Below are positions 1-64,000 of a stretch of 64,000 nucleotides of DNA, one piece after another (the first letter of the stretch is position 1; the number at the start of each line of letters is the position of its first letter). The stretch lies in contig CAVOGR010000005.1 in the NCBI GenBank assembly GCA_963695555.1, forward strand, positions 416,001 through 480,000, written 5' to 3'. Source of the stretch: an uncultured Gemmatimonadales bacterium (GTDB lineage: Bacteria; Gemmatimonadota; Gemmatimonadetes; Gemmatimonadales; GWC2-71-9). The notes below the pieces were generated by a model that had not been told where the DNA came from, ran no database searches, and worked only from the letters and a program-made list of their open reading frames with translations. Made by a program: the position numbers and the translations under genes.

Positions 1-1
1 G

Positions 2-160
2 AAACCCGAGTTCGAGTCGGTACCGGTGATCGCCATGCTGACGTCCACGGTCGACCGCCGGGATCGTCAGCGAGCGGCGTCGGCCGGCGCAAACGCCTAC
101 CTATCGAAGCCGCTGAACCCGACCGACTACATCGAGCTGTTCAACTCGTTCGTCGACTGA
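2..160 (+). CDS. Response regulator receiver domain, 5'-truncated by the window edge
   Basis: Frame 2 reads KPEFESVPVIAMLTSTVDRRDRQRAASAGANAYLSKPLNP...FVD*, with the receiver C-terminal motifs (M)LT, GA.xY and KP. Confidence 0.8.
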   Translation, partial: KPEFESVPVIAMLTSTVDRRDRQRAASAGANAYLSKPLNPTDYIELFNSFVD

Positions 161-178
161 GCGAACCGCCGGCATCGC

Positions 179-2702
179 TCATTGCAGCCTGTTCGTCGTG
201 ATCGGCGGCTTCGGAGGCGGCGGCGCAGCAACCCGCATTACCAAGGGACGCAACTCCCCGACATCCATCGGCCGAGCGAACAGGAATCCCTGCGCCATGT
301 CGCACGCCGTTGTCTGCAACGCCTTCAACTGTTCCGGACCTTCGATGCCGTCGGCCACAACCCGCATTCCGAGGGCGTGGGCGATCTCGATGACGCCGTG
401 GACAAACGGCACGTTCTCGCCGCCACCGGCGAGACGGTCGGCCATACGCCGGCCGAGTTTCAACACGTCGATGTCGAGTCTCTGCAGGTAACCGAGCGAG
501 GCCTGCCCATCGCCGAACCGATCGAGGGCCACGATCGCGCCGGCAGCTCGCATGGTGGCCAGCGCCGCCACGGACCGGTCGAACTGATCGACTAGTACCT
601 CTTCAGGCCATTCGATCATGAGCCGGCCTCGTGCCTGATCGAGGGCTGGGGAGGCCAGAAGCGTGCCGATCGATTCGTCGAAGATGTGCTGAGGAGCCAA
701 GTTCACCGATACGAACAGCTTGGGGTCCAGCGGCCAGACGTCGGCCAGCTCCTCGGTCGCTTTCGTCAACACCCACCGGTCGAGCTGGACCATCAAGCCG
801 GCCCGCTCCACCTCGCCCAGGAACTCCCCCGGCAGGAGGAGGCCACGCCGGGGATGGCGCCAGCGGACGAGCGTTTCGACCCCACAGACACGCCGCTGTG
901 AGACGTCGATGATCGGCTGAAAGTGCAGTTCCAGCTGGTCTTGGCGAATTGCCGAATCGAGCGAGCCTGCTTTGACTTGCCGTGGTGTGGTCTGCCCGAC
1001 GTCGTGTTTCGCGAACGGAACCTTTGCCCGATTGCTTGGCTCGATACATCGCGGCGTCGGCGTCACGGAGGAGTGATTCGGCGTCGTGATCAGCCCCGCC
1101 ACCAACCAGTCCGACACTGCATCCGATTCTGGCCTGACCATCAGGCAGGGCGATCGGCTCGGCCATTGTGGCCACGATTCGATGGGCGATGACATCCGGT
1201 TGGTCGACGTCGATCAAGAGGACTGCGAACTCGTCGCCGCCAAACCGGGAGACGATATCCTCGGGCCGTACAAGATCGTTGAGCCGCCGGCCCACCTCGA
1301 TGAGTACGGCATCGCCGGCTGCGTGGCCGTACGTGTCGTTCACCGCTTTGAAGCCGTCGAGATCGATGAACAGGAGGGCGTGGTTCTTCGATGAGCGGGC
1401 GGCGAGGTGGAGGGCCTCGGTGAACATCGATCGATTCGGCAGACCGGTGAGCGAATCATGACTGGCCTGGTAGGCAAGCTCCCGTTCGAGCTGTCGCAGA
1501 TCGGTCAGTGCCTGTTCGAGCCGGTCGCTGTGCATCAGGATTGCCGACTGACGGGCTAATGCGCCGAGGACCTGGAGGTCGTTCTCGGAAAACGACGTGA
1601 CCTCCCCGAGCCGGTTCGCGACCACCAACAGACCGAGATCCCGATTCTCGGCACGGAGCTTGGCCACCATGGCATCTCGTCCGCCCAAACCGACGACCAG
1701 GTCGGCGACAACGCCTGTGTCGTCTCGGCCGATGATGGCGGGCTCGTGAAATGCCGACAGCGTTGAGACGACGCGTGCCACCTCTCGGGCCTTGACCAGT
1801 GAAGAGGACTGCTCCCCGGACTTGGTGCTCCGGACGACACGGATGCCGTCGTCTTCCTTCAACACCACTGCGCCGATTTCGGCCCGAAACATCTCCCGGG
1901 CCTCCTGCAACAAGGTGACGAGACCCGCCTCGGAGGCTCCGACGTCCAGTCGCCGAGTGGACCGATAGAGAAACTCGATGCGTTCCCTCTGTTCACGCTC
2001 CGAGGTGATCACTCGGAACGCGGTGAAGAGCAGGAAAACGGGAACCGCCAAGAGCAGGACGGCGAAGATGTCCCTGGCCAGAATGATGCCTGCAGTGAGA
2101 CCGATGGTTGTATTGGTCACGCTGACCACGAGCCCGAACGACAACAGCTCGGAACTCCTCCGCCAGCCAGGGAATCCTTCGGTCAGCATGACGACCAGTA
2201 CGATCAGGGCAAAGCTGGCCGCTGACCCGAGAACGACCGCCATGATCGTCGACAGCCAGATGAGCCGCTCGCCGTCGCCGAAGGGTTCCAACCCGACGAC
2301 CAGCGCGGCCGTCCCGGCAAATATCCCGAGATTTGCCGCATTGAAGGCGACCTTCAGGGCGGGCTGTCGCCTTCCAGCGAGGAGGCCCAAGGCTGTGCCG
2401 CCAATGGTGGCAATCACGACGTGGCCAGGCGCTGTGTAGAGCAAGCCCAGAACAAGAGGAATCTCGAAGAGCGAGAAACTGCTGGCTTCCGCCCGGAACT
2501 GCACGTGGATGACACGCCACTCGACAAAGGCGAATGCGGCCACAAGCCAGATGACGTTGATCTCGACGCCGGCGATTTGCGGCCGACCGCTGCTCAGCAG
2601 TGCCAGGAGGACAAGATCGAGGGTGAGCAAGGCCAGCACGAGGCCGAGAACCCGCTGTGATGGGTTGGTTCCGGCTGAACGTCGGCGGGCTCTCCGGCTC
2701 AC
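179..2702 (-). CDS. Membrane-anchored GAF-GGDEF-EAL protein (probable diguanylate cyclase with degenerate EAL); one frameshift near 1000-1030
   Basis: ORF 603..2702 has several TM helices, a GAF-like segment, HDSLTGLPNR, DLDGFKAVNDTYGH and RPEDIVSRFGGDEF. ORF 179..1195 supplies the EAL domain (HFQPI, VETLVRW, QGFLFARP). Confidence 0.9.
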
Positions 2703-2901
2703 CTTCAGACAATCGGCGGCGCCGGTCCCGAGATGAAATACCGGTCCGAGAAATCATCGATGCCCAGGTTTCTGGGCAGTGTTGCCCAAACATCTCGTGT
2801 CGGCCCGGGGGATTCGAGCTGAGCCTCTGGGCCAGCCGGCTCATCCTTGTTGTTCCGGGTTCAAGTTTTCGAGGTGAGGTGTCGAAAGCTGGTACGTACT
2901 A

Positions 2902-2991
2902 ATCACTGTGACCGAGGCGCTGATCCCCACGGCTGTACTTTGGTCGCTTGGCCGTGGGTGGGAGCCAGTAGCGAAACCGGCGTTCTCTGAT
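2902..2991 (+). ncRNA. Cyclic di-GMP-II riboswitch aptamer in the 5' leader of the S8 protease
   Basis: GAGGCGCTGA...CCCACGGC..TGGTCGCTT.GCCGTGGG..GAGCCAGTAGCGAAACCGG follows the class II layout: GGC/GCC stem, TGA/GA kink-turn, CCCACGGC/GCCGTGGG stem, loop TCGCT pseudoknotted to AGCGA, conserved AACCG junction. Confidence 0.85.
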
Positions 2992-3001
2992 CGACTGAGA
3001 G

Positions 3002-4583
3002 ATGAGAACAATGAGTACAGATTGGGTCCGAGTAGAGGGAGTCACCTGGCAGACTTCCAAACGAGACCAGTTGATCGCTCTCGCGGCAGCTTTGGCCTTG
3101 CTGGTTGCGGTGGTGGCGAGCGTCGCTCCAGCTTCTGCCGGCAAACCGGGTGGCAGCAGTTGGACGCCACCTTCGGGGATGTTCGGCTCCGAGGTCGCGT
3201 GGAGGACCGGGGTGGAACCGATGTGGGATCTCGGCTACACCGGCTCCGGGATCGATGTCGCCGTCATCGACACCGGTGTGAACGCCGTCCAAGGTCTCGA
3301 CGGCAGAGACAAGATCATCGACGGACCGGACTTCTCGTTCGACTCCGACGACGCCAACCTCCGCCACCGGGATCTCTACGGCCACGGCACCGCCATGGCC
3401 AGCCTGGTCGCCGGTGCTGCCGGGAAGAACGCCGATCTCGTCGGCGCCAACAACATGGCCTACGGTATGGCACCCAACGCCAGGATCGTCAACGTCAAGG
3501 TCGGCGACGGTGTCGGCGCCGTCGACGTCTCCCAGGTCATCGCCGCCATCGACTGGGTGGTTCAGCACCGCAACGCCAACGGCATGAACGTCCGGGTCAT
3601 GCTGTTGGCCTTCGACACCGACTCCACCCAGGGCTACCTCCTCGACCCGCTGGCCTATGCCGTCGAGAACGCCTGGCATCACGGCATCACCGTCGTGGTC
3701 TCGGCCGGCAATGACGGCAAGTCGGCCCAGACCCTGGGCAACCCGGCCATAGACCCCTACGTGATCGCCGTCGGCGGCGTCGAGCCGGCCAAGGGTAACT
3801 CGTGGAAGGTGCCGGGCTGGGCCTCGTCCGGTGACGGGATCCGCAACCCGGACCTGGCCACCCCGGCTCCCAGATCCTGGCCGCCGCCGTGCCGGGCTCC
3901 TATCTGGTCAACGCCCACCCGGATGCGGTGTTCGACACCCCCGACGGGCCGGTCATCCGAGGCAACGGCACCTCCCAAGCCGCCGCCGTCGCCGCCGGTG
4001 CCGCAGCGACTCTTCTCGAGGCCCGACCGAGCCTCACCCCCGACCAGGTCAAGGCCGCTCTCACCGGGAGCGCCAACGACGTCGGCATCCCCGCCAAGTT
4101 CGCCGGAACGGGCGTCCTCGACCTCCACCCCGCTCTCGACGCCAACGTCGTCGGCGCCACCCAGACCACGCCCGGGCCACGGGCCTCGGCACCCTCGAAG
4201 CCACCCGCGGCAGCTACCACGTCGGTCCGACAGGTGATCAGCTCAGCGGTGAGCTGACAGCGTTCGGCGACACCTGGAACCCCAGCGCCTGGAAGGCCGC
4301 CACCACCCAGGCCGCCGCCTACACAAACTCCACCTTCGACGGTGCGACCTGGAGCACCGGCTCCTGGCTCGGTGGCACCTGGTCCGGCGCAACCTGGTCC
4401 GGGGCAACCTGGAGCGGCGCAACCTGGTCCGGCGCAACCTGGAGCGGCGCCACCTGGTCCGGCGCAACCTGGTCCGGCGCAACCTGGAGCGGGGCCACCT
4501 GGTCCGGCGCAACCTGGTCCGGCGCAACCTGGAGCGGGGCCACCTGGTCCGGCGCAACCTGGAGCGGAAGCAGCTGGAGCTGA
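3002..4583 (+). CDS. Secreted S8 (subtilisin/AprX-like) serine protease with a C-terminal Trp-rich pentapeptide repeat tail; frameshifts near 3865 and 4170
   Basis: Signal peptide (LIALAAALALLVAVVASVAPASA). Catalytic motifs VIDTG, GHGTAMA, SAGN (ORF 3002) and GNGTSQAA (ORF 3889). Tail in ORF 3831..4583. Confidence 0.9.
4380..4559 (+). repeat. 12 x 15-bp coding tandem repeat encoding (WSGAT)12
   Basis: Units TGG-TCC/AGC-GGC/GGG-GCA/GCC-ACC vary only synonymously; followed by WSGSSWS*. Confidence 0.97.
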
Positions 4584-4653
4584 CCGAAGACGCTCAACCA
4601 GCGAGGAACTCCCTGGAACCAGCCGGATGACACGGTTCCTCAAAACACCGCCA

Positions 4654-4687
4654 GCGCAGCGCCCAGTCCAAACACTGGGCGCTGCGT
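4654..4687. terminator. GC-rich hairpin between the convergent protease and tRNA genes (likely bidirectional terminator)
   Basis: GCGCAGCGCCCAGT-ccaaac-ACTGGGCGCTGCGT. Confidence 0.7.
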
Positions 4688-4709
4688 CGCGTCGTCGGTG
4701 AAACAGCGG

Positions 4710-4794
4710 TGCCCGGGGTGGGAGTCGAACCCACACGCCCCCTGAGGAGCCGAGGGGTTTAAGCCCTCTGCGTCTGCCGTTCCGCCACCCGGGC
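4710..4794 (-). tRNA. tRNA-Leu(TAA)
   Basis: Reverse complement GCCCGGGTGGCGGAACGGCAGACGCAGAGGGC-TTAAA-CCCCTC...GGTTCGACTCCCACCCCGGGCA; long variable arm, anticodon loop CT-TAA-AC. Confidence 0.95.
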
Positions 4795-4861
4795 GTGGAT
4801 GGCCGGCTACCAGACTAGAACGGCCCGTGGGCGAATGGCCGTCAAAGTCGCCGATTCGACG

Positions 4862-6271
4862 TCAGAGTTGCAGGACGGGAACCTGATGATGATCAAGCCG
4901 GTCGACACCCAACAGGTCGAGCATGGCCGGAGCGAAGTCGAGGTAGTCGACCTGACGATCGGCCGGTTGCTTGAAGCTGGGCGAGTTGGACACGGCCACC
5001 ACCCCTTCGGGGATGTGCCGGCCGCTGGAGTGGTCGTCGACGGCATGGATCTCCAATCCGGCCGTCGCTGCGTCGACCGATCGCCCGTCGAGGACCACGG
5101 TCTCATCGTCGACCACCACCAGGCCGTACGTCAACGTGACCACGTCGTCGACCCGATCGACCCGCCAGCGGTGATGGTCGCCACCGACCTCGGCGAGGCG
5201 GGCCGCCAGCTGTTCGGCCGCTTCGGTCGATCCGCAGGCGAGCGTCAGGTTGGGCGCCATCGAACCGCGGACCGACGGCATCCGATCGACGTCGACGCCG
5301 ACTGCGGCGAGAAACGCCTCCGGATCCACGATCACCACGTCGTGGGTCAGGTCCGACTCGAGTTCGCGACTCGGCCCCTGGCCCATCGACGACACGACAA
5401 CCAGCGTTCGACCGTTCCGTTTGCACCACTCGTCGAGCCGCGTCAGAAAGTGATCCAGCATCTCGACGGCCACCGCAATCTCGTCGCGGTGGCGGGCGAC
5501 CCAGTCGATCGAGTAGTGCTCGGTGCTGAAATCGTCGGGGTACATGGCATACCAGTAGCGATGCATGGCGGCGGCAACGTGGTTCGTGAACATCACCGCC
5601 AGGTCCGGGGCCTCGTCGGTCAGCAGCCGCAGGAACACGTCGGACAGGATCATGAACTGTCCGGACCGGACCCGCTCCCGGGGAACCCGCCCTGCCGCCG
5701 CCTCGGCGGCCAGCCGACCGAGCCGGGCGACCGTCGACCCGCTCAACCCAAGCCCGGCCATCGCCTTCAACGCCGGACCGACCTCGGACCGTACCGACCG
5801 AAGATCCGACTTCCGGCTGTTCGCCTTGGTCAACCGCAGATTGAGTTCCTGGAACGGTCGATACCGGTCGGGACTCGTGTCGGCATCGACGGCGAAGCAG
5901 TCGGGAATGGCGAAGCGGTAGTCACCACTCGAGCACTGGATCGACAGCGGCGACGAATGCAACGTGCTCACGAGCCCGACGGAGCGATCGGAACGGGCCG
6001 CCACCTGCCAGTAGAGGGGGTAGGTGGCCGGTTTCGGATCGCCGTACCACCACACCCGATGGTCCCGCCACGGCACCCCGGTGTTGAGTGAGGCCCAGGT
6101 CTGCGATGGATACATCTCCCTCGGGAGCTGCTCCGACACGACCGTGTCGACGACCTGGTCGTCGTCGAGTAGCTGCCCGATGAACGGCGCTCGACCCATC
6201 GCGGCCACGTCGGTCAGCACCCGGCGTGGAACCTCGTTCACCTCGATGACGACGACCTGGCGATAGTCCAT
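4862..6271 (-). CDS. Alkaline phosphatase superfamily (nucleotide pyrophosphatase/phosphodiesterase-like) protein
   Basis: IEVNEVP, PSQTWASLNTG, NHVAAAMHRYW, VVVSSMGQ, SGRHIPEG and DFAPAMLDLLG motifs. Confidence 0.7.
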   Translation of the reverse strand: MDYRQVVVIEVNEVPRRVLTDVAAMGRAPFIGQLLDDDQVVDTVVSEQLPREMYPSQTWASLNTGVPWRDHRVWWYGDPKPATYPLYWQVAARSDRSVGLVSTLHSSPLSIQCSSGDYRFAIPDCFAVDADTSPDRYRPFQELNLRLTKANSRKSDLRSVRSEVGPALKAMAGLGLSGSTVARLGRLAAEAAAGRVPRERVRSGQFMILSDVFLRLLTDEAPDLAVMFTNHVAAAMHRYWYAMYPDDFSTEHYSIDWVARHRDEIAVAVEMLDHFLTRLDEWCKRNGRTLVVVSSMGQGPSRELESDLTHDVVIVDPEAFLAAVGVDVDRMPSVRGSMAPNLTLACGSTEAAEQLAARLAEVGGDHHRWRVDRVDDVVTLTYGLVVVDDETVVLDGRSVDAATAGLEIHAVDDHSSGRHIPEGVVAVSNSPSFKQPADRQVDYLDFAPAMLDLLGVDRLDHHQVPVLQL

Positions 6272-6346
6272 GAGCATCTATCGACCCGACGTCGCCCGTT
6301 CTGAACGGCGACGGGAACAGGTTCGGCGCAGCGACCGCCGGTTCGT

Positions 6347-6793
6347 CTAGGACCGGAAGCGCTCGACCAGGAACCGGGAGGTCTCGAGGGCGGGCTCGGT
6401 GACCAGGCGAATGAAGATGCTGGCGATTCCGAGCTGGAGGATGATCCCGATCGCCTTGGCCCACGTGAACAGGGCGCCGGGCTCGGTGTCGGCGATGGAC
6501 ATGGCCACGGCCGGCTCGCCTTCCGGCCCGGGACCGTAGCTGCAGAATCCGTCGGTTCGATTGCGCAATGCGAATTGGTTGGAACGCTCGAAATCGAGCA
6601 GGGTTCGTTCGATGTCCTCGCCGTGACGGAGACACAGCTGTTCGGTGACGAGATCGTCGAACGGGGCGACGACCCTGGTACGGGCCAGATTCAACACGAG
6701 CACGGCGAACACGGCGATCAGCGCGACGACCAGCCAGCGAACGATGTCGAACACCCGCCCGGACTGATCGTGTTCGGTTTGCATCGTGGTCAT
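6347..6793 (-). CDS. Hypothetical membrane protein (2 TM helices, extracellular loop with two Cys)
   Basis: ORF with two hydrophobic segments and typical codon usage. Confidence 0.6.
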   Translation of the reverse strand: MTTMQTEHDQSGRVFDIVRWLVVALIAVFAVLVLNLARTRVVAPFDDLVTEQLCLRHGEDIERTLLDFERSNQFALRNRTDGFCSYGPGPEGEPAVAMSIADTEPGALFTWAKAIGIILQLGIASIFIRLVTEPALETSRFLVERFRS

Positions 6794-6940
6794 GGATTCC
6801 TCGCCGGTTGTCCCGAGGTCGCCGGCGCGCCGCCGGCTACGAGACCGCGGCGACACCTGCGTGAATCATGATACGACCCGAATCCGAACTCGTGTGTGCA
6901 GCAGCCGTTGAGTGGAACGAATCCGAAAGGATCGCCTCCT

Positions 6941-7393
6941 TCAGGCGGCCCGCCGGGTGGCCGAGTGGTCGGCAGGACCGGTTGGACCGAACCCCGGGGC
7001 ACCACCGGGCCCGCCGGCCTCTTGCGATGGTGGTGCGGCGATGAAAACATCCCCGGCGGCCCGCCACAGGGCGTCGCGAGCCGAAGCGTCGATCGAGCCG
7101 TTCTTCGCGGCCCGGATGATCCCTTCGATCATGTCGGCCGTGACCGACACGGCGGGCCTGCCCCGGTAGCGGACGGCGACGGTCGCCGATCCGTCGGCGT
7201 TTCGACGAATGGCCCGCCCGACTCCGACGCGACCGGGGCTGCGGAACGTGATGCCGGCGACGCCGAAACCGGCGGCGGCGGCGATCAGAGCCCGCGCCAG
7301 ACGGGCGAACCCGATCGACGTCAGCTCCGCCTCCAGACCCGTTGACGGGGTCGACGACGACGGGCGAGCCTGCTGCTCCTGCCTGAACTCCAC
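6941..7393 (-). CDS. Hypothetical protein
   Basis: FARLARAL...FRSPG...VAVRYRGRP...ADMIEGII looks like a globular coding segment. Confidence 0.55.
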   Translation of the reverse strand: MEFRQEQQARPSSSTPSTGLEAELTSIGFARLARALIAAAAGFGVAGITFRSPGRVGVGRAIRRNADGSATVAVRYRGRPAVSVTADMIEGIIRAAKNGSIDASARDALWRAAGDVFIAAPPSQEAGGPGGAPGFGPTGPADHSATRRAA

Positions 7394-7439
7394 GCTTCCA
7401 TTATGACCAAGGCCTGTGACACCGAACGCCGGAAGGGCG

Positions 7440-8551
7440 TCAGGGCCGCCTGGCCATGGAAGTTGTGGCCCCGACCGGCTCGGTGATGGCATCGTCGAAC
7501 GGTGTTCTCCGCAGGTACAACACCCAGGCCCCGAAACCGCTCACGATCGGCACCCACCACGAGATCAGACGGTAGGCGATCGTGGCGAGGCTGGCGTCCT
7601 GGGCGCTGATCCCGGAGATGATGAGCAGCGAGTAGAGGCCGACCTCGACGAACCCCACACCGCCAGGGTAATGGGGATCATCCCGAGAACCTGAGCGCCG
7701 GCGTAGGCGATCAACACCAGACTCAGGCGAGGATCGGTACCCACGCTGTACAGCGCCGCAATGAGGGCCAAGTAGTCGAACGCCCATTTTCCGGCCGATG
7801 CGGCCACGACGGCGGGCCAACGGGAATCAACCACGGCGACCAGCCGATCACGTTCGGCCAGAAACTGGCCCTGGCCGACCGTCCACGACCGGTGAAAGAC
7901 CCGGCCCAGGAGACCCATCAGTGATCGGATGGCACCCTCGGCGAGCTCGAGCGGCCGGGTGAAGGCCACGGCCGCCGCACCGACTGCGAGCAGCACCAAG
8001 AACATCACGCCGCCGGCCACCGCCGCGGGAAGCAGGCTCTCGGGTATCGGCGCCCCGAGCAGTGCCATCACACCGGCCACCGCCGGGATGGCGACCAGCG
8101 CTGCGGTGGTCATGACCGACGTGACGGCCAGCCGCGCCGCCGGCCTTCGACGATTCGATGCCGGCCGACGCCAACATCCGGTAGTACACGGCTCCACCCG
8201 TCGCCGCCCCGCCGGGGACAACGCGACTGACGGCGTTCGACACCAGTTGACTGGTGGCGGCGATGAACCACGACGCCTGGGGTATGACGATGCGGGTCAA
8301 CCACCACAGGCACACGAAGCTGGCCAGCTCCGACGCGAACATCACGCCGAACCAGCCAGGCCGAATGGTTCGGAGGCGGGTTCCGGACGAGAGCAGGTCG
8401 CGCAACTGGTCTGCATGAGGTACATGGCGGTGGCGGCAACGGCCAGACCAATCCCCCACACCAGCGTGCGACGGATGAACGTCGATCCGTTGACGACCCC
8501 ACCGAAGCCGTCGGTCACCGCCGGCCGGTCGCTGCGAGACCGATCCGTCAT
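7440..8551 (-). CDS. Lysylphosphatidylglycerol synthase TM / flippase-like (UPF0104) membrane protein, frameshifted
   Basis: SNAVSRVVPGGAATGG, IPITxGGVGFVE and ATIAYRLISWW motifs spread over ORFs 7848, 7565 and 7440. Confidence 0.8.
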
Positions 8552-9237
8552 GCGCCGACACCCGCCTGTGCCTCGGCGGTGGGCGCGCCGTCGGGAACAC
8601 CAGCGAACCGATGGAGCGGCCAACCGAGGCTGCGGCACAGCTCGTCGAGCAGCGACGACAGGGAGGCCGACGACATTCAAGTAGGAACCCTCGACTCGGT
8701 CGACCAGCAGGGCGCCTCGACCCTGTATCCCGTAGGCGCCGGCCTTGTCGAACGCCTCGCCGGTTCCGACGTACCAATCGGTGAGATCGCGGTCGAGGGT
8801 GCGGAGCGTACCTCGGTCGTTTCCCGCGCCGACACCTGGCGCAGGGAGTTCCCACCCTCGTTCGGGTCGAGCAATCCGACGGCCAGGCCGGTGATCACAT
8901 GGTGGCGTCGTCCTGACAACAGAGCCAGCATTCTCTCGGCATCCGCCTTCCCCCTCCGGCTTGCCCAGGATCGAGCCGCCGACCTCAACAACGGTATCGG
9001 CGGCGATGATCAAACGGGCTGCGACGACGGCGGCGGAACGTCGGCGCAGGCCGTCAGCTTGGCTGTGGCCAGCCGCCCGACGAGATCGGCCGCCGACTCA
9101 CCGGCCCGCTCGGTCTCGTCGACATCGGCCGGCCGGACATCGGGCTCGATGCCGAGCCGGCGAAGTATGGCCGCCCGGCGTGGGGAACCCGACGCCAACA
9201 CCACCGTCGGAACTCCCGACACACCTCGAGCAGCCAT
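8548..9237 (-). CDS. maf: Maf family nucleoside triphosphate pyrophosphatase, frameshifted
   Basis: [18 protein letters not shown]...[15 protein letters not shown] and [10 protein letters not shown]. Confidence 0.9.
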
Positions 9238-9294
9238 CGGCTTCCAGGGTAGAGGCTTGGGACCGGGCGCGGGTCGGTGGCACACTTGACGGCC

Positions 9295-10049
9295 ATGAAC
9301 CTGATCGACGTCACAACCGCAGACGGTGTCGCCACCATCACCCTCAACGACCCGAAGCGCCGCAATGCCGTGACTCTTCCGATGTGTCGCGAGATCGACG
9401 AGGCCATGAACAACGTCGAAGCCGACGAATCGGTCAACGCCCTGATCGTCACCGGCAACCCCCCGGCGTTCTCCGCGGGGGCCGATCTGTCCCATCTCGG
9501 CGACTCCGCCGAGGAGGGGCTGCTCACCATCTACGAAGGCTTCCTACGTATCGGGCGGACGCCTCTGCCGACGATCGCCGCAGTCAACGGGGCCACGGTC
9601 GGGGCAGGCATGAACCTGGCCCTCATCTGTGACCTGCGGCTGGCCGGTCGCTCCGCCGGTTCGACACCCGCTTTCTCGACCTCGGCCTGCACCCCGGCGG
9701 CGGGCACACCTGGATGTACCAGAACATCTGTGGGCCGCAGACCGCCGCCGCGGCCATTCTCTTCTCCCAGGTGCTCGACGGCGAGGAGGCGGCCCGTGTC
9801 GGGCTGGCGTTCCAGGTGTACGACGACGACGAGCTGATGGGCGCCGCCCAGGCCATGGCCGCGAAGGCCGGTTCGGCCCCCCGGGATCTCGTGCTCAAGA
9901 CCAAGCGCACGATGCAGGACATCCGGTCGGTGTCGACCCAGCGGGCGGCCGTCGATCACGAACTCGGCCCACAGGCCTGGTCGACCCGTCAAGCCGCGTT
10001 CCAGGACCGCCTGGCCAAACTCAAGGCGAAGATCAGTTCGAAGAGCTGA
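9295..10049 (+). CDS. Enoyl-CoA hydratase/isomerase family protein, frameshift near 9655
   Basis: [20 protein letters not shown] and [14 protein letters not shown]. Confidence 0.85.
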
Positions 10050-10059
10050 GCCCGAGTTG

Positions 10060-10656
10060 TTAGAGCCAGGCTTCGACGAGGTCGGCGCGACGTTCGGTCC
10101 ACTCCTCGGAGGTGATGGCGAAGCGGACGTGGTCCTCCCAGATACTGTTGATCTCGAGGTAGCGAAGCGCGGTTCCCTCATTTCGCAGGCCGAGTTTCTC
10201 GACCACCCGCAGTGACGAGTCGTTGCGAGGAACGATCGATATCTGGACCCGGTGGAGTGTCAGCTCCTCGAACGCGAACCGCAGAACCATGACCACCCCT
10301 TCTGGGGTGTAGCCCCGGCCGGCCTGTTCCTCGTCGATCCAGTAGCCGAGATAGGCGCTCTGGAACGGACCACGCTGCACGGCGTTGAGGTTGATCTCGC
10401 CGCAGAACGAGCCGCCGACGAACACGCCGAAGCCGTAGCCGGTCCCGATTGCCCGCTCGCGATCCCGGGCATGGCATCGGAGGGCGAACACGCTCCGGTC
10501 GACGACCGGGTCCGGGGCCCCGTCCGGACGGCTCGGCTCCCATTTGGTCGACCAGTCGAGGTTTCTGCGGCGGACCTCCTGCCAGGCCCAGAAATCCTCC
10601 GGCCGGAGTGGTCGCAGGAGGATTCGTCGGCCGAGCAGGCTCGTATTCACAATCAT
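10060..10656 (-). CDS. RimJ/RimL-type GNAT N-acetyltransferase
   Basis: GPFQSAYLGYWID...GRGYT, LHRVQISIVPRN, LGLRNEG and WEDH. Confidence 0.9.
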   Translation of the reverse strand: MIVNTSLLGRRILLRPLRPEDFWAWQEVRRRNLDWSTKWEPSRPDGAPDPVVDRSVFALRCHARDRERAIGTGYGFGVFVGGSFCGEINLNAVQRGPFQSAYLGYWIDEEQAGRGYTPEGVVMVLRFAFEELTLHRVQISIVPRNDSSLRVVEKLGLRNEGTALRYLEINSIWEDHVRFAITSEEWTERRADLVEAWL

Positions 10657-10699
10657 CGTCTGTTCACCATCATCGTCCCGGATCCCGAGTCGATTTCGG

Positions 10700-11320
10700 C
10701 GAGAAGTCGGTCGGCGTCTCGATCGAGGCGGCGACCCCGTCGAGGGGACCGGGCGTGTGACGCGGTCCCCGTCGACGGCGAACCGTCTCATGAACTCCAG
10801 AAGAATACACATCGCACCGACGATCCAGCCGACATGTTCGGGCTGGAGACCGGGATTGGCCGCCCGATCCTCGTTTGATTCGGTGGCCAGCGCACGGAAG
10901 AGCTCCTCTGCCGCATCCCGTTCGAGAACGCAGCCGTCGATCTCGTCACGGTCGGCGACCCCGAGTTCGACCTCGGCCACGAACCGAACCGCCCCCAGGC
11001 CGACGATCGTCGAATCGGTGATCACGGCCGCCAGCTCGGGCATCTCCCGCACGACGTCATCGAGATGGAGGTCGATCACCGACAAGGCTGCCGACAGCTC
11101 GGCCGGGTCGGGCGGATCGCTGTGGAGGTGGGCGGCTGTCACCGTGGCCGCCCCGATCGGAAGCGAGATGGCGGAGATGCGCCCGTCGACGGCGGTGGCC
11201 AGCTCGGTCGAGCCGTAGCCGATGTCGAGGGTGACGAGCGGGTCACCGCCCCTGACAGCACCGGCGCCGGGTGGGTCGGCCGGCCGACCACAGCCCGGTA
11301 TCCGAGTTCGGCCTCCGCGG
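10700..11320 (-). CDS. Ppx/GppA phosphatase family, C-terminal half only
   Basis: EAELGY, LDIGYGSTE, SLPIGA and SDPP motifs; no N-terminal actin-like lobe visible. Confidence 0.7.
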
Positions 11321-11399
11321 TGCCGTCGTGTCTCTCCAGCGGTCGCGCAGGTGTTCGGCGTCGCGCAACGACGGCCGCTCCGCAACGGATGCGGATGCG

Positions 11400-11943
11400 G
11401 ATGCGGATGGGACGAGACCCTCCACCAACTCCCCCGCTTCCCGCAAGCGCTCATGGACCCATCGGCCCACGGGATCATCGCCGCCGGCGAGATAGTGGGC
11501 GTAGTGCCGCGTCGGAGGCACTTGACGCCCTGCCGGGTTCCGCCGACTCCTCCACTCGGTGCCGGCCCGGTGTGGTCGGACGGGATCAGTCGATCCCGTT
11601 CCCGCCCATACCGTTCATGCGTCCCGGCCAGGAGATCGGGATCGACGGCGGCCTCCGCCTGCTTCACGCCACCGATCGATTCGAGCTGGCCGATGGCCTT
11701 GTTGAGCGCCGGGTCGATGAGCCAGTACCGGGTCGGCATGGGCCGGCCCGAATGCAGGAAGGGGGCGTTCACGAGCACGACGGGCTCGCCGTCGGGCCGG
11801 TTGACGGCGACGGTGTAGTCTCCCTGCGGTCGTCGGCCGAGGAGCCGGGCGACTGTGGCGTCGAGGTCGGGGTCCGGTGCCTCGGAGGCCGCCTCGGTCC
11901 GATCCGGGGCCACCGAGCCGATCAGCCGCGGCTGATCAGCCAC
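11400..11943 (-). CDS. DUF501 domain protein (Rv1025-like)
   Basis: LLGRRP, GRPMPTRYWL, LESIGGVK, GGVGG...GVKCL and HYAHYLAGGDDPVGRW. Confidence 0.85.
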
Positions 11944-12739
11944 CAGATGAAGGCGATGACGAGCGCGAGCAGGCCCACAGCCGGAACCAACCGCTTGGCC
12001 ATCGACTCGCCGCCGACGGCGAGCAGATCGACGGCCTCCGGCTCGGGCGAGTTGATCTTGCGAACCCCACCCGAAACCTTCTCGGCCACGGCTCCGGCCG
12101 CGTTCGATGCGGCCGCAGCGGCGTCTCCGGCGGCGGAACCTACCTTGTCGGCCACGGTTGCCGCTTTGTCGCCGGCCGTGTCGGCGGCGTCGGATGCGGC
12201 GTCGCCAACCGCAGCCGCGGCGTCATCTGCAGCAGCCGCCGCGCTGTCGGCGGCGGAACCGGCGGCCGCCGCCACGCCGCTCGCTCCGGACGGCGAGTCA
12301 TCGGCGAGCTTGTCGCGGAGGTTGTCGGTGAACTGACCCAGGAGCTTCTTCGACACGTCCTCGATCGCGCCACGTCCGAAGCTGGCGATCTTGCCGCTCA
12401 AGCCCAGGTCGGTATGGATCTCGACCTTGGTCTGATCGGCCGCCAACTCCTCCAGCGTGGCGGTCACGACGGCGTTGGCGTTGCCCTGACGCGGGTCACG
12501 ACCCTCGGCCTTCAGCTTGGCCACGTGGTTCTCGGCATCCTGCTCGATGAACGTGCCTTACCCTTGTAATTGGCGGTGATCGGACCCACCTTGATCTTGA
12601 CGAGGCCACGGTACTCGTCACCCTCGATCTCGGTCAGCTGGGCGCCGGGCATGCAGGGAGCGATGAACTCGAGGTCGTTGAGGATCGTCCAGGTCTCCTC
12701 GATCGGTCGTTCGATAACGAATTCGTTCGTCAGCTCCAT
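11922..12739 (-). CDS. CoxG/SRPBCC family protein with an Ala-rich linker and C-terminal TM helix, frameshift near 12555
   Basis: MELTNEF..., IAPCMPGAQL, KVGPI, GRD.RQGNANA and GKIASFGRG. Confidence 0.85.
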
Positions 12740-13330
12740 CGTGGCAGGTCCTCCATGGTGTCGATGTCGGTCGGATTACCCCTGCACGGTACCTCCGAAA
12801 CGAGGTCGGGGTGCAGTCGAATGAGCGATCGGGCGCCTTCGTCGCCGCTTCGAGGGAGTAGCTTCCACATGGAGCGGTCGAGCTTGACCGGAGGGCGGCG
12901 TCGCCCGTCGAAACTCACGGTGACGATGGGGCCGTCCCCCTCGGTCACCGCCCTCCAGGCGTCGGGGCCGATCAGCGGTTGGTCGGCCGCGGACAATGAC
13001 CGTCTGGTGCCCGTCGGCTTCGGCCCGGTCGATACCGACGGCCAGCGAGGCGGCCTGACCGTCGGACCAACGTTCGTTGTGGAGGATCGTCAATGCAAGA
13101 TCGTCAACGGTGACGGACTCCGCCGCCGCCAACCATTGGAGCGAGACTCCGAGCGTCCGCGGCGCCCGTGATCAGGTAGACCTGATCGACGCAGTCGTCG
13201 AGTAGCCCGCGCACCACGTCAAGCGCGTGTGCGGCCAGGGGGCGGCCGCGAAATTCGGCGTCGAGCTTGTGTTCGGATCCCTCGAACCGCGAGCCCGAAC
13301 CGCCGGCCGGCGTCGCACCGCTCGTGTCAT
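12730..13330 (-). CDS. MocA-like nucleotidyltransferase (NTP_transf_3), frameshifted
   Basis: GGSGSRFEG..HKL, N..WSDGQAASL, DQP, GDEGAR and DIDT motifs across frames. Confidence 0.75.
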
Positions 13331-13574
13331 CGAGCCCAGTGTGCCACGTCGGGCTTTGTCAGCCTCGCCGGCCGAGGCCCTTGAATCAGGCTTCATCGAG
13401 CCGATTCACGACTGTTACTGTGGTCACACCGACGATGGTGACATTAGCCAGAATGGCGCTGTTCAGCCCCTATCCCCGTGGGCAATCCGACAGATGAAGA
13501 CCGGTCGACGAGTCGCCGTCGGCTAGATTCGAGCGTTCGTCCGGTTGAAGACAACAGGAAACAGAAACCCGCTC

Positions 13575-13665
13575 ATGGACTCCACAACGTTACACAACCA
13601 GCTACTGACCCTGGCCACGAGCCACCTCTGGACCTGGGACCACGAGCTGTTGGCGCTGCTCGATC
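13575..13665 (+). pseudogene. N-terminal stub of a probable alpha-glucan phosphorylase, cut at the junction
   Basis: MDSTTLHNQLLTLATSHLWTWD resembles the L..LA.NLWWSW start of GlgP; similarity stops abruptly. Confidence 0.5.
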
Positions 13666-13701
13666 ACAAACGGTCCGCGCCTTCGGGATTGCAGCCCATT
13701 T

Positions 13702-14687
<986 letters not shown>

Positions 14688-14758
14688 GCGCGAACTCCTG
14701 ACTGTCGCGCGAAGTCTAGCGCGCGCGACAGGCGCTCGGAAGTCGCCATTTGCCCCCG

Positions 14759-16172
14759 TGTCGGTGACGGATGAGATGTCCGGCTTCGTAGCGCGTGAGT
14801 TGTCCGCCATGTTCGTCTCTTGTTCTGGAGGGGGCGATGCGGCGGACGATGGCGTTATGGGAGGTCTTCGTGCTCAGGTTCGAGGAAGCGATGGAGCGCT
14901 ACCGGAAGCGGCGGCTGACGGCGGACGAGGCCGGCGAGCTGTTGGGAATGACGGGGCGGCATTTCCGCCGGCTGCTGGGGCGCTATGACGAGGACGGGGC
15001 CGAAGGGCTGCGCGACCGGCGGCTGGGCAAGGTGTCGCCGCGGCGGGCGCCGCCGGCCGAGCTGACGCGGGTGCAGGTGCTCTACGCAGGAGCGCTATCG
15101 CGACTTCACGGTGAAGCATTTCCACGAGCAGCTGCGTGGCGCGGCACGGCTACAGGCTCGGCTACACGGTGACCCGGCTGGCGCTGCAGGCGGCCGGGCT
15201 GGTGAAGCGCCGCCGAGCGGCGCGGCAGCCGCACCGCAAGAAGCGGCCGCGCCGGCCGCTGCCGGGCATGCTGCTGTTCCAGGATGGCTCGACACATCGC
15301 TGGATCGGCGCGCTCGACCATGATCTCGACCTGGTGGTCACGCTCGACGACGCGACGAGCGCCATCTACTCGGCGATCCTGGTCGAGCAGGAAGAGGGCA
15401 CCGCTTCGAGCTTTCTCGGCCTGGCCGAGACGATCGCCGGCGCAAGGCCTGTTCCGCGCGCTCTACACCGACCGCGGCTCGCACTACTTCCACACGCCGA
15501 AGGCCGGCGGCAAGGTCGACAAGACCAGCGCCCACCCAGGTCGGCCGGGCGCTGGCGCAGCTCGGCATCCGCACATCCCGTCCTATTCGCCCGAGGCGCG
15601 CGGCCGCATGGAGCGCGCGTTCGGCACCCTCCAGGACCGCCTGCCCCCGGAGCTGCGCCTGGCCGGGATCGCCACGATCGAGGCCGCCAACCGCCTATCT
15701 GCAGGGAGGTCTACGTGCCCGACGCACAACGCCCGCTTCGCGGTGCCGGCGGCCGAGCCGGGCACCGCGTTCGTCCCCTATGCCGGCCGGCCGCTCGAGG
15801 ACGTGCTCTGCGTGCCAGGAGAACCGCCAGGTCGGCCGCGACAACTGCGTGACCTGGAAGGGCCGCGCGCTGCAGATCCCGCCGCAGCGCGCATCGCCAC
15901 CACTACGTCAGGGCGAGCGTGCGGGTGCACGAGTACCCCGATGGCGCGGCTCGCGCATCTTCGACGGGCCGCAGCTGCCTCGCCCGCTTCGATCCCGCCG
16001 GAAAGCCCGTCGATGCTTCGCTGGCCGCTTAACTCCGCTCGGCGGCCGGGGCCAAGGGGCCTATGGATTTGTGGACAACGCTGCGCGTTGCCCACAACCC
16101 CACAGGCGCTACAACCACAGCAGCGGACATTCGATGTGCTACGAAACCGGACATCTTCACGCGCTACCGACA
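14759..16172 (+). mobile_element. Complete insertion sequence, IS1202 family (IS481-related DDE), 17-bp target duplication
   Basis: Left end TGTCGGTGACGGATGAGATGTCCGGCTTCGTAGC vs right end (reverse complement) TGTCGGTAGCGCGTGAAGATGTCCGGTTTCGTAGC; flanked by GTCGCCATTTGCCCCCG at 14742-14758 and 16173-16189. Confidence 0.9.
14837..16032 (+). CDS. IS1202/ISNCY transposase, frameshifted
   Basis: HTH ([20 protein letters not shown]), [23 protein letters not shown] and [19 protein letters not shown]. Confidence 0.92.
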
Positions 16173-16410
16173 GTCGCCATTTGCCCCCGCGGCGGGACGG
16201 CTGGCCCGCGCCGGGCCGCGCCGATGATCCACGCGGGCTCGCCCGCGGCGGGGTCGGGCTGCGCGCGCTGGAAGGCCCGGTCGAGCGCCGGCATGGCGAA
16301 CTGGCCGCGGTGGAGGTCGATGAGGAGCGGCGCGGGCGGCAGGAGGGTGAGCAGGGCCGGCCAGTCGAGAATGCCCTCGCCGATCAGCGCGAGGTGGCGG
16401 CGGAAAGCGC
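16173..16410 (-). pseudogene. C-terminal remnant of a probable TIM-barrel sugar-phosphate isomerase-like gene interrupted by the IS
   Basis: RRHLALIGEGILDWPALL...IDLHRGQFAMP; the frame continues across the IS to a TGA overlapping the kbl ATG. Confidence 0.45.
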
Positions 16411-16486
16411 GTTGGGCCCGGCGTTGTCTTTGCAGCCGGGTGGGCTATGGTGGATCAAGTCTGGATTGGTTCGCAGGACATCCGGA

Positions 16487-17190
16487 ATGCTTCGCGAGGA
16501 AAAGAACAACTCGGCTCTGGCGCTAGGACGCCTGCGTGAGCTAATCCGCGCCCGCAGCCGGCAAAGCGAGGCCCGCCTGCCCACCGAGCGCGAGCTGGCC
16601 GCTAGCCTCGGGCTCGGGCGACGGGCGCTGCGGCGGGCGCTGGAGGTGCTGGAGGCCGAGGGGCGCATCTGGCGGCAGCAGGGCAAGGGCACCTTCGTCG
16701 GGGCGCGCCCCGGCGAGCCGGGCGAGATGGCGCGCGCCCTCACCGGCCAGACCAATTTCTACGAAGTCATGGAGGCGCGCCTGCGGCTGGAGCCGGAGCT
16801 TGCCTTCCTCGCCGCCCTCAAGGCGAGCGACTCTGAAGTCGAGCGCATGCGCCACCTCTGCGTCCGGGTCGCCGAGCGCGAGGATGCAGACGGGCGCGAG
16901 CTCTGGGACGGCGCGCTGCACCGGCAGATCGCACGTTCAACCGCCAACCGGCTGCTCCTCGCCCTATTCGACGTGATCGACCAGATCCGCCAGAACGACA
17001 GCTGGACGGCGCTGCGCGAACGCGCCCGACAGCACGGCGGCCATGCGCAGTACCTCGACCACCACGTCGCCATCGTCGACGCCATCGCATCCCGCGACCC
17101 CACCGGCGCCGAGCAGGCCATGCGCCGCCACATCGTTGCCGTCCAGCAAACTCTTCGCCGGCGGCGGAGGGAGGGGGAGCCGTGCGGCCG
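16487..17190 (+). CDS. GntR/FadR family transcriptional regulator
   Basis: [35 protein letters not shown] followed by an FCD domain ([23 protein letters not shown]). Confidence 0.9.
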
Positions 17191-17191
17191 A

Positions 17192-18219
17192 ATGGACCCG
17201 GCGCGGCGCACCCCTGCTCGAGGCCGTCGAGGTCCTCGGCGTCCGGCTCGATGGTGTCGCCGGCTCATCGCGAGGGGGTCTCATTCGACGCTGCAGCCCC
17301 GGCGAGACGCTGTGCCTCGTCGGCGAGAGCGGCTGCGGCAAGAGCGTGACCGCGTTGGCATTGATGGGCCTGTTGCCGACGCCGCCGGCGCGGATCGCGG
17401 GCGGCCGCGTCTGGTTCGACGGGCGAGGACCTGCTGGCGGCGCGCAGCGGCGGCTCCAGGACCTCCGCGGCGACCGGATGGCGATGATCTTCCAGGAGCC
17501 GATGACCTCGCTCAACCCGGTGCTTCACCGTCGGGCGAGCAGATCGCCGAGGCGATCGCGCGGCACCAGGACCTCGGTCGCGACGGCGCCGCGGGCGCGG
17601 GCGCTGGAGATGCTGCGGCAGGTCCGCATCCCGGCAGCCGGAGCGGCGGCTCGACGCAGTATCCCGCACCAGCTGTCGGGCGGGATGCGCCAGCGGGTGA
17701 TGATCGCCATGGCGCTGGCCAACCGAGCCGCGCGCTGCTGATCGCCGACGAGCCGACCACCGCGCTCGACGTCACGATCCAGGCGCAGATCCTCGAGCTG
17801 ATGCGCGCGCTGCCAGGCGGAGACCGGCACGGCGGTGATCCTGATCACCCACGACCTCGGCGTGGTCGCCGAGATGGCGGACAAGGTCGCGGTGATGTAC
17901 GCCGGCCGGATCGTCGAGACGGGCGCCGGTGGCGACGCTCTTCGACGACCCGCAGCACCCCTACACGCTCGGCCTGATGAGCTCGATGCCGTCGCTCGGG
18001 CGACGCGCGGCGCACGGCTGGTCACCATCCCCGGCGCCGTGCCGCCGGCGCACGGCCTGCCGCCGGGCTGCCGCTTCGCCTCGCGCTGCCCCTTCGCCGG
18101 CGACCGCTGCCGCGCCGAGCGCGCCGCCGCTCGCGGCACTGGGCCCGGCCACCACGTCGCCTGCTGGCGCGCGCCGCTGGAAGGCGCAGGCCGGCTGCGC
18201 GGCACGAGGACGCGGTCGC

Positions 18220-18223
<4 letters not shown>
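17192..18223 (+). CDS. Dipeptide/oligopeptide ABC ATPase (DppD/OppD-like), frameshifted
   Basis: [37 protein letters not shown] and HPYT. Confidence 0.9.
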
Positions 18224-19276
<1,053 letters not shown>

Positions 19277-19354
19277 CCGGCGGCCCGCGCGTCCGGCCAG
19301 GACGCCGCTGCACCGACCGAGTCCGATCCAGACCAGAACAGAGGAGAACGACCC

Positions 19355-20908
19355 ATGCCGACTAGCGGACACTCGCCGCGCCGCTGCGCCGCTCGGCGGC
19401 TTGGCGCCACGCCGGCGCCGCCGCGGCCCAGGACCTCGCGCATCGGGCTGCAGGAGGACCCCGACGTGCTCGACCCGGACCAGTCGCGCACCTTCGTCGG
19501 CCGCATCGTCTACGCCTCGCTCTGCGACAAGCTGGTCGACATCACGCCGGACCTCGAGATCATGCCGATGCTGGCCACCGGCTGGGCGTGGTCGGACGAC
19601 GGCCTCGCCCTGACCATGACTCTGCGCGAGGACGTGATGTTCCACGACGGCACGCCGTTCAACGCCGAGGCGGTGAGTCTCAACATCGACCGCGTCCAAG
19701 AACCTGCCGGAGAGCCGCCGCAAGTCCGAGGTCGCCTCGATCGCGCGACCGTGGAGGTCGATCGATCCCGACCAGGTCGGTGCTCACCTGACCGAGCCCG
19801 ACGCGCACGCTGCTCGCGCAGCTCTCCGACCGCGCCGGCATGATGGTCTCGCCGACCGCGGCGGCCGCGGCCGCCGGGCGACGACTTCGGCACCGCCCCG
19901 GTCTGCGCCGGCCCGTTCAGCTTCGTCGAGCGCGTGCAGCAGGACCGCATCGTGCTGGAGCGCTTCGCCGACTACTGGAACGCCGACGCGATCAGCTTCG
20001 ACCGGGTGACCTTACCTGCCGATCCCGGACACCACCGTGCGCCTCGCCAACCTGCGAGTCCGGCGATCTCGACATGATCGAGCGGATGGCCGCCGACCGA
20101 TCTGCGCCTCGGTCCAGCGCCGATGCCGAACCTGCAGCTGGCGGCGGCGACGCTCGCTCGGCTACCAGGGCATCACCATCAACGTCGCCAACGGCGAGCG
20201 CGCGCAAGAACCCGCTCGGCCAGGACACCCGCGTCCGCCAGGCGCTTCGACCTCGCGATCGACCGCGACGCGATCAACCAGGTGGTCTTCGAGGGCGCGT
20301 TCGCCCCGGGCAACCAGCCGGTGCCCGCCGACCACGCCCTGGTACAACGCAGGCCATCCCGGTGCCCGCCGCGCGACGTCGAGGCCGCCAAGGCGCTGCT
20401 GGCCGAGGCCGGCCTCGAGACGGCGTCAGCCGTCGAGATGCAGGTCGCCAACAACCCCGTGCAGATGCAGGTCGTGCAGGTCATCCAGGCGATGGCTGCC
20501 GAGGCCGGCATCGACGTCGCAGATCACCGCGCAAGGAGTTCGCCACCGCTCCTCGACGACCAGGACCGCCGGCGACTTCGACGCCAGCCAGGTCGGCTGG
20601 TCCGGCCGTGTCGATCCCGATGGCAACATCCACACCGTTCTGACCAGCGCAACGGCGGCATCAACGACGGCAAGTACTGCAACCCCGAGGTGGACGCGCT
20701 GCTGAACGAGGCGCGCGTCGACCGACGATCCCGGCCGTGCGCAAGGCAGCTCTACGACGCGGCCGTCGCGATCCTCACCGAGGACCTGCCGCTGCATCTA
20801 CCTCTACCACCACGACCTGGCTCTGGGCGCTCGATGCAACGATGTCGCGGCTTCGTGCCCTATCCCGACGGCATGATCCGCCTGCAGGGCGTGTCCATGG
20901 CCGAGTGA
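19355..20908 (+). CDS. Family 5 ABC substrate-binding protein, frameshifted
   Basis: [42 protein letters not shown] and YPDGMIRL. Confidence 0.88.
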
Positions 20909-20972
20909 TCGCCTGACGCCCGGGGCTCCGGCCGCTCGCGCGGCGCGCCCGTTCCCTGACGCGGAGACGCCC

Positions 20973-21935
20973 ATGCTCGCGTTTCATCGGCCGCCGCGCT
21001 GCCTGATCGCGATCCCGACCGTCGTTGCTGATCTCGGTCTTCGTGTTCGCGCTGCAGCAGCTGTTGCCGGGCGATCCGGTGCTGGCGCTGGCCGGCGAGG
21101 AGCGCGACCCGCGAGGTGATCGAGTCGCTGCGCGAGAAGTACCGCCTCAACGAGCCGATCTGCCGGTGCAGTACCTGATCTGGGTCGGCAACGTGCTGCA
21201 GGGCGATCTCGGCATCTCGCTGCGCACCAGCATGCCGGTCGCTGACGCTGATCGCGCAGAAGCTGCCGGTGACGATCCAGCTCGCCGTCGATGGCGCTGA
21301 TCATCGCCTCGCGATCGGCATCCCGGCCGGCATCCTCTCGGCGGTCAAGAAGGGCACCTGGGTCGACTGGGCCGCCAACGTCGTCGCGCTGTCCGGCCTC
21401 TCGATCCCGAACTTCTGGCTCGGCATCATGCTGATCCTGCTCGTCTCGGTGAACCTCGGCTGGCTGCCGGCCTCGGGCTACGTCACCGCCGTCCGAGGAC
21501 CCGCTGCGCAGCGCTGCAGACCATGATCATGCCCGCCTTCGTGCTCGGCACCGGCGCTCGCCGCGATGCTGATGCGCCACACCCGCGGTCGCCATGCTGA
21601 GCGTGCTGCAGTCCAGGACTACGTCCGCACCGCCCGCGCCAAGGGCCTGACGCGAGCGCATCGTCGTCCTGAAGCACGCGCTGCGCAACGCGCTGATCCC
21701 GGTCGTCACCCTCGGCACGCTGCTGTTCGGCGAGCTGCTCGCCGGCGCGGTGCTGACCGAGCAGATCTTCACCATCCCCGGCTTCGGCAAGCTGATCGTC
21801 GATGCCGTGTTCAACCGCGACTATGCGGTGGTGCAGGGCGTCGTGCTGGTGCACCGCGCATCGCCTTCATCTTGCTGAACCTCCTCGCCGACGTGCTCTA
21901 CATCGTCCTCAACCCGCGGCTGAGGACCAGGCTGA
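20973..21935 (+). CDS. Peptide ABC permease (DppB-like), frameshifted
   Basis: LPGDP, GDLGISLR, SIPNFWLG, DYVRTARAKGL and NLLADVLY..LNPR. Confidence 0.88.
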
Positions 21936-22840
21936 TGGCGCAGCGTCCACCGCCGACCGCCGGCCGCGCCGAGACCTGCCCCGACGCAAGCCGCGTCTGG
22001 CGCAAGCTCCGCGCGCCACCGCGTGCGCCGATCGGTCGGCGGCGTGATCGTCGGCTTCTTCGTCGCTCGTGGCACTGCTCGCGCCGCTGGCTCGCCGCCC
22101 TACGACCCGACGGCGACCGACTGGACGCGCGATCCGCAAGCCGCCGTCGGCGGCGCACTGGTTCGGCACCGACGAGATCGGCCGCGACGTGCTCTCGCCG
22201 CATGATCTGGGGGGCGCGGGCCTCGCTGCTGGCCGGCGTCGTCTCGGTCGCCATCGCCGTCGCCGCTCGGCGTGCCGCTCGGCGTGCTCGCCGGCTACTG
22301 TCGGCGGCTGGACCGACGCGCTGATCTCGCGCGTGCACCGAGGCGCTGCTGGCCGCGCCCTTCCTGATCCTCGCCATCGCGCTGGCCGCCTTCCTCGGCC
22401 CGAGCGCTGACCAACGCGATGATCGCCATCGGCATCTCGGCCGCGCCGATCTTCGTCCGCCTCGCCCGCGGCCAGACGCTTGGCGGTCGAGACCGAGGAC
22501 TACGTCGAGGGCGCGCGCGCCATCGGCCGTCGGCCACCTCGCGCATCATCGCTCCGCTACATCCTGCCCAACATCACCGCCGCCGATCCTGGTGCAGGCG
22601 ACGCTGACCATCGCCACGGCGATCATCGCCGAGGCCTGCGCTGTCCTTCCTCGGCCTCGGCCAGCAGCCGCCGGCGCCGTCCTGGGGCTCGATGCTGAAC
22701 ATCGCCAAGAACTTCCTCGAGCAGGCGCCCTGGATGGCGCTGTAGCCCGGGCATCGCGATCTTCCTCGTGGTGCTCGGCTTCAACCTGCTCGGCGACGGG
22801 CTGCGCGACGCGCTCGATCCGCGCGACACACTGACCCGAG
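21935..22840 (+). CDS. Peptide ABC permease (DppC-like), frameshifted
   Basis: [26 protein letters not shown] and [14 protein letters not shown]. Confidence 0.88.
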
Positions 22841-22855
22841 CCAAGGAACACGTCC

Positions 22856-24671
22856 ATGTCCACCTTCACCACCCGCCCCGAGATCATCGGCACCTTCGGC
22901 GTCGTCACCTCGACCCACTGGATCGCGTCCGCCGTCGGCATGGCGATCCTGGAAAGCGGCGGCAACGCCTTCGACGCCGCCGTCGCCACGGGCTTCGTGC
23001 TGCAGGTGGTCGAGCCGCACCTGAACGGCCCCGGCGGCGACATGCCGGTGATCTTCCATCCGGCGCAACGAGGACGGCGGCCGAGGTGCTCTGCGGCCAG
23101 GGCGCCGCGCCGGCCGGCGCCACCATCGCGCCTACCGCGACCTCGGGCTCGACCTGGTGCCCGGCTCGGGCCTGCTCGCCACGGTCGTGCCGGGCGCCTT
23201 CGACGCCTGGATGCTGCTGCTGCGCGACCACGGCACCATGCCGCTCGCGCGAGGTGCTGGAGCCGGCGATCGACTACGCCGCGCACGGCCATCCGATGCT
23301 GCCGCGCGTCGCCGCGACCATCGCCGGTCTGGCCGACTTCTTCCGCGAGCGAATGGCCGACCTCGGCCGCGATCTGGCTGCCGGGCGGCCGTGCCCCGCG
23401 CGCCGGGCGCCTGTTCCGCAACCCCGAGCTCGCCGACACCTAGCGACCGCATCCTCGCCGAGGCCGAGGCGGCCGGCGCGGCCGCGAGGCGCAGATCGAG
23501 GCGGCGCGCGCGCGCCTTCTACGCAGGGCTTCGTCGCCGAGGCGATCGACCGCTTCTGCCGCACGCCGGAGGTGCATGGACGCCACCGGCCGGCGCCACA
23601 CGGCGGCGTGCTGACCGGCGACGACATGGCCGGCTGGCAGGCCAGCTACGAGGCGCCGCTGACCGTCGACTACGGCGGCTGGACGCGTCGTGCAAGAGCG
23701 GCCCCTGGAGCCAGGGCCCGGTGCTCCTGCAGCACGCTTGCGCTGCTCGACGGCTTCGACCTCGCCGCGATGGACCCGACGGCGCCGACTTCGTCCACAC
23801 GGTGGTCGAGGCGATGAAGCTCGCCTTCGCCGACCGCGAGGCCTTCTACGGCGACCCCGACTTCGTCGACGTCCCGATCGACACGCTGCTGTCGCGACGC
23901 CTACGCCGCCGCGCGCCGCGCGCTGATCGGCGCCGCGGCCTCGCTCGAGCTGCGGCCCGGGCTGCTCGCCGGCTACGCGGCCCAGGTCGACGCCGCACGC
24001 TGGCGCCGGCCGCCGACAGCCCGAGCCGGCGCGGCGCCGGCGTCGGCGAGCCGACCATGGCGCATCTGCAGCGAACGCCGCGGCGACACCGTCCACGTCG
24101 ACGTCATCGACCGCTGGGGCAACATGGTCTCGGCCACGCCCTCGGGCGGCTGGCTGCAGATCCTCGCCGGTCGATCCCCGAGCTCGGCTTCCCGCTGAAC
24201 ACGCGCGCGCAGATGTTCTGGCTGGACGAGGGCCTGCCGCCATCGCTCGCGCCCGGGCGGCGGCCGCGCACCACGCTGTCGCCGTCGCTCGCGCTGCGCG
24301 ACGGCGGGCCGCTGCATCGCCTTCGGCACGCCCGGCGGCGACCAGCAGGACCAGTGGCAGCTCGCGCTGTTCCTGCGCCACGTCCACCACGGCATGAACC
24401 TGCAGGAGGCGATCGACGCGCCGCTGTTCCACACCAGCGCATTTCCAGAGCTCGTTCTATCCCGCGCGAGCCAACCCGGCCGGGCACCTGATGGTCGAGC
24501 CGGCGCTTCGGCGAGGCGGTCATCGCCGAGCTGCGCCGCCGCGGCCACGACGTCGAGGTCGCCGAGCCCTGGAGCGTCGGCCGGCTCACCGCCGCGCGCC
24601 GCGACGCCGACGGCCTCCTGCGCGCCGCCGCCACGCCGCGGCTGATGCAGGCCTACGCGGTCGGGCGCTGA
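22856..24671 (+). CDS. Gamma-glutamyltransferase family protein, frameshifted
   Basis: [54 protein letters not shown] and [12 protein letters not shown]. Confidence 0.9.
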
Positions 24672-24679
24672 GGAGCCCC

Positions 24680-25427
24680 ATGACCTACTCCATCGTCGGC
24701 CGTGACCCCCAGACCGGCCACATCGGCGTCGCCGTGGCCAGCCGCTTCTTCGCGGTCGGCGCGGTGGTTCCCTACACGGCGGCGACCACCGCCGTTGCCA
24801 CCCAGGCCTTCGTCAATCCGCTCTACGGCGTCGAGGGCCGCCACGCCTCGCCGGTGGCGAGCCCGCCGCGGCCGTGATCGCCGACTTCACCGCCCGCGAC
24901 GGCACGCCGCCCAGCGCCAGGTCCACATGATCGACGGCGCCGGCGACTTCGCCGCCTATACCGGTACGGACTGCGTCGACTGGGCTGGACACGTCGTCGG
25001 CACCGACTGCTCGGTTGCCGGCAACATGCTCGCCGGCCCCGACGTCGTCGCCGACACCTGCGAGACCTTCGAGTGCGGCCGCGGCCTGCGCCTGCCAGAG
25101 CGCCTGCTGGCAGCCATGGAGGCCGGCGAGCGCGCCGGCGGCGACAAGCGCGGCCGCCAGTCCGCGGCGTTGCGCGTCCACCGCGGCGAGGACTACCGCT
25201 GGATCGACATCCGCGCCGACGACCACGCCGACCCGCTGGCCGAGCTCCGCCGCCTGATGGCCGTTGCCGAGGAACGCTACCTGCATTTCGTCGAGGCCCT
25301 GGCCACTCGCGCCGACTTCACAGGTATGGTGGACCGCGCGCCGCTCGACCGCGCCATCCGCGCTGCCGAGGAACAGCGCCGCGCCGCCGGCCTTTCCAGC
25401 GTCTCCTTCGCCACGCCCCTGCTCTGA
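24680..25427 (+). CDS. DUF1028 (Ntn-hydrolase-like) protein
   Basis: [23 protein letters not shown] and [12 protein letters not shown]. Confidence 0.88.
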
Positions 25428-25715
25428 TCGCCGCGCGAGCAGCCCCGGCTCGACCGGGGTGATCAGAGTTCGGCAGGCCGACTTATTGCATAGAAGTGCG
25501 AACGGCCTGGAGGGCAACAAGCCACCGCGGCTCTCCTGAAACTGTCGGGACAAGACGAGCGCGGACTCGCCAACGTCGTATCGACGCAGCATCCCGGCGA
25601 TCGGCGATCCGAGGCGTTGGCCAAAGTGGAAAGACCCGCGGAAGCGCCACAATCTGAACCGCGGCGCGGCTGAAGATTGAGGGTATGTAGCTAGTCATGT
25701 CATGCTGGCTGGCCC

Positions 25716-26120
25716 TCAAGCGTGACCGTGAATGGAATCCGCGCCGACCCTGTACACCGATCCGTTGCGCTCCATCCGCCCCGATCTGCTCCGGACACCA
25801 TCCCAAGGCAGGGCAATCATCGACGTGGGCACGCAGGTGGGTGGAGGGCACGATCCTCGAGCCGCGCAGCTTGCCCGCCCGGGCACGCCGTGCGCGGCGC
25901 TATCCGGCGTGTTGCCGTAGGCGCACCGGTCGCGGGCGGGTTCGCGCTGGATCGTGCCACGGTGCCGGCCGGGCCGCCCGGCGATCTCGCTGACGCCCAG
26001 GCCCATCTCCACCAGGCCGCGCAAAGTCGCATCCTTCCTCAAGGCTGAGGTGGCTGTATCTCTGTCCCATGGCGATCCCAGACATAGCCGGTGTCGCAAT
26101 TGGTTTGTGACTTTGCGGGC
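25716..26120 (-). mobile_element. Degenerate IS30-family remnant (transposase N-terminus)
   Basis: MGQRYSHLSLEE...GLGVSEIAGR.GRHRGTIQRE...W.PEQI, broken by frameshifts; no DDE domain. Confidence 0.75.
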
Positions 26121-26353
26121 TGGGTCCGCCACCCCGACCTCTCCGCTGGCCAGGAATACAGCGTGTTCGGCGCGGGCTGCGCTTCACGCCGCCAACGTGC
26201 CAAGTTTCGATGATACGGTATTGACGGGTCCAGCCGCGCGGGCTTACGGTGCAATCAACTAGCGGAGACTTCGCGGGCCAGCACAACTCGCCTCGCATGC
26301 TTCCTTCGGGCCTACGCGCTAGTTAAATCAAAATCTAGGGAAGGAGACCACCG

Positions 26354-28109
26354 ATGAGGTCCGGTCACAAACTAATGGCAATCTTTACGATTGCCATGTC
26401 TTCGGCGTCACTGCTTGCCGTGCAGTCCGCCGTTGCCCAGGGCAGTCCGATCGACAACATCACGCCGGTCACCGACGAGATGCTGCTCAACCCACCGGAC
26501 GGCGACTGGCTGATGTGGCGGCGCACCTACGATGGGTGGGGCTACAGCCCGCTCGACCAGATTAACAAGGAAAACGTCGGCGATCTTCAGCTGGCCTGGG
26601 CCTGGAGCATGACACCGGGGCGGACGCAGGAGAACTCCGCTGGCCCACGACGGGATCCTTTACATCCAGAACGCCGACCAGTTGATCCAAGCTCTCGACG
26701 GGGCCACCGGCGACCTTATCTGGGAGTATGAATACCAGCTGCCGGATGACGTGGCCCCGAGGGGGATCCGCAACAAGGCAATCTACCAAGACAAGCTGAT
26801 CATCGCGACCCGCGACGCCCATCTCATCGCGCTCGACGCCAAGACGGGCCAGTTGGTCTGGGACCAGCAGGTCGCCAACTACAAGCACGGCTGGGGCTAT
26901 TCCAGCGGACCGATCGTGGCAAACGGGGTCATTGTCCAGGGCATGACCAACTGCAGCAACGCCCAGCCGGGCGGGTGCTTCTTCACCGGGCACGACGTCA
27001 ATACCGGTGCGGAATTGTGGCGCGTCAACACCATCGCCCGGGGCGACACGCCCGAGGGCAGACAGCTGGAACGGCGTTCCGCTGGCGAGCCGCCACGGCG
27101 CCTCAGCGTGGATCGCTGGCTCCTACGACCCCGAGCAGAACCTGGTTTCGATGGGCGTCGGCCAGCCCTATCCGTGGAACGTCGAGATCGCCGGGCTTAC
27201 CCCTCCGAGCTCGGATTCCAACGTCACCAACGACGCGCTATACACCAACTCTACGCTCGCCTTCGACGCGACCACCGGCGAGCTGAAGTGGTACCATCAG
27301 TATCTCCCGATCGACACGCTCGACCTCGACTACGTCTATGAGCGCTTGCTCATCGACCTGCCGGTCGATGGTCAGGAGCGCAGTACGGTGGTGACGACCG
27401 GCAAGATCGGCATCATCGAGGCCATCGACCGGACCACCGGCGAATGGCTCTGGGCCAAGGAGACGTGCGCCGCAGAACGTGGTGCTCTCGATCGATCCGG
27501 AAACTGGCGAGAAGGACGATCAATCCGGAGGTGATTCCGGTAATCGGCGAGACCACCTTCAACTGCCCGGCCGATCCGGGTGCCAAAGCCTGGCAGGCCA
27601 CGGCCTACAGCCCGCGGACCCAGGCGCTGTATCTGCCGACGGTAGAGTTCTGCTCGAACACGACGGTCAACCCGCTAGACCCGGGCCAGATCTACACCGG
27701 CGGCGGCCTGCAGACCTACTCTCGCGTGCCGGTGCCCGACAGCGACGGCAACATCGGCCAGGTCCGTGCCATCAAGCTGACCGACCAGTCGGAGATGTGG
27801 CAGTACCGGCAGCGTCCGCCGGTCACCAGTTCGACCCTGCCGACCGGCGGCGGCGTGGTGTTCGTCGGCAGTCTCGACCGCAAGTTCATGGCCTTCGACG
27901 ACGAGACCGGCGAGCTGCTGTGGACCAGCCCGACGCTGAGCAATTCGCTCGAATCCTTCCCGATCACCTACGAGGCCGGCGGCAAGCAGTACGTGGCGAT
28001 AGTCGCGAATTTCGCCTCGGGCCTCGGCCGCTCGCAGTCGCTGACCCCGGAAGTGAAACTTCCGTCGAACGACCCGATTACGCTATACGTCTTCGCGCTT
28101 CCCGACTGA
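26354..28109 (+). CDS. Periplasmic PQQ-binding beta-propeller dehydrogenase (atypical), frameshifted
   Basis: Signal peptide, DWLMWRRTYDGWGYSPLDQIN..NV..LQLAW, repeated ALD..TG...W tryptophan-docking motifs and PITYEAGGKQYVA. Confidence 0.9.
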
Positions 28110-28176
28110 TCGGCTGAGCGCATCCCCAGAACCAGCCCGGGCGGACCTGGAGGCATCCAGTCCGCCCGGCGCCTTT

Positions 28177-29061
28177 ATGAGGTCCGACCTTGCCCGTCTG
28201 CTTTCGCGATTACGCGTCGTGCCGTTGCGCTCGCTGGCGTTCGCGCTGACAGTTGCGGTCGGCCGCGCTGTCGCCAGGGCCGTGTTCGGCGCAGGAACCA
28301 GAATTCTACGACGAGCCGTACGCCCCGGACCAGTGGACCTTCGGCCGGCGGCTGGACGAGTTGCAGCTTCGCTACTGCGTGGATCGGCGCGACCCCGACT
28401 GGGAGGTGGCCGGCGCCATCGCCGACGCCATCGCCGCTGCGCTGCTGCTCGAGCCGCAGCGATACGTGGTCGAAAGCGAGATCGTCCTCGAGGACATCAC
28501 CAACGTCTACGCGGTCATGCTGGAGCACTGTGACGTTCACATGGGCTTCAAGCTGATCCCCGAGGGCTATGCCAACTGGGTCACGCTGACACGCGCCTAC
28601 TACGAAACCCAATACGTCTTCGTCACCGCCGACCCCGACACCCGCGCGCTCGCCGACTCTGGCGCCCGGGCGCCCGATCGGCGCGACGATGGGCAAGTTC
28701 GGCGCATATTCGGCTGGTCTCCTACCTCACGGCCATGCCCGCCGAAGATCGCTGGCCGGCGTTCCCGATGGGCACCGACGCCTGGCCCTCGAGTCGCTTC
28801 TCAACGGCACGGTCGACGTCGCCCTCGTCTGGGCCCCCAGTCTGTGGGCGAGGCAGCGCGCAGGATGCCGCCTACGCCGACCTGCGCGTGATCGACCCGA
28901 ACCCACTGCCGCCGACCACCCTTGGGGTAGGCGCGCTGCTCCTCGCCGACGAGACCTTCCTGCGCACGGCCGTCGACGAGGCGATCGCCGCGCTGAGCGC
29001 GGACGGGACGATCGCCGGCATCCTCGAGATGTATGCGTTTCCGGCGACGGCCGGGCCCTGA
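28177..29061 (+). CDS. MoxJ/XoxJ-like periplasmic binding protein (family 3), frameshifted
   Basis: LRYCVD, CDVHMG, TLTRAYY, GTVDVALVWAP and DGTIAGIL. Confidence 0.75.
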
Positions 29062-30065
29062 TGCCGGGAACGTCGAACTCCGGCCCCGCCATCCGCGTCG
29101 ACGCTGTATCCAAGCGCTACGGGCGCACGCTGGCGCTGGACGACATCAGCTTCGAGGTTCGCGACCGGGAGCTATTCGCGCTGCTGGGACCCAACGGCGC
29201 AGGCAAGACGACACTCCTGCACATCCTGTGCACGATCCTGCGCCCCGACAGCGGCGTGGCGCTGATCGGCGGCCACGACGTGGTCAAGGAGCCGCTGGCC
29301 GCCCGCCGTCGTCTCGGCATCGTCTTTCAGGAACCGAGCCTCGACGACCGGCTGACGGTTCGCGAGAACCTCGAGCTGCACGGGCTGGTGTTCGGGGTGC
29401 CGCGGAAGCTGCGGCGGCAGCGCATCGAGGAGATGCTGGCGCTGGTGGAGCTGGCCGACTGGGCGGACAGGCCGGCGCGCACGCTGTCCTCGGGCATGAA
29501 GCGCCGGCTGGAGATCGCCCGTGCACTGATCCATGATTCCGAGGTCATGCTCCTCGACGAACCGACGGTCGGGCTCGACGCCCAGACCCGCGAGCGCATC
29601 TGGTCCTACATCCGCCGCCTGCGCGCCGAGCGGCAAATCACCGTGCTGGTGACCACCCACTACATCGAGGAAGTCGAAGGCTGCGACCGGGTCTGCGTCG
29701 TGGACCAGGGCAAGGTCTTGGCCCTCGACACGCCCGAGGCGCTAAAGCGCGACCATGGCCAGCAGTTGCTGCGCATCGTCCCCAGGGCCGAGGACGATCG
29801 CGACGAGATCCTGGCACGCTATGCGGATCGACTGGCGGGCGCCACGGGGGAGAAGGGCGAGGCCATCCTGCTCGCCTCGGACGACGCTTTCGCCGAGGCG
29901 TTCCTCGCCGAACACGCCGGCCGCATCCGCTCGCTGGCGGTCGAGGTGCCGAGCCTGGAGTTGGTGTTCCTGTCACTGACCGGGCGCGCGCTCCGCGACC
30001 AGCCCGCCAGCGCCCGCGAGCGCACCCTCGCCTTCGGCAAGCGCGGAGGAGAACACACCCGATGA
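29061..30065 (+). CDS. ABC-2/DrrA-type ATP-binding protein
   Basis: GPNGAGKTT, LSSGMKRR, LLDEPTVGLD and TTHY. Confidence 0.92.
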   Translation: MPGTSNSGPAIRVDAVSKRYGRTLALDDISFEVRDRELFALLGPNGAGKTTLLHILCTILRPDSGVALIGGHDVVKEPLAARRRLGIVFQEPSLDDRLTVRENLELHGLVFGVPRKLRRQRIEEMLALVELADWADRPARTLSSGMKRRLEIARALIHDSEVMLLDEPTVGLDAQTRERIWSYIRRLRAERQITVLVTTHYIEEVEGCDRVCVVDQGKVLALDTPEALKRDHGQQLLRIVPRAEDDRDEILARYADRLAGATGEKGEAILLASDDAFAEAFLAEHAGRIRSLAVEVPSLELVFLSLTGRALRDQPASARERTLAFGKRGGEHTR

Positions 30066-30916
30066 CCAACGCCGACAGTGCCTCCAAATCGCGCGCGGCG
30101 CCCCGGTCGCTTCTGCTGATCCAGCTCGGCGGGCTCTACGGCATCTGGCTGCGCGAGGTGAAGCGCGCGATCCGCGACCGCGGCCAGCTGGTCGGGGGCA
30201 TCAGCCGGCCCATTCTGTGGGTGCTGATCCTCGGCATCGGCCTCAATCCCTATTTTCGCGGCGAGGTCTACGGCGAGGTGACCTTCGTCGTGCCGTTCAC
30301 CTATCTGCAGTTCATCTTTCCCGCCGTAGTGGCGCTGAACATCATGTTCACCTCTGTCCAGTCGGCGGTCTCGGTGATCTGGGATCGCGAGTTCGGCTTC
30401 TTGCGCGAGGTGCTGGTCTCTCCGATGTCGCGCGGCACGGTGTTGCTCGGCAAGGTGCTGGGCGGCACGACGGTGGCGGTGATCCACGGCTGCCTGGTGC
30501 TTCTGCTCGCCCGTTTCGCCGACGTGCCGCTGACCTGGCTCGACGTGCTGAGGGCCATCGGCCTCATGGCCATGCTGGCCTTTGCGATGACCTCGCTCGG
30601 GGTGGTGATCGCCAACCGCGTGCGCAGTTTCGAAGGCTTCGGCGTCTTCTCCAACGCCGTCATCCTGCCGCTCTACTTCACGTCGAGCTCGATCTTTCCC
30701 CTCAACCCGGCGCTGACCGGCGCCCAGACCCGGGTCGTCTACCCCGAATGGCTGGTTACCATCGTCGAGTACAATCCGCTGACCTATGCCGTGGACGCGC
30801 TGCGCGGCGTGCTCATCAACTACAACCAGTTCGAGCCCAGCCTCGGGATCGTGGTCATGGGTGTCGCCTGCGTGGTGCTGTTCGCGATCGCGCTCTACGA
30901 CTTCCGCAGGATGTGA
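30062..30916 (+). CDS. ABC-2 type permease (PedC-like)
   Basis: WDREFGFLREVLVSP, NPLTYAVDALR; about 6 TM helices. Confidence 0.9.
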   Translation: MTNADSASKSRAAPRSLLLIQLGGLYGIWLREVKRAIRDRGQLVGGISRPILWVLILGIGLNPYFRGEVYGEVTFVVPFTYLQFIFPAVVALNIMFTSVQSAVSVIWDREFGFLREVLVSPMSRGTVLLGKVLGGTTVAVIHGCLVLLLARFADVPLTWLDVLRAIGLMAMLAFAMTSLGVVIANRVRSFEGFGVFSNAVILPLYFTSSSIFPLNPALTGAQTRVVYPEWLVTIVEYNPLTYAVDALRGVLINYNQFEPSLGIVVMGVACVVLFAIALYDFRRM

Positions 30917-30926
30917 GCGTTTCGGC

Positions 30927-31745
30927 ATGCGCATCCTGCGGCAACTGGCGCGCAACCTCGGCGGCATCGTCGTCGTCGTCGGCCTGTTGCTGATGGTCAC
31001 CTTCCTGCCGCCCGATACCTCGCTTGCCGAGGTCGAGGCGAACGGCGCCATTCGCGCCTGCGTGCCCACAAGCTACCCGCCGCTGATCACCGGCGACCCA
31101 GGCAAGCCGGGGATCGACATCGAGATTCTCCAGGCCGTTGCCGACTACATGGGCGTGAAGCTGCTGATCAGCCCAAGCGATGCCATGGGCCGCGACTTCA
31201 ATCCGCGCAACTGGGCCATCAACCGCGCCAAGTGCCAGGTGCTCGCCGGGGGCGTCGTCGATTCGACGCTCACCCGCTCGTTCCTCGATACCGGGCCGCC
31301 CTACGCGCGGACCGGCTGGGCGATCGTGGCGCCGGAACCGCTGGAAGGGATCGACGGCCTCACCCTCGGGGCGCTCACCATCATCTCCGGCCTCGATCGC
31401 ATCGGCCTCGCCAGCTACCTGCGCGCTCACGACGTCACCGTCCGTGTCGTTCGCAGCGGCGAAGCGCTCGTCGAAGGCATCGCGAGCGGCGAGCTCGACG
31501 GCGGCATCAGCGAGGCGCTGCTGGCCGGCGGGCTCGCGGCGGACAAGGGTTGGTGGGTTGCCCCGATGTCCGACGAGCTTGTGCGCTACAATCTGGTCTT
31601 CGGGCTCTGGAAGGGCGACCTCACGCTGAAGCGCGAGATCGTCAAGGCGTTCCGAGAGCTGGAAGCGGACGGTAGCCTGGCTGACATTCTCGAGCGCTAC
31701 GGGGCGCCGCCGCTGGGACAGGACGCCATCGCCCCGGCACCCTGA
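30927..31745 (+). CDS. Second family-3 periplasmic binding protein with N-terminal TM anchor
   Basis: LPPDTSL.EV...G.IRACVP..YPPL, PGIDIEIL and ADGSLADILERY. Confidence 0.8.
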   Translation: MRILRQLARNLGGIVVVVGLLLMVTFLPPDTSLAEVEANGAIRACVPTSYPPLITGDPGKPGIDIEILQAVADYMGVKLLISPSDAMGRDFNPRNWAINRAKCQVLAGGVVDSTLTRSFLDTGPPYARTGWAIVAPEPLEGIDGLTLGALTIISGLDRIGLASYLRAHDVTVRVVRSGEALVEGIASGELDGGISEALLAGGLAADKGWWVAPMSDELVRYNLVFGLWKGDLTLKREIVKAFRELEADGSLADILERYGAPPLGQDAIAPAP

Positions 31746-31949
31746 TGGACCCGCGGGACCGTCCACCAGCGCCCAACTCGTGCCAAATCGCTTCCAAAAC
31801 CCTAAAAAGTGGCAAGCCTGATTCCAGCCGCTTTCCAGCCGCATTCCAGCCTCAAAAAACGGCACATTTTCATAAGCTTGCCCCGCATCCGCCGATGCGC
31901 AGCGATTTTCGCATCACTCCGCTTCGCCGCAGCCGGTATGAACCCACGT

Positions 31950-32559
31950 TCACCTGCCGAGAATGACCGACGCCAGTACGGTATGGGCCGGGCCGAGAAG
32001 CCGGCGCACCGTGCCAGTCGCTACCGCCACCAGCAGCACGGCGACGAGTATCCATCGGACCTGCCGCGGCACGCGGATGCCGAGGGCGTTCAGGAGCATC
32101 CCGCCGGTGAGCGGCGGGATGGGGATGAGGTTGAACACCGCGAACCAGATCGTGAGGCTGCTCGCAACCCGCAGGAACGCCGCCGTGGTCAGCGCGGCCG
32201 AGTGCGGCAGTATCGTCAGCGCCGGCAGGACCAGGGCGTCGAGAAGTGCTGCAAGCACCAACAGGCCGGCGAAGCCGGTCAGGATGACGACGACGATTCC
32301 GAACCGGCCGATGCGGAACTCGCCCGCGTCGACGGCCACCGGCTTGCCCCAGCCCAGTCCGTACAGGATCACGCTGAATGCGCCAACGAGATCGATGTGG
32401 CCGGCGGGCACAACCGTCAGGCGGCCGTCGTACTTGGGTCCCTTGTCGCCCAGCAGCACTGCGGCCCCCGCGACGATGCCCACCATGTAGCCCTGCAATG
32501 ATCAGAAGGGCGACGAAACGGAAGGCGATCGTCTGGAGGGTGAGGTCTGTCAGCCCCAT
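31950..32559 (-). CDS. Site-2 protease (M50)-like membrane protein lacking the Zn ligands; frameshift near 32485
   Basis: LGD.GP..DGRLT..P..HID..G, GWGKPV and FNLIPIPPLTGG. Confidence 0.8.
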
Positions 32560-32585
32560 CGCCTAGACTTGCCACCGGCCCCCGG

Positions 32586-33039
32586 TCACTTCACCATCGT
32601 CAGATAGTCCAGCGTGTCTAGGTCCGTGGGCAGTGGCGCGCCGGCCCTGAAGCCGTTTCGCTTCAGGATGTAGGCCACCAGATCGGCGTAGATGCTGGGA
32701 GAGTAGCGCCCTGGCGAACTGGGCGGCATCAGGCTGCTGGTGTACATGAACAACGACGATGCGGGCGCGCCGTTGGCGTAATTTTGCTCGAAGTTCAGGC
32801 CGCGCAATGGCGGTCCGCCGTTCAGCCCGCCCTTGAGATCGTCTCCGTGGCACTCTACGCACTCTCGCTCGAACTGTTTTTCTCCGCGATCTGCCTGTTC
32901 CGACGAGTAGGACACCGGGTGTTCGACCGGAGCCGCGTCGGCTTGGGCGAGGATGAATACTGTCCGCCCGGCCGGAGCGGCGTCCGGCCAGCACGAATGT
33001 CACTGCGCAGAAGTGGAGCCGACTGGATTTTCCCGGCAC
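32586..33039 (-). CDS. Monoheme c-type cytochrome; signal peptide region frameshifted
   Basis: YSSEQADRG...CVECHG.DL.G, GPPLRG and MPPSSPG. Confidence 0.88.
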
Positions 33040-33289
33040 CGCGAAAAGGCCCCATGGCCCGCGTGAGGCGCACTCCTGACCGTGAACGGTGGGTTCATAG
33101 GGTTACGCCCGATACTATCCGCTCACCACCCGGCCAAGCGGTATGCGTCGGCGCCGCAGCGAACGGCGAATCTGCCCGCACGATACCGAGACAGGCGTCG
33201 ATTGCAAGGGCCAATTGGCGTCGGGCCCTGCATGGCAGCGAGCATCTTGGCCGGTAACGACCGATTCATCCCCCCTCGGGCCGGGGTGA

Positions 33290-34075
33290 GGTCTCGGCCG
33301 AAGAATGGAGGCGGAATCCGACAGTACCAGTTCGCGCATACGCCGCGACAGGTAGCTTCGCAGCTCCACATAGCGGGGCTCGGCGCGGGCGTCGTAGTCC
33401 CAGCGCGGGCGCGGCAGGTCGACGTCGAGTACCTCGACGATGCGGCCCGGCCGCGGCCCATCAGCACCATCTTGTCGGCGAGGAGGATCGCCTCGTCGAC
33501 GCTGTGGGTGACGAAGACCACCACGCTCTGCGGCGCGTCCACAGCCGCATGAGCTCGATCTGCATCAGCTCGCGGGTCTGCGCGTCGATGCTGGCGAACG
33601 GCTCGTCCATCAGCAGGATGTCCGGCTCGGTCGCCAACGCCCGCGCCAGAGCCACGCGCTGCTTCATGCCGCCGGAAAGCTCGTTGGGATAGGACGTGGC
33701 AAAACGCGACAGCCCGACCACCGACAGGTAGTGATCGGCCACGGCCCGGCTCTCGCTCTTCGGCATGCCGTTGACGTCCAGCGCGAAGTCGACGTTGCCC
33801 TGCACCGTCGCCCACGGGATCAGCCGGAACGACTGGAAGACGAAGCCCATCGACGGCCCTGGCTCGGCGCCTTGCCCGAACCGGGACCTCGCCGACATCG
33901 GGCTTGATCAGCCCGTTGACCATCCGCAGCATCGTGGTCTTGCCGCAGCCCGGACGGTCCCACCAGGGTGATGAAGGTCTGGTCGGCGATAAGCGAAACG
34001 TCCCGCATCGCCGGGACCAGGTCGCGGCCGCCGGTGAGCGGCGGAACGTCTTGGAGACGCTGGTCGGACAGCGAT
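33290..34075 (-). CDS. NitT/TauT family ABC ATPase, frameshifted (ends approximate)
   Basis: GPSGCGKTT, FVFQSFRLIPW, LSGGMKQRV, DEPFASID and VTHSVDEA. Confidence 0.85.
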
Positions 34076-34139
34076 GGCAGGCTGCGAGCCCGGCGGCACG
34101 TCTGCCGCCGCCGGGGAGCACGGTCGTCGGGCGCGGCAC

Positions 34140-35178
34140 GGCAAGGGCTGCCGGGCGGGTCGTCGCTCCCGGCGTCGATGCCGATCTCCGGCCAGCACGT
34201 CGTCGGCGACCGAGAAGTCCACCCAGTCGCCGAGGGTCGACCGGGGAGACGCCCTTGAAGTCCTCGGTCTTGTAGAGCCAGTCCTGGGTAAACTCCAGCT
34301 CCTGCCGGCTCATGCCGCCATTGATGCTCCAGCTGCCCTCGAAGCTCTCGGCCAGCATCTGCAGGTCCGCGGCCGTCAGGTTGCCGCCATAGGGCGCCAT
34401 CGCCTCCGCCCATGCGCCGGGATCGGCGTCGAAGTCGCGCGAGATCTTGACCAGCGCGCGCACCACCGCGACGACCTCGTCGCGCCGGTGGGCGAGTACG
34501 TCGGCGGACACCACGTTGACCTTGTTGACGACCGGCGCGGCCTCGTAGTAGGCGTCCTGCGAGAATCAGCACCGACAGCCCGGTCTTGTCGGGGATCGAC
34601 AGCCATACCCCGATCGACATGGTGGTCGCGTCGACCTGACCGGCGGCAAGCGCCTGGGCGCGCACGGAGGGCTGGCCCAGCGTGACGACGTTGAGCGTGG
34701 CCATGTCGACCCCCTCGCCGGCCATCACTTTCGCGCTCAGCGAATGGTCGAGGCTGCCGATGCGCCCCACGCCGAAGCTATGGCCGGCCAGGTCTGCCGG
34801 TGTGGCGATGTCGGACCTGGCCGCGATCAGGAACGGCAGCGACTTGTTGGGGGAGGTGACTGCCCGCAGCGGCGACGCGCCCTGGGCGACGAGTTGCAGA
34901 ACGCCATCGACCGAGACGTTGGCCATTTCGCCCTCACCGGCCAGGATCGCCGCCAGTGCCGAGGGCGTCTGCTGTACGCGGACCAGTTCGACCTCGACGC
35001 CCTCGCGCTCGAAGTAGCCGAGCTCCAGGGCGAGATCCATGACCGAGTTGGGAACCAGCGGTGGCTCCAGGTGGGTCAGGATGAGGCGGAAAGGCTCGGC
35101 CGCCGCCATGCCGGCCGTGACCAATATCGCAACCGAGATCGTTGCCATCAGCGCAGTCAGGCGCCTGGTTCGCTTCAT
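34140..35178 (-). CDS. NitT/TauT (SsuA/THI5-like) ABC substrate-binding protein, frameshift near 34560
   Basis: Signal peptide, GYFEREGVEVEL and ALAAGQVDA. Confidence 0.85.
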
Positions 35179-35236
35179 TTCCAGTCCTCCCTTGGATTGG
35201 CCGGGCCGGCTCGACGGTCCGGCGGCCTTGCCCGTT

Positions 35237-35977
35237 TCACGTTGCCCCCCGCCAGCGGGCGAGGCGCGATTCCACGTGCCGGAGCGCTTCGGTCACCACC
35301 ACGCCAACGATCGCTAGGGTGATCACGACGACGAAGTACTCGGCCATCCGGAAGGTATTGCCGTAAATGGCGAGCAGGCCCCCAAGCCCGCTCACCGCAG
35401 TATAGAGCTCGGCGACCACCGTGTTGATGAGCCCGATGGTCGCGCCGAGCCGCATGCCGGTGACGATGAAGGGCAAGGCGCCTGGCAGCACAATGCTGGC
35501 GAAGATGCGCGGCCTGCCGGCCCCGGCCGACCGGGCCATTTCGACGAGCTCCTCGTCGGCCGCCAGCACGCCGGCATAGGTATTGATCAGGATCGGCATC
35601 AGCGCGCCCAGGAAGATGATGAAGATCTTCGCGTCGGTGCCGAGGCCCAGAACCACGATGATCAGCGGGATGAACGCGACACGCGGCGTGGCGGCGAGGG
35701 CGAAGACATAGACCTCGAGCGTCTTGCCCAGCAGCCGGAACCCGCCCATCAGCACCCCGATGGGAATGGCGCAGATCACTGCCAGCGCATAGCCGGAAAG
35801 ATAGACCTTGAGCGACGCCGCAAGGGCGGTCAGCAGCCGACCTTCGGCGATCAGCCGCCGGGCGGCCTCGAGCGTCGCCAGCGGAGTCGGCACGACATTG
35901 CGCCCGAACTCCTGGGCAGCGAGCGTCCAGAGCGCCAGCAGCATAGCCAGGAACCCCAGACGGTAGACCAGGATCAT
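35237..35977 (-). CDS. NitT/TauT ABC permease
   Basis: PRVAFIPL, EMARSAGA and LPGALPFI..GMRLG. Confidence 0.9.
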   Translation of the reverse strand: MILVYRLGFLAMLLALWTLAAQEFGRNVVPTPLATLEAARRLIAEGRLLTALAASLKVYLSGYALAVICAIPIGVLMGGFRLLGKTLEVYVFALAATPRVAFIPLIIVVLGLGTDAKIFIIFLGALMPILINTYAGVLAADEELVEMARSAGAGRPRIFASIVLPGALPFIVTGMRLGATIGLINTVVAELYTAVSGLGGLLAIYGNTFRMAEYFVVVITLAIVGVVVTEALRHVESRLARWRGAT

Positions 35978-36121
35978 CCGCTCCCCTCTCTCACGCGCCC
36001 GCACCGGCGGGGCGCGCACGCTGCGAGCGCCATAGGCAGCTGGCCGGCCCACTGCCGGATCGCATCCGGGCCGCATACGCGACCCGGGCGCTTCACTATG
36101 TCAGTTTCGGCGCCGGGCGCA

Positions 36122-36874
36122 CTACCTTCTTGAGTGGCTTTCAGGTCGCCCGTGCGTGTCGCAGGTCCGGTTCCAGGCTGGTCGGTGTGTTGTCCGCCCG
36201 GCGGACCGGTCGCCGCCACCCCCTGCCCTATCGGGTGCCGCGGCTAACCGTGCCGGAATGAGCCCGCGCAGCGCGTTGCCCACAAAGAGCTGCGCCCGCC
36301 CGAGGTCTTCCAATGCCAGCAGCCCCTCGCGAGCGCGGCCCAGCGCCAGCATCTCGGCCCGCAGAACGCCGGGAAGCAGGCCGCAGTCCAGCGGCGGCGT
36401 GACCAGCCCGTCGCCCAGGTCCGCGAAGACCGTGGTGATCGCTCCTTCGCAGACCTCGCCGCGCTCGTTGAGGAATACCGCCTCGTCCACGCCCGCCGGC
36501 AAGGCCGCCCGAGCGGCATCGTAGGCCCGCCGCACGGTGGTCTTGACCCGCAACCAGGGGTCGTCCGAACGCAGCCGGGCGTCCGCCACCACCAGCGTCC
36601 AATGCGCACTTCCAGCACCCAGCGGCGTCCAAACCGCCTCCACTGTGCCTTCCGGCGCCAGCGTCAGCCGCACACGCAACGGCTCCGCCCCGGTCACGCG
36701 CGCCAACGCCCTGGCAACTGCCTTCCGGTCGAACGGAAACTCCAGCGTCGCCGCACCGGCCGCCATTCGCGCGACATGCGCCGGCAGACGCAGGAAGCCT
36801 GCAGCCGGATCCCACCGGAAGGTCTCGATCAGCCTCAACCCCGGGGGGTAAGGTCCGCGAAGCGCGCTTTCCAC
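36122..36874 (-). CDS. pabC: Aminotransferase class IV / 4-amino-4-deoxychorismate lyase
   Basis: LIETF, KTTVRRAYD, NERGEVCEG, GLLPGVLR and GNALRG; follows pabB. Confidence 0.85.
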   Translation of the reverse strand: MESALRGPYPPGLRLIETFRWDPAAGFLRLPAHVARMAAGAATLEFPFDRKAVARALARVTGAEPLRVRLTLAPEGTVEAVWTPLGAGSAHWTLVVADARLRSDDPWLRVKTTVRRAYDAARAALPAGVDEAVFLNERGEVCEGAITTVFADLGDGLVTPPLDCGLLPGVLRAEMLALGRAREGLLALEDLGRAQLFVGNALRGLIPARLAAAPDRAGGGGDRSAGRTTHRPAWNRTCDTHGRPESHSRR

Positions 36875-37962
36875 AGGGCCTCCTCGTATTCCGATCGGGC
36901 GGAGGAATCTGCCACCACCCCGCCCCCGACATTCAGCACCGCCTCGCCACCAGGGCGAAGCGCCAGCGTGCGGATCGCCACGTTGAACGAGGCACGCCCG
37001 TCCGGCGCCGCCCAGCCGATTGCCCCGCAATAGGCGTCTCGAGGCTGCGGCTCCAGTTCGCGGATGATCTCCATGGCGCGCAGCTTCGGCGCCCCCGTCA
37101 CCGAGCCGCAGGGAAAGAGCGCCGCGAGTATCCGCGACAGCGCCGTGCCCGGCAGCAACCGACCGGTCACGCGGCTGACCATCTGATGCACGGTGGCGTA
37201 GCTCTCCACCGCGAAAAGCTCGGGCACCTTGACCGAACCCGCCTCGGCGATCCGGGAGATGTCGTTGCGCAAGAGATCAACGATCATAAGGTTTTCCGCG
37301 CGGTTTTTCACATCACTTGCCAACCCGTCCCGAAGAGAGGCGTCGCGCGCAGGGTCGGCGTCGCGCGGTGCCGTGCCCTTCATGGGGCGCGCCTCGATCC
37401 CGCCGGCGCCATCCAGCGCGAAGAACAGCTCCGGCGACCGCGACACCAGCACCACCCCCGGCAGGCATACCAGCGCCCCGTGCCCCACGGGCTGGCGCTC
37501 GGCCAGCGCCGCATGGATCGCCGCGGGGTCGCCCGACCACGATCCGCGCAGCGGCATGGTCAGGTTCGCCTGATAGATGTCGCCGGCCGTGATGTAGTCC
37601 GCCACCCGGTCGAAGGCCGCTCGGTAGGTATCGAAGTCCCAGTCTGCCCGGAACGCCCCGAGCAACCCCCCTGGCCGGCGCCGCGCCACCGGCCCCGGCG
37701 GCCCGAAGATCCCGAACTCCAGGAGTGGCATCCGCCGCCCGGCCGGCATAAGCGCTGCCAGCCGCGGCTCGAAGGTATAGCCCAGTTCGTACGAGGCATA
37801 GCCCGCTATCCAGGCACCTGAAGCCAACGCAAAGTCGAGCATGGCCAGCGCCCCAGGCACTGACGCGGGGCTCTGGGCGGAGATCACCCGCGCCGGCTGT
37901 GCGAACCTTGCAGGCATGCCGGCAGGCCCGTGATCGAACTCGATGAAGGGCTCCGTCGCCAC
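36835..37962 (-). CDS. pabB: Aminodeoxychorismate synthase component I
   Basis: GDIYQANLT, SPELFF, PMKGT, AENLMIVDLLRND and FPCGSVTGAPK. Confidence 0.92.
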   Translation of the reverse strand: MATEPFIEFDHGPAGMPARFAQPARVISAQSPASVPGALAMLDFALASGAWIAGYASYELGYTFEPRLAALMPAGRRMPLLEFGIFGPPGPVARRRPGGLLGAFRADWDFDTYRAAFDRVADYITAGDIYQANLTMPLRGSWSGDPAAIHAALAERQPVGHGALVCLPGVVLVSRSPELFFALDGAGGIEARPMKGTAPRDADPARDASLRDGLASDVKNRAENLMIVDLLRNDISRIAEAGSVKVPELFAVESYATVHQMVSRVTGRLLPGTALSRILAALFPCGSVTGAPKLRAMEIIRELEPQPRDAYCGAIGWAAPDGRASFNVAIRTLALRPGGEAVLNVGGGVVADSSARSEYEEALWKARFADLTPRG

Positions 37963-38071
37963 CTGAACGCCCGCTGCTGCCGTCCGGCGCCTGATGGGCC
38001 GCGCGCGCGGGGAGGTCAATGGTCGCCTGGAGCCCCCGCCCGCAGTTGACGCCGGCCAGCGCCCCAGTGGC

Positions 38072-38752
38072 CTACTCGAATAGCGAACCCTCGATGCCCT
38101 CGCCGGTGAGGCGCTCGTACATGTGCTGGTTCCAGTAGGGCGTCCAGCAGACCAGCGCCTTGCCGGTGCCCGAGTAGACCCGCAGGCGCCGCTGGCCGGA
38201 GATGAGGTTGCGCGGGAAAGCAGCCGAGCGCTGCGAGGAGAACTTCAGCCCCGCGGTGCGACCCAGCACCAGCCGGCCCTGCACGCGCAACTCGCCATCG
38301 GCCACGTCCACCGTCTCCACCGGCCCGGGCGCGTTCATGGCGACCAGGCCCTCGCCCGAAACCGTCGTCTTCCAGGCAAAGAACCCGTCGCCCGCCCAGA
38401 GGCTCGGGAACATCCGCTCGCGGTAGAGGCCGAGCGCCACCCCGCCCTCCGAGGCCCAGTAGACGCCGGGTTCCAGGATCCATTGCTCGCCGGGGTCGAC
38501 TTGCAGGACGTGGTAGCCCCCCAGCGAGGGCTGCAGCAGGATCGAGCCGGTGCCGGCGTAGAACGGGCGCACCCGCGCCTCGCTGGTGAAGATGGCGCGG
38601 AACACGTCGCCGGCCAAAGGCAGCCGCGGGGTGAGCGTAATCGTCCCCCGCATAGTCGACATGGCACCCCGTCGCGCCCGCACCGTCTCGTCGCGCAGGT
38701 CGATGCGCACCTGGCGCATCCCCTCGACCTCGCGGATGGTGAACTCGGCCAT
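38072..38752 (-). CDS. AIM24 family protein
   Basis: ETVRARRGAM..MRG, YAGTG.ILLQP, GDGFF and YSGTG repeat pattern. Confidence 0.8.
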   Translation of the reverse strand: MAEFTIREVEGMRQVRIDLRDETVRARRGAMSTMRGTITLTPRLPLAGDVFRAIFTSEARVRPFYAGTGSILLQPSLGGYHVLQVDPGEQWILEPGVYWASEGGVALGLYRERMFPSLWAGDGFFAWKTTVSGEGLVAMNAPGPVETVDVADGELRVQGRLVLGRTAGLKFSSQRSAAFPRNLISGQRRLRVYSGTGKALVCWTPYWNQHMYERLTGEGIEGSLFE

Positions 38753-38758
38753 GGAGCG

Positions 38759-39560
38759 TCAGTTCAGCGGCTCGTCCCAGACCATTGCCCGCTCCCAGAG
38801 GAGTTCGAGCGGCCTGGGACTGAGACCCGATTCCCCGCGCAGCGGCCGGTCGAGGGTCACGATGACAAAGAGGATCACGCCAAGGAAGAAGGCGGTCAGC
38901 GTTCCGAGCACGAAATGCTGGAGCTGGCGCATCTTCAGCATGATCAGGAGCAAGAGGTTGATTGCCGCCCCCACCAGCACCGCGTACCAGAGCACGTCGG
39001 GGATCTCGGTGATGACCCCAGTCAGCCTCCGCTGGCGCGCGCTCGAGAAGTCCTGGAAAGCCGCGACCACCTCGGCATGGATGATGTCCTCGCCGCGGGT
39101 GAAGGGCTCGAACTGCGCCAGCTCCTGTCGCATCGCGTCGGTGCGGTTGAAGCCGCCGTTCAGGACCTCGCCCGTCCGATGCGCCGGCCAGTCCTTGTAA
39201 ATCGTAAAGAGCACATAGTCGCGCAGCATCAGCTTCATGTTTGAGCGGGTCGGCTCGGGATAGGAGTTCATGTCGGCATAGAGCGATCCCAGCGTGGTCG
39301 AACTCGTTGAGGATGGCCTCCCGGATCCGTTCGTTGTTCTGATAGGCCGCCACCGTCAGCAAGCCGAGGAGCAGCCCGTAGAACAGGCTGAAGCCGTTGG
39401 TCGCCTGGCCGATCGTCTGATTGAAGTCCGGTCCGGTGCCGAGCAGAAGCCGCAGGAGCGGCTTGATCACCAGCACCCCCAGCAGCATCAGCGCAACGGC
39501 GGCGAGCGAGAAATAGATCGCCAGCGTCCGCGTCGGGATGTCGTAGATGAAGTCGGGCAT
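38759..39560 (-). CDS. DUF4239 / bestrophin-like membrane protein, frameshift near 39300
   Basis: FSLFYGLLLGLLTVAAYQN, LRDY....IYKDWP, RQRRL and LDRPLRG. Confidence 0.75.
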
Positions 39561-39709
39561 CGTCTCCCCGCCCGGGCCCTTGCCAGCTCGCCCCGCCGGC
39601 CGGAGAATGACCGGTATCGCGCTGTCCGGCAACCGGATAGAGTGAGCGCGGACCCGAACCTTGGGAGTGGTCCGATCGGCCGGCCGAGATTTCACAATGG
39701 GGTTCCGCA

Positions 39710-40669
39710 ATGCGCCACTTGCTCATCGCCATATGCCTCCTGGCTGCTTCGGCTTCCGCTGCCCGCGCTCAGCAGCCGATGCAGCTCTTCACGATCGGTT
39801 CCGGTGACATCGGCGGCAGCTACTATGCAGCGGCGGGTGCGCTCTGCGCGAACTTGAACCGCAACGCTAGGGGCGTTCTGCGATGCAGCCCCGAACCGAC
39901 CTCGGGCTCGCTCTACAACCTCACCATGTTGGGGGAGGGCGAGCTCGACTTCGCCTTCGCCCAATCCGACTGGCAACAGATCGCCTATGAGGGTGGCGGC
40001 CCGCTTGCGGGAGGCGCGCCAATGACCGGGCTGCGCAGCGTCATGGCGCTCTATCCCGAGATGATGACAGTCATTGCCCGCCGTGACGCCGGCATAGCCG
40101 GGACGGCCGACCTGCTCGGCAAGCGCATCGACATCGGCCAGCCGGGCTCGGGCCGCAACGCCTCGTTAAGCCGGCTCCTGGCGGCGCTCGACATCGATCG
40201 GACGGATTTCGCCGAGCTCGCGGAACTGCCCTCGGCGAGCGCCCTCGAAGAGCTCTGCGCCGGGCGGCTCGACGCGAGCGTCCTGATCGTGGGCCACCCC
40301 AACGACACCGTCACCAGGGTGCTCACCGAATGCGACGTCGAGCTCGTGCCCATCGACGGACCGGCGGTGACCGAGGCACTTACGACCATGGGGGAATTGA
40401 CGCAGAGCACCATCCCCGCCGGATCCTATCCCAGGCTGGAATCCGACGTTCAGACCTACGCGGTCATCGCAACGATCGTGACAGACATGCATACCGATCC
40501 CGCCATCGTGCGCAGCTTCGTCGCCGCGGCGCTCGCCGATCTGCCGGAACTGGCGGCCAGTGCCCCGGTACTCGCCGGGATGACCCCGGAAACCATGCGT
40601 AGCGCAGGGCTTACTGCCCCGCTGCACCCTGGCGCCGAGGCCGCCTTCGACGCCGCCGCGGAAAACTGA
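39710..40669 (+). CDS. TAXI family TRAP solute-binding protein
   Basis: TIGSG..GGSYY, GSLYNL, AQSD, GQPGSG and PLHPGA. Confidence 0.92.
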   Translation: MRHLLIAICLLAASASAARAQQPMQLFTIGSGDIGGSYYAAAGALCANLNRNARGVLRCSPEPTSGSLYNLTMLGEGELDFAFAQSDWQQIAYEGGGPLAGGAPMTGLRSVMALYPEMMTVIARRDAGIAGTADLLGKRIDIGQPGSGRNASLSRLLAALDIDRTDFAELAELPSASALEELCAGRLDASVLIVGHPNDTVTRVLTECDVELVPIDGPAVTEALTTMGELTQSTIPAGSYPRLESDVQTYAVIATIVTDMHTDPAIVRSFVAAALADLPELAASAPVLAGMTPETMRSAGLTAPLHPGAEAAFDAAAEN

Positions 40670-40702
40670 CGGCCAGGCCGGCACCGCAGAATGCAGCGGG
40701 GG

Positions 40703-41326
40703 TCAGCGCAGCGCGACGGCACCGTGATAGAAGAAGCTGCCTAGCCCGCTAGTGAAGATGATCGCCCCGCAAGCCGCGTGCAGCACCACCGCCAGCGCGA
40801 AGCCGCCGCGACCCAGATAGGCCTGCGCGAAGATCACGCCGCCGGCGACGGTCAGCGCCAGCGCCACCCAGTTCCAGAACATCAGGTGCGCGAGCCCGAA
40901 CGTGAACCCGTTCGCTGCCACGGCCAGCCGCCGGTCGGGGAAGAGAGCGCCGTAGCGGCGGAAGAACAGCGGCCGGAACAGCAGCTCCTGCGGCAGCGCC
41001 GAGACGATGGGGTAGAGCAGCAGGATCATCAGCCACAGCCCGGTGGCCCGTCGCGGAAGCGCCAGCGCCTGCCATGGCACGAGCCACCAGACCAGAACCC
41101 CGGCGATCACCGCCGTTCCCGCGGCCACCAGAGCCACGTACCGCCAGTCGACCCTGCCCCAGCCGCGCCAGAGCTCGCTCCAGGCGAAGCCCGGGGTCAG
41201 TGCCAGCAGCACGAGCGCAAGCGCCGTTGCGCCCAACAGCACCGGCCACAGCCAGGCGGGAGGTAGTACCAGCGCCAGCACCAGCGGCAGCCCAAGATAG
41301 AGCACCGCAAATTCCGCCGCCCGCAT
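40703..41326 (-). CDS. CPBP/Abi intramembrane metalloprotease
   Basis: SALPQELLFR, FGLAH and LHA motifs. Confidence 0.88.
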   Translation of the reverse strand: MRAAEFAVLYLGLPLVLALVLPPAWLWPVLLGATALALVLLALTPGFAWSELWRGWGRVDWRYVALVAAGTAVIAGVLVWWLVPWQALALPRRATGLWLMILLLYPIVSALPQELLFRPLFFRRYGALFPDRRLAVAANGFTFGLAHLMFWNWVALALTVAGGVIFAQAYLGRGGFALAVVLHAACGAIIFTSGLGSFFYHGAVALR

Positions 41327-41340
41327 CGCCGCGTCGCGCG

Positions 41341-41833
41341 TCACGATCCGCCAGCCATCCGAACCGTCGGCTCGACCTGACCGATCAGCGGCGGACCGCA
41401 GGCGAGCGGCGCGTCCGATACCTCGGTCATCACCTGGAGGAACCCCGAGTCCGATCCGTCGTCGGTCTGCTGGATGACCAGCGCGGAACTCCCGCTGCGC
41501 ACGTGCCGGAAGCAGACGGTGCCCTCGCCCTCCCAGTGAAAGCAGTAGCGCGGTCGGGCATAGTCCCACGTCCCTCGAAAACAGGTGCCATCGCGGAACT
41601 GCAGCGAAACGCGGTTGCCGCCGGGATGGTATTGCTCCAGGGCGAAGAGCTCGCCATCCAGTGTGCGGTAGGTCAGCGTCCGGCCCGCCGCCATGGCGAT
41701 CCACTGCTCGACGGGTATGTCCTTGCCGTCCGGAACCTTCTCGATCGGCGAGCCGGCGCCCGCCGGGATCGCCGACACCCATGAGGGCGGCGGCCAGCCA
41801 GATCGGGCGCATCATGGAGCGGATCCTCGACAT
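41341..41833 (-). CDS. Hypothetical secreted protein, frameshift near 41780
   Basis: Signal-like N-terminus; GRTLTY...EQY.PGG...DGTC..G.W...YCF.W pattern. Confidence 0.6.
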
Positions 41834-41895
41834 CCCCGAAATCTAGGGCGGAAGTGCTGCTTGCGCCAGCCCCGCCCGCATCCGTCTGGCCCGTA

Positions 41896-41910
41896 TTAAC
41901 CATATGTTAC
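41896..41910 (+). promoter_or_regulatory. CtrA-like binding site
   Basis: TTAA-CCATATG-TTAC (TTAA-N7-TTAA with 1 mismatch; contains TTAACCAT), 25 bp upstream of the nuclease ATG. Confidence 0.55.
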
Positions 41911-41935
41911 ACACTCGCCGCGCCTGATAGGCGCC

Positions 41936-42676
41936 ATGACGCATGGAGCGTACCGAAGGTTGCGCACATCGCTCACAGCGGGCGCGCTGGCGGCGATTCT
42001 CGCCGGCGCTGCGCCGGCCGCCGAGCCATTGCGCGGAACGGCATATGTTCTCGACGGCGACACGCTGGAGCTTGGCCACCTGCGCATCCGCCTGCACGGC
42101 GTCGATGCACCCGAGCTCGACCAGACCTGCGGCACTGCCGACGGCGGCGACTGGCCTTGCGGCATCGCGGCCCGCGACCGGCTGGCGGCCCTCGTTGACG
42201 GCACCGAGATCGGCTGCCGTCCACGCGAGCGCGACGCCTTCGGCCGCGTGGTCGCCCGCTGTTTCGTGAACGGCGACGATCTCGGTGCGCGCCTCGTGGC
42301 CGAGGGTCTCGGCTGGGCCTACATCCGCTTCAGCCTCGCTTATGCCGAGGCGGAGGCCGGCGCGCGCGATGCCGGCCTCGGCATCTGGCAGGGCACCGCC
42401 GAAGCGGCCTGGCACTACCGCGCCGGTGGCTGGCGCCCCGCTGCCGGCCGCGCCGCCGTCACTCCCGCGCCCACCATTGTCGTCGATCCCGATGCCGCGC
42501 ACGACGGATGTGAAATCAAGGGCAACATCAACGCCCGCGGCGACCGCGTCTACCACCTGCCCGGTACGCGCTGGTACGCCCGCACCGTCATCGAACCCGC
42601 CAGCGGCGAGCGCTGGTTCTGCGACGCCGCGGACGCCGAGACCGCCGGCTGGCGGCCCGCCGCGGGGAGCCGCTGA
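41936..42676 (+). CDS. Thermonuclease (SNase) family protein with a C-terminal Cys/His domain (ExoI-like)
   Basis: DGDT, IRLHGVDAPE, D.FGR, GIWQG and C.IKGNI...YHLPG...GERWFC. Confidence 0.9.
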   Translation: MTHGAYRRLRTSLTAGALAAILAGAAPAAEPLRGTAYVLDGDTLELGHLRIRLHGVDAPELDQTCGTADGGDWPCGIAARDRLAALVDGTEIGCRPRERDAFGRVVARCFVNGDDLGARLVAEGLGWAYIRFSLAYAEAEAGARDAGLGIWQGTAEAAWHYRAGGWRPAAGRAAVTPAPTIVVDPDAAHDGCEIKGNINARGDRVYHLPGTRWYARTVIEPASGERWFCDAADAETAGWRPAAGSR

Positions 42677-42770
42677 CCGGCAGAATACCACGCTCGCGTG
42701 GTGAAGTGCCAAACTGAACCGAATGCCTCGGGTTCACCTGCTCACGTTAGCCCGTGGTGCGTGACTGTAT

Positions 42771-43760
42771 CTAGGCGCCTGCCGGGTCGGCGGATCCCCG
42801 CGGGCGGGACAGGCGGCGGATGCATCGGAAGCCGATGTGGCTCGTGCCGGTGTCCACCATCTGCGCGTGGCGTGCGGCGGGGCGATAGCGGCGGCAGTAG
42901 GAGGGCGCGCAGAGGAAGGAGCCCCCTTTGACCACGCGGCGCGGGATCGCGGTGCCGGGCTGGCTCGGGTCGTAGCTCGCCAACATCGTCGGACCGCGCG
43001 GGTTGTCGGCAGCACAGCAGGACGGCTTGTCGGGATTCGCCGGCGTGTGTTTCGCGGCGAACCAGTCGGTCGTCCATTCCCAGACGTTTCCGCAGACCTC
43101 ATAAAGGCCGTAGCCGTTGGGCGCATAGGACTTCACCGGGCAGGTGCCGGCATGGCCGTCCTCGGCGAGGTTCTGCCACGGAAAGGCGCCCTGCCAGGTA
43201 TTTGCCACGTGCCGGCCGCGCGGAACAAGCTCGTCGCCCCAGGCGAACTCGGCGCCCTCCAGCCCGCCGCGTGCGGCGAACTCCCATTCGGCCTCGGTAG
43301 GAAGCGCCTTGCCGGCCCAGGCGGCATAGGCTTCGGCATCCTCGTAGGCGACGTGGACCACGGGATGGTCCTTGCGGCCCTTGATCGAGCTGCCGGGGCC
43401 TTCGGGGTGGCGCCAGCACGCGCCGCTGACCCAGGACCACCACTGTCGGAAGTCCCTGGTGTCCACGGGACCAGCCGTCATGTGGAAGACGGTGCTGCCG
43501 GGCTGAAGCTCGTGGGGGGCGGCATTGGGATAGAGCGCGGGATCGAGGGGCCGCTCGGAAACGGTGACATGTCCGGTCGCGGCGACGAAAGCGGCGAACT
43601 GGCGGTTGGTCACCGGTGTCTCGTCCATCGCGAAGGGGGCGACCCGGACCCGGTGGGCGGGCGCCTCTTCGGGGTAGTGACGGTCCGAGCCCATGGTGAA
43701 GACGCCACCGGGGACGCGGCGCATATCCGAGTGCGCAGCCTGGCGGATCTGCCGGTTCAT
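42771..43760 (-). CDS. Formylglycine-generating enzyme family protein
   Basis: FTMGSD.HYPEE, LPTEAEWEFAARGG, GNVWEWT and GGSFLCAPSYCRRYR. Confidence 0.92.
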   Translation of the reverse strand: MNRQIRQAAHSDMRRVPGGVFTMGSDRHYPEEAPAHRVRVAPFAMDETPVTNRQFAAFVAATGHVTVSERPLDPALYPNAAPHELQPGSTVFHMTAGPVDTRDFRQWWSWVSGACWRHPEGPGSSIKGRKDHPVVHVAYEDAEAYAAWAGKALPTEAEWEFAARGGLEGAEFAWGDELVPRGRHVANTWQGAFPWQNLAEDGHAGTCPVKSYAPNGYGLYEVCGNVWEWTTDWFAAKHTPANPDKPSCCAADNPRGPTMLASYDPSQPGTAIPRRVVKGGSFLCAPSYCRRYRPAARHAQMVDTGTSHIGFRCIRRLSRPRGSADPAGA

Positions 43761-44230
43761 GCGGGCCCTCCCTGAGCCGGGCGCGCGGCGGCCGCGCGAT
43801 GGCCGAGTATGTGGCGCACCTCGACCGGAGGCAAGGTGCGCGCGGCGCGCCATGCACTCCTCGTTTGATCAGGCCTTGATTGATCATGGGGCGCGGGGAT
43901 TCCGGCATGCGAAATCCAGACAACTCATTGATGTTGCTTCAAGTTGTCCAGGACGTTCACAGCTGGAAACCATTGTTCGCGTTTGGACTCCCGGAGACCA
44001 GCATCTTGTCGCCCAGAGGGCAGCTCGGTACGCGTACCACAAGATATTGGGTAAGGAATCGCGCGCCCCACTGGCGCGCGAACGCCTCGATCAGCCGGCA
44101 TCCGTATCGGTCGAGTGCGATACCGGCTGAAGCGGCACATGCCAGGGAATCGAAACCTGCTGCTCTCCCCACCGCGCGGTCAGGGTTTGGCTCCGTTGTC
44201 GTCCCGCGGCGCGGCGGCCGACAAGGCCCT

Positions 44231-47200
44231 TCACACGCTCGCGGATGGTCTGGAAGACGACGTAGAGCGGCGGGAATGACGAAGATGCCCACCACGGCGG
44301 CGGCGAGCATGCCGCCCGCGACGGCGGTGCCCACGGCGCGGCGGGACAGTTCGGCGGCGCCCTCGGCGCGTCACCAGCGGGATCAGGCCGGCGATGAAGG
44401 CGAAGCTCGTCATCATCACCGCGCGGAAGCGGGCTGCGCGCCCGTCGATCGCGCGGCGTCGACGATCGACGCGCCCTCCTCGCGCCTCACCTTGGCGAAC
44501 TCCACGATCAGGATCGCGTTCTTGGCGGCCAGCGCGATGCAGCACGACGAGGCCGATCTGGGCGTAGATGTCGAACGGGAAGCCGGCGAGCCATGAGCGC
44601 GAGCGAACGCGCCCGCCGACCCCGAAGACCACCGAGAGCAGCACCGGGATCGGGATCGTCCAGCTCTCGTAGAGCGCCACGAGGAACAGGTAGGCGAAGA
44701 GCAGCGCGAGGCCGAGGATCAGCGGTGGTCTGGCCGCTCGCCTCCTTCTCCTGCAGCGCGGTGCCCGTCCATTCGAAGCCGATAGCCCGGCGGCAGGGTC
44801 GCGGCCGAGATCTCCTCCATCGCCAGCGAGCGCCGTGCCGGAGGCGACGCCCGGCGCCGGGTTCGCCGTTGGATCGTCACCGAGCGGAGGTTGTTGTAGC
44901 GCATGATCGACAGGGACCGACCTCGCAGTCGCGGCCTCGGCGACGGCGCCGATCGGCACCATCTCGCCGTGCGGCGATTGCGGACGTGGATGCGCGCGAT
45001 GTCCTCGACCGCGTCGCGGTCCGGCTCGGCGCCTGCATGCGTCACCCGCCAGGAGCGGCCGAAGAGGTTGAAGTCGTTGACGTAGACCGACCCGAGCGTC
45101 GCCTGCAGCGCGGCGAAGACGATCCGAGACGGGACGCCGAGCGCGCTGCAGCCGCTCGCGGTCGATGTCGAGGAAGATGCGCGGCGCGTTCGCCGAGTAG
45201 GTGGTGAAAACGCCCGGCGAGCCGCGGGTCCTGGTTCGCGGCCACGATCAGGCCCCGCGCGGCGGCTGCGGCAAGCTCGGCGGCCGGAGCGGCCCTGGCG
45301 GTCGAGCAGCTGATACTCGAAGCCCGAGCCGGTGCCGAGGCCGATGATCGGCGGCAGGTTGAAGGCGAAGACCTGCGCCTCGCGGATCGCCGCCCCGCGC
45401 CCGTTCGCCTGCGCGATGATCGCCGCGACACGTCGGCCCCGGGCGTCGTCCGCTCGGCGAAGGATCCTGCAGCGTGACGACCGAGAAGGCCGCGTTCGAC
45501 TTCGCGAGCCCGTCGAGGAAGCTGATAGCCGGATGATCGTGACGACGCTCTCGACCCCGGGCAGGCCGCGCCAGCATCGCCTCGACCTGGCCCTGCCACC
45601 GTGACGGTGCGGTTGACCGAGGCGACCCTCGGGCAGCCGGATCTCCACGAAGAAGGCTCCCTGGTCCTCGGCGGGCAGGAACCCGGTCGGCACGCGCCCG
45701 GCGAGCCAGCCGGTCAGCGCCGAAGGCGCCGACAAGCAGCAGCGACGCCGAGGAACGCGCGCCGCGCGATGGCGCCGGCGACCCGGGCGTAGCCGTCGCG
45801 CGCCCGTCGATCCCGCGCGAGATCCAGCCGAGCACGCCGCCGCGCGGGCCGTGATGCGGCTTGAGGATGATGGCGCAGAGCGCGGGGCTGAGCGTGAGCG
45901 CGTTGATCGCCGAGATCACCATCGAGACCGAGACGGCCACCGCGAACTGCTGGAAGAGTTGGCCCGAGATGCCCGGGATGAAGGCCACCGGCACGAAGAC
46001 CGACAGCAGCACCAGCGTGATGGCGACGATGGCGCCGGTGATCTCGCCCATGGCCTTGCGGTCGCCGCCTCGGCCGGCGTCATGCCGGGGTTCTCCTCCA
46101 TCACCCGCTCGACGTTCTCGACCACGACGATGGCGTCGTCGACGACGATGCCGATGGCGAGCACGAGCGCGAGCAGCGAGACGGTGTTGAGCGAGAAGCC
46201 GAGCGCCAGCATCACCGCGAAGGTGCCGATCAGCGCCACCGGGACCGCGATGATCGGGATCAGCGTGGCCCGGAGGCTGCCGAGGAAGACGAAGACGACG
46301 ATGCACGACGAGCACGAACGCCTCGATCAGCGTGTGCTCGCACCTCGTCGATGCTCTCCTCCACGAATTCGGTGGTGTCGTAGGTCATGCTTGTAGGCGA
46401 CGCCCTCGGGGAAGGCTCGCGCCACGCGCTCGAGCACCGACTGCACACCGTCGCGCCGCCGCCGATCGCGTTGGCGCCGGGCGCGAGGTAGAGGCCGATC
46501 ATGGCGCTCGGGCGCACCGTCGATCCGGGCGGTCGATGTCCGAGTTGCGCCGCCCCGAGCTCCACCGTCGCCGACGTCGCGGATGCCGCACGACGCTGCC
46601 GTCGGGGTCCGCGCGGACGACGATGTCGCCGAACTCCTCCGGCGTCGGTCGAGCCGGCCCTGGGTGGAGATGTTGAGCTGGAACAGCGGGTCCGCCGTCA
46701 TCGGCTGGCGCGCCGACCCGGCCGATGGCGGCCTGCACGTTCTGCGCCCGGATCGCGGCGATCACGTCGGCCGGCGTCAGCCCGAGCGCCGGTCAGCCGG
46801 TCGACGTCGAGCTAGACGCGCATGGCGAAGTCGCGCGGCCCGAACATCGCCGCGTCGCCGACGCCGGGCACCCGCTTCAGCTGGTCGAGGAGGTTGATGC
46901 GGGCGTAGTTCGACAGGAACAGCGCGTCGTGATCGCCGCTCCTCGGCAGTAGAGGCTGATCACCTGCAGCAGGGCGGAGGACTGCTTCTTGACGCTCACG
47001 CCGGTCTGCCGCACCTCCTCGCGGCAGCATGCGGCCGTCGCCAGCGCCACGCGGTTCTGCACGTTCACCGTGGCGATGTCGGGGTCGGTGCCGACCGCGA
47101 AGGAGACGGTGAGCGAGTAGCTGCCGTCCGCGCCGCTGGTCGACTTCATGTAGATCATGTCGTCGACGCCGATGACCTGGTCCTCGATCGGCTGGGCGAC

Positions 47201-47384
47201 GGTCTCTCCACCACCTCGGCGCCGGCGCCGGGGTAGGACGCGGTGACCGAGACCTGCGGCGGCACGATGTCGGGAAACTGCGCGACCGGCAGCCGGGTGA
47301 GCGCGATCGACCCCGCGATGGTGATGACGATCGAGATGACGCGCCGCGAGCCGCGGGCGGCGCGATGAAGACGTCGGAGATCAT
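44231..47384 (-). CDS. RND efflux permease (AcrB/BepE-like), heavily frameshifted
   Basis: [38 protein letters not shown] and [12 protein letters not shown]. Confidence 0.92.
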
Positions 47385-47388
47385 CGGC

Positions 47389-48557
47389 TCAGCCGTCCGA
47401 CGGCGCGAGGGCGGCGTCGACGACGATGCCGGGCCGGACCTTGTTCAGGCCCTCGACGATCACGTGCTCGCCCTCCGCGAGGCCCGCCGTCGATGACGGT
47501 GAGCCGTCGGACCGTCGACTCCGGTCGCGACCCGGCGGAGTTCGACGATGCTGTCCTCCCCGACGACGAGGACGAAGGCGCCCTGCATGTCGCGCTGCAC
47601 CGCCTGCTGCGGCACGGTCAGCTGCGGCTCGGGCGTCTGGGCCGTGAGCGTGACGCGCACCAGCGCGCCGTCGATCAGGCAGCGCTTCGGGATTGGGGAA
47701 GACGGCGCGGACCAGCACGGTGTCGGTGCCGCTGGGCCACGGTGACGCCGGAGAAGTCGATGTCGCCGGGATGGGGGTAGGTGGAGCCGTCGGCGAGAAC
47801 GAGCGTGACCGCGCCGATCGGGCTCGCTGTGCCGGCCGCGCGCCGCGCCTGGAATTCCAGCAGCGTCCGCTCGGGCACCGGGAACTCCACATACATCGGG
47901 TCGCGGCGCACCAGCGTGACGAAGGGCGGGCTTTCGGGCCCCACCAGCGCGCCCTCGTCGACAGAGGCGAGGCCGACGACGCCGCGAAAGGGCGCCACGA
48001 TCTCGTATAGGAAAGGTCGAGCGCTGCGCGGTCGAGCTGCGCCGAGAGACGGCTGCACCTCGGCGTCCGCTACGGCGAAATTCGCCTCGGCGATGTCGAG
48101 CACGGACTGGGCGACCGCCTCGCGGGCGACCAGCGTCGGCCTGGCGGTCGCGCTCGATCTCGGCCAGCCGACGTCCCGCCTCGGCTGCTGCCCGTGCGGC
48201 CTCGATCTCGGCGACGGCGGCGCGATAGGCGCCATCCTCGATGCGGAAGAGCACTGCCCCTTGCCCGACTTCACCGCCCTCGACGAACCCGCGCTCCTCG
48301 ATGAAACCGGAGACGCGGGCGCGGATGTCCACTTTCTGCACGGCGGCCGCGCGCCCGGTGAAGACGGCGCTCTCGCTCACCTCGGTCATCTCAGCAAGCG
48401 CCACGGTAACCGCCGGCGCCGGTGTGCCCTGCTGGGCGGCTGTCGGGGGCGCGGCGAGGATCGCGGCGAGAAGTACGGTCACCAGCAGTCCGGCCAGGAC
48501 CCGCCGCGCGGGTATCTCCCGGTCCGAGCGCACGATATCCACGACTGGCACCTCCAT
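47389..48557 (-). CDS. RND efflux periplasmic adaptor (MFP), frameshifted
   Basis: VDIRARVSGF, F.EG..V..G..LF.I, IVAPF.G.VG and GTDTVLVRAVFPNP. Confidence 0.9.
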
Positions 48558-48696
48558 CCCGCCGGTACGGCTCTACTTGTGCCGGCCCTTCGCATCGAAC
48601 CCTGCGCGAACGATAGCGTCGCGGAGGACCGCGCGTCCACCGGCATCTGTCCGCTCCTTGGGGACGACGCCGATGCAATCCGGGAACGGGCCGCGC

Positions 48697-51312
48697 TCAG
48701 CGCCCAGCTGTTTGGCGCTCCCGGATGGTCTCGAGCGCTTCGCCCATTTCCCGGCGAATCCGCGCCAACTCGGCTTGACCCTCCCTTTCGTGGCGACGGG
48801 AGAGGCGCTGGTGCGGCTCGGCGAGCTGCGGTCCCGCCACCAGCGCCATCTGCCACATCAGGCGGCTACGCCGGAACTGGCGCGCCTTTTCCGCCGTCTT
48901 CGCCGCGAACACCCAGAGCCGGGCACTCCGCGGGGCGGAGAGGGCGTGGAGCTCAGCGACATCGACCGCCTCGGCCGAACGCCCGGCCGCCTTCAGCGCC
49001 GCACAGAGCGCAGCGAGCGGACCGATGCCGTTCGGCGCGAGCGCCACTGCCCGCCGCAGAAGCGCCATAGCCTCCTCCCGGTCGCCCCGCGTCCCGCGGG
49101 CGCGGGGACCTGCTGCTCGTTGCAACCGCAAGCGGGCGCAGAGCATCAGGCATCGCAGGTTCCGGGGATCGAGCGCCAGCGCCCGGTCGGCCAGGGCCAG
49201 AGCCGCGTCGTCGTCATCGACGGCGGCGAGGGCCGCCTGCTCGCGCAGGCGCACAGCCTCCCGCGCCGACGCAAGCGCGCTCTGCGTGCCGCGCTGACCG
49301 GCGCGGATCGTCTGCTGCAGGAGCCAGCGGCAGACCGCCTGTCGCCAGCCCTTTGCACCGGCCCTGTCGAGAACAGCCAGCGTGGCCGCCAGGCTGTCCT
49401 GCGCCAGGCGTTCCCAATCCGGCTCCGCCCCGGGGTCGCCGCCGGGGCCTGTGCCGTAGGGGGGGAACGGAACGCGCCGCGCGCCGCGCGCCCGCGCGTC
49501 CCGCAGCAATTCCAGCGGGCCCGTCGGATAGCGATGCAGCGTCACCACGTTTCGCCCGTAGCGGAAAACCGCCGTCTGCCGCAGCCAGCCGTTGAAGACC
49601 GTATCCTCGGACACTCGCAGCCCCGGGGGGAAGTAGCCTGTGCGCACCAGCGCAGGGCGCGCATAGGAGACCCCGTAGTGCGAAACCTCCGCGTCGGGCG
49701 TATCCCGCCGCCGCCGCCGGTGCATCAGCGCGTTTGCAGCCCTGGAGATGGGGTTGCGGGGTCGGTGCGGAATGACCGGGGAGGATACCGCCTCGGCCCC
49801 GGCACGGTGCAGCGCCAGCCGCTGCGCGACCCACCCCGGCCGGGCGATGCAGTCGGCCGCCAGAAAGGCCACGAACGGCGCGGTTGACGCATCCACCCCG
49901 ATATTGCGGATCGCCCCCACGAACAGCGGCTCGGCAACCTCGATCAGCCGGATCCGATCGAGATGGGGCGCCAGCAGCCGGCGCGGGCTGACACCCCCGG
50001 AATTGACGACCACGATCTCGGCCCCGGGCTCCTGTGCGCAGACCGATGCGACCGCGGCACGCAATGCGGCCGGCGCGCGAAAGGCCAGCACGACTACGGC
50101 AAGCTCCGCGCCGGTGTCGACGCGCGCGCCCTCTCGCAGGCGGGCGGGTCCCGCGGTCCAGCGCCGCCATAGTGCGCCGGGTCCCTTGAAGCGCGCCATG
50201 CTCGTCCGCAGCATCGCGGCCTGCTGGCGCGCGAGCAGACTGCCCGGGGCGCAGCGCAGCGCATCCTTTGCCGCTGCGCGCGCCTCCTCCAGCCTGCCCT
50301 GAGCCGCTAGCGCCCGGCTCATGAACAGATGCGCGGCTGAACTCTGCGGGTCGGCCGCCGCCGCCGCCTCGGCCGCCGCCAGCGCCGCAGCCGTCTGCCG
50401 CGCGTCCAGCGCCGCGCTAGCGGTCAGCAGCTGCAGGTCGCTGTCGCCGGGCGCCGCGTCGGCGAGGTCCCGCGCGACGCGGTATGCGCCGGCCGTGTCC
50501 CCAGCCGCGCGCTGGGCCGCGATCAGGTGCAGGCGGTTCGCGGGGCTGTCGGGCACCGGAGCGCGCGGCAGACCACCGGGCGCGGACCAGAGCCTGCCGT
50601 CGTCCCGGTGCGGGGGATGGTACTCCCGCCCAGCCGGGATCTCCTCCAGCACCGCGTCGCGCTCGTCGACGAGGTAGTCGTAGCCGATGGCCTGATGCGC
50701 GCGCTCCGGATCGGCTGCTGCATAGAGATCGCGCCGGCGTTGGCGCCGCTGGGGCGAGATCATGTTCAGATGATAGAGATTGATCCCGGTGCTGCGCCGG
50801 ACGACCCCGGAGTTGTCGGCGATCCAGCCGCCGTGCAGCGCCGCGGGGGAGGCATTCAACGCCGGCAGGCAGGGAAACAGCCGCATCGCCTTCTTGCGAC
50901 CCCACAGCCCGTCGACGCGATAGGCGTCCGGGGTGAACATCTCGCGCAGCTCGAACGACCAGCGCGTATTGGGGGGCGCCGCCGTGAGTTCGCCGATCCG
51001 CTCGGCCAGGGTGGCCTCGAACCGCTCGTCCGGGTCCACGGCGAGGATCCAGTCCGCGCCCATGTCGCGCGCGGCCGCCAGCAGCAGGTTGCGCCGGGTC
51101 GGCTCGTCGCTCAGCGCATCCTTTGCCCTGCGATCATCGAATGCCGCCCAGCCATGCACCACGCCCGAGAGGTTCTCTATCAGCGCAGGAACCAGATGCG
51201 CGTCGTAGCGGTAGGAAAAGACCCCGATAACACGGGCGCACGCGGCCGGTTGGATCCGGCTTGTGTGTGTCTCGAGACCTGGCATTGCGAAGCTGTGCCA
51301 CTCATTACTCAT
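48697..51312 (-). CDS. Two-domain GT2 glycosyltransferase with TPR-like helical repeats (start uncertain)
   Basis: N-terminal GT2-like (FDD, WILAVDPDERF), Ala-rich TPR-like blocks, second GT2 (VVVNSG, RNIG, FVAFLAADC, SEDT) and C-terminal TPR-like block. Confidence 0.75.
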   Translation of the reverse strand: MSNEWHSFAMPGLETHTSRIQPAACARVIGVFSYRYDAHLVPALIENLSGVVHGWAAFDDRRAKDALSDEPTRRNLLLAAARDMGADWILAVDPDERFEATLAERIGELTAAPPNTRWSFELREMFTPDAYRVDGLWGRKKAMRLFPCLPALNASPAALHGGWIADNSGVVRRSTGINLYHLNMISPQRRQRRRDLYAAADPERAHQAIGYDYLVDERDAVLEEIPAGREYHPPHRDDGRLWSAPGGLPRAPVPDSPANRLHLIAAQRAAGDTAGAYRVARDLADAAPGDSDLQLLTASAALDARQTAAALAAAEAAAAADPQSSAAHLFMSRALAAQGRLEEARAAAKDALRCAPGSLLARQQAAMLRTSMARFKGPGALWRRWTAGPARLREGARVDTGAELAVVVLAFRAPAALRAAVASVCAQEPGAEIVVVNSGGVSPRRLLAPHLDRIRLIEVAEPLFVGAIRNIGVDASTAPFVAFLAADCIARPGWVAQRLALHRAGAEAVSSPVIPHRPRNPISRAANALMHRRRRRDTPDAEVSHYGVSYARPALVRTGYFPPGLRVSEDTVFNGWLRQTAVFRYGRNVVTLHRYPTGPLELLRDARARGARRVPFPPYGTGPGGDPGAEPDWERLAQDSLAATLAVLDRAGAKGWRQAVCRWLLQQTIRAGQRGTQSALASAREAVRLREQAALAAVDDDDAALALADRALALDPRNLRCLMLCARLRLQRAAGPRARGTRGDREEAMALLRRAVALAPNGIGPLAALCAALKAAGRSAEAVDVAELHALSAPRSARLWVFAAKTAEKARQFRRSRLMWQMALVAGPQLAEPHQRLSRRHEREGQAELARIRREMGEALETIRERQTAGR

Positions 51313-51595
51313 TTGCCGTGAGCATGGAAGCCGCCCGCGGGCCTTGTCAACTCTCAACCCGCGCGGCGCGCTCGCCGCCGTGGCCGTGACGTTCGCGGGC
51401 ATGCTGGTATTCCGCGGCCCGACGCTCTGGGTGTTCCAGAAGGGCGCATCAAGCGATCGGCGGAGCGCCCTGGTCTCGCGGGGCGTGGCGCTTGCAAAGG
51501 CGCAGACGGGTCCGCACAGTAGCAGCATCGAGCCCTGCCCGGATCGTCATGCGGACACGCCGTATCCTCCGTTCCCCGACCGCGACGTGCGCCGC

Positions 51596-52789
51596 ATGCA
51601 GCGGCTGAGCCAGTCGCCGCGGGAGGCGGGTTTCGTCCAGGACCCCTACCCGTTCTATGACCGCGCCCGGGCGGCGGGGCCGCTGTTCTTCTGGGAGGAC
51701 TACGGGTTTCCCTGCGCAGCCGGGTATGACGCGGTGAACGCCATCCTGCGCGACCGCCGCCTCGGGCGCGAACCGCCGGAGGAGATGAAGCCGGCGCGGC
51801 CCGCACATCTCGCCGCCTTCTACGCCGTGGACGACCTCTCGATGCTCGACCGCGAGCCGCCGGCGCATACGCGGCTGCGCGGTCTGGTGCTGCGCGCCTT
51901 CACCTCGCGGCGGATCGCGGCGCTGGAGCCGGAGATCGCGGCGGTGGCGACGGGGCTCGTCGATCGGATCGAGGGACCGGAGATCGACCTGATCCCGACT
52001 TTCGCCGAGTTGCTGCCGGTCATCGTGATCGCGCGCCTGCTCGGCGTGCCGGAGGACATGGCGGGGCAGCTTCTGCGCTGGTCGCACGAGATGGTGGCCA
52101 TGTACCAGGCGCGGCGCGATCGCGAGGTCGAGGAGCGGGCGAACCGCGCTGCCGGGGAATTCGCGGCCTTCCTGCGCACCCACGTCGAGGCGCGGCGGGC
52201 GCGGCCGGGGGACGATCTCATCAGCCAGCTGAACGCGGCGGAGGACGGCGGCGACCGACTGAGTTCGGACGAGCTGATCGCCACCTGCATCCTCTTGCTG
52301 AATGCCGGGCACGAGGCGACGGTGCATGTGATCGGCAACGGGCTCAATGCGTTCTTCGCCGCGGGCTGCGATCCCGGGGCAGTGTTCGGCGACCCGGGCC
52401 GGACGCGCGCGGCGGTGGAGGAGATGCTGCGCTTCGATCCTCCGCTGCATCTCTTCACCCGCATCGCGCGCGAGGACGTGGAGATCCTGGGCGTGCGGCT
52501 GCGGCGGGGCGAAGAGGTCGGCTGCCTGCTGGCCGCGGCCAACCGCGACCCGGCGCGCTTCGAGGACCCCGGCCGGTTCGACCCGGGCAGGGCGAATGCG
52601 GGGGCGCAACTGGCTTTCGGGGCGGGCATCCACTTCTGCGTCGGCGCGCCGCTCGCCCGGAGCGAGCTGGCGGTGGCGCTGCCCATTCTGTTCGAACGGC
52701 TGCCGGGGCTGCGGCCGACGGGACCTTCGATCTTTGCCGACCGCTACCATTTCCGCGGGCTGACGGCGCTGCCGATGTGCACCGTCTGA
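51596..52789 (+). CDS. Cytochrome P450
   Basis: AGHEAT, EEMLR and FGAGIHFCVG heme motif. Confidence 0.95.
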   Translation: MQRLSQSPREAGFVQDPYPFYDRARAAGPLFFWEDYGFPCAAGYDAVNAILRDRRLGREPPEEMKPARPAHLAAFYAVDDLSMLDREPPAHTRLRGLVLRAFTSRRIAALEPEIAAVATGLVDRIEGPEIDLIPTFAELLPVIVIARLLGVPEDMAGQLLRWSHEMVAMYQARRDREVEERANRAAGEFAAFLRTHVEARRARPGDDLISQLNAAEDGGDRLSSDELIATCILLLNAGHEATVHVIGNGLNAFFAAGCDPGAVFGDPGRTRAAVEEMLRFDPPLHLFTRIAREDVEILGVRLRRGEEVGCLLAAANRDPARFEDPGRFDPGRANAGAQLAFGAGIHFCVGAPLARSELAVALPILFERLPGLRPTGPSIFADRYHFRGLTALPMCTV

Positions 52790-52868
52790 CGCTGATCGCG
52801 AATCGTCTCGCGCGGCGCAGGGTTCCGGCGTATCTGGATCGCGCTGATTCACAGCACAGGGGGTAACC

Positions 52869-53555
52869 GTGTTCAACAAGCTGTCCGCCGAGGCTTTCGG
52901 CACATTCTGGCTGGTGTTCGGAGGCTGCGGCAGCGCCGTGCTCGCCGCCGGCTTTCCGGAACTCGGCATCGGTTTCGCGGGGGTCGCACTTGCGTTCGGT
53001 TTGACCGTGCTGACCATGGCCTATGCCGTCGGCCCGATCTCGGGCGGGCATTTCAACCCGGCGGTCACGCTGGGCCTCGCCGTGGGCGGGCGCTTCGAGT
53101 GGAGCGAGGTTCTCCCCTACTGGATCGCCCAGGTCGTCGGCGGCACGATCGCTGCGCTGATCCTCTACATCATCGCCTCGGGGGCGCCGGAGTGGAGCGC
53201 GGGCGGCTTCGCCAGCAACGGCTATGGCGCGCTCTCGCCGGGCGGCTACAGCCTCATGTCGGCACTGCTGATCGAGATCGTGCTGACCGGGTTCTTCATC
53301 ATCGTTATCCTCGGGGCCACCAGGGCGACGGCGCCGGCGGGCTTCGCGCCGATCGCCATCGGCCTCTGCCTGACGCTGATTCACCTGATCTCGATCCCGG
53401 TGACGAATACCTCGGTCAACCCGGCGCGCTCGACGGCGGTGGCGTTCTTTGCCGAGACGGCGGCGCTGGGGCAGCTTTGGCTGTTCTGGGTGGCGCCGCT
53501 GATCGGTGCGGCACTGGGCGCGCTGATCTGGGCCGGTCTGCTCGGCCGCGACTGA
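52869..53555 (+). CDS. aqpZ: Aquaporin Z
   Basis: [27 protein letters not shown] and NTSVNPARS. Confidence 0.96.
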
Positions 53556-53559
53556 GCGG

Positions 53560-54383
53560 ATGCGCGACGACCGCAGCCCGCCCGATCTGCCGGAATCTGG
53601 CGTTGCCCGGCTTCTGGCGATCATGTCGCGGCTGCGGGACCCCGACCGCGGTTGTCCCTGGGACGTCGTACAGGACTTCGACACGATCGCGCCCTACACG
53701 ATCGAGGAGGCCCACGAGGTGGCCGACGCGATCGCGCGGCGGGACATGGGGGGCTTGCGCGACGAGCTGGGCGATCTGCTGCTCCAGGTCGTCTACCACG
53801 CACAGATGGCCTCGGAGGCGGGGGACTTCGGGTTCGACGACGTGGTGGCGGGGATATCTCGGAGAAGATGGTGCGGCGGCATCCGCATGTCTTCGGGGAT
53901 GCCTCGCGCGACAAGAGTGCCGCCGATCAGACCCGCGACTGGGAGGCGATCAAGGCGGCGGAGCGGGCGGGGCGTGACGGCAGCGCGAGCGCGCTCGACG
54001 GGGTGATCGAGGGGCTGCCGGCGCTGACGCGGGCGGTGAAGCTGCAGAACCGGGCAGCGCGGGTCGGGTTCGACTGGCCGGACGCAGGCGCGGTGCTCGA
54101 CAAGATCGCCGAGGAGACGGCGGAGCTGGTCGAGGCGCGGGACGCAGGCGATGCGGGGGCGCTGGCCGAGGAATACGGCGACCTGATGTTCGTGATGGCG
54201 AACCTGGCGCGGCATCTGGGGATCGATCCGGAGGCGGCGCTGCGGAGGGCCAATGCCAAGTTCACCCGGCGGTTCCGGGGGGTCGAGGCGGCGCTGGCCG
54301 CGGAGGGGCGGCGGCCGGAGGGTGCCACGCTGGCCGAGATGGATGCGCTCTGGGATGCGGTGAAACGGGACGAAAAGAAGTAG
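53560..54383 (+). CDS. mazG: Nucleoside triphosphate pyrophosphohydrolase MazG, frameshift near 53855
   Basis: GCPWD, YTIEEA.EV, ELGDLLLQV, RRHPHVF and GFDWP. Confidence 0.93.
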
Positions 54384-54395
54384 GCCCGCGCAGGA

Positions 54396-54461
54396 TAACC
54401 AGTGCGGAGATTTTTCAAATAGTTGAAAAACAACGATAATCGTGGTTAATCGAGAGTTAAC
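54396..54461. promoter_or_regulatory. AT-rich element: palindrome TTTTTCAA-ATAG-TTGAAAAA plus a perfect CtrA box
   Basis: Palindrome at 54411-54430; TTAA-TCGAGAG-TTAAC at 54446-54461. Confidence 0.5.
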
Positions 54462-54482
54462 GGCACGCCCGCGGGCCTCGGA

Positions 54483-54824
54483 TCAGGGCCGCGCGCAGAA
54501 GATGGCGTGCAGCGCCGTGACCAGCTGCTGCACCCGATCGTCCCCGATCGAATAGTAGATCGCCTTGCCCTCGCGGCGGCTGGTGACCAGGCCCTCGAGC
54601 CGCAGGCGGGCGAGTTGTTGGGAAACGGCCGCCTGGCGCGCACCGATCAGGTCCTCGAGCTCGCTGACCGATTTCTCGCCCTCGACGAGGTGGCAGAGGA
54701 TCATCAGCCGGCCCTCGTGGGCGAGCGCCTTCATCAGGTCGGAGGCGGCCCGCGCCTGTGCGGCCATGCCGCTCGCATCGGGTCCGCGCATCTCCGGCTC
54801 GGCAAGGATTGCATCGGTCGTCAT
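54483..54824 (-). CDS. ArsR/SmtB regulator, BigR/SqrR-like (two Cys)
   Basis: KALAHEGRLMILCHL..GEKSV.EL, VSQQLARLR and C-terminal AIFC. Confidence 0.85.
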   Translation of the reverse strand: MTTDAILAEPEMRGPDASGMAAQARAASDLMKALAHEGRLMILCHLVEGEKSVSELEDLIGARQAAVSQQLARLRLEGLVTSRREGKAIYYSIGDDRVQQLVTALHAIFCARP

Positions 54825-55155
54825 CGACAAACGCCCTCTACGGCGATCATATCGGGACACTCATATAGAGAAAGTCGAAGATGATGGAAAGCCCCCTGTC
54901 GCGGCTACGGACAGAACCCCGGGCCTTCCTGGCGACGTAGCCAGTGCGCGGCAGCCGGTATCGCGGCCACGGCCTCCACACCCTCGCCTGCCGCGAGATC
55001 CGCACGTGCCGGGAGCGGCGCGAGCAGCGCCAGAAGCGCGATGCCCGCCAGAAGATGTCCAGCCACGGCCTCCCCTCCTGTCGCTGGTGGTCCTCGTGAT
55101 GAGCCTGCGACCGATACGGTCGCCGCGATAACGCGCGCACCCGATCGGGATCGCG

Positions 55156-58026
55156 TCAGCCGCAGGCGCCCACATGGCCGCAGGCGGTGCAGAAGTCGCA
55201 GCCGTCGCGGCGGATCAGGGTGGGGTGGCCGCATTCGGGGCAGGTGCGACCGGGCAGCACGGCTTGTCCGGGGGCGCCGGGCGCGGGGGCGTCGCTCCAG
55301 AGCACCGTGCCGCCGGCGACCGGATAGCCGCCGGCGTCGAGCACGCCGAGCATCTGGTACCGGTGGATCAGCAGCCGTGCGACATAGGCGATGGTCGAGG
55401 GCTGCACCGCCTGTTTCTCGCTGCCCGGCACGCGGGCGAAGAAGTCGCCCTGCGCCTCGGGCAGGTCCTTCAGGCCGCGCAGCTTCTTGCCGATCCAGGC
55501 GGGGTCGATGACGCGCATATCAAGGCTCAGCGACTTCGTGAGGCCGTTGAACTCCAGCGGATAAGCGCCCGACAGCCATACGGAAAACGGGCGCTTGGTG
55601 CCGTCGGGCAGTACGCATTCCTTCACGAACATCGCGAAGTCGTCGCCGGTGGTGGGGTTGAGGATGTCAACCGTCCAACTCAGCGTGCCATCGGCGCCGG
55701 ACTTCGGCTCCTTGCGCGAGAAGAGCGCATCGACCAGCGGTGTGCCGCCCTCCGGCCCGTCGAAGACGCCGAGCGCCGTGCAGCGGTATTCCAGCACCTT
55801 GGCGAAGGCGCTGACGGCACCCGCCACCGGCACTAGCCGGCCGTCGGGAGGCATTGCCATCTCGAATGGGGCGCCGGGGGTCTTGGCGAGGCTGTCGAGC
55901 TTCATCTTCAGCCAGCCGCGGTCCTGGGCGCGCAGGTCCATCGACATGTTCTTGGCCAGCGCGCCGAGGCCGCGCGGGGCTTCCTCGCCGTTCACCCAGA
56001 CCTCGAAGGGCTGGGCGGTGCCGTTCTCGACATGGCCCACGAAGACCGCGAAGCGGCGGCCGGGCGCCTCGACCATGTAGGTCCACGACGGCGAGCCCGG
56101 CCGTGAGCTTCGGCCGGTGCGGCCAGCGCAGGGCGGCGAGCGCCACCTGCGGCGCGCCCGTGATGCGGATGCGGCGGTCGGGCTCGGACTGGTCGAGGTC
56201 CTGCGGCGGGGTCTCGACCGAGAGGACCGAGCCGAGCACGCTGTTGGGGCGGTAGGTGGTGATACCCTTCAGGCCGGCCTTCCAGGCCTCGAGGTAGAGG
56301 GTCTCGAACTCCTCGAACGGATAGTCCTCGGGAACGTTCACGGTCTTGGAGATCGCCTGGTCGATGAAGGGCTGGATGGCCGCCTGCATCGCCATGTGGT
56401 CGCGCGCGCCGATCTCCAGCGCGTTGACGAAGGCGGCGGCAGCGCAGCGGTATTGCCGCCGCGCGCCTTCCAAAGCCGCCAGGCATGGTCCTCGACGGTG
56501 TATTCGCGCATGCTCGCCGTCGGGTTCGCGCTTCTTGCGGGTGTAGTGCCAGGAATAGGCCGGCTCGATGCCGTTCGAGGCGTTGTCGGCGAAGGCGAGG
56601 CTGATGGTGCCGGTGGGGGCGATGGACAAGCAGGTGGCTGTTGCGAAGGCCATCCCCGGCGATCTGGGTGCGGATGTCGTCGGGCAGGCGTCTTGCCATG
56701 CCGGAGTCGAGGAGTTTGTCCGCATCGAGGAACGGGAAGCTGCCCTTCTCGCGGGCCAGCGCCACCGAGGCGCGGTAGGCGGCGTCGCGCAGGCGGCGGG
56801 CGAGGCCGGTGGCGGCGTCGCGACCCTCGGCGCTGTCGTAGCGCAGGCCCATCAGGATCAGCGTGTCGCCGAGACCGGTGAAGCCGAGGCCGATGCGCCG
56901 CTTGGAGGCGGCCTCCGCCGCCTGCTGGGGTAGCGGCCAGACAGTGGCGTCGAGCACGTTGTCGAGCATGCGCACGGCCACGGCCACGGTTGCCTCGAAG
57001 CCGTCATGGTCGAAGCCGGGGGTCTCGGAGAAGGGTCCGGTGACGAATCGCGTCAGGTCGATCGAGCCGAGGCAGCAGCAGCCGTGGTCGGGGATGGGGA
57101 TCTCGCCGCAGGGGTTGGTGGCCTCGATCCGCTCGCAGTAGGCGAGGTTGTTCTCGGCGTTGATGCGGTCGAGGAACAGCACGCCCGGCTCGGCGGCGTC
57201 ATAGGTGTTGCGCATGATCGTGCGCCAGAGTTCGCGCGCGCGGATCGTGGCATAGACCCAGAGGCCGTCCGCCCGCTGGTGCGCGCCCGCCGCGACCTGC
57301 ACCGGAGCCGGCTGGGCCTTGTGGACCAGCTCGAAGGTGCCGTCGGCCTCGACCGCCGCCATGAAGGCATCGGTGACGCCGACGGAGATGTTGAAGTTGT
57401 TGAGCCTCGCCCGCCTGGCGCTTGGCAGAGACGAACTCCATCACGTCCGGGTGGTCGCAGCGCAGCACGCCCATCTGCGCGCCGCGCCGCGAGCCCGCGC
57501 TCTCGACGGTGGCGCAGGACTGGTCGAAGACATGCATGTAGCTGATCGGGCCGGAGGCGGCGCTGTCGGTGCCGTGGACGCGGGCGCCGCGGGGCCGGAT
57601 GGCCGAGAAGTCGTAGCCGACCCCGCCGCCGCGGCGCATGGTCTCGGCGGCCTCGCGGAGTGCGATGTAAATCCCGGGCTTGCCGTCCACGGTTTCGGAG
57701 ATCGAATCGCCCACCGGCTGCACGAAGCAGTTGATCAGGGTTACCTCCTCGATCCCGGCCCCTGCCGCAGAATTGATCCGCCCGCCGGGGATGAAGCCGT
57801 CCTCCAGCGCCTTGAGGAACACCGGTTCCCAGGCCGCCGGGTCGGCCTCGACTGCCGCCAGCGCGCGGGCCACGCGGCGGCGCACGGCGCGGGCCATGTC
57901 GGGGCCGTCGAGGTCGCGTTCCGCGCCCTTGGCGTACTTTTCGCGCAGGACGTCGAGGCTCACCTCCTGCCAGGGCAGGGCGATGGCGGTGTCCTCGCCG
58001 AAGTCCCGGCTGTCGGGTTTGTTCAT
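55156..58026 (-). CDS. nrdJ: Adenosylcobalamin-dependent (class II) ribonucleotide reductase, frameshifted
   Basis: [64 protein letters not shown] and C-terminal CPECG..C..C..CG. Confidence 0.93.
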
Positions 58027-58167
58027 CGGGCAGACGCCTCTGGGGATGCGGATGACCTTTGAATGTAGGCGCCCGGTCCTGCAGGGTCAATCGCGCGACG
58101 ATCTGGACGATGGGTAAAATCCGGCATATGTTGTGGAGCAGGGATCATCAGACAGCAAGCGGTGGAC

Positions 58168-58602
58168 ATGGCGGCATTGCATCTCCTCAAGCTTTGCGTG
58201 GGGGCGGACGGGGTGGAGGACCTCGTCGAGTGGCAGGCGGAGCGCATCGCCGAAGCGCGGGCGGCCGGGCAGGACGCGCGTCCCGCGCATGTCACCCGCA
58301 TGTGGCCGCGGCGCGAGGCGGAGCTTCTGGACGGAGGCTCGCTCTACTGGGTGTTCAAGGGGCTGGTGCTGGCACGCCAACGCATCCTGGGGCTGGAGCC
58401 GCGGAGGGGGGCCGACGGGATCGAACGCTGCGCGATCCGGCTCGATGCGGACGTGGTGCAGACCCATCCGCAGCCGCGGCGGCCCTTCCAGGGCTGGCGG
58501 TATCTGCGGGACGAGGATGCACCGCGCGATCTCATGGCTCGCGGTGCCGCCGGCCTGCCGCCGGGCCTTGCGGCCGGGCTCGGCCTGGTCGGGGTGCTCT
58601 GA
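58168..58602 (+). CDS. DUF1489 family protein
   Basis: LHLLKLCVG, TRMWPRR, GGSLYWV and RPFQGWRY. Confidence 0.9.
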   Translation: MAALHLLKLCVGADGVEDLVEWQAERIAEARAAGQDARPAHVTRMWPRREAELLDGGSLYWVFKGLVLARQRILGLEPRRGADGIERCAIRLDADVVQTHPQPRRPFQGWRYLRDEDAPRDLMARGAAGLPPGLAAGLGLVGVL

Positions 58603-58603
58603 G

Positions 58604-59041
58604 ATGCGGCGGGTTCTCGCGGCCGTGCTGTCCGCCGCGCTGGGTACGGCGGTACCGGCGGCAGCCGATTACAACTGGAACGATCTGGCCGCCGAGTTCT
58701 GCCGCCTGACGCTGACCGGCGACCTGCCGGCGCTGCGGCCGCTCATCTCCGACGAGCTTGCCGCCGACATCGCCGCTGCCAGCGCCAACCCAGCGATGCC
58801 GCCTGCCCGCGTACTCTTCCAGACCTACGCCAACGAGGTGCCGGTCTGCCAGGTGCGCACCCGCAACGCCGCCATCGTCGAGGTCCGCCGCAGCAACCCC
58901 GGGGGCGCGGCGCCGGCCTGGACCGAGTACCTGGTCATCGTGCCCGAGCGCGACGGGACCACGCGGATCGACGATGTGCTCTTCGCCACCCGCCGCAGTG
59001 ACACGCTGCGCGCCCGCCTCTACAGCTACGCCGGGCGCTAG
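58604..59041 (+). CDS. Hypothetical secreted protein
   Basis: Signal peptide MRRVLAAVLSAALGTAVPAAA; operonic spacing with neighbours. Confidence 0.7.
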   Translation: MRRVLAAVLSAALGTAVPAAADYNWNDLAAEFCRLTLTGDLPALRPLISDELAADIAAASANPAMPPARVLFQTYANEVPVCQVRTRNAAIVEVRRSNPGGAAPAWTEYLVIVPERDGTTRIDDVLFATRRSDTLRARLYSYAGR

Positions 59042-59104
59042 GGCGGTTGAACAGCGGAGCGGCGGGTGATTTACCGGAAGGCCAGACATCTAGCGAGCAG
59101 AACC

Positions 59105-59845
59105 ATGAAGATCGGCATCCTGGAGACCGGCGAGGTCAGCCCGGACCTGAAGGCACGGCACGGCGACTACCCGGCGATGTTCGAGACCATGCTCGGTGCC
59201 GCCGACCCGGGCCTCGAGTTCGTCACCGTGCGGGTGGTGGCTGGTGAGATGCCGCGCGCACCTGGCGAGGCAGACGCCTGGCTCGTCACCGGCTCGCGGC
59301 ACGGGGTCTATGACGGGCTGCCCTGGATCGAGCCGCTCAAGGCCTTCCTGCGCGCCTGCCTGGCCGCAAGGGTGCCGGTGGTGGGCATCTGCTTCGGTCA
59401 CCAGATCCTCGCGGAGGCGCTGGGGGGGCGGGTGGAGAAGTCGGACAAGGGCTGGGGACTGGGCGTGCAGGACTACGAGCTGGTTGCCCGCCCCGGCTGG
59501 ATGACCGATCTGCCGGACCATTTCGCGGTGCGCGCCCTGCATCAGGACCAGGTGGTCACGCTGCCGCCCGACGCCACCGTGCTGGCCCGCTCGGCGCATT
59601 GCGACTATGCGGCCCTGGCCTACGGCGACCCCGAGGCGCCCGAGGCGATCTCGCTGCAGCCGCATCCCGAGTTCGGCGCCGCGTTCATGGACGACCTGAT
59701 CGCGCTCCGCACCGGGACGGTGCTGGCCGAGGACGCGGCCGCCGAGGCGCGGGCGGGTCTGGCGCGCGAGGTCCACAGCGACAACTGGGCGCGGCTGATC
59801 GTGGGCTACCTGCATCGCATGGAGGCCATCCGCGCGGCGGCCTAG
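59105..59845 (+). CDS. Type 1 glutamine amidotransferase
   Basis: TGS, GICFGHQ, HQD and QPHPE catalytic motifs. Confidence 0.92.
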   Translation: MKIGILETGEVSPDLKARHGDYPAMFETMLGAADPGLEFVTVRVVAGEMPRAPGEADAWLVTGSRHGVYDGLPWIEPLKAFLRACLAARVPVVGICFGHQILAEALGGRVEKSDKGWGLGVQDYELVARPGWMTDLPDHFAVRALHQDQVVTLPPDATVLARSAHCDYAALAYGDPEAPEAISLQPHPEFGAAFMDDLIALRTGTVLAEDAAAEARAGLAREVHSDNWARLIVGYLHRMEAIRAAA

Positions 59846-59850
59846 GCTTC

Positions 59851-60465
59851 TTAGGTCCGCGCCTTACCGACAATAGTGTTGCGGAGCACAGCTAGAGCAA
59901 CCAGAAAGAACCCCGCGCCGACCGCCAGCCAGTAGCCTAATTTCAGAGCCCCGGTGAACCTGGTGTTACCACCTGTCATGGGATTGGGAACTACCGAAGT
60001 TCCAAGAAAGCTGACACCGCCGCCTCCGGCCCTCAGGTGAGCGATAACGAGAGCAGTTCCGACGGCGATCAGGTATGAGAGGCCAACGATCCCAATCAGC
60101 ACCTGGGGTAGCGAGAGCTTGAACCGGCCCAGTGTGATCCGTTTCTCCACGAAAAGGCTTACTGCCAGCGCCAACATACATATCCCCAAATACAACCACA
60201 TGAGGGGGGCAAAGAACGCCGGCATGGAATAGAGGGAGCTATTGGCGTAGGTTCTGATTTCGGGCGCAGCTATCTCAACCCCCCAGGGGCGCAATAGGAT
60301 GTGATCGGCGCCTGACAGGTCGCTGATACGGGCTCCCCACCACGGGCTGAACCACGAGAACAACATGAGACCGGCAGCACCGACGACCAGGGCACGGAAA
60401 AGCCACAGCCTGAGACTACTCTGAGTGGTGCCTGTCGCCTGCGCCGCTGCCATGAGATCCTCCAT
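59851..60465 (-). CDS. Hypothetical 4-TM membrane protein
   Basis: Four hydrophobic helices and a PWW motif; visibly AT-richer codon usage than neighbours. Confidence 0.75.
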   Translation of the reverse strand: MEDLMAAAQATGTTQSSLRLWLFRALVVGAAGLMLFSWFSPWWGARISDLSGADHILLRPWGVEIAAPEIRTYANSSLYSMPAFFAPLMWLYLGICMLALAVSLFVEKRITLGRFKLSLPQVLIGIVGLSYLIAVGTALVIAHLRAGGGGVSFLGTSVVPNPMTGGNTRFTGALKLGYWLAVGAGFFLVALAVLRNTIVGKART

Positions 60466-60638
60466 TCGCCGGGCCTGCCCAGCTCTCCTGGGACAAAAAA
60501 TGCGTTATACCTTGGCTACACGCAGTCGACACTGAACCAACTGCCGCCGCACAAGACCTGACCGGAGCGGTCAAGTGATCTGAACCAGACAGGACCCTTC
60601 GTTGCTCAACCACCAAATCTCAACCACAGGCGCTGACA

Positions 60639-61587
60639 TCAGGTTGCGTAGTGCGAAACAGGATCGTCGGGAGGATCCGGTGCAAGCTCTGCCCTGACGG
60701 TGATGCGCTCCGTCACCTCGACGGTCCTCGCGGTGGCTGCGTACTTGGTCCCGGCAACGAGCAGCTTGTAGGTCCCTTTGACGACCTTGAGCGTCGCCAC
60801 GCCGTTTTCGCCAGTGAAAGCCCGGTAGGGTTGCATGACAACTCGGGCGTTGCTGATCGGGGTCTGATTTGCAGCGTCGAATGCCTCCACGGTTACTTCG
60901 CAATCAGGCGGGTCCACGACCTGAACAGCGAAGGCGAGCGCGCCGGCGGAATGGGGGATCCCTGAACCCGCCGGGGGGATCCTGAGCCTCCCACGTCTGG
61001 TGGCCGGCGGCGAGTGGTGCCTGGCCTTCCACCTCGGCGAAGAAGAGCGTGCTGGTGCCCGGCCAGACCTCATCCTTCAGGGTTCCGGCAACCACCTGGA
61101 TCCCCTCGCCGTTGACGATGCTCACCTCCCTGCCGGCAAGATTGCAGCCGCACGAGCATTTGATGCCGACCTTTAGGGTGAAACGTTCGCCGCCGACGAT
61201 CGCCGTCGGCAGGCCCCAGACGGTCAGCCGCATCGCGTGCGCCTTCACCACGAACGCGAACTCGGTCGAGACCTCGTCGTGCGGGGTGCCGGCCTGCTCC
61301 GGGGTTATGAGAACGGCCCGCAGCACATGCTCTCCCTCCGTCAGGGGCGCATCGAGCGGGATCTGGTCGGTGACGTAGATCTGGCCCTCGGACTTCGTCA
61401 GCTCGGCGAATGCCAGCTCGTCTTCGTCCAGATTCCGGATGGAGACGCCGAGATCGCCGTGGTCGCGTCCGGGTGGAACCGCGACCTGGCATCTCACGGT
61501 GAACTCGGCCCCGGCATCCACCTCCGGGGGCGAGATCTCGACGAACCATGGGGATAGTTCAGTAGGGGTATCGATTTCCGCAGTCAC
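60639..61587 (-). CDS. Protein with two Ig-like repeats and a C-terminal carboxypeptidase-regulatory-like domain, frameshift near 60970
   Basis: Internal repeat (..GAEFTV../..GERFTL.., APL.EG.H / APLAAGH); C-terminal PISNARVV..PYRAFT.ENGVA.L.V.KGTY.L.V. Confidence 0.65.
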
Positions 61588-61620
61588 AGAACCAGCTCAA
61601 TTCTTGCGCGTACATGAATG

Positions 61621-61644
61621 CCGGTGGGTCATGCGACCCACCGG
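61621..61644 (-). terminator. Perfect hairpin just downstream of the flavoprotein gene
   Basis: CCGGTGGGTC-atgc-GACCCACCGG. Confidence 0.6.
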
Positions 61645-61669
61645 AACCGTTCAGACGATCGCCAGCGAT

Positions 61670-63763
61670 TCAAACCCCTTCCTGGGCGATGTTCGTGCCG
61701 GCGATGAAGCCGGTGACGTGGGCCCTGGCAAGACCGTGCTGGTTGCCGCTGCCGCTGGCCTCGCCCCCGGTATAGAGGCCGGGGATCACCTGGCCCTCCA
61801 TGTCGAGGACCTGGGCCTTTTCGTTGGTCCGCAGACCACCGTAGGAGTCATGCCAGACCACCATGAGCGACGCCGCGTAGAAGGGCGGCGTATTGATCTG
61901 GTGCATCGGCGCATCGGCCCCGCGCCCGAACTCTTCGTCCGTGCCGGCGGCCGCGGCGGTGTTCCAGTTCTGCACCGTCTCAGCAAGGTACGTCAGCGGA
62001 ACCCTCTGGAACTCGTGGCCGGCCTCGATCTGCGCGACCAGGTCCTCGATGGTGTCGGCAACGAAGAAGTAGCCGTTCTCGAGCGAGGTGAAGGGCGGAT
62101 CGATGTTCCACCCGTCACGTTCCACCGCGGCGCTGTCGAAGATCGCCCACAGCGGGCCGGAGTAGTAGTCCGGAGCGGTGGAGCCCTCGTTCATCGCCAG
62201 CGCGGCATCGACGCCGGCGTACCGGTCGTAGATCTGCCGAACGAAAGCGGGGTCGCAGTTGCGCCAGTCGAGCGGCACATGTGCGACACCGGTGTTCGGC
62301 GTGCCGGAGGCAGGCCCGCCGGGAAACCAAGACAGGCCTATGCGCTTGGTCAGATTGATTTCGTTGTAGAACCTCTTCCCGACCTGGTTGACGGCGATCA
62401 GGTGCTCGAAGGAATTGGTGCCGAAGAGCGCGATCCCCGTCGATTTCCTCGACGAGAACGTCGGGTGTCCGGGAAGCTCGCCGCTGTAGGCGTCCCGGGT
62501 CGCGAGCCTTTGCGGAATATGGTAGGTGATCGGTATCGCAAGGTTCTGCTGCATTCCGGACAAGGTGGCGCCGGCCCTGATGCCCGCGATGATCCCGCTC
62601 GCATCTTGACCGCGAGGCCCGAGCACAGCCCAGGTGCTCGCCGGGAAGGCCGGCTCCCGCATCGCAGGATAGAACATGCTGCGGTACTGCGGATTGCCCG
62701 AGTGTCCGCCCGTGGCGATCATCACCCCCTTGAGGGCCCGCACGGTGATGGTCTCCCGCGTTTCCTCGACGTTGCCGTTGTTCCACAGGCTCTGGAGCTG
62801 CTCGCCGGTGTCCGGGTCATGGCGCGGCGAGTAGGAGGCCCTGATTCCCAACACCCGGCCCGAGAGCGGCTGCTCGCGGATCAGCGCGTCCATGTGGCGG
62901 TTGAGTATGAACTCGATGCCCTTTTCCCGCGCGCTGAACTCCAGGCACCTTGCCATGCAAGCGCCAGCACCCACGGTATCCGGCCCGGCCACGTCACTGG
63001 TATCGTTCAAAGGGATGGGGGCGAAGTGACTCGCGTGCACGTTCAGCGTGCCGGCATCCTCGCGGGTGATCGTTCCCGCCTTGATGTCGGTCACGGCGCC
63101 CAGCTTGAGGAAGGGACCGGCCTGCCGGGCGCGCGAGATGCCCGAATTAGGATTCGAGCCGCGGATCCGGGCAAAGCGAACGTAGTTGTCCATCATCAGC
63201 TGCCGTGCGCCAGAGGCATTCTCGGCCATCGCGCGCTGAATCGCACGCTCATTGTACCGGTATGGCGCCTGGGCCGCGGCGTCTATCACCGACCAGTCGG
63301 TCCATTCTGTGAAGAGGCGCTCCACATCGTCGGTCAACTCCTCCGCTGTATGCGGGGAAGGAACCGTGATGAATCCTTCGGGGTCGCTTTCGCCCGCAAG
63401 GTCGCGCAGCTGTATCGGGTCGCCGCCGCCGAGCGAGGTCTGCCCGCCGCTGTGAAGCATCTTGCCGCCGACATCGAAATTCCCTTCGATCACCAGCACA
63501 GACGCCCCGGCATCCCGGGCACGAATGGCACAGAGCAGACCCGAAGCCCCACCGCCGCAAACAACAACGTCGGCTTCATAGTCCCACTGGATGCCGTCGC
63601 TCGCCGGCGCGTCCTGCGCCTGCGCAACACTCGGACCGGCCAGAACGCCTGCGCCGACCGCTGCCGCAGCGCCCGTCCGGAAGAATTCACGCCGACTGAA
63701 GGCGCTCTCCTCAAGCGTCTCGATCTCTTTGACGGCGCCCGTCTTCTTTACGTTGTCGGTCAT
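61670..63763 (-). CDS. Tat-exported FAD-binding oxidoreductase (FAD_binding_2; flavocytochrome c / KstD-like)
   Basis: SRREFF Tat motif, DVVVCGGGASG, ATGG, DSYGGL.TN..AQVLD..GQVIPGLY.GGE. Confidence 0.9.
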   Translation of the reverse strand: MTDNVKKTGAVKEIETLEESAFSRREFFRTGAAAAVGAGVLAGPSVAQAQDAPASDGIQWDYEADVVVCGGGASGLLCAIRARDAGASVLVIEGNFDVGGKMLHSGGQTSLGGGDPIQLRDLAGESDPEGFITVPSPHTAEELTDDVERLFTEWTDWSVIDAAAQAPYRYNERAIQRAMAENASGARQLMMDNYVRFARIRGSNPNSGISRARQAGPFLKLGAVTDIKAGTITREDAGTLNVHASHFAPIPLNDTSDVAGPDTVGAGACMARCLEFSAREKGIEFILNRHMDALIREQPLSGRVLGIRASYSPRHDPDTGEQLQSLWNNGNVEETRETITVRALKGVMIATGGHSGNPQYRSMFYPAMREPAFPASTWAVLGPRGQDASGIIAGIRAGATLSGMQQNLAIPITYHIPQRLATRDAYSGELPGHPTFSSRKSTGIALFGTNSFEHLIAVNQVGKRFYNEINLTKRIGLSWFPGGPASGTPNTGVAHVPLDWRNCDPAFVRQIYDRYAGVDAALAMNEGSTAPDYYSGPLWAIFDSAAVERDGWNIDPPFTSLENGYFFVADTIEDLVAQIEAGHEFQRVPLTYLAETVQNWNTAAAAGTDEEFGRGADAPMHQINTPPFYAASLMVVWHDSYGGLRTNEKAQVLDMEGQVIPGLYTGGEASGSGNQHGLARAHVTGFIAGTNIAQEGV

Positions 63764-64000
63764 CGTTTCCTCACCCGGTTTTGTCTTCTGCGGAACCGCC
63801 CAACTGGCGAAACTCTTCCGGCGCCTTCAGTGCCGGATGTACGAAAGGGCGCAGGCCACTCGCGTGCGCGAACCCGTCGCCACCGATTTCTATGTCGGCG
63901 CGCGTGCTGAATGGCGCTGCACTAACGGAATAGCTCTTGCGCCGGCTGCGCTTTCCTCCCGTACGAACGTCAGTTTAGGAGCGACTGGTCGTCTGCGTCC

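Follow-up and report, generated by a model that had tools for sequence, protein, structure and literature searches.

A tailed subtilase gene with a c-di-GMP-II aptamer beside a membrane sensor cyclase gene in Acidimicrobiia: a candidate peptide signalling module

The locus among described systems

In Bacillus, subtilisin-type proteases excise the Phr pentapeptides from their precursors; membrane receptors serve ComX/ComP and Agr, and yeast alpha-factor is carried by a polyprotein. The present locus combines, as peptide quorum sensing does, a secreted precursor containing a short conserved peptide with a linked putative receptor gene, here adjoining. It also shares with these systems a five-residue unit, several copies of this unit and a lineage-specific sequence. 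It differs from them in that a single chain would serve as both precursor and protease, and in that the putative receptor has an S-component fold, without an RRNPP or AgrC-type domain, and c-di-GMP as its output. No described system of this kind was found in the literature searched, from which subscription papers were mostly absent; the supplements of the WhiG and MASE9 bioRxiv papers cited below could list such genes.

The c-di-GMP-II riboswitch (RF01786; Clostridium acetobutylicum structure 3Q3Z) shares P1, P2, P3, the pseudoknot and nine ligand contacts with the aptamer of the locus. The latter differs at positions 14, 60, 68 and 74 (68 being compensated in the loop), scores below the family cut-off, has an actinobacterial host and stands ahead of a secreted protease gene, with what is likely an anti-ribosome-site platform in between. 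The WhiG-RsiG switch of Actinomycetota (PMC8325347; bioRxiv 10.64898/2026.01.14.699351) has a published promoter rule to which the predicted promoter of the locus conforms, and FliA/WhiG and RsiG both score over cut-off in 5/5 related genomes tested. In the available text of these papers, WhiG targets include cyclase/phosphodiesterase genes; the main texts mention no protease, peptidase or riboswitch target, which the supplementary regulon tables could list. Unlike in the described switch, the predicted WhiG control would here be superimposed on a riboswitch that acts in the opposite sense. MASE9 (PF20972), like the sensor of the locus, is a membrane sensor fused to GGDEF-EAL. Its ligand is not known and binding is predicted to occur within the membrane, according to the available text of Galperin and Chou (bioRxiv 10.1101/2021.11.05.467447), which names no protease partner.

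The window is the whole stretch of 64,000 nucleotides that was analysed. Its contig is a chimera or mosaic of organisms, and the stretch with the locus belongs to the Acidimicrobiia, in agreement with the actinobacterial (Actinomycetota) host proposed in the initial annotation. The genomes related by assembly name (151 genomes; 4 by DNA) contain no such locus because they belong to another phylum than this stretch, and genome searches were re-centred on an Acidimicrobiia genome (G151). Promoter, riboswitch, precursor-protease and receptor-cyclase all lie inside 4.4 kb (Table 1). The open reading frame layout bears out the divergent TM-GAF-GGDEF-(degenerate EAL) and S8 protease genes of that annotation, with the aptamer in their spacer upstream of the protease start; the spacer, given there as 300 bp, measures 308 bp (2703-3010). 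Among the loci examined this is the best-wired example.

Table 1 Features of the locus, in window coordinates
Feature	Position	Strand	Basis and details
Membrane sensor diguanylate cyclase gene, MASE9-like TM-GAF-GGDEF-degenerate EAL	179..2702	-	Pfam; L029 orthologue; split by one extra base near 1015
EAL domain, catalytic motifs altered	269..964	-	Pfam E 7.6e-57; ETL, DRFG, KLG, DGIE
GGDEF domain	1023..1466	-	Pfam E 1.4e-40; GGDEF motif 1227-1241, RxxD inhibitory site 1257-1268
GAF domain	1539..1916	-	Pfam GAF_3 E 7e-7, residues 263-388
MASE9-like membrane sensor domain, predicted ECF S-component fold	1953..2669	-	Atlas; structure model; structural matches
Predicted WhiG/sigma-28 promoter, TCAA, 16 nt, GTCGAAAG	2861..2888	+	Agrees with published WhiG rule; conserved in L029
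c-di-GMP-II aptamer, canonical U37/A69/A70/G73 type	2904..2991	+	Rfam, contacts, covariation; pseudoknot loop 2941-2948 with 2970-2978
Predicted expression platform	2981..3013	+	P1 3' strand (2981-2987) alternatively pairs with 3004-3009 beside start codon 3011
Secreted S8 subtilase gene, without long propeptide	3011..4583	+	Pfam; catalytic Asp 3269, His 3383, oxyanion Asn 3710, Ser 3973; one base missing near 3861, one near 4166
Predicted signal peptide ending A-S-A, N-region with G-V-T-W motif	3011..3139	+	Sequence; helix 18-38 in model of relative P0002
Tail, 16 five-residue units with Trp at position 4	4341..4580	+	12 identical GATWS at 4386-4565

Control elements upstream of the protease gene

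By its canonical contacts and its covariation, the element leading the protease gene is a class II aptamer, as had been claimed. All nine ligand-contact nucleotides (A13, U37, G39, A61, A69, A70, C71, C72 and G73, as listed in the available text of PMC7288161) are kept, as mapped via the consensus. Over P1, P2 and the pseudoknot (P3 was left out because of gaps), 97.1% of cells are paired and two-sided changes occur in 7/15 pairs, with 0/500 shuffles as high. The best over-cut-off match is RF03169 (c-di-GMP-II-GAG; 45.1 bits, cut-off 40), while RF01786 stays below its gathering cut-off (46.3 bits, E 7.9e-9, cut-off 53.5); the aptamer of a relative (L126) passes RF01786 with 60.2. Assignment to the GAG variant, reportedly defined by Weinberg in PNAS in 2017, was dropped in view of the RF01786 score and of U37 and A69, which stand in place of the C37/G69 of that family; the U-A at the 40/68 pair is common to both. 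The name GAG presumably denotes positions 69, 70 and 73. With these features the aptamer very likely binds c-di-GMP. The 62 parsed aptamers include 18 of the U37/AAG and 36 of the C37/GAG type. Those leading tailed proteases are all of the U37 type (14/14), whereas none of 39 GAG-type aptamers leads a protease gene and 20 are found with an LPxTG-like gene.

No intrinsic terminator was found after the aptamer, and a transcriptional platform was set aside on this ground. Since the ribosome site is complementary enough to base-pair with the P1 3' strand, a translational ON switch is likely: the bound aptamer would probably hold this strand and free the ribosome site, so that translation is on with c-di-GMP. 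Locking P1 made the ribosome region more open in 6/8 leaders and had the reverse effect in 2/8; in the window leader the effect is small (0.41 to 0.48). Over 57 leaders, P1 strands pair better with their own ribosome regions (-9.7 kcal/mol) than with foreign ones (-7.4), and the U37 leaders by themselves give -8.1 versus -7.0. The window P1 carries a C-U mismatch not present in L029. Platform and promoter tests were made on loci other than the Gemmatimonadetes-like ones.

A WhiG/sigma-28 promoter predicted from the sequence before the aptamer is a new element of the locus. Over the window's first 12 kb it is the only match to the WhiG rule (T(A/C)AA-N16-GCCGA, at most one mismatch, at most 200 bp from the start). 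Matches to this rule occur in 8/22 U37 leaders (shuffles 0.17, maximum 2) versus 0/37 C37 leaders, and a close promoter match precedes 21/143 protease genes versus 1.8 in shuffles. A sigma-70 promoter scan gave none, and no WhiG-rule match pointing towards the cyclase gene was found. We consider it quite probable that the protease gene is transcribed from the WhiG promoter and shut by RsiG at high c-di-GMP. With both promoter and aptamer on the protease gene, c-di-GMP therefore probably acts twice. An ON riboswitch together with RsiG shut-off would confine expression to a low-to-middle c-di-GMP window, or produce a pulse.

The repeat tail and the membrane sensor

The protease is matched by Pfam S8 in two frames and shows the Asp-His-Ser triad, the oxyanion Asn and the subtilisin fold of subtilases; intact relatives are 83-86% identical. 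Its tail is encoded by a 15-nt repeat array (4377-4562), the identical GATWS units being accompanied by 4 variants. Across 145 arrays there are 60 unit types. Within one protein, units differ by 19-31% per position and same-residue codons by 42-51%, and only 17.5% of identical units have identical DNA. This comparison was used instead of plain dN/dS among units, which is misleading since Ser switches codon family. A stacked beta-solenoid or a fibre would likewise favour identical units. Genes for protease-free secreted micropeptides of 66 and 79 residues, which have two such units each and end in GATWS, are led by the same kind of riboswitch and promoter as the protease gene; this favours the reading of the unit as a signal. 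In the first micropeptide both units are kept around a variable linker in 8/8 homologues.

The sensor gene is predicted to encode a c-di-GMP-making membrane enzyme, the cyclase motifs GGDEF, DxDxFK and NDxxGH all being present and the RxxD site intact. Active EAL phosphodiesterases have ExL, N, E, a DDFGTGYSS loop, KID, EGVE and Q. The window protein and L029 alike have DRFGDGQAS, KLG and DGIE, and this EAL domain is probably inactive because the known catalytic residues are altered. The degenerate EAL is special to the present lineage, since the DD motif is kept in 19/20 full-length sensors. If the EAL is dead, the local enzyme, whose GGDEF domain and RxxD site are intact, would only make c-di-GMP and would be product-inhibited. 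The membrane domain of the window protein has no Pfam match, and MASE9 is matched weakly by 15/58 sensor relatives (best E 5e-5), which indicates a divergent branch. In the Atlas, sensor-domain clusters contain 13-24% MASE9 at 0.92. The structure model of the domain (pLDDT 93) has S-components as its best 15 structural matches (Z 10.5-13.6); a Foldseek search gave nothing at E 0.001 or better, the first nine rows being S-components. The domain is thus predicted from the model to be a MASE9-like branch with an ECF S-component fold.

These elements suggest a loop in which the secreted subtilase likely sets free the identical Trp pentapeptides of its own tail and the neighbouring MASE9-like domain likely binds them. 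The peptide would set the activity of the cyclase, turning it either on or off, and a twofold feedback of c-di-GMP on the protease gene is predicted for the present Acidimicrobiia lineage. We give the complete module, with tail-peptide signal, MASE9-like receptor and double c-di-GMP feedback, slightly less than an even chance. That the tail unit is the sensor ligand is an evenly balanced proposition, in favour of which we count the S-component fold, found in binders of small ligands. An Asp at one membrane position is present in 15/24 sensors beside a basic unit versus 1/44 otherwise. This covariation between sensor and unit is not significant once the tree is accounted for, the charge matching being reduced to 4 independent pairs (sign test p 0.5). 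The initial annotation had suggested that the protease or its tail could generate the outside cue; for the tail this is plausible from the micropeptides and the unit conservation.

A structural tail is rather unlikely, though it is the strongest alternative to the signal loop. The tail would then form a beta-helix of Trp-cored pentapeptides or a fibre, or serve as a tag for surface retention; the protease would be an output under c-di-GMP control, and the sensor would read another proteolysis product or a small metabolite, for instance free tryptophan. The tail shares the five-residue period of pentapeptide repeat proteins (PF13576/PF00805) and has a weak, borderline match to Pentapeptide_3 (27.8 bits, cut-off 27); A-T-W-S-G, with Trp at the core place, fits their pattern. 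The first, mixed units are ordered in the model of a relative (P0002; pLDDT 76-94 up to residue 450), S-components normally bind vitamins and ions, and the sensor profile found nothing in two incomplete genomes, G151 (with a micropeptide and four riboswitch-led proteases) and G152. However, the tail departs from those proteins by its Trp at the core place and near-identical units, and its homogeneous part shows no beta-helix and is unfolded in the same model (pLDDT <50, residues 462-521), which counts for little because the alignment had only 21 rows. Outward-facing positions are identical within a protein and changed between proteins, the number of units per array lies between 4 and 34, and the micropeptides, with two units and a variable linker, lack the length for a solenoid.

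Distribution, integrity and possible meaning of the module

Protease and sensor genes belong together as a widespread pair. Of 101 distinct protease genes with sufficient flanking sequence, 69 have the sensor in the locus (directly downstream in 58, divergent in 5; mostly co-directional), and among genomes of the class the sensor occurs in 22/23 with the protease and 14/128 without. Its output domains are not constant, being either GGDEF-EAL or a histidine kinase. The riboswitch is an add-on to this pair. It precedes 9/101 protease genes, a share that may be raised since loci were found with queries close to the present clade, and the sensor is in the locus for 2 of these 9. Duplicate loci, the misparsed L205 and, in one comparison, L028 were removed before counting; two comparisons dropped 10/30 and 7/27 loci, which were covered by profile scans. 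Among 14 riboswitch-led proteases the three parts adjoin in five: divergently in the window and L029, co-directionally in L196 and L166, convergently in L203. Of the initial annotation, the functional link between protease and cyclase stands, but a self-contained circuit with this layout is overstated: the divergent trio was seen only in the window and its close relative, two genomes have riboswitch-led proteases without a sensor match, and the gene apparently depends on WhiG/RsiG encoded elsewhere.

The rarity of the riboswitch, and the lack of an adjoining sensor in 9/14 riboswitch-led proteases (five with <1.6 kb of flank on one side), would also fit a riboswitch that reads the whole-cell c-di-GMP pool, placed before an older protease-sensor pair in some Acidimicrobiia, with no local loop and no special say for the neighbouring cyclase. 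In one genome, with two over-cut-off WhiG-family sigma factors, the protease has four riboswitch-led paralogues and the sensor no match, and clan aptamers occur in 52/151 class genomes, mostly before surface proteins. We nevertheless regard this explanation as improbable. The trio adjoins in three different orientations, which suggests repeated assembly, and it is the U37 type, not the commoner GAG type, that goes with proteases: in the riboswitch-first sample (best 40 of 94 matches, biased to high GAG scores) a protease follows 0/39 G69 versus 2/8 A69 aptamers.

Both genes are split as assembled by single-base indels (~1015 in the sensor gene; ~3861 and ~4166 in the protease gene, placed by comparison with L029 and L030), which are probably assembly errors. 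The initial annotation mentions neither these indels nor the mosaic contig. All three are absent from L029 (89% identical), whose sensor orthologue is intact (853 aa). The extra base near 1015 is also missing from contigs of read runs X3 and X6, the former sharing differences with L029 and not counted as independent. Four read runs hold relatives of the strain, with 3861 and 4166 uncovered at high identity. That both genes are true pseudogenes and the circuit dead is very improbable: although the three frameshifts stand in the assembly and no same-strain read set covers them, many neighbouring genes of the stretch are split too (median ORF 233 aa versus 306-318 aa elsewhere), in-frame stops are absent, catalytic residues, promoter and aptamer are conserved, and intact orthologues exist.

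In Acidimicrobiia, the U37-A69 aptamers before proteases and micropeptides and the C37-G69 aptamers before surface proteins form two separable types, providing clean material for asking whether the GAG variant has another ligand. More tentatively, the signal loop may represent a new class of bacterial peptide signalling, with a self-processing subtilase bearing a pheromone as its tail (or a micropeptide gene encoding the pheromone), a MASE9 domain of S-component fold as receptor, and c-di-GMP output with double feedback (riboswitch translation on, RsiG-WhiG transcription off) making a band-pass or pulse generator. Each link of this wiring is separately testable at the locus. The tail unit is a cheap, synthesisable ligand candidate for a sensor domain that is still an orphan and that, in many uncultured Actinomycetota and in other phyla, passes its signal to c-di-GMP enzymes and histidine kinases. 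If the signal reading is true, MASE9 gains its first ligand, and peptide signalling is pointed to in groups for which, to our knowledge, no such system is known. The locus would then encode a self-regulating cell-to-cell signalling loop.

Origin of the locus and co-occurrence of its parts

The protease-sensor locus lies on a contig (CAVOGR010000005.1) that changes character at two points, around 406 kb and around 428 kb (about window position 12000). The kin of the genome are presumably Gemmatimonadetes-like, judging by gene recognition; its release factor shares 69% identity with the one from a genome of the same family, and no WhiB was found in it. For the stretch that begins roughly 10 kb ahead of the window and runs to about 12 kb into it, the closest named relatives are Acidimicrobiia (85% for P0004, a related protein), in agreement with the actinobacterial origin guessed in the initial annotation. 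The rest of the contig we take, from its gene content, to be alphaproteobacterial. The order is thus Gemmatimonadetes-like DNA, about 22 kb of Acidimicrobiia-like DNA, and alphaproteobacteria-like DNA with many frameshifts. These shifts and relatives make chimeric assembly the most likely explanation of the contig and Acidimicrobiia the most likely source of the locus. Findings from this window should not be ascribed to the taxon of the genome.

The three parts described earlier (cyclase, riboswitch, protease) are all present according to ORFs, Pfam and an aptamer search (see the table). L029, a short-read metagenome contig, is 89% identical to the window over 4486 columns with gene order kept, and carries both genes whole (sensor of 853 aa; protease truncated solely where the contig ends). 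Relative to it, the window carries an additional base near 1015 and lacks one base each near 3861 and 4166. Since genes neighboring the locus are likewise split, these three single-base indels are read as apparent assembly errors. The response regulator gene, convergent with the cyclase gene, occupies the same place in L029. A tRNA-Leu gene and an inverted repeat follow the protease gene, and the protease paralogue of locus L139 also adjoins such a tRNA.

Features of the protease-sensor locus and of related micropeptide genes
Feature	Position	Strand	Basis or detail
Single-domain response regulator	1-160 (contig 415687-416160)	plus	
EAL ORF, second frame	179-1195	minus	Pfam
GAF + GGDEF ORF	603-2702	minus	Pfam
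Predicted WhiG promoter	2861-2888	plus	TCAA-N16-GTCGAAAG; published search rule
Class II c-di-GMP aptamer	2904-2991		
Protease	3011-4583	plus	S8 in two frames, repeat tail in third; Pfam, ORF calls
Tail-unit-like G-V-T-W motif	3038-3049		
Inverted repeat	4649-4690		G+C-rich
tRNA-Leu	4710-4794	minus	
Small secreted peptide, G-x-x-W-x unit at end	L109: 5696-5896	minus	
Small secreted peptide, G-x-x-W-x unit at end	L113: after 2136	plus	
Small secreted peptide, G-x-x-W-x unit at end	L074: 1731-1988	plus	

We collected 157 distinct protease genes, 101 of them with enough flank for a locus count. A homologous sensor, with GGDEF-EAL or histidine kinase output, occurs in the locus of 69 of these 101, directly downstream on the same strand in 58 cases and divergent in 5. 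Among 151 genomes of the class, it was found in 22 of 23 with the protease vs 14 of 128 without; 15 of the 22 contributed rows to the search profile and the remaining 7 matched without contributing. The riboswitch is rarer (9/101 protease genes). All three parts are adjacent in 5 of 14 riboswitch-led protease genes: the window and L029 have them divergent, loci L196 and L166 co-directional, and L203 convergent. Two genomes with riboswitch-led proteases, G151 and G152, gave no sensor match, which counts against a strict circuit. The riboswitch is an inconstant third part of the protease-sensor module. At locus L046, a GLSWS-unit protease is flanked by two family sensors (one GGDEF-EAL, one histidine kinase) whose branches share one region of the sensor tree.

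Aptamer, probable switch and predicted promoter

The aptamer scores 45.1 bits with RF03169 (c-di-GMP-II-GAG; cut-off 40) and 46.3 bits with the canonical RF01786, below its cut-off of 53.5. Mapped via the RF01786 consensus onto the ligand contacts of structure 3Q3Z, as listed in a review (PMC7288161), it keeps A13, U37, G39, A61, A69, A70, C71, C72 and G73; at position 68 A replaces C, and a loop U compensates. Across 16 leaders of this U37 type, 97.1% of cells in P1, P2 and the pseudoknot are paired and 7 of 15 pairs show two-sided changes, exceeding 500/500 shuffles and every slid control. The 62 aptamers parsed from Acidimicrobiia-type loci comprise 36 with C37/G69-A70-G73, 18 with U37/A69-A70-G73 and 8 others; all 14 distinct aptamers leading a tailed protease, the window's included, carry U37. 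A riboswitch-first sample showed a protease behind 0/39 G69 aptamers vs 2/8 A69 aptamers, and an LPxTG-like gene with 20 of the 39. Given the kept contacts, the covariation and the link of U37 with proteases, the class II assignment is right, and the Rfam GAG label comes down to score.

GAG-type (C37/G69) aptamers of loci L171-L210 mostly lead LPxTG-like surface-protein genes and have an anti-ribosome-site hairpin; many are preceded by repeated GTGGT/ACCAC-like words, a possible regulator site. Class II-type aptamers (A69, A70, G73) of Gemmatimonadetes-like genomes (L001, L002, L003, L005) are followed by a hairpin and T-run, i.e. a transcriptional platform.

No terminator was found 3' of the window aptamer. 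When the leader is folded freely, the P1 3' strand base-pairs with the six nucleotides preceding the AAUG start region, a pairing mutually exclusive with P1. This alternative hairpin is present in most leaders, and the strand pairs better with its own ribosome region than with foreign ones (-9.7 vs -7.4 kcal/mol in 57 leaders; -8.1 vs -7.0 in 21 U37 leaders). With P1 locked, 6 of 8 leaders have a more accessible ribosome region and the other 2 a less accessible one; in the window leader the gain is small, from 0.41 to 0.48. The riboswitch is likely a translational ON switch.

Within the leading 12 kb of the window, the predicted WhiG promoter is the sole match to the search rule of bioRxiv 10.64898/2026.01.14.699351, and it is kept in L029. 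Matches to the rule lie upstream of 8/22 U37 aptamers (shuffles: 0.17, maximum 2) vs 0/37 C37 aptamers, and all 8 precede a protease gene, a micropeptide gene or a tandem leader. With a looser score, 21 of 143 protease genes match vs 1.8 by chance. FliA/WhiG and RsiG exceed cut-offs in 5/5 tested genomes with riboswitch-led proteases. RsiG armed by c-di-GMP sequesters WhiG, according to PMC8325347. Rising c-di-GMP would lower transcription through RsiG-WhiG and translation would need some c-di-GMP through the riboswitch; we infer that transcription turned off and translation turned on by the same molecule would thus form a band-pass for the protease gene.

Tail units and the sensor

The Trp-unit tail ends 13 of 15 fetched protease relatives (2/15 are frameshifted). 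Among 145 arrays, units differ by 19-31% per position within one protein, the codon used for a shared residue varies in 42-51% of pairs, Ser is encoded from both its codon families in 138/208 Ser columns, and unit position 2 differs in 81% of between-protein comparisons. This combination shows that selection holds units alike within a protein while letting them diverge between lineages. The P0002 model, of a related protein, has the protease and first mixed units folded and the identical units unfolded.

The products of riboswitch-led genes in L109 and L113 consist of nothing but a signal peptide plus two units, one of them terminal; these genes lie behind one strict and one near match to the WhiG rule. 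Both units around a variable linker are kept in 8/8 L109 homologues. In locus L074 a micropeptide of this kind is encoded between protease and sensor. Two of the three peptides lie behind the same riboswitch type, and the L109 family numbers 8. An Asp at one membrane position is found in 15/24 sensors beside basic units vs 1/44 otherwise, a link not significant after the tree, with only 4 independent pairs. The tail unit is the favored candidate for the signal: the earlier idea of the tail as cue gains from unit conservation and the micropeptides.

The signal-peptide N-region frequently includes G-V-T-W-like motifs, singly or in pairs, that resemble the tail unit, as in the window and at the N-termini of L015, L019, L031, L111 and L074. 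Tandem protease paralogues (L017, L018, L021, L030, L033, L038, L116) often have different units beside one sensor, e.g. GATWS and GSTWS. Fewer than 70 residues separate signal peptide and catalytic domain in 87/143 proteases, which are therefore too short there to accommodate the usual propeptide.

GGDEF and RxxD are intact in the window sensor. The EAL domains of the window and L029 have lost several catalytic residues; the DD motif is kept in 19/20 full-length family members. Pfam gives no hit to the membrane domain of the window sensor; 15/58 of the sensor's relatives match MASE9 weakly, and the Atlas likewise points to MASE9. MASE9 has no known ligand and is predicted to bind one inside the membrane (bioRxiv 10.1101/2021.11.05.467447). 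For a confident model (pLDDT 93), the 15 best rows of a structural search are all ECF S-components (Z 10.5-13.6, next row 7.8; rmsd 3.0-4.3 over 148-182 residues), and a second structural search showed the same trend. The predicted S-component fold is a fold for small ligands from outside, the fold alone being no ligand proof.

Overall reading

Known relatives exist for every part: class II riboswitch, WhiG-RsiG, MASE9, subtilase and Phr-type pentapeptide signaling. No description joining them was found in the literature searched, on which closed supplements may bear. What the initial annotation observed holds up, and its interpretation has partial support. The protease-sensor module is real and widespread, and is here probably under double c-di-GMP feedback. 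That the tail peptide is released and bound by the sensor, with c-di-GMP feeding back twice on the protease gene, is a serious but still tentative possibility. More doubtful is the boldest form, in which a subtilase would carry its own pheromone, with a MASE9 receptor, c-di-GMP output and double feedback.

Follow-up and report, generated by a model that had tools for sequence, protein, structure and literature searches.

A c-di-GMP-II-fold riboswitch aptamer with canonical pocket bases upstream of a secreted subtilase gene in an uncultured Gemmatimonadales bacterium

What kind of c-di-GMP-II aptamer does the leader of a secreted protease gene contain in an uncultured Gemmatimonadales bacterium, what does it bind, and in which direction would it control the gene? 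These questions are raised by a short segment of the window, a stretch of 64,000 nucleotides of contig CAVOGR010000005.1, in which a c-di-GMP-II aptamer, possibly of a variant class, and a candidate translational switch had been proposed by a sequence-only reading. In what follows, positions are those of the window and all features are on the + strand unless stated otherwise. Segment 2904-2991 is a genuine aptamer with the c-di-GMP-II fold, located upstream of a secreted protease gene.

Covariance-model searches match this whole segment to two Rfam families. With RF03169 (c-di-GMP-II-GAG) the score is 45.1 bits, above the gathering cut-off of 40, and the E-value is 1.3e-05 for the whole 64-kb window searched against all 4227 families. 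With RF01786 (canonical c-di-GMP-II) the score is 46.3 bits, under the gathering cut-off of 53.5; this match is full-length (model positions 1-84) and has an E-value of 4.7e-09 on 501 nt and of 7.9e-9 on the genome. Neither of these models matches the 3.57-Mb assembly anywhere outside segment 2904-2991, and RF03170 (c-di-GMP-II-GCG) is not reported as a match for the window. The two scores, well outside what chance would give, bear out the proposal of a c-di-GMP-II aptamer. The letters from which it had been built are also correct, namely TGGTCGCTT at 2941-2949, AGCGA at 2970-2974, GTTCTC at 2982-2987, GAGAAC at 3004-3009, the two ATG triplets at 3002-3004 and 3011-3013, and GGC (2916-2918) facing GCC (2964-2966).

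Related aptamers were collected by a pattern scan of genome contigs, which gave at least 121 loci, most of them chance matches. Among the loci listed, 31 score at least 32.7 bits with model R1 and the remainder at most 27 bits. Two spurious RNAalifold pairs inside the pseudoknot strand were removed from alignment A2 before R1 was built. Alignment A3 leaves out loci that score below the cut, namely the GAG-type L008 with its long P3 and three weak hits (L004, L005, and L009). The counts over 35 aptamers given below concern aptamers among the matches listed.

Alignment to the Rfam models shows the aptamer to be made up of helices P1, P2, and P3 and of a pseudoknot joining the P3 loop to the 3' tail. 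P1 pairs 2904-2914 with 2981-2991. In the 10-pair register of our own model, 6 of its 10 pairs are standard and 4 are non-standard; by eye, an alternative outer register can be drawn between AUCA 2902-2905 and UGAU 2988-2991. Position 2912 is a C here and an A in contigs from related strains (short pieces that do not come from the source strain, and for which only the best-supported differences are considered), which turns a C.U mismatch into an A-U pair. Among the 35 listed aptamers, P1 covaries and 71% of its cells are paired. The imperfect closing stem, from which a variant class had been suspected, thus falls inside the family range. P2 is formed by GGC 2916-2918 with GCC 2964-2966, as supported by the Rfam alignment and by covariation. 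These letters had been read as a replacement of AAC/GTT, which is not confirmed in that form: GGC/GCC is itself the P2 consensus of both RF03169 and RF01786 (ggC/Gcc) and only the first pair varies. Indeed, this first pair is GC in 12 of the 35 listed aptamers, UA in 6, AU in 4, UG in 4, GU in 2, and unpaired in 7; the second and third pairs are near-invariant. In both solved constructs, the first pair of P2 is A-U (PMC13715770).

The P3 hairpin (2925-2960) has a stem made of 2925-2932 with 2952-2960, where U2959 is bulged, and its loop bears the 5' strand of the pseudoknot. Its modelled pairs vary on both sides in 6 cases out of 6 and 91% of its cells are paired in the 35 listed aptamers. Between P2 and P3, the internal loop GCUGAU (2919-2924) faces GGA (2961-2963) and yields a tandem G.A signature, which we take to be the kink-turn of the c-di-GMP-II class. 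The bases of this signature are kept almost without exception among the 35 listed aptamers (G2922, 35/35; A2923, 34/35; G2962, 35/35; A2963, 35/35). Overall, 80.9% of the P1, P2, and P3 cells are paired, as compared with 36-41% when the partners are slid by 1-3 columns, in an alignment of 35 listed aptamers that was fitted to the model and is therefore biased in favor of pairing. The observed helix covariation score was reached by none of 500 shuffles of the same listed set.

The pseudoknot associates a 5' strand, GG followed by UCGCU (2942-2948), with a 3' strand (2970-2978) made of AGCGA, the two unpaired adenines A2975 and A2976, and CC. UCGCU 2944-2948 pairs with AGCGA 2970-2974 and GG with CC 2977-2978, for a total of 7 bp. 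When compared with the RF01786 consensus lines (GGGCAC/GUGC), one G:C pair has become U:A and one A:U pair has become G:C, both changes being compensatory. The outermost pair, 2948:2970, is C-G in 16 of the 35 listed aptamers, U-A in 11, G-C in 1, a C.C mismatch in 4, and gapped in 3; this covarying pair was left free by the search pattern. The earlier view that the pseudoknot is retained through compensatory change is upheld by the two swaps and by the covariation of this outer pair. The UCGCU/AGCGA letters are the version found in the Rfam GAG and GCG models, common in high-GC phyla.

The residues of the ligand pocket were placed by counting from the Rfam consensus lines onto the residues named in PMC13715770. 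By this mapping, the unpaired A2915, at an Rfam consensus position, is the equivalent of the pocket floor (A8 of the Bh construct), A2967 that of the ceiling (Bh A56), and A2975, A2976, and G2979 (within 2975-2979) those of A69, A70, and G73 of PDB 3Q3Z, for all of which ligand-contact roles are described in the solved structures (PMC13715770). Among the 35 listed aptamers, the floor is an A in 25 and the ceiling is an A in all 35. The three models RF01786, RF03169, and RF03170 differ at exactly two positions following GCGA/GUGC, their consensus at the ligand-contact site being A-A-CC-G, G-A-CC-G, and G-C-CC-G, respectively. The window has A-A-CC-G, like RF01786; where the RF03169 consensus is GGCGA-G-A-CCG, the window has AGCGA-A-A-CCG. 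If the name GAG denotes positions 69, 70, and 73, as we infer, its first letter should be a G, and this position is occupied by A2975. Similarly, the G-C pair of letters that defines GCG is replaced by A-A. The same pocket is shared by 22 of the 35 listed aptamers, the tally of A-A, A-C, G-A, and G-C being 22:7:3:3, in a pattern-selected sample that gives no estimate of frequencies.

As the bases at A2915, A2967, A2975, A2976, and G2979 are canonical, the ligand is most likely c-di-GMP. A2975 would read one guanine, A2976 would sit between the two bases, and G2979 would read the other guanine. Judged by its pocket, the 2904-2991 riboswitch is a canonical-pocket c-di-GMP-II, which adds one more case to an already known class of RNA and is not a new variant; the suspected variant class is not borne out, the ligand-contact bases being A-A-G where the variant model has G-A-G. 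The GAG label given to this segment arises because RF03169 has a lower cut-off than RF01786. This gathering-level label agrees with the earlier guess of a variant in name only.

The gene downstream (3011-4583) encodes an S8 subtilase (Pfam Peptidase_S8, 1.9e-20) with C-terminal TWSGA repeats. Its product has a signal peptide, with an N-terminal hydrophobic stretch ahead of ASAGKP. As assembled, the gene is spread over three frames, 3011-3865, 3862-4143, and 4167-4580, as delineated by tblastn with the L132 homologue. L132 is the closest S8 homologue found (60% identity over 209 residues); it also has an A-A-type aptamer, scoring 66 bits and located 22 nt upstream of its own ATG, and, among the 6 metagenome loci that hold relatives of the S8 gene, it alone has an aptamer within 1500 nt upstream. 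Here, 19 nt separate the end of the aptamer from ATG 3011. The other candidate, ATG 3002, is lost in the related-strain contigs through T3003>G and the insertion of a C behind position 3002; for 3011-3013, these contigs show no listed change. ATG 3011 is thus the probable start codon of the S8 gene. The same two differences create GGAG 4 nt upstream of ATG 3011 in the related contigs, where the probable ribosome-binding site, GAGAA (3004-3008), reads GGAGAA. The assembly holds no 16S rRNA gene from which the anti-SD could be read. In the region 2600-3100, neither a sigma-70 promoter nor a terminator downstream of the aptamer was found; a single terminator-like site, located upstream of the aptamer, does not exceed what is expected. 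On the - strand, a divergent neighbor (179-2702) is split over two frames and encodes GAF-GGDEF and EAL domains (Pfam GGDEF, 1.4e-40; GAF; EAL, 7.6e-57), in a genome with 13 GGDEF matches. This gene is context only and stands outside the switch.

How might the aptamer act on the S8 gene? Predicted folds contain an alternative hairpin (2982-3009) in which GUUCUC 2982-2987, part of the P1 3' strand, pairs with GAGAAC 3004-3009 around a loop (2988-3003). It is present in both the minimum-energy and the centroid folds (-9.7 kcal/mol) and is mutually exclusive with P1 when the folds are compared. Segment 3004-3009 is 4% unpaired in the unconstrained fold and 83% unpaired once the aptamer helices are enforced. 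In the proposed mechanism, the weak P1 would give up its 3' strand to GAGAAC, the probable ribosome-binding site, when no ligand is bound. With ligand, P1 and the pseudoknot would hold the GUUCUC strand and leave the initiation region free, so that high c-di-GMP would turn translation of the protease ON. The hairpin arms carry no listed change in the related-strain contigs and the loop carries 4 substitutions and 1 insertion; this is conservation without covariation, in a listing that covers the best-supported differences and in which an arm change may have gone unlisted. As another candidate for a conserved pairing, UCUCU 2984-2988 with AGAGA 2998-3002 was rejected, because G2999 is an A in the related contigs.

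Relatives supply further elements. Many of them have a terminator whose 5' arm consists of the aptamer ACCGGC and of the P1 3' strand, with ON logic, and in several translational relatives the P1 3' strand is complementary to the ribosome-binding site. Complementarity between these two elements reaches p <= 0.07 in 4 of 13 other short-leader relatives (L053, 0.006; L039, 0.001; L099, 0.023; L047, 0.07); beside these, L040 also passes (p 0.024), yet it reads as a terminator type. In 8 of the 13, among which L091, L113, and L084, no P1-to-initiation-region complementarity was found at this level, and L132 has only 5 bp of it (p 0.23). The ON switch proposed by the sequence-only reading therefore stands in part: the exclusive pairing of P1 and hairpin in the folds and the ON logic of relatives argue for it, whereas the 6-nt complement is not beyond chance. 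An exact complement of this length also arises in 9.4% of 1000 sequences obtained by shuffling the 25 nt downstream (p 0.094), the duplex energy (p = 0.24) is not beyond chance alone, and the whole leader folds no better than shuffles (z -0.17). We consider it reasonably probable that the leader of the S8 subtilase carries a class II c-di-GMP riboswitch that acts as a translational ON switch, with no terminator; this proposed mechanism is the best reading.

Three other explanations have to be weighed. The aptamer could truly belong to the c-di-GMP-II-GAG variant class and sense something other than c-di-GMP, as RF03169 is the sole Rfam match to reach its gathering cut-off (45.1 vs. 40), the UCGC/GCGA pseudoknot letters are the GAG and GCG consensus, and the genus also contains clear GAG-type copies (G004, 63.7 and 47.4 bits), whose key position is a G. 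However, the base that gives GAG its first letter is an A, just as the canonical model has it, and the RF01786 score is slightly higher. Moreover, of 20 other listed aptamers with the A-A pocket and the same pseudoknot, 11 score best with RF01786, and 4 of these 11 exceed its cut-off; there is therefore a gradation from this type to the canonical family, and membership of the GAG variant is very unlikely. Set beside RF03169, the aptamer has the same high G+C and differs in its outer pseudoknot pair, which is U:A instead of the C:G of that consensus. RF03170 belongs to the same clan (CL00127) and shares the fold and the pseudoknot letters but has a G-C consensus at the two pocket positions instead of A-A. 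Decay is another explanation, according to which a non-functional leader would precede a dead gene, with two frameshifts in the protease, now in three frames, and the C2912 mismatch in P1 where related strains pair. Consistent with a region that is dispensable in the lineage, no S8 orthologue was found at E <= 1e-20 in 25 relatives and no GAF-GGDEF orthologue at E <= 1e-30 in 4 congeners. Against decay, housekeeping genes of the window are also frame-split, among them the gene for the ribonucleotide reductase large subunit and, over three frames, that for an AcrB-type pump, so that the frameshifts look like assembly indels. In each frame, the S8 fragment is still 55-68% identical to L132 and free of internal stops, and the pocket and G.A-signature bases are all intact. 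The related-strain contigs show several indels around 4124-4167 and do not decide the frameshift near 3862; the sequencing runs listed include no RNA run, and the largest share of sampled words in any of them was at most 0.12. We regard decay as unlikely.

Finally, control could run in the opposite direction, with the bound aptamer blocking initiation (OFF), or by another route, through transcription or mRNA stability. The spacing to the start codon is very short (19 nt), the aptamer ends 12 nt before the ribosome-binding site, the candidate hairpin is statistically unremarkable, and GAGAG 2997-3001 and ATG 3011 are largely unpaired in both modelled states, from which it follows that the effect on initiation may be modest. 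Yet the ribosome-binding site lies wholly outside the aptamer helices, no terminator-like site follows the aptamer within 2600-3100, and, among the matches listed, relatives with clear expression platforms are all of ON design. Class II switches of Clostridioides difficile are likewise described as ON (PMC11477304). An OFF switch or another route is hence unlikely, and translational ON control remains the preferred reading.

Comparison with known systems places the aptamer close to RF01786 and PDB 3Q3Z. It shares with them P1, P2, P3, and the pseudoknot over the full model, the G.A signature, identical bases at the pocket positions of PMC13715770 (floor A, ceiling A, A-A, and G), and a location in the leader of a secreted-protein gene. 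It differs from RF01786 by two exchanged pseudoknot pairs, one extra U:A pair, a weak P1, a score under the cut-off, and a host from the Gemmatimonadota rather than the Firmicutes. In C. difficile, class II c-di-GMP riboswitches are described as ON switches of pilin, CmrRST, and adhesin genes (PMC11477304). The likeness would lie in a ligand-stabilized aptamer that relieves a competing structure and turns on a surface or secreted function. In that source, the C. difficile platforms are transcriptional, with terminators and once a group I ribozyme, whereas the platform proposed here is translational, with no terminator and a competing helix over the ribosome-binding region.

What does this finding mean for the family? 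Among 20 canonical-pocket aptamers listed, gathering-level labels are "GAG variant" for 8 and canonical for 4. Canonical-pocket aptamers of high-GC phyla are labelled in this way because the RF03169 cut-off is much lower than that of RF01786. The GAG and GCG motifs were reportedly defined by Weinberg et al. in 2017 (PMC5737381), whose main text refers to c-di-GMP-II a single time, in its introduction. No ligand for these variants was found reported in the main texts searched, where the two papers that name the GAG type do not deal with its ligand. A search for the ligand of the GAG variant by means of Rfam labels should hence sort the matches by their pocket bases first. Beyond this annotation lesson, the finding is otherwise ordinary.

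The pocket forms a graded series inside a single bacterial family and even inside a single genus: it is A-A here and in genome G022, whereas G004 has two copies with G-A and one with A-C. It is conceivable, if quite improbable, that a canonical A-A-G pocket set in a GAG/GCG-style pseudoknot is a natural intermediate, and that this subgroup may sense another dinucleotide or several. Other dinucleotides could be sensed if selectivity is altered by the U:A pair stacked on the first adenine of the pocket or by the G-C that natively opens P2; if true, the graded series would show how the GAG and GCG variants arose. For the organism, the aptamer adjoins a gene for both making and breaking c-di-GMP (GAF-GGDEF-EAL), and the locus would offer a clean, annotatable example of the control of a secreted subtilase by c-di-GMP in Gemmatimonadota, a phylum with few characterized regulators.

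Searched against Rfam at gathering thresholds, the whole window has two matches, a tRNA and, at 2904-2991 (+), the c-di-GMP-II-GAG model RF03169 (45.1 bits, E 1.3e-05, cut-off 40). The covariance-model check suggested in an earlier, sequence-only reading of this DNA is thus positive, and its identification of a c-di-GMP-II aptamer was essentially right. The strings that it quoted are all present where it placed them: the loop TGGTCGCTT (2941-2949), AGCGA (2970-2974), GTTCTC (2982-2987), GAGAAC (3004-3009) and the ATG codons at 3002 and 3011. At permissive thresholds, the best clan member on 2700-3200 is the canonical model RF01786, which aligns over its full length at 46.3 bits, under its cut-off of 53.5. 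The RNA at 2904-2991 is real, and it is the sole place in the 3.57-Mb assembly (87% complete) matched by RF03169 or RF01786.

When 40 relatives were searched with RF03169, matches above the cut-off were found in two other genomes, one of the same genus (G004) and one of the same family (G022). A pattern scan of GTDB species genomes, with UCGC, GAGC.A and GCGA fixed and two positions of the ligand pocket left as R and M, gave at least 121 loci. All of them were scored with a covariance model built from 12 clear cases, and the scores fall in two clear groups: 31 loci reach at least 32.7 bits, and the remainder do not exceed 27 bits. When the window aptamer and the G004 and G022 copies are added, these 31 loci make an alignment of 35 aptamers from Chloroflexota, Saccharibacteria, Actinomycetota and Gemmatimonadota; one locus, L026, belongs to a Gemmatimonadales genome with a sequence identical to that of G004.

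This alignment was fitted to the model, so that the helix statistics lean in the model's favour: standard pairs occupy 80.9% of helix cells, vs. 36-41% after a shift of the 3' partners by 1-3 columns, and the covariation score is reached by 0 of 500 shuffles. Both-side changes occur in 10/10 P1 pairs and 6/6 modelled P3 pairs. P1 has standard pairs at 6 of 10 positions in the window and in 71% of its cells over the 35 aptamers. The G.A signature is near-invariant (G2922, G2962 and A2963 each in 35/35, A2923 in 34/35). In the pseudoknot (2944-2948 with 2970-2974), UCGC/GCGA differs from the canonical GCAC/GUGC by two compensatory exchanges, as the sequence-only reading had noticed, and the outermost pair 2948:2970, left free in the search pattern, is C-G in 16 aptamers, U-A in 11, G-C in one and C.C in four, with a gap in three. 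The second compensatory change proposed in that reading, GGC/GCC, is helix P2 (2916-2918 with 2964-2966), which is the plain consensus of both RF03169 and RF01786 and varies in its first pair only.

ATG 3002 lies 10 nt and ATG 3011 19 nt beyond the end of the aptamer, and no terminator-like site was found downstream of it. In the unconstrained fold of 2895-3035, P1 is absent and GUUCUC 2982-2987 pairs with GAGAAC 3004-3009 in the minimum-energy and centroid structures alike, exactly the pairing on which the earlier proposal of a ligand-induced ON switch was based. In partition functions, 3004-3009 is unpaired at 4% in the free RNA, vs. 83% under constraints that enforce the aptamer helices and block the pseudoknot bases. 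This logic is probably right, but the statistics behind it are weak: 9.4% of shuffles also contain a perfect 6-nt complement, p is 0.24 for the duplex energy, and the whole leader folds no better than its shuffles. Many relatives carry a terminator ending in GCCGG and a U run, with the aptamer's ACCGGC and the P1 3' strand as its 5' arm, which is an ON design. Among 13 other short-leader relatives, the P1 3' strand is complementary to the ribosome-binding site in L053 (p 0.006), L039 (p 0.001), L099 (p 0.023) and L047 (p 0.07), and also in L040 (p 0.024), but the latter is of the terminator type; such complementarity is absent in the others, for example L091, L113 and L084.

Short contigs with 85-99% identity, taken from the public runs X2, X3 and X6, were used to compare the leaders of related strains. 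A C2912 to A change is common to these contigs and turns a C.U mismatch of P1 into an A-U pair. Also common to them are substitutions at 2993, 2996, 2999 and 3003 and a C inserted after 3002, all in the hairpin loop, and no change is listed in the hairpin arms, the listing being of the best-supported differences only. For the arms, this evidence is conservation, not covariation. Because the change at 3003 and the inserted C remove ATG 3002 and create a GGAG 4 nt ahead of ATG 3011, the latter is taken as the start. The predicted ribosome-binding site is then taken as G(G)AGAA at 3003/3004-3008, which is also the pairing partner of the P1 3' strand. The best reading of this leader is a putative translational ON switch; its direction agrees with that of the class II c-di-GMP riboswitches of C. 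difficile, described as ON switches (PMC11477304).

The gene starting at ATG 3011 encodes a subtilase (Pfam Peptidase_S8, 1.9e-20) that is probably secreted, since its N-terminus has a hydrophobic stretch ending in ASAGKP. No orthologue was found at E <= 1e-20 in 25 relatives. The closest relative found, on a metagenome contig (L132), is 60% identical over 209 residues; there, an A-A-type aptamer ends 22 nt before the ATG of the S8 gene, an ATG that follows GGAGAG. Hence, the aptamer-subtilase pairing is not unique to the window's genome. Genes 3' of other aptamers mostly have signal-peptide-like N-termini and, where Pfam matches exist, encode a camelysin-like peptidase, DUF11, a family 2 glycosyltransferase, TPR and similar domains.

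Compared with the L132 protein, the S8 gene (3011-4583, +) lies in three frames, 3011-3865, 3862-4143 (with the catalytic serine motif GTSQAAA) and 4167-4580 (with C-terminal TWSGA repeats); the breaks are near 3862-3866 and 4143-4167. The divergent upstream neighbour, 179-2702 (-), likewise looks like one frameshifted gene, with GAF-GGDEF at 603-2702 and EAL at 179-1195 in different frames that switch at about 964-1022; the genome has 13 GGDEF matches. Gene decay was set aside as the cause: a ribonucleotide reductase large subunit (55670-57440, -) and an AcrB-type pump (44234-46384, -) are equally split, in two and three frames, respectively. The frameshifts are therefore read as assembly errors, which points to frequent indel errors in the assembly; single-base details of the riboswitch (bulged U2959, loop lengths) are subject to the same caveat. 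The GAF-GGDEF gene has no orthologue at E <= 1e-30 in four congeners and, at the thresholds used, none of the GGDEF-EAL gene, the riboswitch and the S8 gene has one in the congeners searched. These three elements adjoin tRNA-Leu(taa) at 4708-4794 (-), and 179-4794 may be a species-specific insertion beside a tRNA gene. Just beyond the tRNA, a 430-aa ORF (4799-6091, +) has no Pfam match at E <= 0.001.

Could the aptamer belong to a variant class, as had been suggested? In the c-di-GMP-II structure (PDB 3Q3Z), A69 contacts one guanine via three hydrogen bonds, A70 sits between both ligand bases and G73 recognises the other guanine; the pocket has one adenine as its ceiling and an A.G pair topping P1 as its floor, and the first pair of P2 stacks against the ligand backbone (PMC13715770). 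With three independent anchors to count from in the consensus, namely the unpaired A that precedes P2, the A that follows its 3' strand, and the A-A-CC-G run, these roles fall on A2915, A2967, A2975, A2976, and G2979, with G2980 as partner of the floor adenine. The 3' tails in the consensus lines of the cmscan output read GUGC-A-A-CCG (RF01786), GGCGA-G-A-CCG (RF03169) and GGCGA-G-C-CCG (RF03170, the GCG variant). We infer that GAG and GCG stand for the bases found at positions 69, 70 and 73, vs. A-A-G in the canonical family. The window aptamer reads A-A-G and, if the name is so understood, would fail the defining feature of the GAG variant, yet it passes the low cut-off of RF03169. Its letters in common with the two variant models lie in the pseudoknot, UCGC with GCGA. 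The variant class is thus not borne out.

At the two variable pocket positions, the 35 aptamers read A-A in 22, A-C in seven, G-A in three and G-C in three, counts among pattern-selected matches listed and not frequencies; judged from these sequences, they show the window's A-A type to be common. G022 has an A-A copy like that of the window; G004 has two true GAG copies in tandem and one copy that Rfam files under GCG, reading A-C. The tandem copies (L002, 467-552 and 725-811, -), also found in L026, are about 170 nt apart, ahead of one lipoprotein-like gene. The A-C type, with the canonical first base and C replacing the intercalating A, agrees with the consensus of none of the three Rfam models; its seven members are L006 (25-110, -, of G004; filed under the GCG variant on rescan), L035, L064, L080, L120, L124, and L130. 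When 20 other A-A aptamers (19 from the alignment and L132) were rescanned, RF01786 was best for 11, four of them above its cut-off, and RF03169 for nine, eight of them above its own. The A-A type therefore passes gradually into the canonical family, and the window aptamer is an ordinary, somewhat low-scoring member, labelled GAG because the cut-offs of RF03169 and RF01786 are unequal. By its predicted pocket, it is a canonical c-di-GMP-II riboswitch whose pseudoknot letters are common in high-GC phyla. As a warning for annotation, the Rfam labels GAG and GCG mix four pocket types, A-A, A-C, G-A, and G-C.
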